Translations under genes and position numbers: made by a program
In this document: in pieces, positions 1 to 33,149 of the stretch
How the letters are laid out: the number at the start of each line of letters is the position of its first letter
How positions within the stretch are numbered: position 1 is the stretch's first letter
Notes under the pieces: generated by a model
Database searches by the model: none
What the model saw: only the letters and a program-made list of their open reading frames with translations
What the model was told of the DNA's origin: nothing
Source of the DNA: a virus
Lineage: Duplodnaviria > Heunggongvirae > Uroviricota > Caudoviricetes
Reading direction: 5' to 3' (one strand)
DNA: 33,149 bases
Virus record (IMG/VR): IMGVR_UViG_2526164669_000028

Positions 1-981
1 TTATAACGTCACTCCGCCTTTTAGTGGATTCAGAGCGACGGCATTTTGCAGATAGTCAGGCGCAAGGTGCGCATAGGCCATCGTCTGCTGAATGCTCGCA
101 TGTCCCAGAATCTGTTGCAGTGCGATTATATTGCCCCCATTCATCATGAAATGGCTTGCGAATGTATGCCGCAGGATGTGGGTTGCCTGATTGGGTGGTA
201 TATCAGGTTTCACTCTGCGTAAAATCCCGCAAAATTTCTCATAATCAACTTTGAATAATTTGGCGCTGGCCTCCTCTTTAACTTTTTTCTCCAGTTCCTC
301 AGAAATCGGCACGGTTCGCTTTTTACCGTTTTTGGTTTTCAGGAAGGTAACCCTGCAATTTGTAATCTGTGCTGGTTTTAGCGTGGCAACTTCCGTCCAT
401 CTTCCTCCAGTGCTCAGACATAAAAGCGCGACAAGTAAGTCATCACCAGCCAAAACATTTAACAGTTTTTCGATTTCTGCTTTTTCCAGGAACGTCATTT
501 CAGGGTTGGCCTCCGCCAGTGGCGGCAGTCCGTGAATTGGGTGTTGCCCGGAAAATTCATCCAATTGAATTAATTTTGTGAACATGCCGGATAATCTGTA
601 CATGTCACGGTTTATCGTTGCGGCACTGATACCATCACGTAGTCGCATGGAACGATAATCCATCAAAGCCCTTTTGCTCATCCTGCTCACTGGTATATCA
701 CCTATGCCGCTGATGGTTTTGAGTAGATGATTAAACTCTTTTGTTCCATGCTCGTGGTTTTGCCCGTGATATTTCCACCAGATGTCCAGCAACTCACTCA
801 AAGTCCGGCGGTCTGCTCGCTGGCCTCCCCATTCTTTCTGACTGGCATTGGCGATTGTGTATCGCTCAAATGCTAGTGCTTCAGCTTTTCTTTCGAATTT
901 CCTGCGGATGCGTTTTCCGTCGCGACCGCGAGGTCTAATGTCCACTTCATAGCGACCATCATCGAGCTTCTTAATTGCCAT
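1..981 (-). CDS. int: Tyrosine integrase (P2 Int-like)
   Basis: ORF 1..1011 translation matches P2 integrase from MAIKKLDDGRYEVDIRP; start placed at the internal Met (981) because GGAGG lies 8 nt upstream, while the 1011 ATG has no RBS. C-terminal HxxR...Y catalytic region present (HILRHTFASH..., LGHASIQQTMAYAHL). Confidence 0.9.
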   Translation of the reverse strand: MAIKKLDDGRYEVDIRPRGRDGKRIRRKFERKAEALAFERYTIANASQKEWGGQRADRRTLSELLDIWWKYHGQNHEHGTKEFNHLLKTISGIGDIPVSRMSKRALMDYRSMRLRDGISAATINRDMYRLSGMFTKLIQLDEFSGQHPIHGLPPLAEANPEMTFLEKAEIEKLLNVLAGDDLLVALLCLSTGGRWTEVATLKPAQITNCRVTFLKTKNGKKRTVPISEELEKKVKEEASAKLFKVDYEKFCGILRRVKPDIPPNQATHILRHTFASHFMMNGGNIIALQQILGHASIQQTMAYAHLAPDYLQNAVALNPLKGGVTL

Positions 982-1050
982 AAGAAAGCCCTCCGGCGCT
1001 GTATTCACCATCTTGGTAGCAAATGGTGAAAATGTAATCTTTATATAGAG

Positions 1051-1344
1051 TTAGCCAATCCTTTTCGCGGAGTGGTTGGACTCTGTTGACTCTGGCCCAA
1101 TGTGCGCGAGAGCCGGTGCGATTTGTCCTGCGTCCGGCGCGGTTTTATCTGTCATAAGCCATAGAGCATATTTTTGGAATGTGGGATGCATAGTGATTTT
1201 TAGCAAAGCTGTGCCACCGGGTTCAAAGTTTCCTCCTTCATATTTTTTTAGTGTGCTTAGCGGTAACTCTATGATTTCACAGAATTTTGATTGGCTTAGC
1301 CCTTCAGCCTCACGCAAGGCCTTAATCTTTTCGCTTAATTTCAT
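1051..1344 (-). CDS. C: Immunity repressor (P2 C-like, HTH)
   Basis: 97-aa minus ORF divergent from cox; C-terminal ...GQIAPALAH... recalled as conserved with P2 C; position between int and cox as in P2. Confidence 0.85.
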   Translation of the reverse strand: MKLSEKIKALREAEGLSQSKFCEIIELPLSTLKKYEGGNFEPGGTALLKITMHPTFQKYALWLMTDKTAPDAGQIAPALAHIGPESTESNHSAKRIG

Positions 1345-1465
1345 TTGACATGGTGCCTATATAGGGACTAAATTCCCTCAAAACTGGAACCTATATAGGT
1401 TCCATTGATTTGAGAATAAACCAGCGTCTAAACGGTTTTGAGTGGTTTAGAAAGGGCTGGATCCT
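1345..1465. promoter_or_regulatory. Immunity switch region (Pe/Pc divergent promoters and operators)
   Basis: Two copies of the palindrome CCTATATAGG (1356-1365 and 1390-1399, the second within an 18-bp perfect palindrome GGAACCTATATAGGTTCC 1386-1403); TTGACA at 1345-1350 followed about 18 bp later by TAAATT (1369-1374) as a candidate rightward Pe. Confidence 0.5.
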
Positions 1466-1753
1466 ATGAGGGTACCATATATGGACGCTGAAAATTATGT
1501 GATTCAGTATCCGCTTGATGCGGTTCATGTGGATAAATTTGCTGATTTATTAGGGAAGCCAAAGACAGCCGTCAGTGAAATGGTGAAGGCAAATAAATTA
1601 CCAATTATTGAATTGCGTGATCCTTGCAAACCGAAGGCTCGTGCCGGTGAAAAATGGGTTTTCATTCCTGAGTTTAATCGCGCTGTACGTGAGGCGTTTT
1701 ATAACCGACCGGTTGAACAGCGTGATGCATGGCTTTTGTGGATGGGGTTGTGA
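1466..1753 (+). CDS. cox: Cox-like excisionase / transcriptional regulator
   Basis: Translation ...GEKWVFIPEFN...RDAWLLWMGL resembles P2 Cox (...GEYWVYLPAWN...RDGWLMWLGL). An alternative start at 1481 has a better RBS (GAGGG, 8 nt spacing). Confidence 0.75.
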   Translation: MRVPYMDAENYVIQYPLDAVHVDKFADLLGKPKTAVSEMVKANKLPIIELRDPCKPKARAGEKWVFIPEFNRAVREAFYNRPVEQRDAWLLWMGL

Positions 1754-1755
1754 TT

Positions 1756-1926
1756 ATGAATGAGCCGCGTTGTATTGCTCAGTTATTGCGTAACGAAAGC
1801 CCCAGGGCGATTGACTTCACCATCACCCACGGGAAGGGTCGCAAGGGAATCATTATCCGCACCAAAAAACAGAGTCCGTTAAAAAAGGCTCTGACCTTTC
1901 TGAAAAGCCGGAGGGTCTGGAAATGA
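1756..1926 (+). CDS. Small hypothetical early protein (56 aa)
   Basis: ORF 1729..1926 trimmed to the ATG immediately after the cox stop; its stop overlaps the B start (ATGA); position analogous to P2 orf78. Confidence 0.45.
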   Translation: MNEPRCIAQLLRNESPRAIDFTITHGKGRKGIIIRTKKQSPLKKALTFLKSRRVWK

Positions 1927-2423
1927 CAGTGATGACGCTCAATCTCGTCGAAAAACAGCCAGCAGCTATGCGCCGGATAATTGGTAAGCATCTTGCCGTC
2001 CCTCGTTGGCAGGATACATGTGATTATTATAATCAGATGATGGAGCGCGAACGGCTAACAGTTTGCTTTCATGCGCAGTTAAAACAACGTCACGCAACGA
2101 TGCGTTTTGAAGAAATGAACGACGTCGAACGTGAACGGCTGGTTTGTGCAATTGATGAATTGCGTGGGGCATTCTCAAAACGCCGTCAGGTTGGCGCAAG
2201 TGAGTATGCATATATTAGTTTTTTAACAGTCAGTCAGCGTCGTACTTTATTTATGCATGCCGGATTGACTGAAAAAGAATTCAATCAGCCATACTGGCGA
2301 ATTAATGAAGAGTCATGTTACTGGCGTGATGCTTTATTCCGTGCATTACGTGAACTATTCAGTCTGTTTGAGTATGCACCGACAATTCTGACGTCGGTAA
2401 AACCAGAGCAATATTTGCATTAA
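1923..2423 (+). CDS. B: Replication protein B (P2 gpB-like)
   Basis: 166 aa; translation MTVMTLNLVEKQPAAMRRIIGKHLAVPRWQDTCDYYNQMMERE... matches recalled P2 B nearly residue for residue. Confidence 0.9.
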   Translation: MTVMTLNLVEKQPAAMRRIIGKHLAVPRWQDTCDYYNQMMERERLTVCFHAQLKQRHATMRFEEMNDVERERLVCAIDELRGAFSKRRQVGASEYAYISFLTVSQRRTLFMHAGLTEKEFNQPYWRINEESCYWRDALFRALRELFSLFEYAPTILTSVKPEQYLH

Positions 2424-2486
2424 ATAATTAACCAGAGTTTTTAACGCACTTAATCGTGCGGGGCTTCTTTTTGCCTGGAGAAAGTC

Positions 2487-2711
2487 ATGCATACAGTTTC
2501 TGAAAATCAGTGCGGTAAATACGCATTACTGCTGCAACAGGCCAGAACCGAAGCACAGGCCGACGCTGCGACGCGCTTTTCTTCTAATCTTGACGCCATG
2601 ATTCGCCATATCACAAAGGCGGAGTTATCCCGCGTGGAGATAGTCGAGCTGCTCAGTCAGGAGTCGGAAAAATTTCACAATATCGGATTGTCTCGCGGGG
2701 AGGTGCTTTGA
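2487..2711 (+). CDS. Hypothetical early protein (P2 orf80-like)
   Basis: 74-aa ORF with GGAGA RBS 5 nt upstream; synteny between B and A. Confidence 0.65.
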
Positions 2712-3010
2712 TGTCCTGTTCTCATTCAGTTGTATTACTGAATAACGCCTTAAAAATCGCCGTTATGAAAAATGGCGATTTGTCTCTTATTCAACTTTGT
2801 CTTGATAAAGAAAAACGCGACATCACTGAATCTGTTATCGCGATTTATCAGAATGAATTAAACCTCCTGTCTGATGTGGTCAATTTACTTGTTAAACGCG
2901 CTGTATTCCACAAGCAAATTTCCTCAGTGGATGAACTGACAAAATTAACGACAGAACTTGCCAGTTATTGCGCTGATGTATCCAGGCAACTTAACGATAA
3001 AAGGAGCTGA
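2708..3010 (+). CDS. Hypothetical early protein (P2 orf81-like)
   Basis: 100-aa ORF, ATGA overlap with the upstream gene; synteny. Confidence 0.65.
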
Positions 3011-3012
3011 TA

Positions 3013-3237
3013 ATGCCGGACAACGTAGATTTTATTCAGGAACAACAGGCTGAATTACTGGAGCGCCAGATTAACGCGGCAAGGGTAAAACATTGCGGTG
3101 CTTCTGCGCTGGTTTGCGAAGAGTGTGACGCGCCAATACCTGCTGCCCGTCGTGCGGCTTACCCGTCAGCCACGCGTTGTGTTTCCTGTCAGTCAGTCTT
3201 TGAAGCAAAAAACAAACATTACCGGAGAACGGCATGA
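3013..3237 (+). CDS. C4 zinc-finger protein (TraR/DksA-like; P2 orf82-like)
   Basis: 74 aa with CEEC...CVSC four-cysteine motif; AAGGAG RBS upstream; synteny. Confidence 0.7.
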   Translation: MPDNVDFIQEQQAELLERQINAARVKHCGASALVCEECDAPIPAARRAAYPSATRCVSCQSVFEAKNKHYRRTA

Positions 3238-3509
3238 GTATTCGTATTGAAATTGGCGAACGTTATGTCGTTACCGGTGACAGCTTCCAGTTTATTCTCC
3301 ACGAGAAAAAGAGAGCGGAAAGCGGTAAAAACGCCGGTCAGGAATGGCTGGCGGTGGTTGGTTATTACCCGAAATTAAGCCAGCTCGTTTCCGGCCTGAT
3401 GCATCACGATATTCTGACCGGAAGCGCAAAGTCTTTTGCTGATTTAAACGCGCAGGTTGAGCAACTCAGCAAGCGTTGTTCAGAGGCTTTTGGCTCATAT
3501 GGCCGTTAA
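3234..3509 (+). CDS. Hypothetical early protein (P2 orf83-like)
   Basis: 91-aa ORF, ATGA overlap with upstream gene; its 3' end overlaps the A start. Confidence 0.65.
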   Translation: MSIRIEIGERYVVTGDSFQFILHEKKRAESGKNAGQEWLAVVGYYPKLSQLVSGLMHHDILTGSAKSFADLNAQVEQLSKRCSEAFGSYGR

Positions 3510-5787
3510 AGCCTCCGGGCGTTTTGTCCCTCCGTCAGCATTTGCTGCAGGCACCGGTAAGGCGTTTACCGGTGCTTATGCATGGAACGCGCCACGCGAG
3601 GCTGTCGGGCGCGAAAGACCCCTTACACGTGACGAGATGCGTCAGGTGCAAGGTGTTTTATCCACGATTAACCGCCTGCCTTACTTTTTGCGCTCGCTGT
3701 TTACGTCACGCTATGACTACATCCGGCGCAATAAAAGCCCGGTGCACGGGTTTTATTTCCTCACATCCACTTTTCAGCGTCGTTTATGGCCGCGCATTGA
3801 GCGTGTGAATCAGCGCCATGAAATGAACACCGACGCGTCGATGCTGTTTCTGGCTGAGCGTGACCACTATGCGCGCCTGCCGGGAATGAATGACAAGGAG
3901 CTGAAAAAGTTTGCCGCCCGTATCTCATCGCAGCTTTTCATGATGCATGAGGAACTCAGCGATGCCTGGGTGGATGCGCATGGCGAAAAAGAATCGCTGT
4001 TTACGGATGAGGCGCAGGCTCACCTCTATGGTCATGTTGCTGGCGCTGCACGTGCTTTCAATATTTCCCCTCTCTACTGGAAAAAATACCGTAAAGGACA
4101 GATGACCACGAGGCAGGCATATTCTGCCATTGCCCGTCTGTTTAACGATGAGTGGTGGATTAGTCAGCTTAAAGGCCAGCGTATGCGCTGGCATGAGGCG
4201 TTACTGATTGCTGTCGGGGAGGTCAATAAAGACCGTTCTCCTTATGCCAGTAAACATGCCATTCGTGATGTGCGTGCACGCCGCCAGGCAAATCTGGAAT
4301 TTCTTAAATCGTGTGATCTCGAAAACAGGGAAACAGGCGAGCGCATCGACCTTATCAGTAAGGTGATGGGCAGTATTTCTAATCCTGAAATTCGCCGGAT
4401 GGAGCTGATGAACACCATTGCCGGTATTGAGCGTTACGCCGCCGCAGAAGGTGATGTGGGGATGTTTATCACGCTGACCGCGCCGTCAAAGTATCACCCG
4501 ACACGTCAGGTTGGAAAAGGCGAAAGTAAAACCGTCCAGCTAAATCACGGCTGGAACGATGAGGCATTTAATCCAAAGGATGCGCAGCGTTATCTCTGCC
4601 GTATCTGGAGCCTGATGCGCACGGCATTCAAGGATAATGATTTACAGGTCTACGGTTTGCGAGTCGTCGAGCCACACCACGACGGAACGCCGCACTGGCA
4701 TATGATGCTTTTTTGTAATCCACGCCAGCGTAACCAGATTATCGAAATCATGCGTCGCTACGCGCTCAAAGAGGATGGCGACGAAAGAGGAGCTGCGCGA
4801 AACCGTTTTCAGGCAAAACATCTTAATCGGGGCGGTGCTGCGGGGTATATCGCGAAATACATCTCAAAAAATATCGACGGCTATGCACTGGATGGGCAGC
4901 TCGATAACGATACCGGCAGACCGCTGAAAGACACTGCAGCGGCTGTTACCGCATGGGCGTCAACGTGGCGTATCCCGCAATTTAAAACGGTTGGTCTGCC
5001 GACAATGGGGGCTTACCGTGAACTACGCAAATTGCCTCGCGGCGTCAGCATTGCTGATGAGTTTGACGAACGCGTCGAAGCTGCACGCGCCGCCGCAGAC
5101 AGTGGTGATTTTGCGTTGTATATCAGCGCGCAGGGCGGGGCAAATGTCCCACGCGATTGTCAGACTGTCAGGGTCGCCCGTAGTCCGTCGGATGAAGTTA
5201 ACGAGTACGAGGAAGAAGTCGAGAGAGTGGTCGGCATTTACGCGCCGCATCTCGGCGCGCGTCATATTCATATCACCAGAACGACGGACTGGCGCATTGT
5301 TCCGAAAGTGCCGGTCGTTGAGCCTTTGACTTTAAAAAGCGGCATCGCCGCGCCTCGGAGTCCTGTCAATAACTGTGGAAAGCTCACCGGTGGTGATACT
5401 TCGTTACCGGCTCCCACACCTTCTGAGCACGCCGCAGCAGTGCTTAATCTGGTTGATGACGGTGTTATCGGATGGAATGACCCGGAGGTCGTGAGGGCGC
5501 TCAGGGGCGCATTAAAACACGGCCTGAGAACATCAAATCGTCAGCAAAGAAACGGAAGCCCGTTAAAACCGCATGAAATAGCACCATCTGCCAGACTGAC
5601 CCGGTCTGAACGATTGCAAATCACCCGTATCCGCGTTGACCTTGCTCAGAACGGTATCAGACCGCAGCGATGGGAGCTTGAGGCGCTGGCGCGTGGGGCA
5701 ACCGTAAATTATGACGGGAAAAAATTCACGTATATGGTTACTAATGAGTGGTTCGGATTTCAAGATGAAGTGTCATTTTTCATGTAA
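3499..5787 (+). CDS. A: Replication initiation endonuclease gpA (rolling-circle nickase)
   Basis: ORF 3457..5787; start set at MAVKASGRFVPP (3499), matching the recalled P2 A N-terminus; 762 codons versus 761 aa in P2; HxH-type motif (HHDGTPHWHMM) present. Confidence 0.92.
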   Translation: MAVKASGRFVPPSAFAAGTGKAFTGAYAWNAPREAVGRERPLTRDEMRQVQGVLSTINRLPYFLRSLFTSRYDYIRRNKSPVHGFYFLTSTFQRRLWPRIERVNQRHEMNTDASMLFLAERDHYARLPGMNDKELKKFAARISSQLFMMHEELSDAWVDAHGEKESLFTDEAQAHLYGHVAGAARAFNISPLYWKKYRKGQMTTRQAYSAIARLFNDEWWISQLKGQRMRWHEALLIAVGEVNKDRSPYASKHAIRDVRARRQANLEFLKSCDLENRETGERIDLISKVMGSISNPEIRRMELMNTIAGIERYAAAEGDVGMFITLTAPSKYHPTRQVGKGESKTVQLNHGWNDEAFNPKDAQRYLCRIWSLMRTAFKDNDLQVYGLRVVEPHHDGTPHWHMMLFCNPRQRNQIIEIMRRYALKEDGDERGAARNRFQAKHLNRGGAAGYIAKYISKNIDGYALDGQLDNDTGRPLKDTAAAVTAWASTWRIPQFKTVGLPTMGAYRELRKLPRGVSIADEFDERVEAARAAADSGDFALYISAQGGANVPRDCQTVRVARSPSDEVNEYEEEVERVVGIYAPHLGARHIHITRTTDWRIVPKVPVVEPLTLKSGIAAPRSPVNNCGKLTGGDTSLPAPTPSEHAAAVLNLVDDGVIGWNDPEVVRALRGALKHGLRTSNRQQRNGSPLKPHEIAPSARLTRSERLQITRIRVDLAQNGIRPQRWELEALARGATVNYDGKKFTYMVTNEWFGFQDEVSFFM

Positions 5788-6195
5788 AACACTTTAAAAT
5801 TCAATGCAATGAAAGCATATCCATGTCTCATTGATATGCCTTTCAGTTATTATATATTTGTTTTATATGAAAAAATATCATATGCAGGGGGAGCAAATAC
5901 AACGGTTTACTTGTTATGATGCAAACATTGGTTAGTTAGTGAGATATATCGCCATCAATTGGGTATTTTTACCCGTGGAAAGTTAACGCTTTCTAACACT
6001 TACCCCGCGCAACGCCCCTGCCAGCGACAGGAGTCACAGGATCAGGAGGTATGGCGTATGGGTATTCGAACCCTTTGGGCGACCAAGGGTTCGTGGAGCA
6101 GGGGGCTAGTGCTGTTCAATCTCATCCTTATGAGGGCGAACCATAGTGTTGGAGCAGACATACCGTTTGCACACTATGGGCATAAGGAGCAAATC
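5788..6195 (+). ncRNA. Candidate structured non-coding leader (possible retron msr/msd RNA) upstream of the RT cassette
   Basis: About 400-nt AT-rich non-coding gap after A. Hairpins: GCATATC...GATATGC (5817-5840), GAACCCTT...AAGGGTTC (6067-6091), CCATAGTGT...ACACTATGG (6141-6178, 9-bp stem). Boundaries and function are not resolved by eye. Confidence 0.25.
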
Positions 6196-6351
6196 ATGAA
6201 GAATGATAAATTAACCAACGAACAGCAGGCGCAGAACAAGTCAAACCTGAAAAAGTGGGCTGGTTACGCTTGGAAATTAATCAAATGGGGTATTAGACTG
6301 TTTGATTTAGTTACTCGAGCACTGGACTACTTCGAAGGGGGTGATGAGTAA
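6196..6351 (+). CDS. Small hypothetical protein (51 aa), first ORF of the RT cassette
   Basis: ATG preceded by AAGGAG at 7 nt spacing; MKNDKLTNEQQAQNKSNLKKWAGYAWKLIKWGIRLFDLVTRALDYFEGGDE. The annotated 5959..6351 ORF is treated as a spurious 5' extension. Could instead be part of the ncRNA. Confidence 0.4.
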   Translation: MKNDKLTNEQQAQNKSNLKKWAGYAWKLIKWGIRLFDLVTRALDYFEGGDE

Positions 6352-6375
6352 TGCGTCCTCCCTAGTTTCAATAGC

Positions 6376-6696
6376 ATGGAGTTGCCTATGTTACATAAAG
6401 CCCTTCGTTTAATAAGGCAATACCATAAAGAATCAATAGTTGAGTTATCTTCATCTTTAGGTATTCCAAAAGACAAAATAGTATCGCTTGAAAGCGGAGT
6501 TTGGTCACCGTCGATTGAAGTCTTAGAGCGTTACGCCTCCCATTTCGACATACCAGTATCCTCTTTAGTATTCTTTTCGGAATCATTAGGCACGCAAGGC
6601 CGTTTGTCTAAGCGATTGCGTTTAAATTTAGCCGGTAAAGTTCTGGATGTTCTGGAGTGGGTAAGTAATAAAAATGAAAAAACGGAAAAAGCTTAA
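6376..6696 (+). CDS. XRE-family helix-turn-helix protein associated with the retron-type RT
   Basis: 106 aa; HTH signature (...IVELSSSLGIPKDKIVSLESGVWSPSIEVLERYASHF...); overlaps the RT start by 23 nt, suggesting co-translation. The start may be the second ATG at 6388. Confidence 0.7.
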   Translation: MELPMLHKALRLIRQYHKESIVELSSSLGIPKDKIVSLESGVWSPSIEVLERYASHFDIPVSSLVFFSESLGTQGRLSKRLRLNLAGKVLDVLEWVSNKNEKTEKA

Positions 6697-7624
6697 AGTT
6701 AATACTAAAAATAAATCTTATGACATAATGGATTCGCCATTTTATAAACTCAAAAGTAAAAGAAAACTGGCGAATTTGCTTTGTGTTAGTCTTGATGATT
6801 TATACTCTTTGAGAAAAGATGAAGGAAACTATTCCGTTTTTGAGCAGCTTTCTAAAAAAGGGAAAGCACGAAAAATACAAAAGCCTTTAGAAAAACTAGA
6901 ACTTGTACATACACGAATTGCAAGTTTGTTATCGCGGATTGCTTTGCCAGAATATCTGCACTCAGGGAAGAAGAAGTGCTCTAATGTGACGAATGCTAAA
7001 GCTCATCTTAATAATGAAAAGATGATGACAACAGATATTAAAGCTTTTTTTCCATCAACTACAAGAGGGATGATATTTTCTTTTTTCTTTTCGGTGATGA
7101 AAATGTCATCTGATGTTGCTGATGTTTTGTCCCACATATGTACTTGTCATGACCGATTGCCAACAGGTAGTCGAATCAGTATGCCGTTGGCATATTTTGC
7201 AAATTCAAGAATGTTTGGTGAAATATATCAACTTTGCCAAAAGTTACGAGTTAACATGACTGTTTATGTTGATGATCTCACTTTTTCAGGTAGTAACGTA
7301 AATCGATTGTTCTGCGCTGTAATTCGTAAGATCGTTAATAAGCATGGGCATGTTATACACCCAACGAAAACAAAACTATATGCCAGAGATAAGCCTAAGT
7401 TGGTAACTGGAGTTATTGTATTAGGCAATGCATTAAAAGTTAGGAATGAGCAGCATTTTTTGATGGCTAGGGAAATAGATTATTGGAAAATAATTAAAGA
7501 CGCCGAAAATGCGAGAGAAACAATCATTGCCAAAAAGCTCTTTGGTCGTTTGCATTCAATGGGAGTGATTGAGCAACGTTACAAATCTAAGGTGCTTACT
7601 TTAAAGGCTAATACTGCAAATTAA
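6674..7624 (+). CDS. Retron-type reverse transcriptase (316 aa)
   Basis: Contains NAKAH (NAxxH), DIKAFFPST, LPTGSRISMPLA (LPQG-like), YVDD catalytic motif and VTG triplet (KLVTGVIV); the order and spacing resemble recalled retron RT Ec86. AT-rich relative to the phage backbone. Confidence 0.85.
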   Translation: MKKRKKLKVNTKNKSYDIMDSPFYKLKSKRKLANLLCVSLDDLYSLRKDEGNYSVFEQLSKKGKARKIQKPLEKLELVHTRIASLLSRIALPEYLHSGKKKCSNVTNAKAHLNNEKMMTTDIKAFFPSTTRGMIFSFFFSVMKMSSDVADVLSHICTCHDRLPTGSRISMPLAYFANSRMFGEIYQLCQKLRVNMTVYVDDLTFSGSNVNRLFCAVIRKIVNKHGHVIHPTKTKLYARDKPKLVTGVIVLGNALKVRNEQHFLMAREIDYWKIIKDAENARETIIAKKLFGRLHSMGVIEQRYKSKVLTLKANTAN

Positions 7625-7670
7625 CATATTGAATGTATTGCATAATAGCATCAATAATGAAAATGACTTT

Positions 7671-7722
7671 GGCGTTAGTAACGCCGCCAGTGCAGGAATT
7701 TACTTTCGGTGCAGGCGGCGTT
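7671..7722. terminator. Hairpin cluster between the convergent RT and 145-aa genes (putative bidirectional terminator)
   Basis: AACGCCGCC (7680-7688) pairs with GGCGGCGTT (7714-7722), a 9-bp stem; nested GGCGTTAGTAACGCC element at 7671-7685. Confidence 0.35.
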
Positions 7723-7748
7723 GATTAGAAACCTCAGAAAGTAGTTAG

Positions 7749-8186
7749 CTATGAAGCTGACGTCACAAAATTAACACCAAGAGTCAACAGGTTTGTCACT
7801 GCTCCAGCAATGACACCTGGAGTCCCGTCTTTTACTGCACTGATAATTTTATCTCCCATCGTTTCATTACCGCCAAGTGCTTCGGGTTTTTTGTTGAGCA
7901 CCGCGAGTGCTTTCTCGGTCAGGCGCACATCATGAAAACCAGTCTGATGGTCTGTTCCGTACAGAATATAGCCGTTTTCGCTTAGGAAAGTGAATGTGCC
8001 ATCAACCACACTACGCAACTGATTCAGTGCTTTCATTTCTGGTGAGTTAAGTTGGTCAAAGTAGTCATCAGGTAACGCGGCGTTAAATTTTTTGTAGGTG
8101 ATGACTTGTGGTACAGGAAAGTTATCCCATAGCACCGCAAAGATTTCAGCCGTCTGCTGGTTAAATAATTCGAGGTTTTTGGACAT
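7749..8186 (-). CDS. Hypothetical protein (145 aa) with Gly/Ala-rich hydrophobic C-terminus; cargo gene convergent to the RT cassette
   Basis: Minus ORF with AAGGG RBS 7 nt upstream; C-terminal ...DGTPGVIAGAVTNLLTLGVNFVTSAS suggests a membrane-interacting tail; AT-rich. Confidence 0.6.
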   Translation of the reverse strand: MSKNLELFNQQTAEIFAVLWDNFPVPQVITYKKFNAALPDDYFDQLNSPEMKALNQLRSVVDGTFTFLSENGYILYGTDHQTGFHDVRLTEKALAVLNKKPEALGGNETMGDKIISAVKDGTPGVIAGAVTNLLTLGVNFVTSAS

Positions 8187-8379
8187 GCATAATTCCCTTT
8201 CATCAATTAAAGACCCTTATGCCGACTGGGCAAAGAGACTCACTGTAATGGCCTCAAATAACGACCTGAGTTCCCGCGAAGTGGAAAGCTACACCGAAAA
8301 AATGGTCGAGCAAGCCAGTAAAGATGAGCTTACGGTCGTTATCAAACACCTTTTAAACCACATCAGAATGAACAAATAA
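8185..8379 (+). CDS. Small hypothetical ORF (65 aa)
   Basis: Internal Met of ORF 8098..8379; GAGG about 9 nt upstream; its start overlaps the start codon of the divergent 145-aa gene, so it may not be real. Confidence 0.3.
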   Translation: MHNSLSSIKDPYADWAKRLTVMASNNDLSSREVESYTEKMVEQASKDELTVVIKHLLNHIRMNK

Positions 8380-8516
8380 AAGGATCTTTATCAATATGTT
8401 ATCTCTCGTTTATGAAAATCCGTGGACGACGGTTTTTTTGCTGATTGTAGCCACTTGTTGCCTTACCAGTATTATTGGCGCATTGCGCGACAAGTAACCA
8501 CAATGAAGCTGACTCA

Positions 8517-18147: not shown

Positions 18148-18783
18148 ATGAACACTCTCGCAAATATTCAGGAACTCGCGCGCGCACTGCGCAACATGAT
18201 CCGCACCGGCATTATCGTCGAAACCGACCTTAACGCCGGTCGCTGCCGCGTGCAGACCGGCGGCATGTGCACCGACTGGCTTCAGTGGCTGACCCATCGC
18301 GCAGGACGTTCGCGCACATGGTGGGCACCTTCCGTGGGGGAACAGGTGCTGATTCTGGCCGTGGGTGGTGAACTCGACACGGCGTTCGTTCTGCCGGGGA
18401 TTTATTCCGGCGATAACCCCTCGCCGTCTGTGTCGGCGGATGCCCTGCATATCCGTTTCCCTGACGGGGCGGTGATTGAATATGAACCCGAAACCAGTGC
18501 ACTCACGGTAAGCGGAATTAAAACGGCCAGCGTGACGGCTTCTGATTCTGTTACTGCCACGGTGCCGGTGGTCATGGTCAAAGCATCAACCCGCGTCACC
18601 TTGGACACCCCGGAGGTGGTCTGCACCAACAGGCTGATTACCGGCACGCTGGAAGTGCAGAAGGGCGGGACGATGCGCGGCAACATTGAACACACCGGCG
18701 GTGAACTCTCATCAAACGGTAAGGTACTGCATACCCATAAACACCCCGGCGACAGCGGCGGCACAACCGGGAGTCCTCTATGA
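18148..18783 (+). CDS. V: Baseplate spike protein gpV
   Basis: 211 aa; synteny and length as P2 V. Confidence 0.9.
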   Translation: MNTLANIQELARALRNMIRTGIIVETDLNAGRCRVQTGGMCTDWLQWLTHRAGRSRTWWAPSVGEQVLILAVGGELDTAFVLPGIYSGDNPSPSVSADALHIRFPDGAVIEYEPETSALTVSGIKTASVTASDSVTATVPVVMVKASTRVTLDTPEVVCTNRLITGTLEVQKGGTMRGNIEHTGGELSSNGKVLHTHKHPGDSGGTTGSPL

Positions 18784-19127
18784 CAGCGCGTTATCTCGGA
18801 ATGAATCGCAGTGATGGCCTGACTGTCACTGACCTTGAGCATATCAGCCAGAGTATCGGCGATATCCTGCGCACGCCGGTCGGCTCACGGGTGATGCGTC
18901 GTGATTACGGCTCGTTGCTGGCGTCAATGATTGACCAGCCGCAGACCCCGGCGCTTGAGTTGCAGATTAAGGTCGCCTGTTACATGGCAGTGCTGAAATG
19001 GGAACCCCGCGTCACCCTGTCATCCGTCACCACGGCGCGCAGTTTTGACGGGCGAATGACGGTCACGTTAACCGGTCAGCACAACGACACCGGCCAGCCA
19101 CTTTCGTTAACCATCCCTGTGAGTTGA
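18780..19127 (+). CDS. W: Baseplate wedge protein gpW
   Basis: 115 aa; ATGA overlap with V. Confidence 0.9.
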   Translation: MTARYLGMNRSDGLTVTDLEHISQSIGDILRTPVGSRVMRRDYGSLLASMIDQPQTPALELQIKVACYMAVLKWEPRVTLSSVTTARSFDGRMTVTLTGQHNDTGQPLSLTIPVS

Positions 19128-19131
19128 AACC

Positions 19132-20040
19132 ATGCCGATTATCGACCTGAACCAGCTACCCGCACCGGATGTGGTCGAGGAGCTGGACTTTGAAACCATT
19201 CTCGCCGAACGCAAGGCGACACTGATTTCCCTTTACCCGGAAGACCAGCAGGAGGCGGTCGCCCGTACCCTCACGCTGGAATCTGAGCCTCTCGTCAAAC
19301 TGCTGGAGGAAAATGCTTATCGTGAGCTTATCTGGCGTCAGCGTGTGAATGAGGCTGCACGGGCGGTGATGCTGGCCTGTGCCGCCGGTAATGACCTTGA
19401 TGTGATTGGTGCCAATTACAACACCACGCGCCTGATTATCACCCCGGCAGATGATTCGACTATCCCGCCGACACCGGCAGTGATGGAATCTGACACCGAT
19501 TATCGTCTGCGTATTCAGCAGGCGTTTGAGGGCTTAAGCGTCGCCGGGTCGGTGGGAGCCTATCAGTATCATGGTCGCAGTGCCGACGGGCGTGTCGCGG
19601 ATATCTCTGTCACCAGTCCGTCTCCGGCCTGCGTCACCATCTCTGTGCTGTCACGTGAAAATAACGGTGTGGCATCCGAAGACCTGCTGGCGGCGGTGCG
19701 TAACGCCCTTAATGGCGAGGACGTCAGGCCGGTGGCCGACCGCGTGACCGTACAGTCTGCCGCCATCGTTGAATATCAGATAAACGCCACGCTTTACCTT
19801 TACCCTGGTCCCGAAAGCGAACCCATCCGCGCTGCCGCCGTGAAAAAACTGGAAGCGTACATCACGGCACAGCACCGGCTGGGGCGCGACATCCGTCTGT
19901 CTGCCATTTATGCCGCTTTGCATGTGGAGGGCGTGCAGCGTGTCGAGCTGGCGGCACCACTGGCCGACATCGTGCTCAACAGTACGCAGGCGTCTTTCTG
20001 TACCGAATACCGCGTCGTGACCGGAGGCTCGGATGAGTGA
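19132..20040 (+). CDS. J: Baseplate protein gpJ
   Basis: 302 aa; synteny and length as P2 J. Confidence 0.9.
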   Translation: MPIIDLNQLPAPDVVEELDFETILAERKATLISLYPEDQQEAVARTLTLESEPLVKLLEENAYRELIWRQRVNEAARAVMLACAAGNDLDVIGANYNTTRLIITPADDSTIPPTPAVMESDTDYRLRIQQAFEGLSVAGSVGAYQYHGRSADGRVADISVTSPSPACVTISVLSRENNGVASEDLLAAVRNALNGEDVRPVADRVTVQSAAIVEYQINATLYLYPGPESEPIRAAAVKKLEAYITAQHRLGRDIRLSAIYAALHVEGVQRVELAAPLADIVLNSTQASFCTEYRVVTGGSDE

Positions 20041-20563
20041 TTCGCGACTGCTGCCGACCGGCTCATCACCGCTTGAAGTCGCCGCCGCAAAAGCCTGTGC
20101 GGAAATTGAAAAAACGCCGGTCAGTATTCGTGAGCTGTGGAACCCGGATACCTGTCCGGCAAATCTGCTTCCGTGGCTGGCGTGGGCGTTTTCGGTCGAC
20201 AGGTGGGATGAAAAGTGGCCGGAAGCGACAAAACGCGCCGTTATCCGCGATGCCTATTTCATCCACTGTCATAAGGGCACTATAGGTGCAATCCGGCGTG
20301 TGGTGGAGCCGCTCGGCTATCTCATCAACGTGACGGAGTGGTGGGAAAACAGTGACCCGCCCGGCACCTTCCGGCTTGATATTGGTGTACTGGAAAGCGG
20401 CATCACAGAAATAATGTATCAGGAAATGGAACGGCTGATTGCTGATGCCAAACCTGCAAGCCGCCACCTTATTGGCCTGAACATTACCCGGGACATTCCC
20501 GGCTACCTGTTCGCCGGTGGTGTGGCTTACGACGGCGATGTAATTACGGTTTACCCCGGATAA
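20033..20563 (+). CDS. I: Baseplate protein gpI
   Basis: 176 aa; overlaps the J stop. Confidence 0.9.
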   Translation: MSDSRLLPTGSSPLEVAAAKACAEIEKTPVSIRELWNPDTCPANLLPWLAWAFSVDRWDEKWPEATKRAVIRDAYFIHCHKGTIGAIRRVVEPLGYLINVTEWWENSDPPGTFRLDIGVLESGITEIMYQEMERLIADAKPASRHLIGLNITRDIPGYLFAGGVAYDGDVITVYPG

Positions 20564-20573
20564 GTGAGGAATA

Positions 20574-22703
20574 ATGAGCACAAAATTCAGAACCGTTATC
20601 ACCACTGCCGGTGCAGCAAAGCTGGCAGCGGCAACCGCACCGGGAGGGCGGAAGGTCAACATTACCACGATGGCCGTCGGGGATGGCGGTGGTAAATTGC
20701 CTGTCCCGGATGCCGGACAGACCGGGCTTATCCACGAAGTCTGGCGACATGCGCTGAACAAAATCAGCCAGGACAAACGAAACAGTAATTATATTATCGC
20801 AGAGCTGGTTATTCCGCCGGAGGTGGGCGGTTTCTGGATGCGTGAGCTTGGCCTGTACGATGATGCGGGAACGTTAATTGCCGTGGCGAACATGGCCGAA
20901 AGTTATAAGCCAGCTCTTGCCGAAGGCTCAGGGCGTTCGCAGACCTGCCGTATGGTCATCATCGTCAGCAGTGTGACCTCAGTGGAGCTGACCATTGACA
21001 CCACAACGGTGATGGCGACGCAGGATTACGTTGATGACAAAATTGCAGAACATGAACAGTCACGACGTCACCCGGACGCCTCGCTGACCGCAAAAGGTTT
21101 TACTCAGTTAAGCAGTGCGACCAACAGTACGTCTGAAACGCTCGCCGCAACGCCGAAAGCGGTAAAGGCCGCATATGACCTTGCTAACGGGAAATATACT
21201 GCGCAGGATGCCACTACGGCGCGAAAAGGCCTTGTTCAGCTCAGTAGTGCGACCAACAGCACGTCTGAAACGCTCGCCGCAACGCCGAAAGCGGTAAAGG
21301 CCGCATATGACCTTGCTAACGGGAAATACACTGCACAGGACGCCACCACCGCGCGAAAAGGCCTTGTTCAGCTCAGTAGCGCCACCAACAGCGATTCTGA
21401 AACGCTTGCGGCAACACCAAAGGCGGTTAAGACAGCGTATGACCTTGCTAACGGGAAATACACTGCACAGGATGCCACCACAGCGCGAAAAGGTCTTGTC
21501 CAGCTAAGTAGCGCCACCAACAGTGATTCTGAAACGCTTGCGGCCACGCCAAAGGCGGTAAAGGTCGCGTATGACCTTGCTAACGGGAAATACACTGCAC
21601 AGGATGCCACCACAGCGCGAAAAGGGCTTGTTCAGCTCAGTAGCGCCACCAACAGTGATTCGGAAACGCTGGCCGCAACACCAAAAGCGGTGAAGTCTGC
21701 CTATGACAATGCTGAAAAACGTCTTCAGAAAGATCAAAATGGCGCGGATATTCCTGATAAAAGATTATTCCTGCGCAATATTGGAGCAACAAATTCAACA
21801 ACCATGTCTTTTAGTGGTGGTACAGGATGGTTCAGGCTGGCAACTGTAACCATGCCACAGGCCAGTTCCGTGGTTTACATAAGTCTGATTGGTGGTGCCG
21901 GATATAATGTTAACTCCCCTATGCAGGCTGGTATATCTGAACTTGTTCTTCGTGCGGGAAATGGAAATCCAAAAGGTCTTACTGGTGCGTTATGGCGACG
22001 GACCTCGGTTGGATTTACTAATTTTGCATGGGTGAATACATCCGGTGATACCTATGATGTTTATGTTGAAATAGGTAATTACGCCACAGGTGTTAATATT
22101 CAGTGGGATTATACCAGTAACGCCAGCGTAACGATTCATACATCACCAACTTATACAGCGAATAAACCAACAGGCCTGACAGATGGAACTGTATATGTAA
22201 TTTACAGTTCGCACATTAAACCGACTGCTGCTGATGTTGGGGCGTTATCATTATCTGGAGGTCAATTGAATGGTGCACTGGGCATCGGTACATCCAGTGC
22301 TCTTGGCGGTAACTCGATTGTTTTGGGTGATAATGACACGGGCTTTAAACAAAATGGCGACGGTAATCTGGATGTTTATGCTAATAACGTCCATGTTATG
22401 CGCTTTGTCTCCGGTAGCATTCAAAGTAATAAAACCATAAATATTACGGGGCGTGTTAATCCCACAGATTACGGTAACTTTGATTCCCGCTATGTCCGGG
22501 ATATCCGGCTTGGTGGTGCTGCCACATACAAACCTGCGAACAATGGCATGACATGGACACATCAGGCACCGTCCGGGTGTGTATATTCTGGCATTATTGT
22601 TCAGGATACCGGCTCAAACTCTGCCGATAACATTGGTGGCGTATATTACAGACCGGTTCAGAAATACATTAACGGGACATGGTATAACGTGGCACAGGTA
22701 TAA
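20574..22703 (+). CDS. H: Tail fibre protein gpH with expanded internal repeats and a divergent C-terminal domain
   Basis: 709 aa; conserved N-terminus (MSTKFRTVITTAGAAKLAAATAPGG...), then five tandem 44-aa repeats, then a lower-GC C-terminal domain. Confidence 0.9.
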   Translation: MSTKFRTVITTAGAAKLAAATAPGGRKVNITTMAVGDGGGKLPVPDAGQTGLIHEVWRHALNKISQDKRNSNYIIAELVIPPEVGGFWMRELGLYDDAGTLIAVANMAESYKPALAEGSGRSQTCRMVIIVSSVTSVELTIDTTTVMATQDYVDDKIAEHEQSRRHPDASLTAKGFTQLSSATNSTSETLAATPKAVKAAYDLANGKYTAQDATTARKGLVQLSSATNSTSETLAATPKAVKAAYDLANGKYTAQDATTARKGLVQLSSATNSDSETLAATPKAVKTAYDLANGKYTAQDATTARKGLVQLSSATNSDSETLAATPKAVKVAYDLANGKYTAQDATTARKGLVQLSSATNSDSETLAATPKAVKSAYDNAEKRLQKDQNGADIPDKRLFLRNIGATNSTTMSFSGGTGWFRLATVTMPQASSVVYISLIGGAGYNVNSPMQAGISELVLRAGNGNPKGLTGALWRRTSVGFTNFAWVNTSGDTYDVYVEIGNYATGVNIQWDYTSNASVTIHTSPTYTANKPTGLTDGTVYVIYSSHIKPTAADVGALSLSGGQLNGALGIGTSSALGGNSIVLGDNDTGFKQNGDGNLDVYANNVHVMRFVSGSIQSNKTINITGRVNPTDYGNFDSRYVRDIRLGGAATYKPANNGMTWTHQAPSGCVYSGIIVQDTGSNSADNIGGVYYRPVQKYINGTWYNVAQV
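21093..21708 (+). repeat. Five tandem copies of a 132-bp (44-codon) in-frame repeat within H
   Basis: Unit KG(F/L)(T/V)QLSSATNS(T/D)SETLAATPKAVK(A/T/V/S)AYDLANGKYTAQDATTAR begins at 21093, 21225, 21357, 21489 and 21621; the last copy is partial. Confidence 0.85.
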
Positions 22704-22706
22704 TTT

Positions 22707-23234
22707 ATGCAGCATTTGATAAATATAACAGCGGGTAATCCAAAAACGGTTGAACAATATCAATTGACAAAGGGTTTTGATGTTGTCTGGTTTTTTTCAG
22801 AAGATGGTAAGAACTGGTACGAAGAACAAAAGTATTTTGCTGATGACACGATAAAAATAGCGTACGACAAAGATAATATTATCCGCTATGTGGAAAAGGA
22901 TGTGACAGCTATCAGACCAGATGGATTAAGTGTGGTTGAAGTGCCGGATATTACTGCTAACCGACGGGCGGACATTTCAGGGAACTGGATGTTTAAGGAC
23001 GGTACAGTGATTAAACGAATTTATACGGCAGAGGAATTGCAGCAGCAGGCAGAAAATCGGAAAGCCAGACTTCTTGCTGATGCTGAATCCGTGATTTTGC
23101 CGCTGGAACGCGCGGTCAGGCTGAACATGGCAACAGATGAGGAACGCACACGGCTGGAGGCTTGGGAACGCTACAGCGTTCTGGTCAGTCGTGTGGATCC
23201 TGCAAATCCTGAATGGCCGGAAATGCCGCAATAA
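22707..23234 (+). CDS. G: Tail fibre assembly chaperone gpG
   Basis: 175 aa immediately downstream of H; lower GC, like the H C-terminus. Confidence 0.85.
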
Positions 23235-23268
23235 GTTGTATAAGCTCTGGTGTGAGATTACATATCTA

Positions 23269-23310
23269 TGGCACAGAGTAAAGCCTAATCTGACAGTCCA
23301 CTCTGTGCCA
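23269..23310. repeat. Inverted repeat hairpin downstream of G
   Basis: TGGCACAGAGT (23269-23279) and ACTCTGTGCCA (23300-23310), 11-12 bp perfect arms with a 20-nt loop; no following T-run. Confidence 0.5.
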
Positions 23311-23427
23311 TTACCGGACATACTGAGCAGAAGGCTAAAAAGGACGCTTTCAGGACATATAGCAAGGGAGCAAGGATGAAAGAATTAACCCAGTATATTT
23401 AATGTTTCAATCATGATAGTTTCTGAA

Positions 23428-23454
23428 TTAAAGGGGGCTACCCACCCCCTTTAA
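23428..23454. terminator. Palindromic hairpin abutting the stop of the 92-aa minus-strand gene
   Basis: TTAAAGGGGG ... CCCCCTTTAA, 10-bp stem; ends one base before the minus-strand stop codon (23455-23457). Confidence 0.45.
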
Positions 23455-23733
23455 TTACTTGTTCCACTCAGTCAGAATTTGGTTACTAACTTCATCTGAG
23501 AGATTGTACCAATAAGCTGAGTTATTGGTTGCGTCTACAACAATAAGCTTATCATCACTATCCATGACCGCCCTCACAATTTTGGCTGCATCCTCGGCAG
23601 AGTAACTACAGTTAACATACCAGTTCGATTCAGTTGTTAAAGCCCAATTTCCTAAAGATTTAATTGCATCATACACAGCCGCATAATCTTTCGTTTTAAT
23701 GAGGTCGTAAGTAATAAATAAATTATTAGCCAT
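23455..23733 (-). CDS. Hypothetical protein (92 aa), cargo gene in the G-FI hotspot
   Basis: Minus ORF with GGAGA RBS 7 nt upstream; AT-rich; no recognisable motif. Confidence 0.55.
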   Translation of the reverse strand: MANNLFITYDLIKTKDYAAVYDAIKSLGNWALTTESNWYVNCSYSAEDAAKIVRAVMDSDDKLIVVDATNNSAYWYNLSDEVSNQILTEWNK

Positions 23734-23761
23734 AAATCATCTCCCAAAGGACAAAGAAAAA

Positions 23762-23779
23762 AGCGCCTAGAAAGGCGCT
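23762..23779 (-). terminator. Hairpin plus T-run between the two minus-strand cargo genes (possible attenuator or terminator)
   Basis: AGCGCCT agaa AGGCGCT, 7-bp stem; on the minus strand it is followed by TTTTTTCTTTGTCC and then the RBS of the 92-aa gene. Confidence 0.4.
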
Positions 23780-23785
23780 CATATA

Positions 23786-23965
23786 TTAATGGTCTTTAAG
23801 CCATGCCTGTACTTTCTTAGCCGAATGACCTACAGCCTGTACGGCTTGAACAAGTTTGGCCTCGCTAACTCCAAACTTTTCAGCCCAATCACGTCTCTCG
23901 TAATCCTGTTTGATACTTATTAAATCATTGTCAGGTGTACCGATTTTGGTCTTATCATCAGCCAT
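23786..23965 (-). CDS. Small protein (60 aa), possibly DUF3606-like
   Basis: Internal start MADDKTKIGTPDNDLISIKQDYERRDWAEKFGVSEAKLVQAVQAVGHSAKKVQAWLKDH with GAGGA RBS 9 nt upstream; the motif (...Y.RDWA.KFGVS...L..AV..VG.SA.KV...L) resembles my recollection of DUF3606; not verified. Confidence 0.5.
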   Translation of the reverse strand: MADDKTKIGTPDNDLISIKQDYERRDWAEKFGVSEAKLVQAVQAVGHSAKKVQAWLKDH

Positions 23966-24456
23966 TTTACTGATTCCTCGTGATACAGGCTTATACCTGC
24001 CCATTAGTTATATGGCTCCCGTGCTGCTTCGTAAACGTTCAATAATCAAACAATTGACACTGATCATAAAACCAGTTAGAGGATTTGACTCTAGCTTGGA
24101 TATATGATGATGCCACCCCTTTTATATTGTTGTCGGTAACTCACAGACATTGAACTCATGCTGGTGAGTGAAAGGCTACATAAACGTCCAACATTTAAAC
24201 TGCCATCAGCAGCGTTCGCGGAGCAATATACAGGCTTCGTATTCAATCCTTGCCCTACGAGAAACCCTAGCCGTTGCCTCGTTTTCAAGTGTCAGGAAGT
24301 TCTTTGTCAGACCTCATACAGTCTTGGGTTGGGTGAGGTGCATGGGGGAAGTTGAAGCCTTAACTGTTGAGGTAAATCGAACCATAAGTGTGCAATTTTT
24401 CAAGCCCGGCGCTATTTTAGTATTGAAAACAATTCGTACGCCCCCAAGGACAACTC

Positions 24457-25077
24457 ATGATCGAATTTATCGCAGAGCATATAAACACAGTAAGTACACT
24501 TATCTCCGCTTTGGCAGCATTGCTAACAGCAGTTGCTACATTTTTCTTGTGGAGAGTAACAAGGCTATTAGCAGACGAGACAAAAAGGATGGTTGACGCA
24601 TCAGTTCAACCTCATGTCGTTGTGACTCTTGAACCAAATTCTTGGGCTGCTTTTTATTTTGATATCAATATTGCTAATACCGGAAATGCCCCAGCCTATG
24701 ATATTGAAGTCGGATTTAATCCCCCACTGGTTAATGCAGAACATAGAAAAAATAAAGGTATACCATTTAGCAAGGTTAGCGTATTGAAAAACGGCCATTC
24801 CCTCAACAGCAGTCTTTGTAAGTATGACCAGATTAAAGATCAAGTTTATTCTGTTAGTATTAGCTGGTCTAAACAGCCGGGCTCAACTGAAAGAGAGCGG
24901 AATGAGTATTCTTATGATATGGCTTCTTTCGAGGGGGTTAGCTACTTAGGTGCAAGGAGTCCAATGACACAGATAGCTGAGCAGATGAAAAAGATTAGAG
25001 AAGACTGGAGGCCGATTTCCCAGGGAAGCAAAAAAATTAAAACAGACAACTATAATTCAAGTGGCAGAGCAGAGTAA
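24457..25077 (+). CDS. Hypothetical membrane-anchored protein (206 aa), cargo gene in the G-FI hotspot
   Basis: AAGGA RBS 8 nt upstream; N-terminal hydrophobic helix (TVSTLISALAALLTAVATFFLW); AT-rich; no recognisable catalytic motif. Confidence 0.6.
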   Translation: MIEFIAEHINTVSTLISALAALLTAVATFFLWRVTRLLADETKRMVDASVQPHVVVTLEPNSWAAFYFDINIANTGNAPAYDIEVGFNPPLVNAEHRKNKGIPFSKVSVLKNGHSLNSSLCKYDQIKDQVYSVSISWSKQPGSTERERNEYSYDMASFEGVSYLGARSPMTQIAEQMKKIREDWRPISQGSKKIKTDNYNSSGRAE

Positions 25078-25284
25078 CAACGAGCACGTGAAGAGTGGTA
25101 TCAGACCACTGTAAAGAAATGGGATAAAGAAAGGCAAAAAGATAACTAATACAATTAACCTACTCCCCATAAATTAGCATACCACAATCTCAGGTTCCTC
25201 TTCGCTCAAAACAGGCTGTCAGATTTGATAGCGTTTTGGCTATGTAAATTGTCAGTCGGAAAATGAGTGAGTACAAATCAGGAC

Positions 25285-25312
25285 AGGCGGGCGAATTGCC
25301 CGCCTTTTCTTT
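25285..25312 (+). terminator. Rho-independent terminator upstream of the FI late operon
   Basis: AGGCGGGC gaatt GCCCGCCT, 8-bp stem followed by TTTTCTTT. Confidence 0.6.
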
Positions 25313-25408
25313 ATCTGTTGTTTCATCCACTGACCAGCCAGGTCAAATAGCGTCTCATGCACTGCCCAACAGAAAATAGTTGCACCCATTAACCACGGAG
25401 TTAAACGG

Positions 25409-26599
25409 ATGAGTGACTATCATCATGGCGTGCAGGTGCTGGAGATTAACGACGGCACCCGCGTCATTTCCACCGTATCCACTGCCGTTGTCGGCATGGT
25501 CTGTACGGCCAGCGATGCGGATGCGGAAACCTTCCCCCTCAATAAACCTGTGCTGATTACCAATGTGCAGAGCGCAATTGCAAAGGCCGGTAAAAAAGGC
25601 ACGCTGGCGGCATCGTTGCAGGCCATCGCCGACCAGTCAAAACCGGTCACCGTTGTCGTGCGTGTGGAAGACGGCACCGGCGACGACGAGGAAACGAAAC
25701 TCGCGCAGACCGTTTCCAATATCATCGGCACCACCGACGAAAATGGTCAGTACACCGGACTGAAAGCCCTGCTGGCGGCGGAGTCGGTAACCGGCGTTAA
25801 ACCGCGTATTCTCGGTGTGCCGGGACTGGACACCAAAGAGGTGGCTGTTGCACTGGCATCAGTCTGTCAGAAGCTGCGCGCTTTCGGATATATCAGCGCA
25901 TGGGGCTGTAAGACCATTTCCGAGGTGAAAGCCTACCGCCAGAATTTCAGCCAGCGTGAACTGATGGTTATCTGGCCGGATTTCCTCGCATGGGATACGG
26001 TCACCAGTACCACCGCCACCGCGTATGCCACCGCCCGTGCGCTGGGTCTGCGTGCCAAAATCGACCAGGAGCAGGGCTGGCATAAAACGCTGTCCAACGT
26101 TGGGGTAAACGGTGTTACCGGCATCAGCGCATCTGTATTCTGGGATTTGCAGGAGTCCGGCACCGATGCTGACCTGCTTAACGAGTCAGGCGTCACTACG
26201 CTGATTCGCCGCGACGGTTTCCGATTCTGGGGTAACCGTACCTGCTCTGATGACCCGCTGTTCCTCTTTGAAAACTACACCCGCACCGCGCAGGTGCTGG
26301 CCGACACGATGGCTGAGGCGCACATGTGGGCGGTGGACAAGCCCATCACCGCAACGCTGATTCGCGACATCGTTGACGGCATCAATGCCAAATTCCGTGA
26401 GCTGAAAACAAACGGCTATATCGTGGATGCGACCTGCTGGTTCAGCGAAGAATCCAACGATGCGGAAACCCTCAAGGCCGGAAAACTGTATATCGACTAC
26501 GACTATACACCGGTGCCTCCTCTTGAAAACCTGACCCTGCGCCAGCGTATTACCGATAAATACCTGGCAAATCTGGTCACTTCGGTTAACAGCAATTAA
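25409..26599 (+). CDS. FI: Tail sheath protein gpFI
   Basis: 396 aa, MSDYHHGVQVLEINDGTRVISTVSTA...; matches recalled P2 FI. Confidence 0.92.
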   Translation: MSDYHHGVQVLEINDGTRVISTVSTAVVGMVCTASDADAETFPLNKPVLITNVQSAIAKAGKKGTLAASLQAIADQSKPVTVVVRVEDGTGDDEETKLAQTVSNIIGTTDENGQYTGLKALLAAESVTGVKPRILGVPGLDTKEVAVALASVCQKLRAFGYISAWGCKTISEVKAYRQNFSQRELMVIWPDFLAWDTVTSTTATAYATARALGLRAKIDQEQGWHKTLSNVGVNGVTGISASVFWDLQESGTDADLLNESGVTTLIRRDGFRFWGNRTCSDDPLFLFENYTRTAQVLADTMAEAHMWAVDKPITATLIRDIVDGINAKFRELKTNGYIVDATCWFSEESNDAETLKAGKLYIDYDYTPVPPLENLTLRQRITDKYLANLVTSVNSN

Positions 26600-26611
26600 G
26601 GAGCCTGACCG

Positions 26612-27130
26612 ATGGCAATGCCGCGCAAACTCAAGTTAATGAACGTCTTTCTGAACGGCTACAGCTATCAGGGCGTCGCGAAGTCCGTCACGCTGCCAAA
26701 ACTGACCCGTAAGCTCGAAAACTATCGCGGTGCGGGGATGAACGGCAGCGCACCGGTAGACCTCGGCCTTGATGACGATGCGCTGTCAATGGAGTGGTCG
26801 CTCGGGGGCTTCCCGGATTCGGTTATCTGGGAGCTTTACGCCGCAACCGGTGTGGATGCCGTGCCGATTCGTTTTGCAGGCTCTTACCAGCGCGACGATA
26901 CCGGCGAAACGGTGGCCGTCGAGGTGGTCATGCGTGGACGTCAGAAAGAAATCGACACCGGCGAGGGCAAACAGGGAGAAGACACCGAGTCGAAAATCTC
27001 CGTGGTCTGCACCTATTTCCGGCTGACGATGGACGGTAAGGAGCTGGTCGAAATCGACACCATCAACATGATTGAGAAGGTGAACGGCGTCGACCGGCTG
27101 GAGCAACACCGCCGCAATATCGGCCTGTGA
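26612..27130 (+). CDS. FII: Tail tube protein gpFII
   Basis: 172 aa; synteny and length as P2 FII. Confidence 0.9.
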   Translation: MAMPRKLKLMNVFLNGYSYQGVAKSVTLPKLTRKLENYRGAGMNGSAPVDLGLDDDALSMEWSLGGFPDSVIWELYAATGVDAVPIRFAGSYQRDDTGETVAVEVVMRGRQKEIDTGEGKQGEDTESKISVVCTYFRLTMDGKELVEIDTINMIEKVNGVDRLEQHRRNIGL

Positions 27131-27186
27131 TTTTCATCCGGTCAGCCTGGCTGACCGGTTAACCCCGATTCAGAAGTGAGAAAACC

Positions 27187-27462
27187 ATGAACAAAGAAAA
27201 CGTCATTACCCTGGACAATCCGGTCAAACGTGGTGAGCAGGTTATCGAACAGGTCACGCTGATGAAACCCAGTGCCGGGACGCTGCGCGGTGTCAGTCTG
27301 GCTGCAGTCGCGAACTCCGAAGTCGATGCACTGATTAAAGTGCTGCCGCGCATGACGGCACCGATGCTGACCGAGCAGGAAGTCGCCGCACTGGAACTGC
27401 CTGACCTTGTGGCGCTGGCCGGTAAGGTGGTCAGTTTTTTGTCGCCGAACTCGGTGCAGTAA
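27187..27462 (+). CDS. E: Tail assembly chaperone gpE
   Basis: 91 aa; synteny and length as P2 E. Confidence 0.85.
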   Translation: MNKENVITLDNPVKRGEQVIEQVTLMKPSAGTLRGVSLAAVANSEVDALIKVLPRMTAPMLTEQEVAALELPDLVALAGKVVSFLSPNSVQ

Positions 27463-27614
27463 CGTTTCCGAAAAATCTCTCGGTCGATGACCTGATGGCG
27501 GATGTGGCAGTGATATTTCACTGGCCGCCATCAGAACTGTATCCCATGAGCCTGACCGAACTCATCACATGGCGCGAAAAGGCGCTCCGGCGAAGCGGAA
27601 ACACGAATGAGTAA
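27187..27614 (+). CDS. E': gpE+E' programmed -1 frameshift product
   Basis: Slippery TTTTTTG at 27435-27441 in the E frame (AGT TTT TTG); the -1 frame from there is open to TAA at 27612-27614, overlapping the T start; same architecture as known for P2 E/E+E'. Confidence 0.6.
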
Positions 27615-30054
27615 CAATGTAAAATTACAGGTATTGCTCAGGGCTGTTGACCAGGCATCCCGCCCGTTTAAATCCATCCGCACAGCGAGTAAGTCGCTGT
27701 CGGGGGATATCCGGGAAACACAAAAATCACTGCGCGAGCTGAACGGTCACGCATCCCGTATTGAGGGATTCCGCAAGACCAGTGCACAGCTCGCCGTGAC
27801 TGGTCATGCACTTGAAAAGGCACGGCAGGAAGCCGAAGCCCTTGCCACACAGTTTAAAAACACCGAACGTCCGACCCGTGCTCAGGCGAAAGTGCTGGAA
27901 TCCGCAAAGCGTGCGGTGGAGGACTTACAGGCGAAATATAACCGCCTGACAGATTCCGTTAAACGCCAGCAGCGGGAACTGGCCGCTGTGGGAATTAATA
28001 CCCGCAATCTTGCACATGATGAGCAGGGACTGAAAAACCGTATCAGTGAAACCACCGCACAGCTTAACCGACAGCGCGACGCGCTGGCGCGTGTCAGTGC
28101 ACAACAGGCAAAACTTAACGCAGTAAAACAGCGTTATCAGGCCGGAAAGGAACTGGCCGGAAATATGGCCTCAGTGGGTGCTGCCGGTGTGGGGATTGCG
28201 GCGGCGGGAACGATGGCCGGAGTTAAGCTGCTGATGCCCGGTTATGAGTTTGCGCAGAAAAACTCAGAATTGCAGGCCGTGCTCGGAGTGGCAAAAGACT
28301 CCGCCGAAATGACCGCACTACGCAAACAGGCGCGCCAGCTCGGCGACAATACCGCCGCCTCGGCGGATGATGCAGCCGGTGCACAGATTATCATTGCGAA
28401 AGCCGGTGGGGATGTTGATGCCATTCAGGCGGCAACGCCGGTCACGCTGAATATGGCACTGGCGAACCGCCGCACGATGGAAGAAAACGCCGCCCTGCTG
28501 ATGGGGATGAAATCCGCCTTTCAGCTTTCAAACGATAAGGTCGCTCATATCGGGGATGTTCTCTCCATGACGATGAACAAAACCGCCGCTGATTTTGACG
28601 GCATGAGCGATGCGCTGACCTATGCCGCACCTGTGGCAAAAAATGCCGGTGTCAGCATTGAAGAAACCGCCGCAATGGTCGGGGCGCTGCATGATGCAAA
28701 AATCACAGGTTCAATGGCGGGGACGGGAAGCCGTGCCGTGTTAAGCCGCCTGCAGGCACCGACGGGAAAAGCATGGGATGCACTCAAAGAGCTTGGCGTG
28801 AAAACCTCAGACAGCAAGGGGAATACCCGACCAGTATTTACCATTCTGAAAGAAATGCAGGCCAGTTTTGAGAAAAACCGGCTCGGTACTGCCCAGCAGG
28901 CTGAATACATGAAAACTATTTTCGGGGAGGAGGCCAGCTCAGCCGCCGCCGTGCTGATGACAGCCGCCTCAACCGGAAAGCTGGACAAACTGACCGCTGC
29001 GTTTAAAGCCTCAGACGGGAAGACCGCCGAGCTGGTAAATATCATGCAGGACAACCTCGGCGGTGACTTTAAGGAGTTTCAGTCCGCTTATGAGGCGGTG
29101 GGGACTGACCTGTTTGACCAGCAGGAAGGCGCACTGCGTAAGCTCACACAGACGGCCACAAAGTATGTGTTAAAACTCGACGGCTGGATCCAGAAAAACA
29201 AATCACTGGCGTCAACCATCGGCCTCATTGTCGGTGGCGCACTGGCGCTTACTGGCATCATCGGTGCAATTGGTCTTGTAGCCTGGCCGGTTATCACCGG
29301 CATTAATGCCATCATCGCGGCAGCAGGCGCAATGGGGGCAATCTTCACGACGGTTGGCAGTGCTGTTATGACCGCCATCGGGGCGATTAGCTGGCCGGTT
29401 GTGGCTGTGGTGGCCGCTATTGTCGCCGGGGCGTTGCTTATCCGTAAATACTGGGAGCCTGTCAGCGCATTCTTTGGCGGTGTGGTGGAAGGGCTGAAAG
29501 CGGCATTTGCGCCGGTGGGGGAACTGTTCACACCACTTAAGCCGGTGTTTGACTGGCTGGGCGAAAAGTTACAGGCCGCGTGGCAGTGGTTTAAAAACCT
29601 GATTGCCCCGGTTAAAGCCACACAGGACACCCTGAACCGTTGCCGTGACACGGGCGTCATGTTCGGGCAGGCACTGGCTGACGCGTTGATGCTGCCGCTT
29701 AATGCGTTCAACAAACTGCGCAATGGTATTGACTGGGTACTGGAAAAACTCGGTGTTATCAACAAAGAGTCAGACACACTTGACCAGACCGCCGCAAGGA
29801 CTAATGCCGCCACGTATGGCACCGGTGGTTATATTCCGGCGACCAGCTCTTATGCAGGCTATCAGGCTTATCAGCCGGTCACGGCACCGGCTGGCCGCTC
29901 TTATGTGGACCAGAGTAAAAACGAATATCACATCAGCCTGACGGGCGGTACTGCGCCGGAGACACAGCTTGACCGCCAGTTACAGGATGCGCTCGAAAAA
30001 TACGAGCGGGATAAACGTGCGCGCGCCCGTGCCAGCATGATGCATGACGGTTAA
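27607..30054 (+). CDS. T: Tail tape measure protein gpT
   Basis: 815 aa, coiled-coil N-terminal region and Gly/Ala-rich hydrophobic segment; length equals P2 T. Confidence 0.9.
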   Translation: MSNNVKLQVLLRAVDQASRPFKSIRTASKSLSGDIRETQKSLRELNGHASRIEGFRKTSAQLAVTGHALEKARQEAEALATQFKNTERPTRAQAKVLESAKRAVEDLQAKYNRLTDSVKRQQRELAAVGINTRNLAHDEQGLKNRISETTAQLNRQRDALARVSAQQAKLNAVKQRYQAGKELAGNMASVGAAGVGIAAAGTMAGVKLLMPGYEFAQKNSELQAVLGVAKDSAEMTALRKQARQLGDNTAASADDAAGAQIIIAKAGGDVDAIQAATPVTLNMALANRRTMEENAALLMGMKSAFQLSNDKVAHIGDVLSMTMNKTAADFDGMSDALTYAAPVAKNAGVSIEETAAMVGALHDAKITGSMAGTGSRAVLSRLQAPTGKAWDALKELGVKTSDSKGNTRPVFTILKEMQASFEKNRLGTAQQAEYMKTIFGEEASSAAAVLMTAASTGKLDKLTAAFKASDGKTAELVNIMQDNLGGDFKEFQSAYEAVGTDLFDQQEGALRKLTQTATKYVLKLDGWIQKNKSLASTIGLIVGGALALTGIIGAIGLVAWPVITGINAIIAAAGAMGAIFTTVGSAVMTAIGAISWPVVAVVAAIVAGALLIRKYWEPVSAFFGGVVEGLKAAFAPVGELFTPLKPVFDWLGEKLQAAWQWFKNLIAPVKATQDTLNRCRDTGVMFGQALADALMLPLNAFNKLRNGIDWVLEKLGVINKESDTLDQTAARTNAATYGTGGYIPATSSYAGYQAYQPVTAPAGRSYVDQSKNEYHISLTGGTAPETQLDRQLQDALEKYERDKRARARASMMHDG

Positions 30055-30068
30055 GGAGGTGACGAAAA

Positions 30069-30548
30069 ATGATGCTCGCGTTAGGTATGTTTGTTTTTAT
30101 GCGCCAGACGCTGCCACACCAGACCATGCAGCGTGAATCAGATTATCGCTGGCCGTCAAATTCCCGTATCGGTAAACGGGATGCCTTTCAGTTTCTCGGT
30201 GTTGGCGAGGAAAACATCACGCTTGCCGGTGTGCTTTATCCCGAGCTGACCGGCGGAAAGCTGACGATAACTACGCTCAGGCTGATGGCAGAGGAAGGTC
30301 GGGCGTGGCCGTTGCTGGATGGCACCGGCATGATTTACGGCATGTATGTCATCAGCAGGGTGAGTGAAACAGGGAGTATTTTCTTTGCAGACGGCACACC
30401 CCGAAAAATTGATTTTACGCTGTCGCTCACCCGCGTTGATGAATCACTGGCCGCGCTTTATGGCGATATCGGTAAACAGGCGGAATCGCTCATCGGTAAG
30501 GCTGGCAGTATGGCGACTAAATTCACGGGTATGACGGGGGCGGGATAA
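30069..30548 (+). CDS. U: Tail protein gpU
   Basis: 159 aa; synteny and length as P2 U. Confidence 0.88.
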   Translation: MMLALGMFVFMRQTLPHQTMQRESDYRWPSNSRIGKRDAFQFLGVGEENITLAGVLYPELTGGKLTITTLRLMAEEGRAWPLLDGTGMIYGMYVISRVSETGSIFFADGTPRKIDFTLSLTRVDESLAALYGDIGKQAESLIGKAGSMATKFTGMTGAG

Positions 30549-31711
30549 TGCTGGATGCACTGACATTTGATGCAGGCAGTACGCTGACGCCGGATTACAT
30601 GCTGATGCTCGACAGCAGGGATATTACCGGCAATATCAGCGACCGTCTGATGAGCATGACCCTGACGGATAACCGGGGCTTTGAGGCTGACCAGCTTGAT
30701 ATTGAACTGAACGATGCCGACGGGCAGGTCGGGCTGCCGGTTCGTGGCGCTGTCCTGACGGTGTATATCGGCTGGAAAGGTTTTGCCCTGGTATGCAAAG
30801 GGAAATTTACCGTTGATGAGGTTGAACACCGGGGCGCGCCGGATGTGGTCACCATCCGCGCCCGGAGTGCAGATTTTCGCGGGACGCTCAATTCCCGCCG
30901 GGAAGGCTCCTGGCATGACACCACGCTCGGTGCGATTGTTGAGGCGATTGCCTCCCGTAACAGGCTGGAAGCCAGTGTCGCTCCGTCACTGGCCGGAATT
31001 AAAATCCCGCACATCGACCAGTCGCAGGAGTCTGATGCGAAATTCCTGACCCGTCTTGCAGAACGCAACGGCGGTGAGGTGTCGGTAAAAATGGGAAAAC
31101 TGCTGTTTCTCAAAGCGGGGCTGGGGGTGACGGCCAGCGGTAAAAAAATCCCGCAGGTCACCATCACCCGCAGCGATGGCGACCGTCATCATTTTGCGAT
31201 TGCTGACCGTGGAGCCTATACCGGCGTAACGGCAAAGTGGCTTCACACCAAAGACCCGAAGCCGCAAAAGCAGAAGGTAAAACTGAAACGCAAAAAGAAA
31301 GAAAAACACCTGCGCGCACTGGAGCACCCGAAAGCGAAACCAGTCACGCAGAAGAAAGCGCCAAAAGTACCGGAAGCGCGCGAAGGTGAATACATGGCCG
31401 GTGAAGCTGACAACGTTTTTGCCCTGACCACGGTATATGCCACGAAAGCGCAGGCCATGCGCGCCGCTCAGGCGAAGTGGGATAAACTGCAACGGGGCGT
31501 TGCGGAGTTCTCCATCAGCCTTGCCACTGGTCGTGCTGATATTTACACGGAAACACCGGTCAGAGTGTCAGGCTTTAAGCGCGTCATAGACGAGCAGGAC
31601 TGGACAATCACTAAGGTGACACATTTTCTGAATAATAGCGGCTTCACGACGTCCTTGGAGCTTGAGGTCAGGCTTTCTGATGTGGAGTACAAAACAGAAG
31701 ATGATGATTAA
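30548..31711 (+). CDS. D: Tail protein gpD (late control D)
   Basis: 387 aa; ATGA overlap with U; synteny and length as P2 D. Confidence 0.9.
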   Translation: MLDALTFDAGSTLTPDYMLMLDSRDITGNISDRLMSMTLTDNRGFEADQLDIELNDADGQVGLPVRGAVLTVYIGWKGFALVCKGKFTVDEVEHRGAPDVVTIRARSADFRGTLNSRREGSWHDTTLGAIVEAIASRNRLEASVAPSLAGIKIPHIDQSQESDAKFLTRLAERNGGEVSVKMGKLLFLKAGLGVTASGKKIPQVTITRSDGDRHHFAIADRGAYTGVTAKWLHTKDPKPQKQKVKLKRKKKEKHLRALEHPKAKPVTQKKAPKVPEAREGEYMAGEADNVFALTTVYATKAQAMRAAQAKWDKLQRGVAEFSISLATGRADIYTETPVRVSGFKRVIDEQDWTITKVTHFLNNSGFTTSLELEVRLSDVEYKTEDDD

Positions 31712-31791
31712 TGTTTTGTTTTATCTGTTTGTTTTATAAGGATAAATTAATTAAAATGGCACCATCAACAAAACCGGAAGAGGTGCTCGCG

Positions 31792-32010
31792 ATGTTTCAT
31801 TGTCCTTTATGCCAGCATGCTGCACATGCGCGTACAAGTCGCTATATCACTGACACGACAAAAGAGCGTTATCACCAGTGTCAGAACGTGAATTGCAGCG
31901 CCACGTTCATCACTTATGAGTCGGTACAGCGATACATCGTGAAGCCGGGAGAAGTCCACGCCGTAAGGCCGCACCCGTTGCCGTCTGGGCAGCAAATTAT
32001 GTGGATGTGA
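31792..32010 (+). CDS. ogr: Late gene transcriptional activator Ogr (zinc finger)
   Basis: Internal start MFHCPLCQHAAHARTSRYITDTTKERYHQCQNVNCSATF... with CxxC...CxxxxC motif; 72 aa, matching recalled P2 Ogr. Confidence 0.88.
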   Translation: MFHCPLCQHAAHARTSRYITDTTKERYHQCQNVNCSATFITYESVQRYIVKPGEVHAVRPHPLPSGQQIMWM

Positions 32011-32020
32011 TCACAAAAAT

Positions 32021-32048
32021 AGCCCCTCAGTTGAGGGGCTTTATTTAT
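32021..32048 (+). terminator. Rho-independent terminator after ogr
   Basis: AGCCCCTC agtt GAGGGGCT, 8-bp stem followed by TTATTTAT. Confidence 0.7.
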
Positions 32049-32109
32049 GGTCGATGTGGACGCTATGTGGACAGTGCTTGATATAAATCCATTTATATCA
32101 TCAGGTTAG

Positions 32110-32168
32110 GTGCTTTTTTGTGACACCATCCCTGTCTTCCCCCACATGATGTGGGGGTTTTTTTTATC
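32110..32168 (+). ncRNA. Host terminator hairpin, possibly the 3' end of cpxP / CpxQ 3'UTR-derived sRNA (partly displaced by attR)
   Basis: CCCCCAC atgat GTGGGGG followed by T8 (32139-32168), preceded by ...GACACCATCCCTGTCTT...; resembles my recollection of the cpxP 3' end. cpxP lies upstream of fieF in E. coli. From memory, not verified. Confidence 0.35.
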
Positions 32169-32246
32169 CTCAATTTGCCTGCTGCTTAATGCATTGCAGA
32201 TGATTTGCTTCCGTTATACTAGCGTCAGTTGATAGCGGGAGTATTT

Positions 32247-33149
32247 ATGAATCAATCTTATGGACGGCTGGTCAGTCGGGCGGCGATTGCTGCGACGGCG
32301 ATGGCTTCGTTGCTATTGCTGATTAAAATTTTTGCATGGTGGTATACCGGGTCGGTGAGTATTCTCGCCGCGCTGGTGGATTCGCTGGTGGATATCGGCG
32401 CGTCGTTGACGAATTTACTGGTGGTGCGATATTCCCTGCAACCTGCCGACGATAATCACTCGTTTGGTCACGGTAAAGCAGAGTCCCTCGCGGCGCTGGC
32501 GCAAAGTATGTTTATCTCCGGTTCGGCACTATTCCTGTTTTTGACGGGTATTCAACATCTGATATCTCCAACACCGATGACAGATCCAGGCGTCGGGGTT
32601 ATCGTGACAATTGTGGCGCTAATTTGTACGATTATCCTTGTCTCGTTTCAGCGTTGGGTGGTGCGCCGGACGCAAAGCCAGGCGGTGCGGGCTGATATGC
32701 TACATTACCAGTCTGATGTTATGATGAACGGCGCAATTCTGCTGGCGCTGGGGTTGTCCTGGTACGGCTGGCATCGCGCCGATGCTCTGTTTGCATTGGG
32801 AATCGGCATCTATATTTTATATAGCGCGTTACGCATGGGATATGAGGCGGTACAGTCATTACTGGATCGCGCATTGCCTGATGAGGAACGGCAAGAAATT
32901 ATTGATATCGTGACTTCCTGGCCGGGTGTTAGCGGCGCTCACGATCTTCGCACGCGGCAGTCAGGGCCGACCCGCTTTATTCAGATTCATTTGGAAATGG
33001 AAGACTCTCTGCCTTTGGTTCAGGCACATATGGTGGCGGATCAGGTAGAGCAGGCTATTTTACGGCGTTTTCCGGGATCGGATGTAATTATCCATCAGGA
33101 CCCCTGTTCCGTCGTACCCAGGGAGGGTAAACGGTCTATGCTTTCATAA
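32247..33149 (+). CDS. fieF: Cation diffusion facilitator, ferrous-iron/zinc efflux transporter FieF (YiiP); host gene
   Basis: ORF 32229..33149 trimmed to [29 protein letters not shown]...; 300 aa matching recalled E. coli FieF; host-like composition. Confidence 0.9.

Follow-up and report, generated by a model that had tools for sequence, protein, structure and literature searches.

In phage P2, old and tin occupy the region between gpA and gpQ, which has been described as a P2 hotspot (Rousset et al. 2022, PMC9122126). We asked what a P2-like E. coli prophage carries in this slot, next to cos, and how that cargo may act, in a window of 33,149 nucleotides (the whole stretch of DNA analysed here). 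An initial annotation had described an AT-rich insert in the tin/old slot encoding a retron-type reverse transcriptase (RT) of the 'type VI' class, an overlapping helix-turn-helix (HTH) gene, a 51-aa open reading frame (ORF) and about 400 nt of structured non-coding DNA, and had suggested an anti-phage role. The insert and its slot were borne out by base composition (GC 0.34–0.41 over 6400–7800 vs 0.50–0.57 in gpA), by the flanking gpA gene at 3457–5787 (Pfam Phage_GPA, E 5e-123) and by the published hotspot, and the ORFs and RT motifs were all found where it had placed them. All cassette features described below are on the plus strand. P2 old and tin share this cos-adjacent gpA–gpQ slot (PMC9122126) but are single-protein exclusion genes, unrelated to the retron in the window.

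The RT belongs to the Type VI retron group

In a profile search with the 316-aa protein encoded at 6674–7624, as the initial annotation had proposed, the best match was PADLOC RT_VI (E 4.1e-105, 349 bits, profile positions 1–278 of 279). The next-best PADLOC model reached 152 bits (E 5e-45), and all 25 listed of the 37 PADLOC models matched were retron RT models, as were the families in three of three NCBIfam matches. The translation contains the motifs NAKAH (residues 107–111), DIKAFFPS, LPTG, YVDD (198–201) and VTG (244–246), and N107, A108, H111, Y198–D201, T245 and G246 are invariant among 24 RT homologues. The protein is 54% identical to the RT of Retron-Vpa2, a Type VI retron of Vibrio parahaemolyticus (Zhang et al. 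2025, bioRxiv 10.1101/2025.10.22.683967).

We took the definition of Type VI from the classification of Mestre et al. 2020, in which the RT falls in the Type VI group of retron RT clade 3. The window RT is placed there by its profile match together with the lineage label of an RT accession, WP_000746343.1, that is listed with the window's small-protein and HTH accessions in P2 hotspots (PMC9122126). In the Type VI tree of a second study it carries the label 'Large_WP_000746343.1', and the 'Large' lineage there is that of Vpa2 (10.64898/2026.04.27.721009). The assignment of the RT to the 'type VI' class in the initial annotation is thus upheld by the RT_VI score and by an HTH_VI match in the adjacent gene.

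P2-like coliphages carry a different functional RT at the same locus (Odegrip et al. 2006, as cited in PMC9122126), and the Pfam RVT_1 match of the window RT is marginal (31.4 bits). Both points would fit an RT of a non-retron defence or mobile class (Abi-P2 as in P2-EC30, DRT/UG, group II intron or DGR), with the upstream structure and ORF being incidental. The profile scores argue against such an assignment, at 349 bits for RT_VI and at most 152 for any other model, as do the retron identity of all the PADLOC models listed and all the NCBIfam matches and the invariant NAxxH and VTG motifs. So does the upstream RNA, which covaries strongly and keeps its synteny with the RT in different genera. 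Neither an intron-type maturase or endonuclease domain nor a DGR template/variable repeat pair was found at the retron RT, a 316-aa protein too small for extra domains; Abi-P2 is set apart from it by profile scores only. We consider a non-retron RT already effectively refuted, with next to no probability left to it.

An HTH gene and a small-protein gene precede the RT

Directly upstream of the RT gene, and overlapping it by 23 nt, lies a Cro/C1-type HTH gene (6388–6696). Its product matched PADLOC HTH_VI over profile positions 1–91 of 92 (E 7.7e-31), gave weak matches to Pfam HTH_3, HTH_19 and HTH_31, and is 48% identical to the Vpa2 HTH protein. The ORF and its overlap with the RT gene had been described correctly, but the start had been put at 6376, which would give 106 aa. 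The gene probably starts at ATG 6388 (102 aa), because GGAG at 6378–6381 is 6 nt upstream of this codon, the RefSeq start agrees and the Vpa2 HTH start matches.

The 51-aa ORF at 6196–6351 (SP) completes the canonical SP–HTH–RT order of Type VI retrons. Its ATG at 6196 sits inside a longer mechanical ORF (5959–6351). Among six relatives, the SP frame is open and of equal length, while the other two frames carry three to eight stops. Nearly all Type VI loci that we examined have a small basic-plus-hydrophobic ORF directly 5′ of the HTH gene, and SP–HTH–RT synteny is kept across dozens of loci. The window SP, annotated as WP_001302990.1, matches phrog_15287 and is 24% identical to the SP of Vpa2. 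We considered and dropped an equation of window SP residues K15, V39, L43 and Y45 with the sites mutated in Vpa2, which requires a 4–5-residue indel in the alignment; when the alignment is anchored at the C terminus, Vpa2 I39, F43 and F45 correspond to L35, V39 and R41 of the window SP.

SP toxicity has been shown for Vpa2 (10.1101/2025.10.22.683967) and for Retron-Sen3 (10.64898/2026.04.27.721009), and by homology the 51-aa ORF would be the 'small protein' toxin effector of Type VI retrons. The initial annotation had recognized this ORF while contrasting the class with 'effector-carrying' types. That contrast does not stand if the toxin effector is encoded by this small ORF, since the Type VI class is then not 'effector-less'.

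Two further genes, of 145 aa and 64 aa, lie downstream. We rejected them as retron accessories: only the closest relatives (RT identity of 85% or more) have them, and other genes take their place in the P2_2H1, Yersinia, Acerihabitans and Vibrio loci. The gap between RT and the convergent gene downstream of it contains a GC-rich hairpin of ~13 bp at 7675–7716 (AACGCCGCC...GGCGGCGTT, from a fold of 7620–7750), a possible terminator without a U-tract; the overall z of this fold is only −1.7.

A predicted, covarying hybrid RNA includes the SP gene

In the alignment with relatives, non-coding conservation starts at ~5926. From there, nhmmer, folding and covariation delimit a structure of 449 nt (5927–6375), which consists of an msr–msd-like 5′ arm, a riboregulator arm, an SP coding arm and a 3′ inverted repeat. 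Folding of 5930–6380 gave −162.9 kcal/mol (z = −5.7), and none of 100 shuffles was as stable. We compared homologues by nhmmer, RNAalifold and pair counting, using an alignment of 596 columns. The whole ~460-nt block was recovered in 44 loci, Vpa2 included (locus L085, matched full length, E 4.5e-78). Across 23 non-redundant homologues, 85.4% and 87.2% of cells were paired, compared with 40–48% in slid controls, and 66 of the 96 pairs showed compensatory changes. The covariation score was 0.33–0.34, against at most 0.15 in controls; these values were reached by 0 of 500 shuffles, and RNAalifold independently recovered the main helices. An Rfam scan of 5000–9000 (E up to 1) returned no family covering this structure; a match to a Bacteroides sRNA was set aside as chance, being on the opposite strand and scoring 28.8 bits where the gathering score is 228.9.

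These results confirm that the DNA ahead of the genes is structured, as had been proposed, but conservation begins well after the position 5788 first given for it. Nor does the structure end before the small ORF, as had been supposed; it continues through SP to ~6375. The non-coding RNA and the small ORF would then form one hybrid RNA (hyRNA), by homology with relatives for which such an RNA has been published.

Upstream of ~5910, six relatives that we aligned diverge, except for one conserved motif, TGtTATGAT, at 5912–5920. We regard this motif as a putative extended −10 promoter element, from which a transcript would start at ~5927. A generic promoter scan also returned TTGATA-16-TATATT at 5831–5858, which we did not take as the main promoter because its sequence is not conserved. 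The RNA-fold search for msr/msd proposed earlier found a covarying msr–msd-like structure with a1/a2-like pairing: RNAalifold predicts UGAGAU at 5940–5945 as the 5′ arm of a terminal helix with 6365–6370 (94.9% of cells paired). Covariation of this helix is weak because its columns are mostly invariant or G-U. Two small msr-like hairpins follow at 5961–5974 and 5976–5995 (5961–5995 together), in which 97% and 91% of cells were paired and four of five and four of eight pairs, respectively, were compensatory. The predicted msd (6001–6093, with boundaries taken from minimum-free-energy (MFE) helices) comprises a long stem-loop (6001–6064), with a tip that varies in length and sequence among relatives, and a hairpin (6067–6093). 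Their predicted sizes of 64 and 27 nt parallel the 63-nt and 86-nt msDNA of Vpa2, which were mapped to a long stem-loop together with one of 23 nt to its right (10.1101/2025.10.22.683967).

The riboregulator arm (6110–6227) is closed by a helix of 6110–6117 with 6220–6227 that is paired in 100% of cells and has five compensatory pairs. Around this arm and the SP arm, MFE folding pairs 6094–6105 with 6358–6370 as a long-range inverted repeat. In its core, GGGGG/CCUCC (6101–6105 with 6358–6362), all cells are paired and four of five pairs are compensatory, and the 3′ arm (6358–6370) is the most conserved intergenic stretch. Within the riboregulator, an anti-RBS (6125–6132) and the SP ribosome-binding site CAUAAGGA (6181–6188) form an 8-bp helix (87% and 73% paired among homologues), and MFE helices place direct repeat 2 at 6134–6144, a hairpin at 6141–6179 and a hairpin around the AUG at 6193–6207. 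Both the SP RBS and AUG 6196 are thus predicted to be sequestered in stems, as in Vpa2. Conservation of this arrangement is moderate, and the anti-RBS helix was absent from the RNAalifold consensus.

The loop of the 6067–6093 hairpin contains direct repeat 1, GGGCGACCAA (6077–6086), which has GGGCGA in common with 6134–6139. The two copies are identical over 6 nt (6077–6082 and 6134–6139) and agree at nine of ten positions with one indel. They change together across taxa, reading GGACGAA twice in Vpa2, AGGCGAA twice in locus L016 and GGCGACACCC twice in locus L019. As in Vpa2, a conserved direct repeat is thus found in both the msd loop and the riboregulator loop.

The state of the prophage bears on whether such a cassette is still active. 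Relative to strain JJ2434, the portal gene (~8892–9935, minus strand) has a 1-nt insertion in a T-run. Because of this frameshift, if real, the prophage may be defective, and one could suppose that the retron is a decayed or silent remnant that is no longer expressed or functional. The insertion lies in a homopolymer and may be a sequencing error, and defence cargo works independently of prophage viability. All three retron ORFs are intact and share 99.7–100% identity with copies from other E. coli strains, a cluster of 169 members is headed by this very RT sequence, and every RNA element is intact. We consider a remnant very improbable.

The cassette resembles Retron-Vpa2

We identified locus L085 as Vpa2 because its SP sequence equals that of Vpa2 in Table S3 of 10.64898/2026.04.27.721009; it also matches the residues mutated in Vpa2 (SP K15, I39, F43 and F45; HTH R7). 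The Vpa2 accession WP_069548583.1 was not found among the listed accessions of the P0075 cluster. The window and Vpa2 share the order hyRNA–SP–HTH–RT, a hyRNA that aligns over its full length, a three-arm fold closed by inverted repeats (449 nt here and ~470 nt in Vpa2), an RBS and AUG in stems, a 3′ repeat that folds back and the pair of loop repeats. Their SPs are of similar size (51 aa and 55 aa), with a C-terminal F-(D/E)-G-G-D end in both. They differ in the repeat itself (GGGCGA, 6 nt perfect, vs GGACGAA, 7 nt), in the sequence and length of the msd tip, and in context: the window element is in a P2-like prophage hotspot, whereas Vpa2 is at a chromosomal site by hipA and rpoD in Vibrio.

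In component identity, RNA architecture, covariation and repeat pair, the window contains what a Type VI retron of this kind comprises. We consider it fairly probable that this P2-hotspot cassette is defence cargo in the form of a complete Type VI retron, that it belongs to the 'Large' (Vpa2/Eco12-like) lineage and that it acts by a Vpa2-type mechanism. The working model is transferred from Vpa2: homology supplies the trigger, the phenotype, what HTH and SP do, and where the transcript and the msDNA begin and end. A single promoter at ~5912–5920 would drive a ~450-nt hyRNA followed by HTH and RT. The 5′ arm of the hyRNA would provide the msr–msd template (msd ~6001–6093). [quoted passage not shown] HTH, RT and hyRNA would together keep SP silent, with HTH restraining reverse transcription, msDNA low and SP untranslated. 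On infection, phage recombination proteins (lambda Beta plus Exo in Vpa2) would lead to accumulation of msDNA, and the loop copy at its 5′ end (the complement of GGGCGACCA) would pair with the second repeat, GGGCGAACCA (6134–6143), beside the anti-RBS. This pairing would free the RBS, the small hydrophobic toxin SP would be made and the infected cell would stop growing (abortive infection). Hybridization of msDNA with the riboregulator is still a hypothesis in the source preprint (Zhang et al. 2025, 10.1101/2025.10.22.683967). The anti-phage role suggested initially gains support by analogy from defence by the relatives Vpa2, Eco12 and Sen3.

A second mechanism has been described within Type VI. 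Retron-Sen3 of Salmonella enterica, from the cl2075 lineage, defends against lambda, and escape mutations map to the Red operon (Garcia-Rodriguez et al. 2026, bioRxiv 10.64898/2026.04.27.721009). Transferred to the window, this mechanism would have SP and ssDNA made constitutively and SP neutralized post-translationally by the HTH protein as antitoxin. The system would fire when a phage inhibits RecBCD, the trigger being the full lambda Red module including Gam, with the ssDNA level unchanged. Sen3 has the same SP–HTH–RT layout as the window, its SP, too, lies within a conserved structured RNA and is flanked by a long-range repeat, and its authors stress mechanistic diversity within Type VI (10.64898/2026.04.27.721009). 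In Vpa2 and Sen3 alike, toxicity follows when HTH is lost, and the HTH protein binds RT; because both systems have these properties, an antitoxin contribution of HTH against SP may exist here as well. Sen3 differs from the Vpa2 type in its constitutive ssDNA and SP, its post-translational control and its need for Gam and RecBCD inhibition. The SPs of cl2075 (~79 aa; 79 aa in Sen3) are extended by 25 aa at the N terminus and have an amphipathic helix at the C terminus, whereas the window SP has 51 aa and lacks the extension. The RT accession associated with the window elements is labelled 'Large', with Vpa2, and not '2075', and the window hyRNA aligns with that of Vpa2 over its full length and keeps the Vpa2-type repeat pair. 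In addition, Retron-Eco12, the E. coli Type VI retron that has been tested, had no detectable baseline msDNA, unlike Sen3. We therefore regard control of the Sen3 kind as unlikely here and retain the Vpa2-type model.

Eco12 defended against lambda vir, with msDNA undetectable (10.1101/2025.10.22.683967). Its likeness to the window element, in being an E. coli Type VI retron, was compared by description only; plausibly, Eco12 is this element or its ~82–86% identical E. coli variant. More distant are the Type IV and V retrons (Retron-Eco6 and Retron-Sen1), sister clades in retron RT clade 3 that have lambda Red/Gam-region triggers in common with Type VI. They differ in making abundant msDNA that acts as antitoxin, in being triggered by Gam alone and in having neither a hyRNA-encoded toxin nor an HTH partner.

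The fold also contains alternative pairings. GUUUCA at 6365–6370 has two competing, near-identical partners, UGAGAU at 5940–5945 and UGGAGC at 6094–6099, and the extreme 5′ end (5928–5937) can pair with SP codons 5–8 (6209–6218). These mutually exclusive pairings could conceivably form a conformational switch in which reverse-transcription priming and the opening of the SP start region are coupled, a proposal from modelled folds that we rate as distinctly doubtful.

Discussion

The element in the window is not new: it has been catalogued before, and there are detailed experimental studies of close relatives. Its HTH sequence is printed in Table S5B of Rousset et al. 2022 as system 26, labelled 'Type-VI retron' with a listed count of 132, and the accessions of SP, HTH and the neighbouring 145-aa protein are listed in Table S5A (PMC9122126). 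The authors left this P2-hotspot Type VI retron out of their tests (PMC9122126). There is no new biology here beyond the literature of 2022–2026. Such a Type VI cassette on a P2-like prophage is present in 99 of 5,426 complete E. coli genomes (~2%), O157:H7 strains included. RefSeq labels its products 'hypothetical protein', 'helix-turn-helix domain-containing protein' and 'reverse transcriptase family protein'; the msd and the toxin ORF are merged in some phage records.

Recognition of the cassette is useful for annotation and is relevant to the prediction of host range in phage therapy. The usual logic of retrons is reversed in Type VI: msDNA turns the toxin on instead of keeping it off. The toxin is, moreover, encoded in the very RNA that templates reverse transcription. 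The conformational switch, if true, would add to or replace the simple model of msDNA-loop hybridization, and a P2-borne E. coli retron would then be a convenient native-host system in which to dissect it.

A Type VI retron in the gpA–gpQ region of a P2-like prophage

The window is a P2-like prophage, with replication gene A at 3457-5787 (Pfam Phage_GPA, E = 5e-123) and the portal and terminase genes on the minus strand, leftward from ~8892. Three plus-strand ORFs lie between them: a 51-aa ORF (6196-6351; SP, a predicted toxin), a Cro/C1-type HTH ORF (6376 or 6388 to 6696, probably starting at 6388) and a 316-aa reverse transcriptase (RT; 6674-7624). As the initial annotation had proposed, the HTH ORF precedes the RT ORF and overlaps it, by 23 nt, and the insert past gene A is AT-rich (GC content 0.34-0.41 across the HTH and RT genes, compared with 0.50-0.57 in gene A). 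The proposed placement in a P2 defence hotspot also agrees with published work (Rousset et al. 2022, PMC9122126) that defines the gpA–gpQ region as such a hotspot and places old and tin there in P2.

It is near certain that this locus is a Type VI retron. RT matched the PADLOC model RT_VI from end to end (E = 4.1e-105, 349 bits; the runner-up, RT_III-A, scored 152 bits), all 25 of the PADLOC matches listed were retron RT models, and HTH matched HTH_VI across the whole profile (E = 7.7e-31), which upholds the 'type VI' HTH-plus-RT class first suggested. NCBIfam returned retron families only, every match under its cut-off, and in Pfam the RVT_1 match to RT was marginal and the HTH matches were weak. 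The retron RT motifs listed initially are all present, and none of them varies across 24 aligned homologues. A group II intron, DGR or Abi RT is ruled out by these profile results, in which all the PADLOC matches listed and all the NCBIfam matches were retron models.

Several other features were observed in this part of the prophage. A 14-nt inverted repeat with a 3-nt spacer (AAAGCATATCCATG / CATTGATATGCCTT, 5812-5842) overlaps the TTGATA -35-like hexamer of a promoter-like site (5831-5858); it is situated 5' to the conserved retron block, is only partly common to the phage P2_2H1, and could be an operator or a piece of a cargo recombination junction. Beyond the retron is a divergent pair of genes encoding proteins of 145 aa (7749-8186, minus strand, phrog_2266; conserved at 87-100% identity) and 64 aa (8185-8379, plus strand, phrog_2454; 62-100%). 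With start codons that overlap on the two strands (CATG, 8184-8187), these genes leave no intergenic space for promoters, and the pair looks like separate hotspot cargo because it accompanies the retron only in the closest E. coli and Klebsiella relatives. The minus-strand portal gene Q (~8892-9935) has one T more than strain JJ2434 in a homopolymer at ~9122-9128 (GGCTTTTTTTGATATT), which leaves a 275-aa and a 102-aa ORF in place of the 344-aa gene; this reflects either a defective prophage or an error in sequencing or assembling the run.

A conserved RNA runs through the small ORF

The region upstream of and through the SP ORF folds with an energy of -162.9 kcal/mol (z = -5.7 against shuffled sequence). 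The structured DNA noted earlier upstream of the small ORF is thus borne out, but its extent is not: the structured element runs from ~5926/5927 through the ORF to ~6375. In an alignment of six relatives, conservation begins abruptly at ~5926, and upstream of this point only TGtTATGAT (5912-5920), a possible extended -10 element, is conserved. The SP ORF is open and of equal length in six relatives, the other two frames containing 3-8 stops, and PHROG gives it a separate family, phrog_15287. Nearly every Type VI locus examined has, directly upstream of HTH, a comparable small ORF that combines a basic N-terminal half with a hydrophobic C-terminal helix.

The minimum-free-energy structure of 5927-6375 (plus strand) has a pair of small hairpins (5961-5974, 5976-5995) and a long stem-loop (6001-6064), the tip of which differs between relatives in both length and sequence, followed by a perfect hairpin (6067-6093); 6094-6105 and 6358-6370 form a long-range helix. 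The riboregulator arm is enclosed by a helix of 6110-6117 with 6220-6227, which contains a predicted anti-RBS/RBS pairing (6125-6132 with 6181-6188), a hairpin at 6141-6179 and another that covers the AUG (6193-6207); the remaining SP coding sequence forms a further arm (6228-6357). This predicted fold has the three-arm layout described for the hybrid RNA (hyRNA) of Retron-Vpa2 in 10.1101/2025.10.22.683967.

With an HMM trained on 14 of these RNAs, we recovered the whole ~460-nt block from 44 fetched loci, 23 of which, non-redundant at 97% identity, were aligned. Standard pairs filled 85.4% of cells, compared with 41-48% when partners were slid by 1-3 columns; two-sided changes occurred in 66 of 96 pairs (28-50 in the slid controls), and the covariation score was 0.339 (at most 0.151). 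None of 500 shuffles matched any observed value. The best-supported helix in the hyRNA is 6110-6117/6220-6227, paired in 100% of cells with five compensatory pairs.

RNAalifold, which works independently of the fold of the window itself, also recovered the core helices, but paired the 3' GUUUCA (6365-6370) with UGAGAU at 5940-5945 instead of 6094-6099. With this partner 87.2% of cells pair, and 94.9% in the terminal helix; the two partners are indistinguishable because the terminal-helix columns hardly vary. In addition, 5928-5937 can pair with SP codons 5-8 (77% paired, compensatory changes in 8 of 10 pairs); as it crosses other helices, this pairing would represent either a pseudoknot or an alternative conformation. 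Only these competing 3'-repeat pairings and the 5'-end/SP-codon pairing were not found described in the accessible text of the Type VI papers.

The SP frame is also open far upstream across the predicted msd, both in the window (5959-6351 or 6058-6351) and in a related locus, L002 (2767-3159). In this stretch the phage record NC_049386 has a 130-aa 'hypothetical protein', and an extended SP form underlies phrog_5826 (97 aa); in both, the gene call probably reaches too far upstream and so hides the ncRNA. The most conserved SP residues, (E/D)-Q-Q (codons 9-11, 6220-6227), are encoded by GAACAGCA, which pairs with 6110-6117, and their conservation may partly reflect RNA structure instead of protein function.

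Relation to Retron-Vpa2

The closest characterised system is Retron-Vpa2. Among the RT relatives that we fetched as loci for comparison, the V. parahaemolyticus locus L085 has a 55-aa SP with exactly the Vpa2 sequence given in Table S3 of 10.64898/2026.04.27.721009, and carries the residues mutated in Vpa2 (SP K15, I39, F43 and F45; HTH R7). This makes L085 either Vpa2 itself or an almost identical copy. The window proteins are 54% (RT), 48% (HTH) and 24% (SP) identical to those of L085, and the cassette differs from Vpa2 in its divergent SP, repeat sequence, msd tip and prophage context. The preprint gives the Vpa2 catalytic mutant as YADD-to-YAAA (10.1101/2025.10.22.683967); the L085 RT (3001-3960) reads YVDD, which is invariant in all 24 aligned RT homologues, and matches Vpa2 in every other respect; YADD is probably shorthand in the paper.

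Zhang et al. 2025 (10.1101/2025.10.22.683967) describe Vpa2 and briefly E. coli Retron-Eco12, which may be the same element as the window cassette. They report a 7-nt direct repeat, GGACGAA, in the Vpa2 msd and riboregulator loops and propose that it mediates SP release by msDNA. In the window, the loop of hairpin 6067-6093 is GGGCGACCAA (6077-6086), and GGGCGAACCA recurs at 6134-6143, immediately 3' of the predicted anti-RBS. Across the 23 homologues both copies change in concert: GGACGAA twice in Vpa2, AGGCGAA twice in L016 (a Cellvibrio MAG) and GGCGACACCC twice in L019 (Acinetobacter), as would be expected if a DNA copy of repeat 1 must base-pair with repeat 2. The Vpa2 msDNA is given there as 63 nt over the long stem-loop, or 86 nt with the adjacent 23-nt stem-loop. 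By analogy we predict an msd at ~6001-6093, which would put the repeat-bearing hairpin at the msDNA 5' end.

What the sequence comparisons show is the components of the cassette with their order and overlaps, a conserved RNA architecture with the RBS and AUG in stems, and a co-varying repeat pair. By analogy, a Vpa2-type mechanism is somewhat favoured: HTH, RT and hyRNA would form a complex in which HTH represses reverse transcription; sensing of phage recombination proteins would let msDNA accumulate and open the SP start region; and SP would then be toxic, causing abortive infection. Post-translational control as in Salmonella enterica Retron-Sen3 seems unlikely. In that cl2075-lineage system, according to Garcia-Rodriguez et al. 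2026 (10.64898/2026.04.27.721009), ssDNA and SP are constitutive, HTH is a protein antitoxin and RecBCD inhibition is the trigger; the window SP is without the ~25-aa N-terminal extension of cl2075 SPs (79 aa). An inactive cassette or some other mechanism takes the small remainder.

Earlier cataloguing and spread

The window HTH sequence is printed in Table S5B of PMC9122126 as system 26 (listed count 132, 'Type-VI retron'). That row joins it to an RT starting MKSAEYLNTFRLRNLG with YADD, not to the window RT. The mismatch may be a table mix-up, or may have arisen because systems were grouped by Pfam arrangement. The RT in question resembles Retron-Eco1/Ec86.

The cassette is widespread. Query 5700-7800 (the cassette together with flanking DNA and ~90 bp of gene A) was at least 80% contained in 99 of 5,426 complete E. 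coli genomes, many of them O157:H7. Copies ~85% identical occur in Peduovirus P2_2H1 and Klebsiella phages, and Yersinia enterocolitica has a 71%-identical RT in the equivalent gpA–portal slot. Table S5A of PMC9122126 contains a WP_001302990 + WP_001310277 + WP_000746343 + WP_000042038 arrangement, in which all but the third accession belong in RefSeq to, respectively, the SP, the HTH and the neighbouring 145-aa protein of the JJ2434 locus, which is 99.8% identical to that of the window. The Type VI tree of 10.64898/2026.04.27.721009 carries the RT accession under the name 'Large_WP_000746343.1', and that paper also places Vpa2 in the 'Large' lineage. Profile scores, homology to Vpa2 and published accession labels assign the cassette to this Vpa2-like lineage. 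Together, the Vpa2 homology, the Rousset tables and the 'Large' label identify the cassette as an already catalogued Type VI retron, a known element whose features all fall within published knowledge.

Follow-up and report, generated by a model that had tools for sequence, protein, structure and literature searches.

Does the gap between gene A and the genes that follow it in this P2-like prophage hold a structured RNA, and if so, of what kind? The stretch of DNA analysed here (the window, 33,149 nt) carries a P2-type gene A (3457-5787), then genes for a small protein (SP), an HTH protein and a reverse transcriptase (RT). The original prediction, made from the sequence alone, described positions 5788-6195 as an AT-rich, non-coding leader with several stable hairpins, and named it as the likeliest location of a retron ncRNA if the cassette were a retron.

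Judged by its sequence, the cassette downstream of gene A is a type VI retron, a kind of anti-phage system. The 316-aa ORF matched the PADLOC model RT_VI (4.1e-105), with 278 of the 279 profile positions covered; the second-best PADLOC model was RT_III-A (5e-45), and Pfam RVT_1 was matched as well. Three motifs in its translation (Table 1) correspond to NAxxH, VTG and YxDD, which Mestre et al. in 2020 reportedly described as specific to retron RTs. The HTH ORF matched HTH_VI (7.7e-31), beginning at residue 5 of the longer ORF; PGAP uses the equivalent ATG as its start, and the gene overlaps the RT start by 23 nt. The locus thus has the type VI arrangement of a Cro/C1-type HTH gene directly upstream of, and overlapping, the RT gene, together with the SP-HTH-RT subtype feature of a small-protein gene upstream of the HTH gene, here a 51-aa ORF with its own ribosome-binding site (RBS). 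This order and its fixed spacing were retained in relatives with RT identities from 100% down to 45%. RT homologues numbered 350 at E <= 1e-30; relatives were sampled by viral and metagenome scans with an RT alignment, and a search of genome contigs with the single RT protein gave just two distant loci. The element was found in 100 of 5426 complete E. coli genomes, O157:H7 strains among them. The gpA-gpQ interval is a known, retron-carrying hotspot of P2, and it is this defence hotspot of a P2-like prophage that the retron occupies.

Sequence conservation sets in at ~5905, and the spacer upstream of that point was unalignable even among relatives whose RTs are 75-86% identical. In all relatives a -10-like hexamer lies at a fixed spacing upstream of the first conserved RNA bases, and distant relatives have an additional TTGACA -35 box. 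From this arrangement we infer a transcription start near A5927. Since the RNA would begin at ~5927, behind the conserved -10 box, 5788-5905 appears to be just a variable spacer. Its folding was unremarkable: 5788-5926 gave z = -1.56, and 16 of 200 shuffles were equally stable. All three inverted repeats named in the original prediction are present, but the first of them (5812-5825/5829-5842, core GCATATC/GATATGC) falls in this unconserved spacer, outside the element, and found no support. It was also rejected as a terminator of gene A, having neither a T-run nor conservation, and a promoter-like site at 5831-5858, picked up by a consensus scan, was dropped because the surrounding stretch is unconserved. 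The description as AT-rich suits about 5700-5950 (28-32% GC) but not the structured part, 5950-6200 (48-61% GC).

Downstream of the spacer, the sequence comparisons point most probably to a conserved structured RNA that runs from ~5927 through the SP gene to ~6370 (Table 1). The ncRNA was therefore sought in the right place, although it begins well inside the flagged interval and continues past its end at 6195. Folding of 5927-6195 gave z = -3.6 (0 of 200 shuffles as stable) and folding of 5927-6375 gave z = -5.3 (0 of 100). Within the RNA, 6046-6140 is 98% conserved, above the SP coding sequence. Among 18 closer relatives, 96.9% of cells were paired in the consensus structure, and 28 pairs had changed on both sides, compared to 15.3 +/- 2.3 in shuffled alignments (0 of 500) and 5-10 in slid ones. 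Across 58 distinct wider sequences, 97.1% of cells were paired (63.5% when shuffled), with 638 double-change cells against 164 in shuffled and 85-125 in slid controls; because this wide alignment (A5) had been fitted to the model, its paired percentages are inflated, an effect that the slid and shuffled controls answer in part. Covariation backs about 40 base pairs across loci with RTs 35-55% identical. The covariance model of the core (R1) matched 64 of 91 related retron loci and a second model (R2) matched 58 of the 91; every match was on the + strand and lay directly upstream of SP, and the RNA was always accompanied by a retron RT.

Table 1. Features of the retron locus, in positions of the window
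Feature	Positions	Strand	Basis and remarks
AT-rich spacer from gene A to the retron promoter, containing hairpin 5812-5842	5788-5905	+	outside the conserved RNA; GC about 0.29-0.32
Extended -10 promoter element TGTTATGAT	5912-5920	+	predicted transcription start ~A5927
Helix P0, 5' strand UUGGUUAGUU	5928-5937	+	partner 6209-6218 inside SP; inverted repeat
Conserved single-stranded motif UGAGAUA...UCGCC	5941-5953	+	near-invariant alignment columns
Hairpin P1 (UGGGUA/UACCCG), msr-like	5960-5975	+	RNAalifold and pair counts; 3/6 pairs changed on both sides; part of model R2
Hairpin P2 (GGAAAGU/GCUUUCU), msr-like	5977-5994	+	RNAalifold, pair counts, model R2
Long stem P3 with variable tip; candidate template of the main msDNA stem-loop (msd)	6003-6062	+	covarying base
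Hairpin P4 CGAACCCUU/AAGGGUUCG; loop with repeat 1, GGGCGAC (6077-6083)	6067-6093	+	9/9 pairs changed on both sides
X, long-range helix, 5' strand UGGAGCAGGGGG, a2-like	6094-6105	+	partner 6358-6370; RNAalifold
Arm 2 closing helix, 5' strand UGCUGUUC	6110-6117	+	partner 6220-6227; inverted repeat
Anti-Shine-Dalgarno (anti-SD) strand UCCUUAUG	6125-6132	+	partner 6181-6188, CAUAAGGA; inverted repeat
Repeat 2, GGGCGAA	6134-6140	+	internal loop beside the anti-SD helix; conserved in 54 loci
Hairpin P5 CCATAGTGT/ACACTATGG (6141-6149/6171-6179)	6141-6179	+	14/14 pairs changed on both sides in the wide alignment
SP gene, 51 aa; ATG 6196, RBS AAGGAG (6184-6189)	6196-6351	+	embedded in the RNA
Helix P0, 3' strand AAUUAACCAA, SP codons 5-8	6209-6218	+	inverted repeat; duplex test
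Arm 2 closing helix, 3' strand GAACAGCA, SP E-Q-Q codons	6220-6227	+	inverted repeat, covariation
Y, long-range helix, 3' strand CCUCCCUAGUUUCA, a1-like	6358-6370	+	7 nt past the SP stop
HTH gene, 102 aa; ATG 6388, RBS GGAG (6378-6381)	6388-6696	+	HTH_VI; start-region alignment
Retron reverse transcriptase, 316 aa	6674-7624	+	PADLOC RT_VI, Pfam RVT_1; YVDD, NAKAH and VTG (KLVTGVIV) in the translation

The base of P3 is conserved and covaries, one of its pairs being C-G in 8 sequences, U-A in 7 and U-G in 3; its tip varies in sequence and length and is ~20 nt shorter here than in many closer relatives. The second and third hairpins of the original prediction, at 6067-6075/6085-6093 (CGAACCCTT/AAGGGTTCG) and 6141-6149/6171-6179, are P4 and P5, and both proved to be conserved with compensatory changes in relatives. 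P4, with 97.5% of cells paired across the 58 distinct sequences, is, by analogy with Vpa2, a candidate template for the 5' stem-loop of a full-length msDNA. The anti-SD helix (8/8 pairs changed on both sides, 97-98% of cells paired) pairs bases next to and within the SP RBS, which is thereby covered. For the closure of arm 2, 7/8 pairs had changed on both sides and 99.1% of cells were paired; in one locus, L070, the 3' strand encodes V-W-Q and the 5' strand has changed to compensate. In the family-wide comparison, one part of the SP sequence, the conserved QQ motif, proved to be under constraint from RNA pairing. Repeats 1 and 2 change together across loci.

The long-range helix X-Y was 98.6% paired, with one-sided changes only among closer relatives, and strand Y is 97% conserved despite being non-coding. 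A duplex test does not discriminate for this helix because nearly all members share GGGGG/CCCCC. Its support in distant members comes from reading the alignment by eye, where it is formed by other sequences such as UCGAGAC/GUUUCGA and AAAUU/AAUUU, and from the predicted fold of the Retron-Vpa2 locus (L128), which also contains it.

The hybrid RNA (hyRNA) of Retron-Vpa2 from Vibrio parahaemolyticus is folded into three arms; its 3' end pairs back, its RBS is sequestered, and 7-nt direct repeats occur in an msd loop and in the riboregulator loop; it is an experimentally shown template, and its 63-nt and 86-nt msDNAs correspond to the long stem-loop together with the 23 nt to the right of it (Zhang et al., 10.1101/2025.10.22.683967). 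The present locus shares with it the SP-HTH-RT order, an RNA of ~450-470 nt including the SP coding sequence, P1, P2, the long msd stem and a next hairpin with a 7-nt repeat in its loop, a second copy of the repeat by the sequestered RBS, and a three-arm fold with the 3' end paired onto the segment after the msd. As in a hyRNA, one structured RNA, whose 3' end pairs back, combines an msr-msd with the SP gene, and the RBS and start of SP are sequestered in it, with one repeat in the P4 loop (GGGCGAC) and the other beside the anti-SD helix (GGGCGAA). The RNA predicted for the Vpa2 locus folds with the same architecture, and that locus was matched by the models derived from the window at 84 (R1) and 64 bits. 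P3 corresponds in position to the Vpa2 long stem-loop with the 63-nt msDNA signal, and lies in the same place in L128. With gene content, family membership, conservation, structure and covariation as observed, it is very likely that ~5927-6370 encodes the hyRNA of a type VI retron of the Retron-Vpa2 lineage in the gpA-gpQ hotspot of a P2-like prophage.

The two systems also differ. The RTs are just 54% identical and the msd tips are unlike; the repeat reads GGGCGA in this locus but GGACGAA in Vpa2; and the SP has 51 aa here and 55 aa in Vpa2, with little identity outside the QQ and GGD(E/T) motifs. The host element here is a P2-like prophage of E. coli. Retron-Eco12, a Vpa2-related type VI retron of E. 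coli, defends against lambda-vir and has no baseline msDNA (10.1101/2025.10.22.683967). All type VI-like matches to the RNA in complete E. coli genomes belonged to this one family, so Retron-Eco12 is likely to be the present system itself or closely related to it as a variant.

In the Vpa2 lineage, msDNA reportedly activates the toxin and does not neutralise it; by analogy we carry over from Retron-Vpa2 a working model of the switch, in which promoter use, RNA ends, cDNA extent, trigger and toxicity are all putative. A single continuous transcript would start at the extended -10 promoter and span the RNA and SP in three sections: an msr/msd-like section (P1, P2, variable-tipped P3 and P4); a riboregulator arm in which the SP RBS would be paired to the anti-SD strand and the first SP codons to the RNA 5' end (P0); and the remaining SP coding sequence, closed by the helix between 6094-6105 and the bases just past the SP stop. 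RT, HTH and hyRNA would form a complex in which reverse transcription of P4 and P3 is kept low until phage recombination or anti-RecBCD proteins act. Upon this trigger, cDNA, about 90-95 nt in this locus, would accumulate; its copy of the GGGCGAC loop could then pair with GGGCGAA beside the anti-SD helix and free the RBS, the 51-aa toxin would be made, and the infection would be aborted.

The SP is the predicted toxic effector. An ORF of 47-55 aa with the same motifs is found at this position even in relatives whose RT is 45% identical. The SP here matches phrog_15287 (1.6e-38) and is listed by PGAP as a hypothetical protein of 51 aa. The Vpa2 SP in L128 carries K15, I39, F43 and F45, the residues mutated by Zhang et al. 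(10.1101/2025.10.22.683967).

Another type VI retron, Retron-Sen3, is regulated post-translationally and makes constitutive ssDNA of 112 and 145 nt (Garcia-Rodriguez et al., 10.64898/2026.04.27.721009), so the Vpa2 mechanism cannot be assumed for every member. Retron-Sen3/cl2075 resembles the present locus in having a structured ncRNA in the ~280 nt that precede SP, a long internal stem with a variable centre, a sequestered RBS, and a long-range repeat through which the ncRNA pairs with bases immediately downstream of the SP stop; selection for RNA structure acts on its SP coding region (Garcia-Rodriguez et al., 10.64898/2026.04.27.721009). Its RT falls in another subclade and its SP (79 aa) in another family, and we rejected membership of that lineage, whose SP of ~79 aa has an N-terminal extension, since the SP here is of the short, Vpa2-like type. 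Regulation of the Sen3 kind on the same type VI RNA anatomy is nevertheless conceivable, if unlikely: ssDNA and SP would be constitutive, HTH would neutralise SP, RecBCD inhibition would release the toxin, and the structure at the RBS would not be a switch. Retron-Sen3 operates in this way, and its ncRNA basal stem also sequesters the SP RBS; mutation of HTH is toxic in Vpa2 too, and the HTH gene is tightly coupled to SP and RT here. However, the 51-aa SP resembles the 55-aa SP of Vpa2 and not the 79-aa SP of cl2075, the Vpa2-specific anti-SD helix, both repeats and the X-Y helix are all present, and the Vpa2-related Retron-Eco12 has no detectable baseline msDNA.

It is far less probable still that the interval is a promoter followed by the ordinary 5' UTR of a small-gene operon, with hairpins that are incidental or stabilise the transcript and no template for reverse transcription. 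The promoter does lie inside the interval (5912-5920) and hairpin 5812-5842 is indeed incidental. Rfam gave 0 matches at gathering score across the whole 33,149-nt window, and chance-level matches only at E <= 10 in 5700-6450; as Rfam has no model for this RNA, an independent curated family is not available as confirmation. On the other hand, the non-coding part of the RNA is better conserved than the flanking coding sequences, about 40 of its base pairs have covariation support, it always occurs with a retron RT, and the homologous Vpa2 RNA is an experimentally shown template. Folding and comparison of homologous loci, the computational checks proposed with the original prediction, revealed a conserved structure with covariation and more than a mere promoter or UTR.

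Although its 130 codons are open and the 97-aa phrog_5826, which matches through its C-terminal 51 positions only, indicates that some annotators extended the gene upstream, ORF 5959-6351 is scarcely credible as a genuine 130-aa protein conserved by coding constraint, given its TTG start without an RBS, frame-shifting indels of 1-25 nt in the 5' part of relatives (for example, in the P3 tip), substitutions that track base-pairing and not codon positions, and the choice of the 51-aa ORF by PGAP and gene callers. Its dismissal as read-through holds for the 5' part, where an RBS is missing and the protein sequence is unconserved, but not for the last 51 codons: codons 80-130 are the conserved gene of the predicted toxin SP inside the RNA.

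The 5' motif UUAGUGAGA resembles what we take to be the Ec86 sequence around the branching G, UUAGCGAGA. Like the canonical msr-msd of Ec86 (Retron-Eco1), the RNA lies upstream of a retron RT, places a long msd stem after its msr-like hairpins, and has terminal-repeat-like pairings that flank the template. Unlike it, the RNA doubles as an mRNA, and its a1- and a2-like strands pair not with each other but with segments of, or beside, the embedded coding sequence. The original prediction had found no a1/a2 repeats by eye; repeats of this type do exist (6094-6105/6358-6370 and 5928-5937/6209-6218), but not at the canonical ends. Retrons in general prime their multicopy, RT-dependent ssDNA at the 2'-OH of a branching G beside an a1/a2 duplex, and the present RNA has two covarying long-range duplexes, X-Y and P0. 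In the relatives' alignments, no positionally conserved G that might serve in branching or priming was found after strand Y. P0 was rejected as a canonical a1/a2 priming duplex: cDNA would begin inside SP, at odds with where msDNA maps in Vpa2, and P0 is wrongly placed for priming on P4.

To our knowledge, no type VI retron ncRNA was recognised until 2025. The hyRNA element is real but already known in kind, because an RNA fused to a toxin gene was first described in preprints of 2025-2026. What was an unannotated structured gap in a common E. coli prophage is now a defined RNA element of a type VI retron, and since PGAP and Rfam both leave this RNA unmarked, its coordinates and the two covariance models should be useful for annotation.

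P0 and the 5' UCGCC motif are extra long-range contacts that may be parts of the translational switch; neither the motif nor the pairing of the RNA 5' end with SP codons 5-8 was found in the text of the Zhang et al. or Garcia-Rodriguez et al. preprints. Counted in fixed alignment columns, P0 was 59.5% paired, and a slide of +1 scored higher. The register of the helix shifts by 1-2 nt between subfamilies, and P0 was evaluated by comparing cognate with non-cognate duplexes in place of fixed columns: over 47 variants, cognate duplexes averaged -9.5 kcal/mol and non-cognate ones -3.7, and 0 of 10000 permutations were as good. The covarying P0 and arm 2 closure cross each other, which leaves any single nested structure incomplete. 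Almost no variation is seen at G5941 and G5943, and UCGCC (5949-5953) is complementary to both GGGCGA repeats, the 4-bp core CGCC:GGCG being complementary in 54 of 54 loci. In two independent lineages the motif and both repeats have undergone a three-way compensatory change (UCGUC/GACGA/GACGA in L128, AUCACU/GGUGAU/GGUGAU in L070). Tentatively, then, the hyRNA might be pseudoknotted, with 5928-5937 bound to SP codons 5-8 across the arm 2 closure. UCGCC, 12 nt past the P0 strand, would repeat the key msDNA motif in RNA form. While the switch is OFF, the riboregulator loop beside the anti-SD helix would be filled by the leader, which would help to block initiation; msDNA, with its longer complementarity, would displace the leader as in toehold strand exchange, as opposed to simple invasion of a free loop. 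In the fold of the isolated RNA, UCGCC was paired with 6135-6139.

The retron type was assigned from the protein genes. The 316-aa reverse transcriptase (RT) contains the NAKAH, VTG and YVDD motifs, and because both it and the HTH protein encoded ahead of it matched the type VI models of PADLOC, the cassette is a type VI retron. A mechanical ORF list opens the HTH gene at ATG 6376; the start at ATG 6388 (102 aa) is backed by a conserved ribosome binding site (GGAG, 6378-6381), by the PADLOC match and by PGAP, which in E. coli JJ2434 uses the equivalent of 6388, not 6376. The 130-codon ORF that looked like read-through in the original prediction was found to hold a real gene for a 51-aa small protein (SP), with its own ATG and AAGGAG sequence. 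Relatives down to 45% RT identity keep a 47-55-aa ORF at the same site ahead of HTH, with the same motifs: xQQ by the N-terminus, a hydrophobic C-terminal half and, in many, a terminal EGGDE. In E. coli JJ2434, the ORF called by PGAP is exactly this one of 51 aa, and the protein matches phrog_15287.

[quoted passage not shown] Its ribosome binding site and its start codon are sequestered, and its 3' end folds back to pair with the first arm (Zhang et al., 10.1101/2025.10.22.683967). Its msDNA (63 nt, full length 86 nt) accumulates only upon triggering and relieves the repression of SP translation; Retron-Eco12, an E. coli relative, was tested in the same study (10.1101/2025.10.22.683967). A related ncRNA has been described for the cl2075 lineage, represented by Retron-Sen3 (Garcia-Rodriguez et al., 10.64898/2026.04.27.721009). 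Among the 129 related loci that we gathered, one from V. parahaemolyticus (L128) has an RT 54% identical to that of the window and a 55-aa SP with all the residues that were mutated in Vpa2 (K15, I39, F43 and F45). We have therefore taken L128 as Retron-Vpa2 or a relative with an identical SP. The window retron belongs to the Vpa2 lineage, not to cl2075, and is of a kind already described in 2025-2026.

The proposal that the flagged interval holds the retron ncRNA was supported, with its boundaries corrected to ~5927-~6370; this RNA doubles as the mRNA of the 51-aa predicted toxin. Relatives with RTs 75-100% identical show little similarity between 5746 and ~5900; similarity climbs at a -10-like box and then stays at 0.9-0.98 up to 6195, except at the tip of stem P3 (~6020-6045), where many relatives have ~20 additional bases. 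Conservation reaches 97% over the 23 bases that follow the SP stop (6349-6371). The fixed distance of the -10 box from the conserved RNA, together with a -35 box (TTGACA) evident in distant relatives, leads us to infer a transcription start near A5927. The P3 tip is the sole hypervariable part of the RNA; relatives from Klebsiella, Enterobacter and Serratia have a predicted msd stem ~20 nt longer than that of the window and its closest E. coli variants. Of 5426 complete E. coli genomes, 100 gave some match to the RNA region and 99 matched it at ≥80% coverage, always on the chromosome and including O157:H7 strains. Peduovirus P22H1 and Klebsiella prophages carry the region at ~84% identity.

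In folding tests, 5788-5926 did not surpass its shuffles (z = -1.56), and it is unconserved, whereas 5927-6195 and 5927-6375 fold at z = -3.6 and z = -5.3, respectively. All three inverted repeats noted originally exist, but only two are parts of the conserved RNA, the first lying in 5788-5926. The description of an AT-rich leader likewise holds up to ~5950 (28-32% GC) and fails across the structured part (48-61% GC). RNAalifold on 18 sequences from closer relatives gave the elements so marked in the table, with 96.9% of alignment cells paired and two-sided changes in 28 pairs, compared to 15.3 +/- 2.3 in shuffles (0/500 as many) and 5-10 in slid controls.

Features of the retron RNA, its genes and the surrounding prophage
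Feature	Coordinates	Strand	Basis or remark
Integrase	1-1011	-	
Replication gene A (gpA)	3457-5787		Pfam Phage_GPA, 5e-123
-10 box TGTTATGAT	5912-5920		in every relative, constant spacing to the first conserved bases of the RNA
Helix P0	5928-5937 UUGGUUAGUU / 6209-6218 AAUUAACCAA		RNA 5' end complementary to SP codons 5-8
Hairpin P1	5960-5975		RNAalifold
Hairpin P2	5977-5994		RNAalifold
Long stem P3	6003-6062		RNAalifold
Hairpin P4	6067-6093		RNAalifold
Repeat 1, GGGCGAC	6077-6083		within P4 loop
Long-range helix X-Y	6094-6105 / 6358-6370		RNAalifold
Arm 2 closing helix	6110-6117 / 6220-6227		RNAalifold
Anti-SD helix, within arm 2	6125-6132 / 6181-6188		RNAalifold
Repeat 2, GGGCGAA	6134-6140		immediately 3' of anti-SD strand
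Hairpin P5, within arm 2	6141-6179		RNAalifold
Third arm			remainder of SP coding sequence; RNAalifold
SP (51 aa)	6196-6351		ATG 6196; AAGGAG at 6184-6189; within the 130-codon ORF
HTH	6388-6696		PADLOC HTH_VI 7.7e-31
RT (316 aa)	6674-7624		PADLOC RT_VI 4.1e-105
Cargo ORF (145 aa)	7749-8186	-	phrog_2266, function unassigned; gpA-gpQ hotspot, downstream of retron
Cargo ORF (64 aa)	8185-8379	+	phrog_2454, function unassigned; gpA-gpQ hotspot, downstream of retron
Large terminase	9935-11737	-	portal gene just before

Because the X-Y, arm 2 closing and anti-SD helices did not vary within the 18 sequences, a covariance model of 6063-6230 was built. Its 64 hits among 91 non-redundant loci all lay on the + strand, immediately upstream of SP, and the Vpa2 locus scored 84 bits. 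The hits gave an alignment of 58 distinct sequences that, being fitted to the model, has to be judged against slid and shuffled controls. In it, 97.1% of cells were paired (63.5% when shuffled), double-change cells numbered 638 (164 shuffled, 85-125 slid) and every helix showed compensatory changes. X-Y persists in distant members with other sequences (UCGAGAC/GUUUCGA, AAAUU/AAUUU), and the Vpa2 RNA, in its minimum-energy fold, has this helix plus all other elements. The 3' strand of the arm 2 closing helix encodes the conserved SP codons (E/D/N/V/G)-Q-Q, and each of its variants (GAACAGCA, GAUCAGCA, GACCAACA, GUCCAACA and GGCCAGCA) is matched by the 5' strand; one locus, L070, encodes V-W-Q there and pairs UUGCCAG/CUGGCAA. 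Thus, the QQ motif, part of the most conserved peptide motif of SP (xQQ), is at least partly constrained by the RNA.

P0 pairing was found in every relative with differing sequence (UGUUUAUGU/ACAUAAACA, CGAUGUGU/ACACAUCG, UGUUCUAAA/UUUAGAACA, CUAUUGAG/CUCAAUAG). With strands drawn from alignments not fitted to P0 (47 variants), mean duplex energy was -9.5 kcal/mol for cognate and -3.7 kcal/mol for non-cognate pairs, and none of 10000 permutations did as well. Since P0 and the arm 2 closing helix cross and both covary, they amount to a pseudoknot or, alternatively, to two states of a conformational switch. An initiating ribosome could reach the P0 3' strand, and therefore P0 probably adds to translational repression. 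P0 is followed by a conserved single-stranded motif, UGAGAUA...UCGCC, in which the core CGCC of UCGCC (5949-5953) is complementary to GGCG of both repeats at all 54 comparable loci. The three elements co-vary in two lineages (L128, UCGUC/GACGA/GACGA; L070, AUCACU/GGUGAU/GGUGAU), and UCGCC pairs with repeat 2 when the non-coding part is folded in isolation. Figures aside, the text of neither 10.1101/2025.10.22.683967 nor 10.64898/2026.04.27.721009 mentions a pseudoknot; if any parts of the element are new, they are the pseudoknot formed with P0 and the contact made by UCGCC.

The 86-nt Vpa2 msDNA comprises a long stem-loop of 63 nt and, at its 5' end, another 23 nt, which hold an essential stem-loop and the 7-nt repeat; the 7-nt direct repeats lie one in an msd loop and one in the riboregulator loop (10.1101/2025.10.22.683967). 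The distance from the P3 base to the P4 end in L128 is 84 nt. By analogy, the candidate cDNA template in the window is about 6003-6093, and folding its reverse complement as DNA gives two hairpins (z = -3.6). No positionally conserved G that could serve for priming was found after Y in the aligned relatives. G5941 and G5943 are nearly invariant. P0 was considered as the priming duplex and rejected, being misplaced for priming on P4.

Promoter use, RNA ends, cDNA, trigger and toxicity at this locus are predicted from Retron-Vpa2. The same RNA anatomy could instead serve regulation of the Retron-Sen3 type, with constitutive ssDNA and post-translational control (10.64898/2026.04.27.721009), a precedent showing that regulation can differ among type VI retrons. 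We consider this improbable because the window has a Vpa2-like SP type (51 aa, compared to 79 aa in Retron-Sen3) and all the Vpa2-specific RNA features.

The window is a P2-like prophage, and the retron RNA lies between gpA and the portal gene, an interval that in P2-like phages is a hotspot of anti-phage systems, retrons among them (Rousset et al. 2022). Portal gene Q is broken into two ORFs (9108-9935 and 8900-9208, - strand), with one extra T near 9122 relative to the intact 344-aa gene of E. coli JJ2434, and is either a frameshifted pseudogene of a defective prophage or a sequencing error. The two cargo ORFs could be an additional defence or counter-defence module; the 145-aa ORF had no match in Pfam, PADLOC or NCBIfam. 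Outside P2 prophages, relatives of the retron adjoin other defence genes: QatB, QueC and TatD, a Qat system (L123, 3727-5951), and AbiEii (L129, 1-608). In the P2-like context of L121, an HNH protein is encoded downstream (4017-4850).

What the first reader, a model, noticed from the sequence alone, without database searches (positions are those of the whole stretch)
7749..8186. Convergent 145-aa cargo gene with Gly/Ala-rich hydrophobic C-terminal tail
This AT-rich gene sits on the opposite strand, immediately downstream of the RT cassette and within the same hotspot. It ends in ...GTPGVIAGAVTNLLTLGVNFVTSAS, a possible membrane-inserting segment. It could be an independent defence or abortive-infection effector, or a partner of the RT system. 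I recognise no family.
Basis: partly seen in the sequence, partly recalled or inferred. Interest (0 to 1): 0.55.

Follow-up and report, generated by a model that had tools for sequence, protein, structure and literature searches.

The report
Orphan winged-helix prophage accessory gene
The 145-codon gene is real and well conserved, but it is not part of the neighbouring retron and is unlikely to be a membrane protein: it is an uncharacterised, acidic winged-helix accessory gene that P2-like and BcepMu-like prophages carry at many different genome positions.

Summary
The ORF at 7749-8186 (-) is a genuine gene. Median dN/dS is 0.07, and it matches PHROG 2266 (unknown function) over its full length at E=2e-61. 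The window is a P2-like prophage, and the gene lies in the gpA-cos-gpQ hotspot.

**Retron link.** The adjacent cassette is a type VI retron. Published work shows this retron type is complete as ncRNA + small-protein toxin + HTH + RT. The 145-aa gene assorts independently of it: only 11 of 43 IMG/VR loci with the gene also carry the retron, and in E. coli only about 29 of 79 gene copies and 99 retron copies are adjacent.

**Structure.** The predicted fold is a winged helix followed by two C-terminal helices. The family has at least 659 clusters at 50% identity and is consistently acidic (pI about 5).

**Tail.** The "hydrophobic tail" is an amphipathic helix in most members. It is not predicted to insert in membranes: Hessa ΔG is +4.3 kcal/mol, and 0 of 228 tails score ≤1.

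**Context.** In enterobacteria the gene sits head-to-head with a 64-aa gene, with start codons overlapping by 2 nt. That gene is followed by a possible 33-aa membrane peptide and a terminator, and it also occurs without the 145-aa gene. Distant relatives sit as opposite-strand "morons" inside tail and head operons.

**Verdict.** Function is unknown. It is most likely a lysogen-expressed protein-binding factor. Interest is modest.

The parts
7749..8186 (-). 145-aa gene. Acidic winged-helix domain (about residues 1-100) plus a C-terminal helical hairpin (helices 110-120 and 123-143). Member of PHROG 2266.
7679..7724 (.). GC-rich hairpin between the two convergent stop codons (RT and the 145-aa gene). 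No U-tract. Probable bidirectional terminator that travels with the 3' end of the 145-aa gene.
   Evidence: Folding energy -21 to -25 kcal/mol on either strand. The same 45 nt lie downstream of the gene in Midge, FSL SP-004, L025 and L028, and after dinI in L006 and L033.
8185..8379 (+). 64-aa gene (PHROG 2454), head-to-head with the 145-aa gene. The two ATGs overlap by 2 nt (CATG), and each gene's ribosome-binding site lies in the other's first codons. Predicted three-helix bundle.
   Evidence: phrog_2454 E=1.4e-40. dN/dS 0.154. Invariant NNDLSSRE and LLNHIR motifs. AF2 pLDDT 75. Present next to the 145-aa gene in all 13 curated loci and in the IMG/VR tally, and alone in many prophages.
8396..8497 (+). 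Possible 33-aa single-pass membrane peptide ORF downstream of the 64-aa gene. Coding status is uncertain.
   Evidence: Conserved in most loci but degenerate in L005 and absent in L027 and L029. dN/dS 0.28. Hessa insertion energy -1.8 kcal/mol. It overlaps a terminator-like hairpin at 8406-8429.
8516..8545 (+). Intrinsic terminator closing the 64-aa/33-aa transcription unit, just before the cos region.
   Evidence: 9-bp stem plus T-run. Conserved as AAACCGGCA...TGCCGGTTTTTTT in 11 loci.

Best explanation
The gene is an autonomous prophage accessory ('moron') gene of the uncharacterised family PHROG 2266. It is not a component of the adjacent type VI retron.

Shown:
- It is a real gene under strong purifying selection.
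- Its product is predicted to be a small acidic winged-helix domain followed by a conserved helical hairpin. The last helix is amphipathic in most members and uncharged but weakly hydrophobic in the enterobacterial branch.
- The family is spread over P2-like and BcepMu-like temperate phages of Alpha-, Beta- and Gammaproteobacteria. It has landed at several different genome positions, usually on the strand opposite to the surrounding late operons, and beside unrelated cargo.

Inferred:
- It is transcribed on its own in the lysogen.
- It works as a self-sufficient protein-binding (or peripherally membrane-associated) factor that sequesters or modulates a conserved phage or host protein, for example in superinfection exclusion or host modulation.
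- It does not act as a classical DNA-binding repressor or an integral-membrane toxin.
- In enterobacterial P2-like phages its expression is probably coupled by antisense or transcriptional interference to the divergent 64-aa gene, whose start codon it overlaps.
For: Real gene.

Family size and uniform length: 659 representatives at E<=1e-3, all about 125-170 aa and matching end to end. Distant members all hit phrog_2266 at E 1e-30 to 1e-39.

Fold. Weak profile hits go only to winged-helix families such as MarR, YjcQ, AspA, eS10 and DUF2513.

Acidity: median pI is 4.8 in the enterobacterial branch and 5.1 in distant members, with 177 of 187 distant members below 7. K92 is the only near-invariant basic residue.

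Independence from the retron:
- Midge has only dinI beside the gene, FSL SP-004 has Fic, and others have an MBL-fold gene, or GNAT plus an AAA ATPase.
- In IMG/VR, 11 of 43 loci with the gene carry the retron.
- In complete E. coli genomes the gene is in 79, the retron in 99, and they are adjacent in about 29. Strain KE40 has them 586 kb apart.
- Retron VI is followed instead by an FRG-domain gene or another hypothetical gene.

Moron behaviour of distant relatives: between the tail assembly chaperone (TAC) gene and the tail tube gene (13 loci), beside the major capsid gene (23), between the repressor gene and gpD (about 10), next to dam, between gpD and gpX, and in small islands.

Completeness of type VI retrons without this gene.
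Against: - No experiment, expression data or homology links the family to any function.
- No convincing sigma-70 promoter was found for the gene.
- Only one of the five AF2 models was confident (89.5, against 72, 68, 55 and 45). The alignment behind it had 21 close sequences.
- Many acidic MarR-type proteins still bind DNA, so DNA binding is not excluded.
- In enterobacteria the gene was never seen without the 64-aa gene (13 of 13 curated loci; IMG/VR tally). A two-gene function in this branch therefore remains possible.
Confidence: 0.6

Rival explanations
1. Local regulator. The winged-helix protein is a repressor that, with the divergent 64-aa gene, forms a small face-to-face promoter switch like C/Cox of P2 or CI/Apl of 186. 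The switch would control the 64-aa/33-aa operon or nearby cargo.
For: - Winged-helix fold. The Midge annotators called it a putative transcriptional regulator.
- The start codons overlap head-to-head, so each promoter must lie inside the other gene. This arrangement is kept in all 13 enterobacterial loci.
- The cassette has its own hairpin and terminator at both ends.
Against: - The family is acidic and has no conserved basic residue in the putative recognition helix or wing.
- The 64-aa/33-aa unit exists without the gene in many prophages. Examples are the Salmonella cluster P0305 listed in >2000 index blocks, 11 IMG/VR loci and 15 E. coli genomes. No repressor is therefore needed to tolerate it.
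- Distant relatives lack any 64-aa homologue.
- The 145-aa and 64-aa genes do not co-diverge: L003 is 92% against 62% identical.
Confidence: 0.2
2. Tail-anchored membrane effector. The C-terminal Gly/Ala-rich segment inserts in the inner membrane, and the protein acts as an abortive-infection or exclusion effector there.
For: - The enterobacterial tails have no charged residue in 19-20 positions. Kyte-Doolittle mean is 1.52-1.56, and Eisenberg H/muH is 0.56/0.26.
- The tail is highly conserved.
- The gene lies in a defence hotspot.
Against: - The Kyte-Doolittle value is below the usual 1.6 cut-off.
- Summed Hessa energy is +4.3 kcal/mol, and 0 of 228 tails score <=1. By contrast the neighbouring 33-aa ORF scores -1.8.
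- In the wider family the helix carries about 3 charged residues in an amphipathic pattern, and only 2 of 187 reach Kyte-Doolittle 1.6.
- AF2 places it in a compact single-domain model with pTM 0.83.
- There is no PADLOC hit.
Confidence: 0.12
3. Accessory partner of the type VI retron, such as a second effector or sensor encoded convergently downstream of the RT.
For: - Adjacency in this window, in about 29 E. coli genomes, in many Salmonella assemblies (cluster P0268, >1500 index blocks) and in Klebsiella phage ST147-VIM1phi7.1.
- The slot after the RT is variable (FRG-domain gene, a hypothetical gene, or this gene).
Against: - Most copies of the gene lack the retron, and most retron copies lack the gene.
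- The gene is on the opposite strand, separated by a hairpin.
- Type VI retron operons defined as ncRNA-SP-HTH-RT defend when expressed in E. coli: Retron-Sen3, -Eco12 and -Vpa2. No downstream gene is named as part of the system in the passages read; the exact boundaries of the cloned inserts were not checked.
- The SP toxin of this window's retron is present at 6196-6351.
Confidence: 0.03

Closest known systems
PHROG 2266 (phage protein family of unknown function)
   Same: Full-length match, E=2.4e-61, positions 1-143 of 144. All distant relatives tested match the same profile.
   Different: Nothing. This is the family, but it carries no functional annotation.
Small winged-helix phage or prophage proteins (DUF2513 PF10711, YjcQ PF09639, PadR/MarR-like wHTH)
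   Same: Same fold class. They share the '...GYI...(wing)...LT.KG...L' signature. Marginal profile hits: MarR 3s2w E=0.047, YjcQ 2hgc E=0.32, and DUF2513 E=0.07 for relative P0230. UniRef labels two relatives DUF2513.
   Different: All hits fall below every curated threshold. The protein has an extra conserved N-terminal helix (NIxxFN...LYExFP) and a C-terminal helical hairpin. It is acidic, with no conserved basic recognition surface.
Phage morons and lysogenic-conversion genes, e.g. P2 fun(Z), tin and old, and Pseudomonas phage morons such as Tip and Aqs1 (from general knowledge)
   Same: Small stand-alone genes inserted between or against late operons or in the cos-proximal hotspot. Their base composition is atypical, and their presence varies among close relatives.
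   Different: No sequence or structural similarity to any of them, and no phenotype is known.
Type VI retron (ncRNA-SP-HTH-RT; Retron-Eco12, -Sen3, -Vpa2)
   Same: Physical neighbour in this window. PADLOC gives RT_VI at 4e-105 and HTH_VI at 8e-31.
   Different: The gene is not one of the retron's components and assorts independently.

Membership tests
PHROG 2266 | Significant full-length match to the family profile | tested here: met
   E=2.4e-61, residues 1-142 against profile positions 1-143 of 144.
Type VI retron system | Is one of the operon components (ncRNA, SP toxin, HTH antitoxin, RT) as defined and in the PADLOC models | tested here: not met
   No PADLOC hit for the protein at E<=1. 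SP, HTH and RT are all accounted for at 6196-7624 on the other strand.
Type VI retron system | Consistent co-occurrence with the RT | tested here: not met
   11 of 43 IMG/VR loci. About 29 adjacent among 79 gene copies and 99 retron copies in E. coli. Retrons are followed by FRG or other genes instead.
Winged-helix DNA-binding regulators (MarR/PadR-like) | Winged-helix fold | tested here: met
Winged-helix DNA-binding regulators (MarR/PadR-like) | Match to a curated wHTH family above threshold | tested here: not met
   No Pfam or NCBIfam family reaches the gathering score. Foldseek against PDB and BFVD gives E>0.1 throughout.
Winged-helix DNA-binding regulators (MarR/PadR-like) | Conserved basic recognition helix or wing; DNA binding | tested here: inconclusive
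   The family is acidic (median pI about 5) and only K92 is conserved. Actual DNA binding cannot be tested with these tools.
Integral or tail-anchored membrane proteins | A hydrophobic segment of about 19+ residues predicted to insert, conserved in the family | tested here: not met
   Kyte-Doolittle mean 1.52. Hessa sum +4.3 kcal/mol, and 0 of 228 tails score <=1. Distant tails are charged and amphipathic.
Known anti-phage defence proteins (PADLOC-DB 2.0; Rousset 2022 P2/P4 systems) | Homology to a component of a described or candidate system | tested here: not met
   0 PADLOC families. The Rousset 'hp+hp+hp' system consists of unrelated 230-370-aa proteins, and the protein is listed there only as 'hypothetical' in hotspot loci.
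Toxin-antitoxin pair with the 64-aa/33-aa unit | Obligatory pairing: the partner is not tolerated alone | tested here: not met
   The 64-aa (+33-aa) unit is common with only a 19-codon remnant of the gene. Toxicity itself was not tested.

The most novel reading that the evidence does not exclude
PHROG 2266 is a self-sufficient single-gene lysogenic-conversion factor of a new kind. An acidic winged-helix decoy or adaptor, expressed from the prophage, sequesters a conserved phage or host protein. The outcome could be superinfection exclusion, anti-satellite activity or counter-defence. This would explain why the same small gene has been captured at half a dozen different sites in P2-like and BcepMu-like phages across three proteobacterial classes.
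Probability: 0.25. Interest if true: 0.55.

Novelty: new member of a known kind. Interest (0 to 1): 0.3.

Why it matters
The main value is in tidying the picture. The gene should not be added to the type VI retron model, and it should not be annotated as a membrane protein or, without evidence, as a transcriptional regulator. It also flags a sizeable dark-matter family: at least 659 clusters at 50% identity, absent from Pfam. Its repeated capture as a moron makes it a reasonable, cheap candidate for phenotype screens of prophage accessory genes. If it proved to be an exclusion or counter-defence factor, it would add a new single-gene family to the P2 hotspot repertoire.

Tried and rejected
1. 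Pfam, NCBIfam and PADLOC scans of the protein, and Pfam scans of 36 relatives, gave nothing above threshold.
2. Sequence search of the PDB gave spurious LRR 'repebody' hits from a short DxxFDxL repeat-like stretch. They were rejected.
3. Foldseek against PDB and BFVD gave no hit with E<0.1. The afdb50 library was unavailable.
5. I tested whether the module is Rousset's three-hypothetical-protein (3HP) system. It is not.
6. I looked for a conserved partner in distant relatives. The Burkholderia head-to-head 75-aa ORF is unrelated to the 64-aa protein, and the large ORFs downstream in two Pseudomonas islands (571 and 767 aa) are unrelated to each other and have no domains.
7. Promoter scans and a LexA-box search around the gene gave nothing above chance.
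8. Rfam found no RNA family in 5700-9000 apart from a chance-level hit.
9. An 11-nt direct repeat flanking the module (7751 and 8503) is not conserved in other loci, so I treated it as chance.
10. Searches for the RefSeq accessions, the PHROG id and DUF2513, over the main text of the held PMC and bioRxiv library only, found no paper.

Full report
**Setting.** The window is a P2-like prophage. It carries:
- integrase (1-1011, -), repressor, cox and B genes;
- replication gene A (3457-5787);
- a variable region;
- the cos region (about 8550-8890);
- portal (8900-9935), terminase (9935-11737), scaffold and capsid genes, and so on (portal and terminase matches).

The finding therefore lies in the gpA-cos-gpQ hotspot described by Rousset et al. 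2022 (PMC9122126). The "RT cassette" next to it is a type VI retron. PADLOC gives RT_VI at 4e-105 and HTH_VI at 8e-31. The 51-aa ORF at 6196-6351 (phrog_15287; annotated in RefSeq strain EC-10) occupies the position of the small-protein (SP) toxin.

The ORF at 7749-8186 (-) encodes 145 aa ending exactly as quoted. It converges on the RT gene across 124 nt and is moderately AT-rich (GC 0.42-0.43). It is a real gene:
- it has full-length homologues in Escherichia, Salmonella, Klebsiella, Citrobacter, Enterobacter, Cronobacter, Kosakonia and others at 62-99% identity;
- it matches PHROG 2266 end to end at E=2.4e-61;
- its median dN/dS is 0.073 over 61 pairs.

**What the protein looks like.**
- AlphaFold2 with a 21-sequence alignment gives a compact model: pLDDT 89.5 and pTM 0.83. 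Only the top model of five is confident.
- The order of elements is helix 3-22, strand, short helices, long helix 49-70, a β-hairpin at 74-89, helix 91-97, then two C-terminal helices (110-120 and 123-143).
- Foldseek against PDB and BFVD finds nothing at E<0.1.
- Profile searches give marginal hits to winged-helix families only.

**The family.** An exhaustive HMMER search finds 659 cluster representatives at E<=1e-3. All are 125-170 aa and match over their whole length. The distant ones tested again hit phrog_2266. The family is consistently acidic: median pI is 4.8 in the enterobacterial branch and 5.1 elsewhere, and 177 of 187 distant members are below pI 7. K92 is the only near-invariant basic residue. 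That weakens, but does not exclude, a classical DNA-binding role.

**The tail.** In the enterobacterial branch the last helix has no charged residue, but several measures argue against membrane insertion:

| Measure | This gene's tail | Comparison |
|---|---|---|
| Best 19-residue Kyte-Doolittle mean | 1.52 | usual cut-off 1.6 |
| Eisenberg H / μH | 0.56 / 0.26 | wider family 0.18 / 0.42 |
| Summed Hessa insertion energy | +4.3 kcal/mol | neighbouring 33-aa ORF -1.8 |

In the wider family the same helix carries about three charged residues in an amphipathic pattern, for example EVLKSAVKEALSLGIKM. Only 2 of 187 tails reach Kyte-Doolittle 1.6, and 0 of 228 have a Hessa sum ≤1. The tail is best read as a conserved amphipathic packing, oligomerisation or peripheral-membrane helix, not a transmembrane segment.

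**Not a retron partner.** Two preprints define type VI retrons as ncRNA-SP-HTH-RT operons. Operons so defined defend when expressed in E. coli: Retron-Vpa2 and -Eco12 in 10.1101/2025.10.22.683967, and Retron-Sen3 in 10.64898/2026.04.27.721009. SP is the toxin and HTH the antitoxin. No downstream gene is named as part of the system in the passages I read; I did not check the exact boundaries of the cloned inserts. All of these parts are present upstream on the other strand.

The 145-aa gene occurs without any retron:
- in phage Midge, where only dinI is beside it;
- in FSL SP-004, beside a Fic gene that hits PADLOC PDC-S04/SoFic;
- in E. coli prophages beside an MBL-fold gene (PDC-M48B), a GNAT gene plus an AAA ATPase pair (PDC-M29A/B), or small hypothetical genes.

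Counts:
- Of 43 IMG/VR loci with the full gene, 11 carry the retron.
- Among 5,426 complete E. coli genomes the gene is in 79 and the retron in 99. They are adjacent in about 29, and strain KE40 has them 586 kb apart.
- Related retrons are followed instead by an FRG-domain gene or a 266-aa hypothetical gene.

**The local module.**
- In every enterobacterial locus examined, the gene's ATG overlaps by two bases the ATG of a divergent 64-aa gene at 8185-8379 (13 of 13 curated loci; IMG/VR tally).
- That gene is PHROG 2454, has dN/dS 0.154 and invariant NNDLSSRE and LLNHIR motifs, and is predicted to be a three-helix bundle.
- Each gene's ribosome-binding site lies in the other's first codons. Their promoters must therefore lie within each other's coding sequence and face one another. 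This last step is inferred; no convincing σ70 sites were found.
- Downstream come a possible 33-aa membrane peptide ORF (8396-8497; weaker constraint, missing in some loci) and a strong terminator at 8516-8545.
- On the other side, a conserved GC-rich hairpin (7679-7724) follows the gene's stop in retron-free phages too.
- The 64-aa/33-aa unit does not need the gene. It is common alone, with just the first 19 codons of the 145-aa gene left as its upstream region.
- The two genes do not co-diverge, and the 64-aa family is confined to Enterobacterales.

**Behaviour of the wider family.** Relatives at 23-47% identity sit in P2-like and BcepMu-like prophages of Pseudomonas, Burkholderia, Salmonella, Serratia, Tepidicaulis and others. 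Positions found:
- between the tail assembly chaperone (TAC) gene and the tail tube gene;
- between the capsid-scaffold block and the Mu G-like gene;
- between the immunity region and the lysis genes;
- between gpD and gpX;
- in a few small chromosomal islands.

In 80 IMG/VR contigs the recurrent settings were beside the capsid gene (23), between the TAC and tail tube genes (13), and between the repressor gene and gpD (about 10). The gene was usually antiparallel to its neighbours. This is the signature of a self-contained moron. No conserved partner emerged.

**Interpretation.** Three points are shown. The gene is real and conserved. It belongs to a large unannotated winged-helix family. It is an independently assorting accessory gene rather than part of the retron or an integral-membrane protein.

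The rest is inferred. I think it most likely a lysogen-expressed, self-sufficient protein-binding factor, with exclusion or host modulation as plausible roles. A local repressor forming a switch with the 64-aa gene is the main rival. No published work mentions the protein; Rousset's tables list it only as "hypothetical", and it was not among the systems tested there.

**Verdict.** This is an ordinary but uncharacterised prophage accessory gene. Interest is modest (0.3). The most novel reading still open is a new single-gene exclusion or counter-defence family, at a probability of about 0.25.

Noticed in passing
window 5800-7624: The RT cassette is a type VI retron with all published parts. There is a 51-aa ORF at 6196-6351 (phrog_15287) in the position of the SP toxin, HTH_VI at 6376-6696 and RT_VI at 6674-7624. 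The ncRNA presumably lies in about 5800-6195. The 130-aa ORF call at 5959-6351 is probably an over-extension of the SP gene.
   Followed up: partly
window 8185-8545: A 64-aa gene (PHROG 2454) has a start codon overlapping that of the 145-aa gene on the other strand. It is followed by a 33-aa predicted single-pass membrane ORF and a strong terminator. This unit is a near-constant cos-proximal feature of one subgroup of P2-like phages (Midge, FSL SP-004, SW9, ST147-VIM1phi7.1), and its function is unknown.
   Followed up: partly
window 9108-9135 (portal gene Q, 8900-9935, minus strand): The portal gene is split into two ORFs (9108-9935 and 8900-9208) by one extra A in an A-run (ATCAAAAAAAGCC). 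The near-identical prophage of E. coli EC-10 has an intact 1035-nt portal gene. This is either a sequencing error or an inactivating frameshift.
   Followed up: partly
window 7751-7761 and 8503-8513; 7622-7632 and 8391-8401: A perfect 11-nt direct repeat (ATGAAGCTGAC) brackets the 145/64/33 module. A perfect 11-nt inverted repeat links the RT stop to the start of the 33-aa ORF. About 0.1 of each is expected by chance in 1 kb. The direct repeat is not conserved in other loci.
   Followed up: partly
L006 3480-3560 vs L008 3480-3920; L084-L094: In prophages that lack the 145-aa gene, the deletion runs exactly from its stop codon to codon 20. It leaves 57 nt as the upstream region of the 64-aa gene, so that stretch probably holds signals needed by the 64-aa gene.
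   Followed up: partly
L005 2247-3338; L002 1068-2108; L007 4547-6294: The cargo beside the module in other P2-like hotspots matches PADLOC candidate systems: PDC-M48B (MBL fold), PDC-S04/SoFic (Fic) and PDC-M29A/B (AAA ATPase plus partner). The Fic and MBL genes lie co-directionally just downstream of the 145-aa gene.
   Followed up: no
L039 5001-7195; L012 5001-8013: In two Pseudomonas chromosomal islands a family member is followed on the same strand by a large ORF (571 aa after a 38-nt gap; 767 aa after a 242-nt gap). Neither ORF has a Pfam or PADLOC match, and the two are unrelated to each other. L039 lies beside SMEK_N/DUF2326 and MbcA/ParS-like antitoxin genes.
   Followed up: partly
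L034 4858-6222; L035 4915-5715: Related type VI retrons in P2 hotspots are followed by a convergent FRG-domain gene or by a co-directional 266-aa gene with no domain. The slot after the RT is itself a variable site.
   Followed up: no
L030 636-1076: Salmonella P2-like prophages with the same retron-plus-module arrangement encode a 146-aa DinI-domain protein right after gpA. It resembles the Tum antirepressor of phage 186; this comparison is from memory and was not tested.
   Followed up: no

Follow-up and report, generated by a model that had tools for sequence, protein, structure and literature searches.

Previously described tail fibres with related repeats

In phages of the P2 type (Peduovirus), gpH makes up six trimeric virion fibres, which bind the LPS core. 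The gpH of P2 itself (AF063097, 669 aa) resembles the protein encoded by gene H of the window (the whole stretch of 33,149 nucleotides analyzed here) in its PF12571 N-terminus, in the V-W-J-I-H-G order of the genes, in the sequence of its PF03406 units, and in a C-terminal tip motif, ...QKYINGTWYNVAQV, that both proteins have in common. The window H has five PF03406 units, whereas P2 gpH contains only a full one and a second that breaks off after ...PKAVK, in agreement with the original prediction (about two units). Its distal 418 aa come from another module, in which one segment is Gp34_trimer-like.

PF03406, the 'phage tail fibre repeat', is also present in Stf of lambda and in the collagen-like fibre proteins of EHEC prophages. 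[quoted passage not shown] The EHEC collagen-like proteins carry a Pf2-type repeat between two collagen domains, whereas the five units of the window H are arranged head to tail. A single unit, followed by the same linker as in the window H, is found in the S protein of phage Mu (S / gp49; PDB 5yvq, 9ki1, 8ju3). Residues 105-175 of Mu S align with residues 338-408 of the window H, and residues 423-503 form a homologous C-terminal tip. Apart from the number of units, Mu S differs from the window H by its N-terminal attachment domain, and its distal part is switched by inversion of the G segment, not by recombination between prophages. In a sequence search of the PDB, the chains of Mu S (5yvq, 9ki1, 8ju3) were the only ones containing the unit. 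The cryo-EM paper on Mu built the N-terminus only, and the earlier crystal structure corresponds to the C-terminus.

Longer arrays were found on other fibre scaffolds, for example in the database proteins P0155 (846 aa, 12 units) and P0156 (778 aa, 11 units), with nearly the same peptide (…QLSSATNSTSE(V/T)LAATPKAVKAAYDLANGKYTAQDATT…) and a copy number of up to twice that of P2-type H. Both have an N-terminal domain that is not of the P2 collar type, and in both 44-aa and 56-aa variants of the unit alternate. We were not able to support the idea that StfR of E. coli K-12 contains many PF03406 units, as it has no PF03406 match at E <= 1e-3; the stfR DNA matches 75 nt of the window array at 85%.

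In Enterococcus phage EfV12-phi1, in-frame tandem duplications in variable number occurred repeatedly in a tail fibre during coevolution (PMC6365445). As in the window H, these duplications keep the frame, vary in number and lie upstream of the binding domain, and their count was resolved by long reads (PMC6365445). However, the EfV12-phi1 unit is 1.8 kb long, arose de novo in days and is unrelated to PF03406, whereas the units of the window are 132 bp long and old (dS up to about 1). The EfV12-phi1 case can be taken as an experimental precedent for tandem duplications in tail fibres being adaptive.

Against this background, the window H represents a known repeat family, curated in Pfam, within a known allele of a well-studied gene, and its five-unit array is nothing out of the ordinary and has been catalogued before. 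Several E. coli genomes have contributed the exact protein to NCBI and UniRef (P0053, named 'tail fiber protein [Escherichia coli]'), and hundreds of contigs are on record with other five-unit alleles of the P2-type fibre. Our literature search, which probably did not cover the classic P2 tail-fibre papers, returned no description of unit-number variation in P2 H, and an earlier account may exist. The value of the present analysis is modest and lies in the population picture, that is, 2 to 6 units on one scaffold, clean single-unit events and a polymorphic array.

Gene H and its repeat array

The window is a complete P2-like E. coli prophage, extending from the integrase gene (1-1011, - strand) to D/ogr and adjoining the host gene fieF. 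The ORFs of 18148-23234 follow the order and sizes of P2 V-W-J-I-H-G, with the baseplate genes J and I (I with PF09684) upstream of gene H and the Caudo_TAP chaperone gene (PF02413) directly downstream. Comparison of H with P2 and its relatives gave 94-96% identity over the first ~860-1000 nt (93.8% with P2 AF063097 over nucleotides 1-860). Considering its N-terminal similarity to PF12571 (aa 1-151, E 1.7e-58 in Pfam) and its position in the late operon, gene H is, by sequence criteria, a P2-type tail fibre gene. The features are as follows:

20574..22703, + strand: gene H, P2-type tail fibre protein, 709 aa (PF12571 and five PF03406 matches)
20574..21026, + strand: N-terminal tail-collar fibre domain, aa 1-151, presumed baseplate attachment (PF12571)
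21093..21224, + strand: repeat unit 1 (KGFTQLSSATNSTSETLAATPKAVKAAYDLANGKYTAQDATTAR)
21225..21356, + strand: repeat unit 2 (KGLVQ...NSTSE...KAAYD)
21357..21488, + strand: repeat unit 3 (NSDSE...KTAYD)
21489..21620, + strand: repeat unit 4 (NSDSE...KVAYD)
21621..21713, + strand: repeat unit 5, truncated (31 aa; NSDSE...KSAYDNA), matched by the unit HMM
21705..21770, + strand: conserved linker DNAEKRLQKDQNGADIPDKRLF, putative mosaic joint to the distal module, aligning to Mu S 143-175
21771..22703, + strand: distal, presumed receptor-binding region, with the conserved tip ...RPVQKYINGTWYNVAQV
22707..23234, + strand: gene G, tail fibre assembly chaperone (PF02413 Caudo_TAP, E 1.4e-34)

According to Tandem Repeats Finder, 21120-21707 is the sole tandem array in the 33-kb window (period 132, 4.5 copies, 89% matches, 0 indels, score 875). 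In the frame of gene H it comprises four full 44-aa units and one truncated unit, covering 21093-21713. Five separate matches to PF03406 (Phage_fiber_2) were obtained with Pfam (328.2 bits, E 2.7e-100), the best of them spanning profile positions 1-41 of 42. This score is above the curated gathering score of 22 bits and the host ORF is a tail-fibre protein, which places the repeat in the PF03406 family. Both programs bear out the five-copy in-frame repeat of 132 bp with a truncated fifth copy that had been proposed from the letters alone. In the fifth copy, positions 1-31 of the unit HMM match aa 350-380 of gene H, and homology to the other units persists for ~29-31 aa from 21621.

When the units are aligned in the H frame, the variable residue of NS(T/D)SE is T, T, D, D and D in units 1 to 5, and the residue preceding AYD is A, A, T, V and S, so the substitutions listed in the original prediction (T/D and A/T/V/S, respectively) are correct. 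Unit 1 has KGFTQ instead of the KGLVQ of the remaining units. A Pfam match to TPR_20 at aa 184-223 of H was discarded as spurious, scoring 23.4 bits against a cut-off of 25 bits. The C-terminus of the distal region, besides its alignment to Mu S 423-503, also aligns to chain 9cuy_c, deposited as a short tail fiber.

Divergence and selection between units

The DNA of the copies had been described as near-identical, which is an overstatement, since the full units share 80.3-92.4% of their nucleotides in pairwise comparisons, with exact in-register runs of at most 68 nt. Their proteins are 91-95% identical. Units 1 and 2 are 90% identical at the nucleotide level and contain the 68-nt run, while units 3 and 4 are 92% identical with an exact run of 54 nt, and units 2 and 3 share an exact run of 35 nt. 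RecA-dependent exchange in E. coli needs roughly 25 nt as a minimum, and the exact runs between neighbouring units, from 35 to 68 nt, are well above it.

By the Nei-Gojobori method, dS between units ranges from 0.29 to 1.18 and dN/dS from 0.02 to 0.12. This synonymous divergence indicates that the unit duplications are old, not fresh. Among units 1-4, 22 of the 30 variable columns fall on the third codon position of the H frame, and only this frame bears the signature of selection. Judging from these codon comparisons, the peptide of every unit is under purifying selection, and each unit is a translated portion of the fibre protein under its own constraint.

Copy number among related prophages

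The number of units was investigated in H from 80 IMG/VR loci, whose N-terminal domains are at least 98% identical while their distal regions differ, together with P2 and one E. coli chromosome. Units were counted in the 77 complete H ORFs with an HMM made from the window's own units, as follows:

2 units: 14 ORFs
3 units: 3 ORFs
4 units: 48 ORFs
5 units: 12 ORFs

In the best 120 database proteins, 57 have four units, 57 have five and 6 have six. Going by these sequence counts, five units is toward the upper end for P2-type H, yet common and not extreme. The comparison of copy number across related prophages, which had been proposed as a check, therefore gives a range of 2 to 6 units on P2-type H, with the reading frame open over the full length in all these natural alleles.

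The variation is also seen when the distal region is kept constant. The 329-aa distal tail class of the window occurs with 3, 4, 5 and 6 units (proteins of 621, 665, 709 and 753 aa), and three further distal tail classes vary as well, one with 4, 5 or 6 units and two with 4 or 5. When 1.84 billion representative proteins were searched, the 44-aa unit was found in 3824 of them. Arrays of as many as 11-12 near-identical units occur there on a different fibre scaffold, and the P2-type representatives among the best 150 have 2 to 5 units. One 44-aa unit, used as query in a word-indexed search of proteins, returned 34 short fragments, uninformative for copy-number statistics.

Gain, loss and shuffling of units

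In seven natural allele pairs, a single exact 44-aa block is the only difference between the two full-length proteins; pairs of 6 against 5 and of 5 against 4 units are among them. At the DNA level, two pairs illustrate a single step. With one 132-nt block set aside, the five-unit locus L092, on a complete chromosome (CP182282), and the four-unit locus L095 agree over 5 kb without a mismatch, and the breakpoint may lie anywhere inside a 44-nt tract common to adjacent units. Between L097 (6 units) and L011 (5 units) there is 1 mismatch in 4 kb, with a breakpoint window of 137 nt. The four-unit (L095) and six-unit (L097) partners of these pairs are draft assemblies (GCA_032753635.1 for four units and GCA_027553685.1 for six), so a collapse is possible for those two. 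Four-unit alleles are found on complete chromosomes as well (P0006, P0008, P0023 and P0052, with longest contigs of 4.8-5.2 Mb). The four-unit alleles nearest to the window protein differ from it by two residues and one block.

These sequence comparisons directly support that the unit number changes by whole-unit steps between otherwise identical prophages. Recombinational expansion and contraction, put forward in the original prediction, agrees both with them and with the alleles of 3 to 6 units on the same distal region.

Shuffling of variants was analyzed in nine distinct five-unit alleles that align to the window without gaps. Differences from the window amount to 5.5% of sites in the array, compared with 1.5% and 1.7% in the N-terminal and distal parts, respectively, the array being ~3.5x more polymorphic than its flanks. 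Among the distinct synonymous variants of the array, 59 of 85 reproduce the base that a different unit of the window has at the corresponding offset, when 27 would be expected (expectation stratified by transition/transversion; binomial test, p = 4e-14). This excess fits the pattern expected of repeated unequal exchange or gene conversion, and the elevated polymorphism of the array could be explained by variants moving between units. Recombination within the array and exchange with the arrays of other prophages could give the same signal, and part of it could stem from there being few synonymous states that are tolerated.

Proposed mechanism and role of the array in fibre mosaicism

We suggest, with a probability of roughly 0.8, that the five units form an array in the proximal shaft of the fibre that adds or loses whole units in frame, producing alleles of 2 to 6 units; this was the best explanation overall. 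The array would constitute the proximal shaft between the N-terminal domain, presumably attached to the baseplate, and the linker leading to an exchangeable distal module. Purifying selection would hold the peptide of the unit while synonymous sites diverge, and the exact runs of 35-68 nt between neighbours would allow in-register homologous recombination or replication slippage. Such exchange would gain or lose whole 132-bp units with the frame kept, and would shuffle variants between units, the outcome in the population being alleles of 2 to 6 units on one fibre scaffold.

Each unit may correspond to a fixed increment of the trimeric shaft. If so, copy number would be expected to set the reach or flexibility of the fibre, not its receptor specificity. 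An effect of copy number on shaft length is plausible, and with that qualification, and with the wording on near-identity corrected, the interpretation originally given is supported as a whole. An AlphaFold2 monomer of the full H, from a shallow alignment of 25 rows, had a mean pLDDT of 36.4, with the repeat region below 50; for aa 165-409 the mean pLDDT was 47.9, and the all-helical picture obtained is not trustworthy for a trimeric fibre. In the engineering of P2 or R-pyocin fibres, shaft length could be treated as a natural variable.

The array may also serve as a joint between fibre modules. All distal classes have the array in common, and one N-terminus plus array is followed by many different distal tails, 268 to 473 aa in length. 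Most distal classes are common through the truncated last unit and the linker DNAEKRLQKDQNGADIP, diverging 47-50 residues past the start of the last unit, whereas the P2 distal class diverges sooner, 22-25 residues into its second unit. Comparisons of P2, Mu, P1 and lambda fibres in the early 1990s led to the view that conserved fibre motifs are recombination points for the exchange of distal modules, and the sequence data fit this view, with the unit plus linker as the probable joint.

According to the most serious rival, the unit number is selectively neutral and drifts, the array being chiefly a stretch of shared homology for distal-module swaps among P2-like, Mu-like and lambdoid fibres. 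It agrees with our preferred explanation on everything but the functional step, and we consider it possible, though the less probable of the two. The single N-terminus and array on many distal tails, with the break just past the last unit and linker, is what it would predict. The unit and linker shared with Mu S and the 84-87% DNA match between the array and lambdoid prophage side-tail-fibre genes point in the same direction, and so does the distal-region length, for which no obvious compensation by copy number was seen. On the other hand, the low dN/dS values indicate that each copy functions in the protein and is not mere spacer DNA, and the narrow counts of P2-type H (mode 4, range 2-6), compared with 11-12 near-identical units on other fibre scaffolds, suggest constraint.

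At the opposite end, the number of units could be a fast-evolving, selected setting of fibre reach, matched to the thickness of the O-antigen or capsule of the host and independent of the receptor-binding tip. Fibre length or flexibility would then be tuned by frequent in-register gain and loss of 44-residue shaft units and by conversion between them. We regard this stronger form of the proximal-shaft explanation as unlikely. If it were true, copy number would be a second axis of host range, for temperate phages and for engineered P2- or pyocin-based particles.

Reliability of the copy count, and the unlikely case of programmed variation

That the count of five is an assembly mis-count, by collapse or expansion of the repeat, is very improbable. 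In some genomes, short-read assemblies are broken at PF03406 arrays, as deduced from the many NCBI contigs of 200-235 bp made up solely of this repeat, and a mis-count had been raised as a concern in the original prediction. This concern is contradicted by three lines of evidence. First, the identical 2130-nt H gene, with 0 mismatches and the same downstream genes, is present in six further independent assemblies. Second, at least 80% of H is covered in 65 complete E. coli genomes (and at least 80% of I-H-G in 59), and all 30 matches listed among those complete genomes are ungapped over 2130 bp, with 97-98% identity. In all, a match is recorded in roughly 3,200 complete E. coli genomes. Third, the longest exactly repeated k-mer, in gene H and likewise in the entire window, is 68 nt (+ strand), so that any assembler word of at least 69 nt sees unique sequence. 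For prophage typing, caution is advisable when a short-read contig terminates within the PF03406 repeat or contains nothing else.

The chance that the array is a device for programmed variation, whether as the variable region of a diversity-generating retroelement (DGR) or as a slipped-strand phase-variation switch, is negligible. Tail-fibre genes are classical DGR targets and the same prophage has a reverse transcriptase gene (6674-7624), but this is a retron RT_VI (PADLOC, E 4e-105) with an adjacent HTH_VI partner gene. The units differ from one another mostly at synonymous sites. Exact repeats on the + strand do not exceed 68 nt anywhere in the window, so that H has no near-identical direct copy elsewhere in it to act as template, and gain or loss of a 44-codon unit cannot act as an on/off switch because 132 nt is a multiple of three and the alleles of 2 to 6 units are all open.

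The array also gives rise to overlapping, internally periodic ORFs on both strands, three on the + strand (40, 66 and 40 aa) and two on the - strand (81 and 77 aa), which are the spurious ORFs that had been anticipated for this repeat.

Polymorphism of the repeat array

The array of five PF03406 (Phage_fiber_2) units at 21093-21713 was compared with nine other five-unit alleles of H, the P2-type tail fibre gene, carried by related loci (L002, L003, L006, L010, L011, L020, L034, L040 and L042). Per-site polymorphism against the window is 5.5% in the array and 1.5-1.7% in the rest of H, a difference of about 3.5 times. Most of the differences within the array are synonymous, and at the majority of them the base is one that another unit has at the corresponding position, taken over from there.

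PF03406 units in other fibre genes

About 75 nt of the array match stfR, the side-tail-fibre gene of the Rac prophage of E. coli K-12, at 85% identity (L091 2094-5456), while PF03406 has no match in the StfR protein at E <= 1e-3. The stretch common to both may be what is left of a degenerated PF03406 unit.

Much longer arrays are found in two database proteins, P0155 (846 aa) and P0156 (778 aa), which have 11-12 nearly identical units. The units alternate between two forms, one of 44 aa and one of 56 aa into which a ...AAGKAPSSHTHPWNQITGVPTASLTA... segment is inserted. These fibre proteins differ from P2-type H in the N-terminus, and their higher-order repeat is far longer than any found in P2-type H.

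Many NCBI entries annotated as "tail fiber protein, partial" (P0121-P0154) come from contigs of 200-235 bp and contain only the PF03406 repeat. Since these public contigs are wholly repeat, they suggest that, for some genomes of E. coli, Salmonella and Enterobacter, short-read assemblers break the sequence up at arrays of PF03406.

Variable cargo slots of the prophage

The first cargo slot has gene A for replication (3457-5787) on one side and the portal/terminase block on the other, and it holds a retron with an ORF on each side:

5959-6351, + strand, 130-aa ORF beside the retron
6376-7624, + strand, type VI retron (PADLOC HTH_VI and RT_VI)
7749-8186, - strand, 145-aa ORF beside the retron

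The retron encodes a 106-aa HTH protein (HTH_VI, E 8e-31) and, in an overlapping gene, a 316-aa reverse transcriptase (RT_VI, E 4e-105; Pfam RVT_1, E 2e-7). Its ncRNA was not located, since Rfam returned no msr/msd family across the entire window. The two flanking ORFs have no match in Pfam or PADLOC. They could encode additional cargo or effectors; alternatively, the 130-aa ORF could lie over the ncRNA of the retron.

In a close relative, the prophage of E. coli Z1323HEC0300 (L002, NZ_CP148366.1), which is also inserted beside fieF and whose five-unit H is 98.2% identical to that of the window, the slot of the retron is occupied by other genes:

L002 5415-7557, cdtA/B/C, cytolethal distending toxin genes

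One and the same phage backbone carries either a toxin or a defence system.

A second slot is found between G, the fibre assembly chaperone gene, and FI, which encodes the sheath. In P2 this place is taken by fun(Z); the window has three ORFs there:

23455-25077, second cargo slot, containing:
92-aa ORF, - strand
about 23786-23965 (by correspondence with comparison locus L085), - strand, 59-aa DUF3606 product
+ strand, 206-aa ORF

None of the three has a PADLOC match, and the 92-aa and 206-aa ORFs have none in Pfam either. The content of this slot is very different among relatives, with, for example, DUF6602 and SIR2_2 in one case and an alkene reductase/pirin/LysR block in another.

Follow-up and report, generated by a model that had tools for sequence, protein, structure and literature searches.

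We identified a two-gene accessory cassette between genes G and FI of a P2-like prophage, in a window of 33,149 nucleotides (the whole stretch of DNA analyzed, to which all positions refer). Its second gene encodes a 92-aa protein for which sequence profiles, a structure model and homologs point to the Cas2/VapD superfamily. The recognition of this prophage-cargo protein as a Cas2/VapD relative is new. The authors who described phage R18C recorded both ORFs as function unknown, and a literature search for the function of phage-encoded solo Cas2 proteins found no paper giving them a prophage-cargo role. In our preferred interpretation, the interval represents an accessory ('moron') operon, self-contained and capable of horizontal transfer, that would be expressed in the lysogen, would make its Cas2-like effector via read-through of an intercistronic hairpin and would serve in phage conflict. 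Taken as a whole, this interpretation is tentative and falls a little short of probable.

Layout, position and mobility of the cassette

The first-pass annotation had described two minus-strand genes in AT-rich DNA, carried as cargo in the G-FI (Z/fun) hotspot, and this description held. The ORFs span 23455-23733 (92 aa) and 23786-24004 (72 aa for the longest ORF), GC content of the module is 0.36-0.42 versus 0.52-0.59 in the flanking tail genes, and the module lies between gene G and gene FI (Table 1). The host element is a P2-like prophage and the slot is a variable accessory site. A conserved core role of both products in P2-like phages would have spoken against the first-pass reading, but both genes are clearly accessory.

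Table 1. Features of the cassette and its surroundings (window positions)
Feature	Position	Strand	Details
Tail-fibre assembly gene G	22707-23234		Caudo_TAP, E 1.4e-34
Closing bidirectional terminator-like hairpin	23426-23457	.	AATTAAAGGGGG-N7-CCCCCTTTAATT; 12-bp perfect inverted repeat
Gene assigned to the Cas2/VapD superfamily, stand-alone	23455-23733	-	92 aa; phrog_1090
Possible long-range helix	23743-23800	-	CUUAAAG (23800-23794) pairs with CUUUGGG (23749-23743)
Intrinsic-terminator-like element	23753-23780	-	Hairpin 23780-23761; U-tract 23760-23753
DUF3606 gene	23786-23965	-	59 aa; RBS GAGGAA 23979-23974; mechanical ORF reaches 24004
Putative sigma-70 promoter	24007-24035	-	-35 TTTACG 24035-24030; 17-nt spacer; -10 TATAAC 24012-24007
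Upstream edge of two-gene cassette	24058-24080	-	Nucleotide homology to L003/L077 begins here
Gene for divergent membrane-anchored protein	24457-25077	+	phrog_11802; 'ORF1, putative lysogenic conversion protein' of P2-EC53
Sheath gene FI	25409-26599		

The cassette resembles the cargo, or morons, of the P2 Z/fun site, a known mixed-purpose accessory hotspot: it occupies the same G-FI slot, has a low GC content, lies on the strand opposite the late genes and apparently has its own promoter and terminator. However, its content is unrelated to the Z/fun gene, which excludes phage T5, and this cassette was also found in integrase-adjacent and lambdoid early-region slots. Transfer of the two genes as a unit, as the term module had implied, is evident from homology to an unrelated integrase-adjacent island, which extends from ~115 nt upstream of the DUF3606 ATG to the stop of the 92-aa gene. 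For the two loci concerned, L003 and L077, which have a different genomic context, homology is bounded by ~24080 and the stop codon at 23455. The upstream edge carries a short inverted repeat, ACTGGT-N6-A(T/C)CAGT, and the downstream end is closed by a hairpin (dG -19.8, z -3.75) that was also called by the terminator scan.

The divergent phrog_11802 gene, in which a nonsense codon shortens the product to 206 aa, forms with the cassette a ~1.9-kb block that is intact in both a P2-like and a lambdoid prophage. Although it travels with the cassette, it is an inconsistent partner. A three-gene system with the membrane protein in its core unit was rejected, since the L003 and L077 cassettes lack this protein and membrane-protein homologs occur without a Cas2-like gene.

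The upstream gene had been read as encoding a 60-aa, possibly DUF3606-like protein. Its family was confirmed (Pfam PF12244, E 4.3e-18, 65 bits against a cut-off of 24.3; phrog_10779, E 8e-39), but the length is most likely 59 aa, with ATG 23965 as the most likely start. PGAP calls DUF3606 genes of 180 nt in other genomes; the alternative ATG at 24004 is located 3 nt past the putative -10 and is absent from related cassettes. In an AF2 model (pLDDT 76.7), the protein folds into a three-helix bundle and its N-terminus is disordered. A search of the PDB with this model returned nothing significant, with UBA-like three-helix bundles at E > 1, and because this structure search was uninformative, a role of DUF3606 as a DNA-binding antitoxin was left unsupported. 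Searches of NCBIfam gave no match for DUF3606 or the 92-aa protein.

Relationship of the 92-aa protein to Cas2 and VapD

Whereas the first-pass annotation had recognized no known system, profile matches, the structure model and homologs now point to a divergent stand-alone member of the Cas2/VapD superfamily, whose own Pfam score is below threshold. The protein matched Pfam Cas2 (PF09827) over its full length at E 0.15 and 12.7 bits (cut-off, 23.8), and PADLOC Cas2_II, also over its full length, at E 0.019. Within the family, 17 of 93 members matched PF09827 (best E 8.6e-7), and Staphylococcus phage homologs, 34% identical to the window protein (BLASTP E 6e-12), exceeded the cut-off in the same register with 29.4 and 35.9 bits. 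The structure model has a confident ferredoxin-like fold. Identity to Cas2 chains in the PDB is 12-17%, and PDB sequence searches with the 92-aa protein, both family profiles and a Staphylococcus phage homolog yielded nothing significant, the sole relevant match being BPSL1038 (E 0.26). Informative domain fusions were not found; besides tandem duplicates, the family included one 1507-aa protein with a Baseplate_J domain.

Like Cas2, the protein is ~90 aa long with a ferredoxin-like core fold; in both, Asp residues end strand 1 and precede strand 4, and the beta2-beta3 turn carries a Ser. Among the 93 family members, position 10 is Asp/Glu in 80 and position 36 is Ser/Thr in 81, and Asp61 is present in all. 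Judged from the topology, Asp10, Ser36 and Asp61 would form an acidic cluster where Cas2, VapD and BPSL1038 have their nuclease site. In addition, the 'ES-x-WY' motif of the family aligns with the 'SST-AWY' active-site motif of BPSL1038 (PMC10491678). Unlike Cas2, the window protein continues at its C-terminus with an additional strand and a helix that bears a near-invariant Trp90, is acidic (pI 4.3 versus a family median near 6) and is carried as prophage cargo. Neither cas1 nor a CRISPR array nor any other cas gene was detected anywhere in the 33-kb prophage, and searches of the window for repeat arrays and for CRISPR repeat families of Rfam were negative; the neighbors of the gene are tail genes, DUF3606 and the membrane protein. 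A pI of 4.3 is unusual for a nucleic-acid enzyme. The protein is probably a dimer, consistent with the existence of tandem-duplicated homologs; Asp10 is lost in these relatives.

The solo proteins of the Cas2/VapD type known so far are toxins (VapD) or orphan nucleases (BPSL1038). The family studied here shares with VapD a small Cas2-like protein, solo or paired, its occurrence on mobile elements, Asp and Ser at catalytic positions, and tandem or fused duplicates in the wider family. VapD pairs with the unrelated antitoxins VapX, VapY and VapW, and about half of VapD proteins have no partner (PMC11980593). As in these systems, a small gene is located immediately upstream and partners are non-homologous across clades. 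However, no VapX, VapY or VapW is found here, the partners being DUF3606, a 40-aa basic peptide and DUF2188, and a terminator hairpin lies between the two genes. The modeled three-helix bundle of DUF3606 also differs from the SH3 barrel of VapX and VapY and from VapW, an inactive VapD homolog. No VapD structure was among the PDB structural matches listed for the model of the 92-aa protein. BPSL1038 of Burkholderia pseudomallei (PDB 7VXR) was assigned to a 'Cas2/VapD nuclease sub-family' and shown to have dsDNA endonuclease activity; it can be overproduced in E. coli, its source species is reported to lack CRISPR, and the paper mentions no prophage, genomic island or operon (PMC10491678). The profile match to BPSL1038 is marginal, and it has a Thr where the 92-aa family has the invariant Asp61.

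The family comprises 2466 clusters at 50% identity and has members in temperate phages whose hosts belong to Staphylococcus, Enterococcus, Clostridium, Mannheimia and Escherichia. Its genes occupy accessory slots of prophages, where they run antisense to the lytic genes and often have no partner gene. Contexts include the P2 Z/fun hotspot, integrase-adjacent slots of other prophages and, in antisense orientation, the lambdoid early region. Homologs in Enterococcus, Staphylococcus and Mannheimia phages are antisense in early regions, with -10-like TATAAT or TATACT upstream, and in Gram-positive phages the gene adjoins cro and antirepressor genes. It stands alone in Gram-positive and Mannheimia phages and at most non-enterobacterial loci. 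Consistent linkage to a small upstream gene is limited to Enterobacterales, where this gene and the hairpin precede the Cas2-like gene in 13/13 distinct cassettes, with DUF3606, the 40-aa basic peptide or DUF2188 as the upstream gene. Conversely, DUF3606 homologs with 56-77% identity occur without any Cas2-like gene, and a Yersinia ruckeri DUF3606 gene has its own terminator at its end and nothing after it.

Because each gene is commonly found without the other, and Cas2-like homologs occur alone or behind unrelated small genes, the toxin-antitoxin-like pair suggested on first reading is not obligate. Neither protein fits a known defense model in PADLOC-DB v2, which gave marginal matches only (Cas2_II, as above, and PDC-M03B, E 0.027). 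Concrete footing for the idea of a toxin or nuclease comes from Cas2/VapD membership.

The intercistronic hairpin and expression of the cassette

A hairpin with a T-run between the two genes, noted on first reading, was confirmed. On the minus strand it reads GAGCGCCU-UUCU-AGGCGCUU, with 8 pairs (5 of them G-C by scan count), a 4-nt loop, a predicted dG of -13.3 kcal/mol and 7 T in the next 8 positions; the predicted structure thus has the form of an intrinsic terminator, a GC-rich stem-loop followed by a U-tract. It begins 5 nt past the DUF3606 stop, and 27 nt separate its end from the ATG that opens the 92-aa gene. The window contains a single AGCGCC-N4-6-GGCGCT motif (0 expected from 100 shuffles), and among 113 loci the motif was found only 29-49 nt upstream of the ATG of a homologous gene. 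Distances in the 13 distinct Enterobacterales cassettes are 4-13 nt from stop to stem and 25-31 nt from stem to ATG, and the hairpin is kept whatever the upstream gene, with variable loops. Since stem, spacing and RBS follow three unrelated genes, the hairpin belongs to the leader of the Cas2-like gene and not to DUF3606. Because the stem is nearly invariant there is almost no covariation, G-U-preserving changes being present in a single cassette (L076), and such a stem fits a protein-binding palindrome and an RNA structure equally well. The U-tract is weak in two cassette types (3-4 T in 8), and termination strength is therefore not uniformly conserved.

The proposal of attenuator-like gating was supported in part. 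Given where this conserved hairpin lies, transcription could reach the 92-aa gene only through it, but no alternative antiterminator structure was found: folding returned the terminator and an enclosing 7-bp helix over the Shine-Dalgarno sequence, with no competing antiterminator, and Rfam gave nothing at the gathering threshold and chance-level matches only at the E-value threshold. The 5′ arm of this long-range helix is formed by the last DUF3606 codons, and the 3′ arm overlaps the Shine-Dalgarno sequence GGGAGA (23745-23740), whose computed probability of being unpaired is 0.36. The helix was present in the minimum-free-energy folds of the window, L016, L003 and L077, in which both arms are identical in sequence and hence show no covariation; cassettes with the 40-aa peptide have only a 4-bp analog. 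By way of this helix, termination of DUF3606 and translation of the second gene might conceivably be coupled.

The cassette would be transcribed antisense to the late tail genes and, for this reason, presumably in the lysogen. The putative promoter is suggested by its conservation, as it falls within the ~115-nt upstream block common to the P2-hotspot cassettes and the integrase-adjacent L003 and L077, in which the -10 is TATAAG. A sigma-70 consensus scan of the hotspot called no promoter, missing this candidate because the final -10 base is not T. The order on the minus strand would be promoter (~24035-24007), DUF3606, hairpin and U-tract, Cas2-like gene and bidirectional terminator. The interval from the hairpin to the second gene is too short to hold a promoter; production of the Cas2-like protein would therefore depend entirely on transcripts that pass the hairpin, and a partial terminator would fix the ratio at much DUF3606 and little Cas2-like protein. 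A ribosome finishing DUF3606 would sit on the 5′ arm of the hairpin and may aid read-through. DUF3606 would thus be a swappable upstream gene that supplies transcription and may modulate the effector as a non-obligate partner.

Compared to L003 and L077, dS is 0.36-0.52 for the DUF3606 gene and saturated for the Cas2-like gene, and at the level of sequence comparison this contrast demonstrates a recombination junction between them, located at the hairpin or close to it. Both genes are under purifying selection, with dN/dS of 0.03-0.12 for DUF3606 and 0.10-0.32 for the Cas2-like gene versus close relatives. Diversifying selection was considered for the Cas2-like gene, whose identity falls to 71-76%, and was rejected, as its saturated dS next to that of DUF3606 indicates allele replacement by recombination.

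Possible functions of the cassette

We infer that the conserved effector is the Cas2-like protein, small, probably dimeric and with a ferredoxin fold, and that it would most likely serve the lysogen against other phages or mobile elements, as a defense or exclusion factor that targets nucleic acids. An unlikely alternative assignment is a type II toxin-antitoxin module of the VapD kind, in which a toxic Cas2/VapD-like nuclease would be countered by DUF3606 (elsewhere by the 40-aa peptide or DUF2188) and the hairpin would ensure antitoxin excess. The order of small gene and nuclease-like gene, proven toxins with conserved Asp and Ser in the superfamily, the unrelated or missing partners of VapD itself (PMC11980593), the presence of an upstream gene in every distinct Enterobacterales cassette with partners swapped, and the location in mobile-element hotspots are all consistent with it. 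However, DUF3606 homologs occur without the Cas2-like gene, one with its own terminator, and Cas2-like homologs with promoters of their own and no partner are found in Gram-positive and Mannheimia phages and at most non-enterobacterial loci. A terminator lies between the two non-overlapping genes, which is atypical of type II modules; the modeled DUF3606 fold matches neither antitoxin type, no VapD structure appeared among the PDB matches listed, and overproduction of the related BPSL1038 in E. coli was possible (PMC10491678). It is quite unlikely, too, that the 92-aa protein is a non-enzymatic ferredoxin-fold regulator or binder (ACT-like or GhoS-like) of prophage biology, such as lysis-lysogeny or mRNA control, with the hairpin as the binding site of the protein or its partner. 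Its acidity, the non-universal Asp10, the adjacent cro and antirepressor genes of Gram-positive phages, and a palindromic stem (GCGCC/GGCGC) that is invariant in sequence rather than covarying would fit such a regulator, but Cas2/VapD is the specific family indicated by the profiles, the nuclease site retains its Asp/Ser/Asp cluster, and interchangeable cargo slots in P2-like, lambdoid and integrase-adjacent contexts argue against a role in a single phage circuit.

Doubt could also be directed at the hairpin, which may not gate anything: it could be a plain DUF3606 terminator, with the Cas2-like gene essentially silent, or a promoter over the DUF3606 stop (TAATAT, 23790-23785) could make it a 5′ stabilizing stem-loop. 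We consider this improbable. Although the Yersinia ruckeri gene shows that DUF3606 can have a terminator with nothing following, and several cassette types share a T(A/G)ATA(T/C) hexamer that overlaps the upstream stop and precedes the stem by 5-9 nt, there is no acceptable -35 at 16-18 nt and the scan calls no promoter. A silent gene would also lack the purifying selection observed and the invariant GGAGA RBS, and the same stem, spacing and RBS recur behind three unrelated upstream genes. Highly improbable is an anti-defense decoy, in which the solo Cas2-like protein would bind host Cas1 or heterodimerize with Cas2, block spacer acquisition and protect the prophage and other incoming DNA. A Cas2 homolog without cas1 or array in a window free of CRISPR repeats, its recurrence in temperate phages of the five host genera named above, and a small, acidic window protein, as many anti-defense proteins are, agree with this idea. 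Many strains of Staphylococcus, Enterococcus, Clostridium, Mannheimia and Escherichia carry CRISPR-Cas. In addition, the anti-CRISPR AcrVA5 already targets Cas2 (PMC11021501). On the other hand, the candidate Cas1/Cas2 interaction is purely conjectural, active-site-like residues are conserved though needless for a decoy, the closest characterized relative, BPSL1038, comes from a species reported without CRISPR (PMC10491678), and the family is distant from any host Cas2 type, as its low identity to PDB Cas2 chains indicates. A similarly improbable extension would be a large, overlooked family of phage solo-Cas2 proteins acting as prophage-expressed decoys that poison the Cas1-Cas2 integrase, an anti-CRISPR of the adaptation step that works by subunit mimicry and shields the prophage and its relatives.

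Under our preferred interpretation of a mobile operon with a conflict effector, it is relevant that the family fills temperate-phage slots that gather defense and lysogenic-conversion genes, in both Gram-negative and Gram-positive hosts. If its members are defense nucleases, toxins with interchangeable small partners or Cas2 mimics, they would represent a widespread single-protein player in phage-host conflict, and any such role would bear on the long-standing idea that Cas2 derived from toxin-like genes of mobile elements. The cassette would also provide a compact natural case of gene-dosage control by an intercistronic terminator, at or near a module-swapping junction. The whole cassette fits in a 650-bp clone.

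Identity of the two gene products

Both minus-strand ORFs claimed by the first-pass annotation were present, and its DUF3606-like assignment of the upstream product proved clear (PF12244, E 4.3e-18; phrog_10779). We placed the start of this gene at ATG 23965, which gives 59 aa, in preference to ATG 24004, because ATG 23965 is preceded by a GAGGAA ribosome-binding site, PGAP calls a 180-nt gene in other genomes, and ATG 24004 lies 3 nt past a putative -10 and is absent from related cassettes. The second ORF codes for 92 aa and belongs to phrog_1090, a PHROG whose function is not annotated.

Features of the module and its surroundings in the window
Feature	Coordinates	Strand	Remark
Integrase gene	1-1011
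old/tin hotspot	~5800-9100		Gene A to portal gene
old/tin ORF	5959-6351
old/tin ORF	6376-6696
old/tin ORF	6674-7624
old/tin ORF	7749-8186	-
Tandem repeat in tail-fibre gene H	21120-21707
Tail-fibre assembly gene G	22707-23234		Caudo_TAP, E 1.4e-34; one flank of module
12-bp inverted repeat	23268-23311
Bidirectional hairpin	23426-23457		Closes module
Cas2-like gene	23733-23455	-
Intercistronic stem	23780-23761	-
DUF3606 gene	23965-23786	-
Membrane-anchored protein gene	24457-25077	+	phrog_11802; "ORF1, putative lysogenic conversion protein" of P2-EC53
Sub-threshold match to STnc150	25107-25315
Terminator-like hairpin	25285-25305
Sheath gene FI	25409-26599		Other flank of module

Direct profile matches of the 92-aa protein were weak but full-length and concordant (PADLOC Cas2_II, E 0.019; Pfam Cas2, E 0.15). 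Its AlphaFold model, built with 39 homologues as input, was confident (pLDDT 95.5), and the top 13 Foldseek matches in the PDB were all Cas2 or the Cas2-like nuclease BPSL1038. An exhaustive profile search yielded 2466 cluster representatives of the family; among 93 diverse members, 17 matched PF09827 (best E 8.6e-7). Homologues from Staphylococcus phages, with 34% identity to the window protein (BLASTP E 6e-12), scored 29.4 and 35.9 bits on PF09827 (cut-off 23.8) in the same alignment register. Conserved positions were Asp/Glu10 (80/93), Ser/Thr36 (81/93), Asp61 (93/93) and also Trp90; judging from fold topology, residues 10, 36 and 61 should lie at one common sheet edge. The "ES-x-WY" segment of the 92-aa protein aligns with "SST-AWY", the motif at the BPSL1038 active site; BPSL1038 acts in vitro as an endonuclease on dsDNA (PMC10491678).

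Tandem duplicates made up 6 of the best 150 relatives, as expected of a protein working as a dimer. Among P0153, P0163, P0165, P0185, P0234, P0250 and P0134 are tandem duplicates within a single chain, in which both copies lacked Asp10 and kept Ser36 and Asp61. This loss of Asp10 is a caveat to the Cas2/VapD reading, as is the acidity of the window protein (pI 4.3 versus a family median of about 6). One 1507-aa relative combined two copies with a Baseplate_J domain and a carbohydrate-binding module. Neither cas1 nor a CRISPR array was found in the window, and the 92-aa product does not come from a CRISPR adaptation gene.

Hairpin leader and exchangeable upstream gene

The hairpin and T-run reported between the two genes were confirmed as an 8-bp stem (dG -13.3 kcal/mol) with 7 T among the 8 bases after it. 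The hairpin is separated by 5 nt from the DUF3606 stop and by 27 nt from the ATG of the second gene. Its motif, AGCGCC-N4-6-GGCGCT, occurred once in the window (0 expected) and, among 113 fetched loci, solely at sites a short way 5' of genes homologous to the 92-aa gene. The GCGCC/GGCGC stem was near-invariant across 13 distinct cassettes, whose loops varied; pairing was preserved in one cassette via two G-U changes. The distance was 4-13 nt from upstream stop to stem and 25-31 nt from stem to ATG. DUF3606-type cassettes had strong U-tracts, with 6-7 T in 8, and two other cassettes had weak ones, with 3-4.

Since there is no room for a promoter 3' of the stem, and no acceptable promoter spanning it was found, the simplest reading is a partial terminator, with a minority of transcripts presumably reaching the second gene. 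Because the upstream stop codon is no more than one ribosome footprint away from the 5' arm, termination may depend on translation of the first gene; a stop codon near a terminator reduces termination. The first-pass annotation called the arrangement attenuator-like; an attenuator in the strict sense was not supported, as folding of the hairpin region gave no alternative antiterminator and no Rfam family matched. Predicted folding also pairs the last DUF3606 codons with the Shine-Dalgarno region of the second gene in a 7-bp helix, which would add translational coupling; this is a weak lead, because both arms are invariant.

The stretch homologous to an integrase-adjacent island of another E. 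coli strain (L003) and to a viral contig (L077) extended from ~115 nt before the DUF3606 ATG to the Cas2-like stop codon. A transferable cassette is thus made up of putative promoter region, DUF3606 gene, hairpin and Cas2-like gene, and the pair is partly a unit. In the same comparisons, the DUF3606 gene had a dS of 0.36-0.52 (dN/dS 0.03-0.04), whereas dS of the Cas2-like gene was saturated (71-76% amino-acid identity), implying a recombination breakpoint between them, at or near the hairpin.

Different upstream genes, encoding a DUF2188 protein or a 40-aa basic peptide with consensus ..TGQF(I/V)..(E/K)A..(H/N/R)P.TTV.ET(I/V)K, preceded an unchanged hairpin, spacing and GGAGA ribosome-binding site in other Enterobacterales. 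The peptide (40-42 aa, pI about 10.3; for example, MAKIGRDAKTGQFIPVSEAKKHPNTTVVETIKTPAKKGKK) was the commonest partner in this order. Its gene lay between about 180 and 56 nt 5' of the Cas2-like start codon (loci L006-L011, L017-L020, L076 and L078) and matched no Pfam or PHROG family. DUF3606 homologues (56-77% identity) occurred without a Cas2-like neighbour, one with its own terminator, and most non-enterobacterial Cas2-like genes had no small upstream gene. Partner exchange and separate occurrence thus mark the Cas2-like gene with its hairpin leader as the conserved core, the upstream small gene being exchangeable.

Distribution and possible function

In Enterobacterales, the Cas2-like gene occupied the P2 Z/fun slot or, at the ends of other prophages or islands, was the immediate neighbour of an integrase gene; a lambdoid prophage of one E. 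coli strain had it antisense within its early region. Enterococcus phiFL phages, phages of Staphylococcus pseudintermedius and S. epidermidis, and one Mannheimia phage carried it as a single gene, antisense among early lytic genes, with -10-like TATAAT or TATACT hexamers just 5' of it; in phiFL and the Staphylococcus phages it had the orientation of the repressor. These sites are classical places for lysogen-expressed accessory genes.

The reading we tentatively prefer is that the operon would be transcribed in the lysogen as accessory cargo, the intercistronic terminator would hold a solo Cas2/VapD-like effector at low dose, and this effector would most likely target nucleic acid when the lysogen is in conflict with mobile elements or other phages. 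The leaning towards defence comes from context, that is, the slots, the slot shared with a membrane protein and the AbiJ neighbourhood described below. Slots occupied by the family are enriched for defence genes (PMC9122126; bioRxiv 10.64898/2026.02.27.708500).

A toxin-antitoxin pair, with a Cas2/VapD-like toxin and the small upstream gene, is rather unlikely. In its favour, VapD toxins pair with unrelated antitoxins and half are solo (PMC11980593), and a small upstream gene was kept in 13/13 enterobacterial cassettes. Against it, the DUF3606 and Cas2-like families are independent of each other, a terminator separates the genes, and the predicted DUF3606 fold differs from all three antitoxins, VapX, VapY and VapW, of the VapXD, VapYD and VapWD systems. 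A regulatory, non-enzymatic role of the 92-aa protein is unlikely, and it is quite improbable that the hairpin leaves the second gene ungated. We consider it very improbable that the protein is a Cas2 decoy blocking CRISPR adaptation.

Both ORFs had been seen at the fun(Z) position of phage R18C, where one was annotated as DUF3606 and PSI-BLAST gave nothing further (PMC6823313). The P2-EC53 record (AJ512682) annotates only the neighbouring ORF1 and misses both small genes. No paper on what phage-borne solo Cas2-like proteins do came up in our literature search. What this analysis adds is the assignment to Cas2/VapD, how large the family is and in which phages it occurs, the conservation of the hairpin leader, the exchange of partners and the junction of recombination. 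The two-gene finding is real and its anatomy clear; the biochemical and biological role is putative.

Prophage setting and neighbouring features

The window is a complete P2-like prophage with integrase, repressor side, replication gene, portal/terminase, head and tail genes, and the G-FI slot is, as first annotated, the known Z/fun hotspot. GC content was 0.36-0.42 across the interval versus 0.52-0.59 in tail genes. The 2.2-kb G-FI cargo matched phage R18C and the GenBank record "P2-EC53 proviral Z-region" over its full extent (98-99% identity); other P2-like phages matched its flanks only. Of 5426 complete E. coli genomes, 102 had the DNA of the two-gene interval, each as a single chromosomal copy. 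Small indels in the hairpin and DUF3606 gene of the 2003 P2-EC53 record (L001), relative to every other copy, are probably sequencing errors.

A ~1.9-kb block (~23265-25200), comprising the left hairpin, Cas2-like gene, DUF3606 gene, 450-nt spacer and membrane-protein gene, was about 97% identical to a locus of E. coli QML220601 (L105, NZ_CP132063). There it lies antisense in a lambdoid prophage early region, behind cro, ydaT, DUF1627 and DUF977 genes, which makes it a recent cargo transfer across unrelated phage types. The membrane protein adjoins AbiJ in a P4-like element and also adjoins integrases. A further cargo hotspot is suggested by related prophages (L006 and L106), in which the slot near the integrase, behind an 88-91-aa "HRY...GRHKCCGCAY" gene, is filled by the peptide/Cas2-like cassette in one case and by this membrane protein in the other. 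The phrog_11802 family is widespread, including Xanthomonas, Rhizobium and sphingomonads; in the window, TAA (25075-25077) replaces GAA of other copies, giving 206 instead of 230 aa.

At the left edge of the block, a perfect 12-bp inverted repeat, ATGGCACAGAGT-N20-ACTCTGTGCCAT, is part of what AJ512682 annotates as the "left inverted repeat"; it may terminate the late operon whose last gene is G, or be a landmark of recombination. A strong terminator-like hairpin, AGGCGGGC-GAATT-GCCCGCCT, with a T-run lies about 100 nt 5' of FI; an overlapping sub-threshold Rfam match to the Hfq-binding sRNA STnc150 (22.9 bits versus 60, E 0.037) is probably due to chance. In tail-fibre gene H, a 132-bp (44-aa) unit is repeated in tandem 4.5 times (89% matching). 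The old/tin ORFs listed in the table lie in the second classical P2 hotspot, which is bounded by gene A and the portal gene.

Follow-up and report, generated by a model that had tools for sequence, protein, structure and literature searches.

The slot between the tail genes of P2-like prophages is known for carrying accessory genes, and the question raised by the locus described here is what such a gene encodes, how the seemingly empty DNA upstream of it arose, and whether either is likely to serve in phage defense. The locus lies in a 33,149-nt viral sequence (IMGVR_UViG_2526164669_000028), hereafter referred to as the window. An earlier note on this DNA had described an AT-rich gene for a 206-aa membrane-anchored cargo protein in the G-FI defense hotspot, with a plausible role in superinfection exclusion or abortive infection, behind a ~450-bp non-coding region that might contain divergent promoters or a small RNA. 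We confirmed the open reading frame (ORF) itself, which runs on the plus strand from an ATG at 24457 to 25077 and encodes 206 aa in the window. Its ortholog is named DUF8453 protein in RefSeq, and we use that name for the gene.

An imported cassette in the accessory slot of a P2-like prophage

The placement in the G-FI hotspot was borne out by the genes on either side. The slot is bounded by the tail-fiber assembly gene G (22707-23234; Caudo_TAP, E 1e-34 by profile search) and by the tail sheath gene (25409-26599), and is the P2 Z/fun (G-FI) accessory locus, which has been counted among the accessory/defense loci of P2 (PMC13586616, PMC9122126). It is occupied by an imported cargo cassette of 1.9 kb (~23299-25208), and the gene is, as had been supposed, horizontally acquired cargo encoding a single-pass membrane protein. 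The low G+C content was likewise confirmed, being 0.40-0.43 over 23501-25000 versus 0.55-0.58 in the flanking tail genes. With other P2 phages, the only common stretch is 25198-25400, with P2 backbone homology starting at 25198, and the cargo ends are identical in three genomic contexts (two P2 lineages and one Pantoea chromosome). The slot is flanked by a backbone inverted repeat, whose 10-nt left copy, AATCTGACAG (23287-23296), sits in the loop of a 12-bp hairpin (23268-23279/23300-23311) and is the counterpart of the "left inverted repeat" in GenBank AJ512682, while the right copy, CTGTCAGATT (25216-25225), lies next to the cargo end at ~25208; the score of this pair was reached by 7 of 500 shuffled sequences. 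A fragment of a tyrosine integrase gene forms the left cargo end; it covers the final 41 codons and has an in-frame stop (23301-23423, plus strand; 71% identity to the NCTC11023 integrase by tblastn, E 2e-14). Adjacent to this remnant is a perfect 12-bp G+C-rich hairpin (23426-23456), which likely serves as a terminator in both directions, for the G operon and for the minus-strand gene pair, and a terminator-like hairpin with a T run (25285-25305, plus strand), part of the conserved P2 backbone, closes the cargo transcription unit before the sheath gene.

The ORF list also confirmed that the DUF8453 gene is divergent from two small minus-strand genes. The first (23455-23733) encodes a 92-aa protein of PHROG 1090, a family with no assigned function, and is located ~10 kb from the DUF8453 gene in a donor-like element; its association with the membrane protein is one of position, not of function. 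The second is a DUF3606 gene (23786-24004; Pfam PF12244, E 4e-18). Its longest ORF is 72 aa, PHROG 10779 aligns to residues 14-72 of that ORF, and the RefSeq call is 180 nt. The true start is most likely at 23965, giving a 59-aa protein that matches both RefSeq and the PHROG profile, in which case the gap ahead of the DUF8453 gene would be 23966-24456.

The upstream gap is the scar of a collapsed donor element

The ~450-bp gap is real, and its sequence is a mosaic: part is what remains of a gene, part the junction left by a deletion, and part donor DNA that hitch-hiked along. After a spacer come the gene remnant (138 nt), the junction segment (87 nt), and a leader of 138 nt, which moves together with the DUF8453 gene. 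The claim that it contains no convincing ORF holds for intact genes and fails for 24094-24231 on the minus strand, where the final 46 codons of an endonuclease-VII-family gene survive as a 3' remnant (61% identity by tblastn, E 1e-8), collinear with residues 98-142 of the ortholog. The intact ortholog matches PF02945 (E 3e-6; score 27.4 bits, cutoff 23.6), and intact copies of the gene are found in the related sequences L105/L019 and L016. A 312-bp deletion junction is located at 24229-24231, where L104 and L105 carry exactly 312 additional bases; the missing DNA comprised the first two thirds of the endonuclease-VII gene, its start codon, and 34 nt upstream. Thus, the supposed non-coding region is a scar, because this later deletion destroyed the endonuclease-VII gene. 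The 87-nt segment that follows (24232-24318), to which no function is assigned, joins two donor arms; it is common only to other copies of the cassette, including L105, and has no match in L016 or L010. Two overlapping ORFs in this region, 24168-24596 (142 aa) and 24158-24355, were rejected, as they match no family and span mosaic junctions.

The two arms can be assigned separately, with 23310-24222 exhibiting 87% identity to L016/L139 and 24319-25061 exhibiting 83% identity to L010. Both halves of the cassette occur on a single element in E. coli NCTC11023, with resolvase, DEAD helicase, capsid, and HNH genes between them. The cassette arose by collapse of an integrase-bounded element of this type, ~15 kb long, which resembles a phage satellite because it also carries capsid and HNH genes, a likeness drawn purely from RefSeq product names (capsid, HNH, integrase). 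Of the two donor arms, one is int'-hyp92-DUF3606-endonuclease VII and the other is 91 nt of backbone plus the DUF8453 gene; loss of a ~10-kb core joined them, and the 312-bp deletion came later. Hotspot cargo is swapped among P2 phages, satellites, and islands (PMC13586616, PMC9122126; Nilsson et al. 2004, pmid 12949155, as cited in those papers on this subject), and the present locus likewise has 83-87% identity with an integrase-bounded element as well as a slot flanked by inverted repeats. It differs in that both donor arms were captured together after core loss, leaving three gene relics.

DUF8453 is a large stand-alone family under purifying selection

The DUF8453 gene is preceded by a Shine-Dalgarno sequence, AAGGA, at 24446-24450, 6 nt ahead of the ATG. 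Its product matches positions 1-206 of the 230 in PHROG 11802 (E 1.5e-128) and is 99% identical to P0001. An identity of 99% over 206 residues was also found for P2-EC53 ORF1 (CAD54906, "putative lysogenic conversion protein") and for phage R18C QDP43518, for which the slot, leader, and neighbors are all as in the window; in comparison with both, the window copy is 24 codons shorter and carries the substitution D203G. The P2 Z/fun gene has the same insertion point between G and FI and both genes are accessory and non-essential (PMC13586616), whereas the Z/fun protein is unrelated (299 aa versus 230 aa, BLASTP E 1.5). A first search yielded 235 family matches, and the family comprises 1701 clusters at 50% identity with lengths of ~180-250 aa, widespread in Alpha-, Beta-, and Gammaproteobacteria. 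With a dN/dS of 0.13-0.17, DUF8453 is a large stand-alone family under purifying selection. The membrane protein had no match in NCBIfam, PADLOC, or Pfam (in a set lacking a DUF8453 model), a profile search of PDB sequences returned nothing below E 0.1, and a literature search on P2-EC53, DUF8453, and the protein accessions found no paper. Homology to a structural or lysis protein, which the earlier note had regarded as incompatible with its defense reading, was not detected either.

The proposal of a single N-terminal transmembrane helix agrees with both the sequence and the AlphaFold model (pLDDT 85). The sole hydrophobic segment of the protein is VSTLISALAALLTAVATFFLW (residues 12-32), which has no charged residue and, in the model, lies within one long helix spanning residues 2-49. 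The membrane helix (~12-32) continues into a conserved juxtamembrane helix, followed by an Ig-like sandwich (54-154) and a helix at 169-188. Invariant positions are found in the long helix (A27, T28, L31, W32, R33, V34, T35, L38, A39, E41, T42, and R44) and in a second cluster, the NTGN motif, which we take to be a turn motif like that of CARDB. Foldseek returned CARDB-like matches to 2kl6 and 3idu (E 0.01-0.03), and the DUF8453 sandwich has a fold-level resemblance, with E-values that are not significant, to CARDB-type sandwiches and to the cytoplasmic Ig-like domain of inward-rectifier K+ channels (KirBac3.1). Unlike KirBac3.1, DUF8453 has one helix rather than two and neither a pore helix nor a selectivity filter, and it matched neither Pfam CARDB (PF07705) nor IRK at E up to 1. 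Lys plus Arg amount to 3.6 after the membrane helix versus 0.3 before it, with the same bias in 102 of 102 family sequences. From this charge bias, the predicted topology is N-out/C-in, with a short periplasmic N-terminus and a cytoplasmic soluble domain. The highly conserved membrane and juxtamembrane helix would anchor the Ig-like (CARDB-like) sandwich and an R/K/E-rich tail at the cytoplasmic face of the inner membrane.

The window copy is truncated and may be inactive

The length of 206 aa is correct for the window, but it is not the natural length of the protein. Close relatives are all 230 aa, and the frame in the window runs 24 further codons to 25149 beyond a private stop at 25075-25077 (E207stop, GAA-to-TAA). 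This stop and D203G (25064) are the sole window-private changes in the ORF (25064-25077, plus strand) and are only 11 nt apart. The former last 24 codons (25078-25149), now untranslated, encode most of a C-terminal helix (model residues 201-229). The complete DUF8453 architecture of membrane helix, sandwich, helix 169-188, and C-terminal helix with a DR motif is consequently absent from the window copy, which may be weakened or dead. An intact 230-aa allele (WP_001572865.1/QDP43518.1) is present elsewhere, for example in phage R18C.

This raises the alternative that the gene in this prophage is a decaying relic, inactivated by the nonsense mutation and D203G whatever the rest of the family does. 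Both private changes look damaging: the lost helix is confidently modeled (pLDDT 83-94), at least 90% of family members have D203, and neither change occurs in any of 98 complete E. coli genomes carrying the gene. The window allele may do nothing because this helix and a near-invariant Asp are missing, and the adjacent endonuclease-VII and integrase genes are already relics. However, no part of the family varies more than the tail, Salmonella has a natural variant of 215 aa (P0058; 13 member sequences, 34 contigs), the window copy retains an undamaged membrane helix and sandwich, and a lone stop codon could be a sequencing error. We consider decay of the gene in this prophage a credible alternative, although one that falls somewhat short of being probable.

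Phage exclusion is a tentative best guess for the intact protein

For the intact protein, our best guess, and a tentative one, is that it excludes phages, acting on the inner side of the membrane. It would be a single-gene exclusion factor whose cytoplasmic sandwich captures, at the membrane, some component of a phage or other mobile element entering the cell, and its conserved helices could then either block the bound component there or assemble and compromise the membrane. This suggestion is drawn from the company the gene keeps, as it is found in prophage/island cargo slots beside AbiJ, restriction-modification, and DUF3800 genes, next to integrases. Among P4 hotspots, six of eight randomly chosen unknown loci were protective, and 15-32% of the unknown hotspot proteins of P2 are predicted to be antiviral (PMC13586616). 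Conversely, PADLOC v2 profiles identified 0 families at E up to 1, and we found neither an experimental report nor a defense phenotype for any family member in the literature. Small phage- or prophage-encoded inner-membrane proteins that exclude phage on their own include T4 Sp and Imm, lactococcal Sie2009, and HK97 gp15. DUF8453 has no detected sequence or specific fold similarity to these proteins and differs from membrane-anchored exclusion proteins in the predicted cytoplasmic location of its soluble domain. Taken as a whole, the account of a collapsed cassette, a scar gap, a truncated DUF8453 gene, a cytoplasmic architecture, and single-gene exclusion is in our judgment moderately probable.

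A role other than defense, such as lysogenic conversion of the membrane or envelope, stress tolerance, or a service to the element itself (entry exclusion of conjugative elements, or element maintenance), is possible, if rather doubtful. It would fit the wide distribution of the family in Alpha-, Beta-, and Gammaproteobacteria, where some loci lie between housekeeping genes, as well as the original GenBank label of lysogenic conversion protein and the lack of a defense-database match. Some loci also contain ParB and DUF932 genes (both Pfam), which suggests conjugative elements, of which such loci would be typical. Across 68 species-level loci, the immediate neighbors were heterogeneous (including housekeeping genes such as ribBA, rodA, queA, and ABC transporters), so that gene neighborhood says little about function outside the Enterobacterales, and no conserved partner gene was found in these loci, with a resolvase in four and a 108-129-aa gene in three. 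Against a non-defense role, Enterobacterales copies are always located in hotspot slots occupied elsewhere by restriction-modification, AbiJ, or DUF3800 genes, and the membrane protein contains no transporter, enzyme, or envelope-biogenesis motif.

Classical superinfection exclusion, in which a periplasmic soluble domain blocks DNA injection or cell-wall penetration, seems improbable. T4 Sp and Sie2009 do share the layout of an N-terminal anchor plus a soluble domain, and DUF8453 is prophage cargo, but the soluble domain is predicted to be cytoplasmic by the positive-inside rule, which argues against a periplasm-facing model given that the charge bias is opposite to its expectation in every family member. 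Likewise, the N-region lacks the positive charges typical of a signal peptide, and an Arg/Lys-rich tail (R 15.5%, K 9%) is atypical of an exported domain.

Regulatory signals and a conserved 91-nt block in the gap

The features that had been proposed within the gap fared poorly. The hexamer TTGACA is located at 24054-24059 (not 24053-24058) and has no matching -10 element; a sigma-70 scan of 23200-25500 (two hexamers with at least 9 of 12 positions matched and 16-18 nt spacing) yielded 0 sites versus 5.5 expected, leaving the suggested divergent promoters without a site above threshold. The best candidate promoter appears to be a weak one at 24390-24418 on the plus strand (-35 GTGCAA at 24390-24395, 17-nt spacer, -10 TATTTT at 24413-24418), which matches 7 of 12 positions, below the scan threshold, and has TATCTT as its -10 element in L018 and L010. 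An Rfam scan of 23200-25500 at E up to 10 returned only sub-threshold noise, the best hits in 24005-24456 scoring 17.4 and 15.5 bits versus gathering scores of 72.9 and 95. Folding z-scores showed no excess over shuffled sequences (+0.40 for the plus strand, -0.14 for the minus strand, and +0.28 for the leader), and the hairpins are therefore no more than expected by chance, nor was there a sign of the suggested small RNA. No tandem repeats, such as those of a type III toxin-antitoxin (ToxIN-like) leader, occur in 24005-24456, the sole array being a 13-nt repeat of 1.9 copies inside the ORF. Two further candidates were set aside: an invertible promoter, for which only short inverted repeat pairs were found that are probably due to chance, and an Ogr-type dyad, TGT-N12-ACA, whose single copy in the gap (24128-24145) is attributable to chance because the window has 3 versus 8.5 expected.

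The first part of the 138-nt leader is a 91-nt block of donor backbone (24319-24409, plus strand) that starts with the hairpin CAGYC-TTSG-GRYTG and is found in the donor element also without the DUF8453 gene. Its p-distance is 0.18-0.20, compared with a synonymous p-distance of 0.32-0.49 in the adjoining gene. Conservation is thus about twice that of synonymous sites, which the scar model leaves unexplained, and the block may have a function of its own. It adjoins a variable cargo slot beside a serine recombinase, in which we found DUF8453 plus AbiJ, DUF8453 plus DUF3800, an XcyI restriction-modification system, or a DUF3800 set. Metagenome and viral scans, which might have revealed a dispersed element, gave only the two known contexts; the 26 instances have only two upstream contexts and two main downstream ones, and because of these few contexts the block behaves as island backbone and not as a dispersed element.

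It is quite unlikely that the gap, or the 91-nt block within it, functions as a small RNA, as a riboregulatory leader, or as a site for a recombinase, with a role in controlling the membrane protein gene or in cargo exchange. The block's conservation irrespective of the DUF8453 gene and its position exactly at the edge of the variable slot are in favor of such a role, as is its 5' hairpin, which survives in the window through two transitions whose products can pair as G-U, though solely on the plus strand. However, beyond the poor Rfam and folding scores, no terminator follows the hairpin, the breakpoint lacks a palindromic crossover-like site, the island's 191-aa resolvase is absent from the prophage, the few contexts fit island backbone, and the distal 300 nt of the gap are gene remnant and junction.

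Implications for P2 hotspots and the DUF8453 family

Overall, the gene is unremarkable as hotspot cargo, and as a candidate for a defense assay it is a modest one. The locus also illustrates cleanly how cargo in P2 hotspots originates, here from a satellite-like element that collapsed to two accessory arms and was then eroded, and it indicates that a long hotspot gap regarded as "non-coding" deserves a search for gene relics before it is called an RNA gene. A bolder and rather speculative reading is that DUF8453 is a new, very widespread single-gene immunity module of mobile elements. Its cytoplasmic Ig-like sensor, held at the inner membrane, would detect a phage or plasmid component entering the cell, and the membrane helix would then switch from an inert state to a membrane-disrupting or entry-blocking assembly. 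Separately, and just as speculatively, the 91-nt block next to the serine recombinase could be a site-specific point of cargo exchange in satellite-like elements. Should the intact protein prove protective, it would add a defense architecture consisting of a single-pass anchor and a cytoplasmic Ig-like domain with no enzyme, of which we know of no previous description, and ~1,700 sequence clusters across the Proteobacteria would gain a function.

A P2-like prophage and its cargo slot

A complete P2-like (Peduovirus) prophage makes up the window. In the interval bounded on one side by the tail-fibre assembly gene G (22707-23234; Caudo_TAP, E 1e-34) and on the other by the tail sheath gene FI (25409-26599), only 25198-25400 is common to P2, Wphi and other relatives; ~23299-25208 is therefore cargo in the slot that P2 uses for Z/fun, which is counted among the P2 accessory/defence hotspots (PMC13586616; PMC9122126). 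G+C drops to 0.40-0.43 across this cassette, compared with 0.55-0.58 outside it, which bears out the description of its membrane-protein gene (the DUF8453 gene) as AT-rich. On either side of the slot in the window lies one copy of a 10-nt inverted repeat of the backbone (AATCTGACAG / CTGTCAGATT; 23287-23296 and 25216-25225), whose score was reached by 7 of 500 shuffles and which agrees with the 'left/right inverted repeat' features of GenBank AJ512682. A perfect 12-bp hairpin (23268-23311) adjoins the insertion, its right arm being the first 12 nt of the cargo. One possibility for this hairpin/inverted-repeat site is an ancestral terminator; another is the recombination site that AJ512682 proposes for the Z region. 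Both cassette ends are identical in this P2 lineage, a second P2 lineage (L099-L103) and a Pantoea chromosome.

Two other features of the prophage were observed. Tail fibre protein H (20574-22703) carries ~5 tandem copies of a ~44-residue unit, …KGLVQLSSATNSxSETLAATPKAVKxAYDLANGKYTAQDATTAR…, and a second low-G+C stretch (5501-8500; 0.34-0.45) follows the replication gene, with ORFs at 5959-6351, 6376-6696 and 6674-7624 on the plus strand and 7749-8186 on the minus strand; it is probably the other P2 cargo hotspot (tin/old position).

Origin of the cassette

Both halves of the cassette occur on a single ~15-kb integrase-bounded element of E. coli NCTC11023 (NZ_LS483297.1, 926300-941200), located between a tRNA-Gly gene and an integrase gene. 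From one end, this element encodes a hypothetical gene, a DUF3800 gene and a DUF8453 gene (protein 89% identical to the family reference sequence), then a resolvase (serine recombinase) and a DEAD helicase, then a capsid gene, an HNH gene and others, and finally endonuclease VII, DUF3606, a 92-aa gene and the integrase. The prophage cargo corresponds to this element minus its ~10-kb core. The element itself resembles a satellite that encodes a capsid and has a defence slot, 'satellite-like' here resting on RefSeq product names. Accessory genes lie at both of its ends, and its kin at tRNA-Leu swap the recombinase-side cargo (restriction-modification, AbiJ and DUF3800 sets).

The ~450-bp gap ahead of the DUF8453 gene (24005-24456) is a mosaic. 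Positions 23310-24222 match the NCTC11023 locus at 87% identity, where the minus strand encodes an endonuclease-domain gene, a DUF3606 gene, a 92-aa gene and then the integrase gene; a PF02945 match over the curated cutoff identifies the endonuclease-domain protein as a recombination endonuclease VII. In the window, only its last 46 residues persist (24094-24231; 61% identity, E 1e-8). Two contigs with the same cassette (L104 and L105) and Pantoea leporis (L019) carry a full-span gene and exactly 312 extra bases at 24229-24231; thus, in the E. coli lineage a deletion took out the initial two thirds of the gene, start codon included, together with 34 nt upstream. There follow a junction segment (24232-24318) seen only in copies of the cassette and a stretch (24319-25061) that is 83% identical to an Enterobacter roggenkampii island, beginning 138 nt before the ATG. 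At the left edge of the cargo lies an integrase remnant (23301-23423), consisting of the last 41 codons with an in-frame stop. The minus-strand genes at 23455-23733 (92 aa, PHROG 1090; weak Cas2-like matches only, E 0.02-0.15) and 23786-24004 (DUF3606) form a conserved pair with a terminator-like hairpin between them (23780-23761), and accompany the endonuclease VII gene in the donor element. As they lie ~10 kb from the DUF8453 gene in the donor-like element, they are not its partners.

The earlier note had pointed to candidate promoter elements and hairpins in the gap and suggested that it may hold divergent promoters or a small RNA, an idea that is not supported. A TTGACA hexamer does exist, one base from the position given (at 24054-24059), but it lacks a -10 partner, and a sigma-70 scan of 23200-25500 returned 0 sites versus 5.5 in shuffles. 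Folding was no better than that of shuffled sequence on either strand, Rfam gave no match, and the gap has no tandem repeats. The best promoter candidate for the DUF8453 gene is a weak one, with a putative -35 of GTGCAA (24390-24395) and a putative -10 of TATTTT (24413-24418) that reads TATCTT in two relatives. An exact TGT-N12-ACA dyad, the Ogr-type late-promoter motif, lies inside the endonuclease VII remnant (24128-24145); it is most likely due to chance, since the window, where 8.5 such sites would be expected, has only 3.

Within the gap, conservation outside the cassette is confined to a 91-nt block (24319-24409). In related tRNA-Leu islands, this block borders a variable slot, with a divergent 191-aa serine recombinase ~320 nt away. 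The slot is occupied by DUF8453+AbiJ, DUF8453+DUF3800, an XcyI restriction-modification system or a DUF3800 set, and homology between islands with and without DUF8453 stops at window position 24409. The block's 26 instances in genomes, metagenomes and viral contigs have only two upstream and two main downstream contexts; this is how donor backbone carried along into P2 would behave, and not an independent element. From the island copies the block differs by a p-distance of 0.18-0.20, roughly half of what synonymous sites in the adjacent gene show (0.32-0.49), and a small 5' hairpin survives via two G-U-compatible transitions. In view of this conservation, the block could have a regulatory or recombination-site role, with low probability.

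A truncated member of a large family

The 206-aa ORF at 24457-25077 exists, with a good Shine-Dalgarno (AAGGA) 6 nt upstream, but it had been taken as full length, and the frame runs 24 codons past the TAA at 25075. Close relatives are all 230 aa (99 complete E. coli genomes, phage R18C, P2-EC53 and 18 IMG/VR contigs). Compared with the six closest, the only private changes are D203G and E207stop, which were found in none of the 98 complete E. coli genomes matching an 81-nt segment; D203 is conserved in ≥90% of the family. The window allele may be impaired, as a confidently modelled helix and a near-invariant Asp are gone, while a natural 215-aa variant known in the family counts against this. 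The dN/dS of 0.13-0.17 versus three diverged copies indicates a real gene under purifying selection.

A first search found 235 relatives and a profile search 1701 clusters at 50% identity, of which 537 had E-values of 1e-10 or lower. Each of the best 150 is a stand-alone protein; lengths run from ~100 to 340 aa and in most cases fall within 180-250 aa. At species level, the loci come from Alpha-, Beta- and Gammaproteobacteria. The protein has no match in Pfam, NCBIfam, PADLOC or PDB sequences, and P2's own Z/fun-slot protein is unrelated to it. The claimed N-terminal membrane helix held up as a single 21-residue uncharged segment, and the AlphaFold model of the 230-aa form (pLDDT 85) has a helix (2-49), a seven-strand sandwich (54-154) and helices 169-188 and 201-229. 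Invariant residues cluster in the C-terminal half of the membrane helix and the juxtamembrane segment (A27, T28, L31, W32, R33, V34, T35, L38, A39, E41, T42 and R44), and also in an NTGN turn. The median N-tail is 10 residues long, and the C-tail is rich in Arg, Glu and Lys. On average, the 15 residues that follow the helix contain 3.6 Lys+Arg, versus 0.3 before it, a bias present in 102 of 102 members; the positive-inside rule accordingly predicts a cytoplasmic sandwich and tail.

A 76%-identical variant is common in E. coli (L013-L015, e.g. GCA_047262485.1). Where its locus was read, transposase genes lie directly upstream, an AbiJ_NTD4 gene is convergent downstream, and the called protein is 190 aa, ~80% of the query; given the transposase genes and this coverage, it may be insertion-sequence-interrupted.

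Likely function

Across 68 loci, the DUF8453 gene has no conserved neighbour: a resolvase turns up at 4 of them and a 108-129-aa gene at 3, and the genes directly beside it are as varied as integrases, ParB, methyltransferases, UvrD-like helicases and housekeeping genes. The 108-129-aa gene, which has no Pfam match and is absent from the window, is convergent just downstream in several Enterobacterales (Biostraticola, Pectobacterium, Pantoea and Klebsiella; L020-L022, L006 and L011). In Enterobacterales, the DUF8453 gene is always in a hotspot slot of the kind that restriction-modification, AbiJ or DUF3800 genes occupy elsewhere. Our tentative best guess is that the protein acts as a single-gene exclusion factor on the cytoplasmic side of the inner membrane, where the sandwich would bind an invader component and the conserved helix would have a role too. 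A non-defence accessory role is about as likely as this exclusion model, and the analysis neither supports nor refutes the superinfection-exclusion or abortive-infection function proposed in the earlier note. The predicted topology weighs against a periplasm-facing exclusion mechanism.

GenBank has contained the DUF8453 gene and the slot from the P2-EC53 record (AJ512682) onwards, and in phage R18C the slot's two small ORFs were called morons of unknown function, with the 693-bp ORF unmentioned (PMC6823313). What this analysis adds is how the cassette arose, the recognition of three gene relics, the window's private truncation, and a predicted topology and fold for the protein. The DUF8453 gene is ordinary hotspot cargo from an uncharacterised, very large family; as a candidate for a defence assay it is reasonable but does not stand out.
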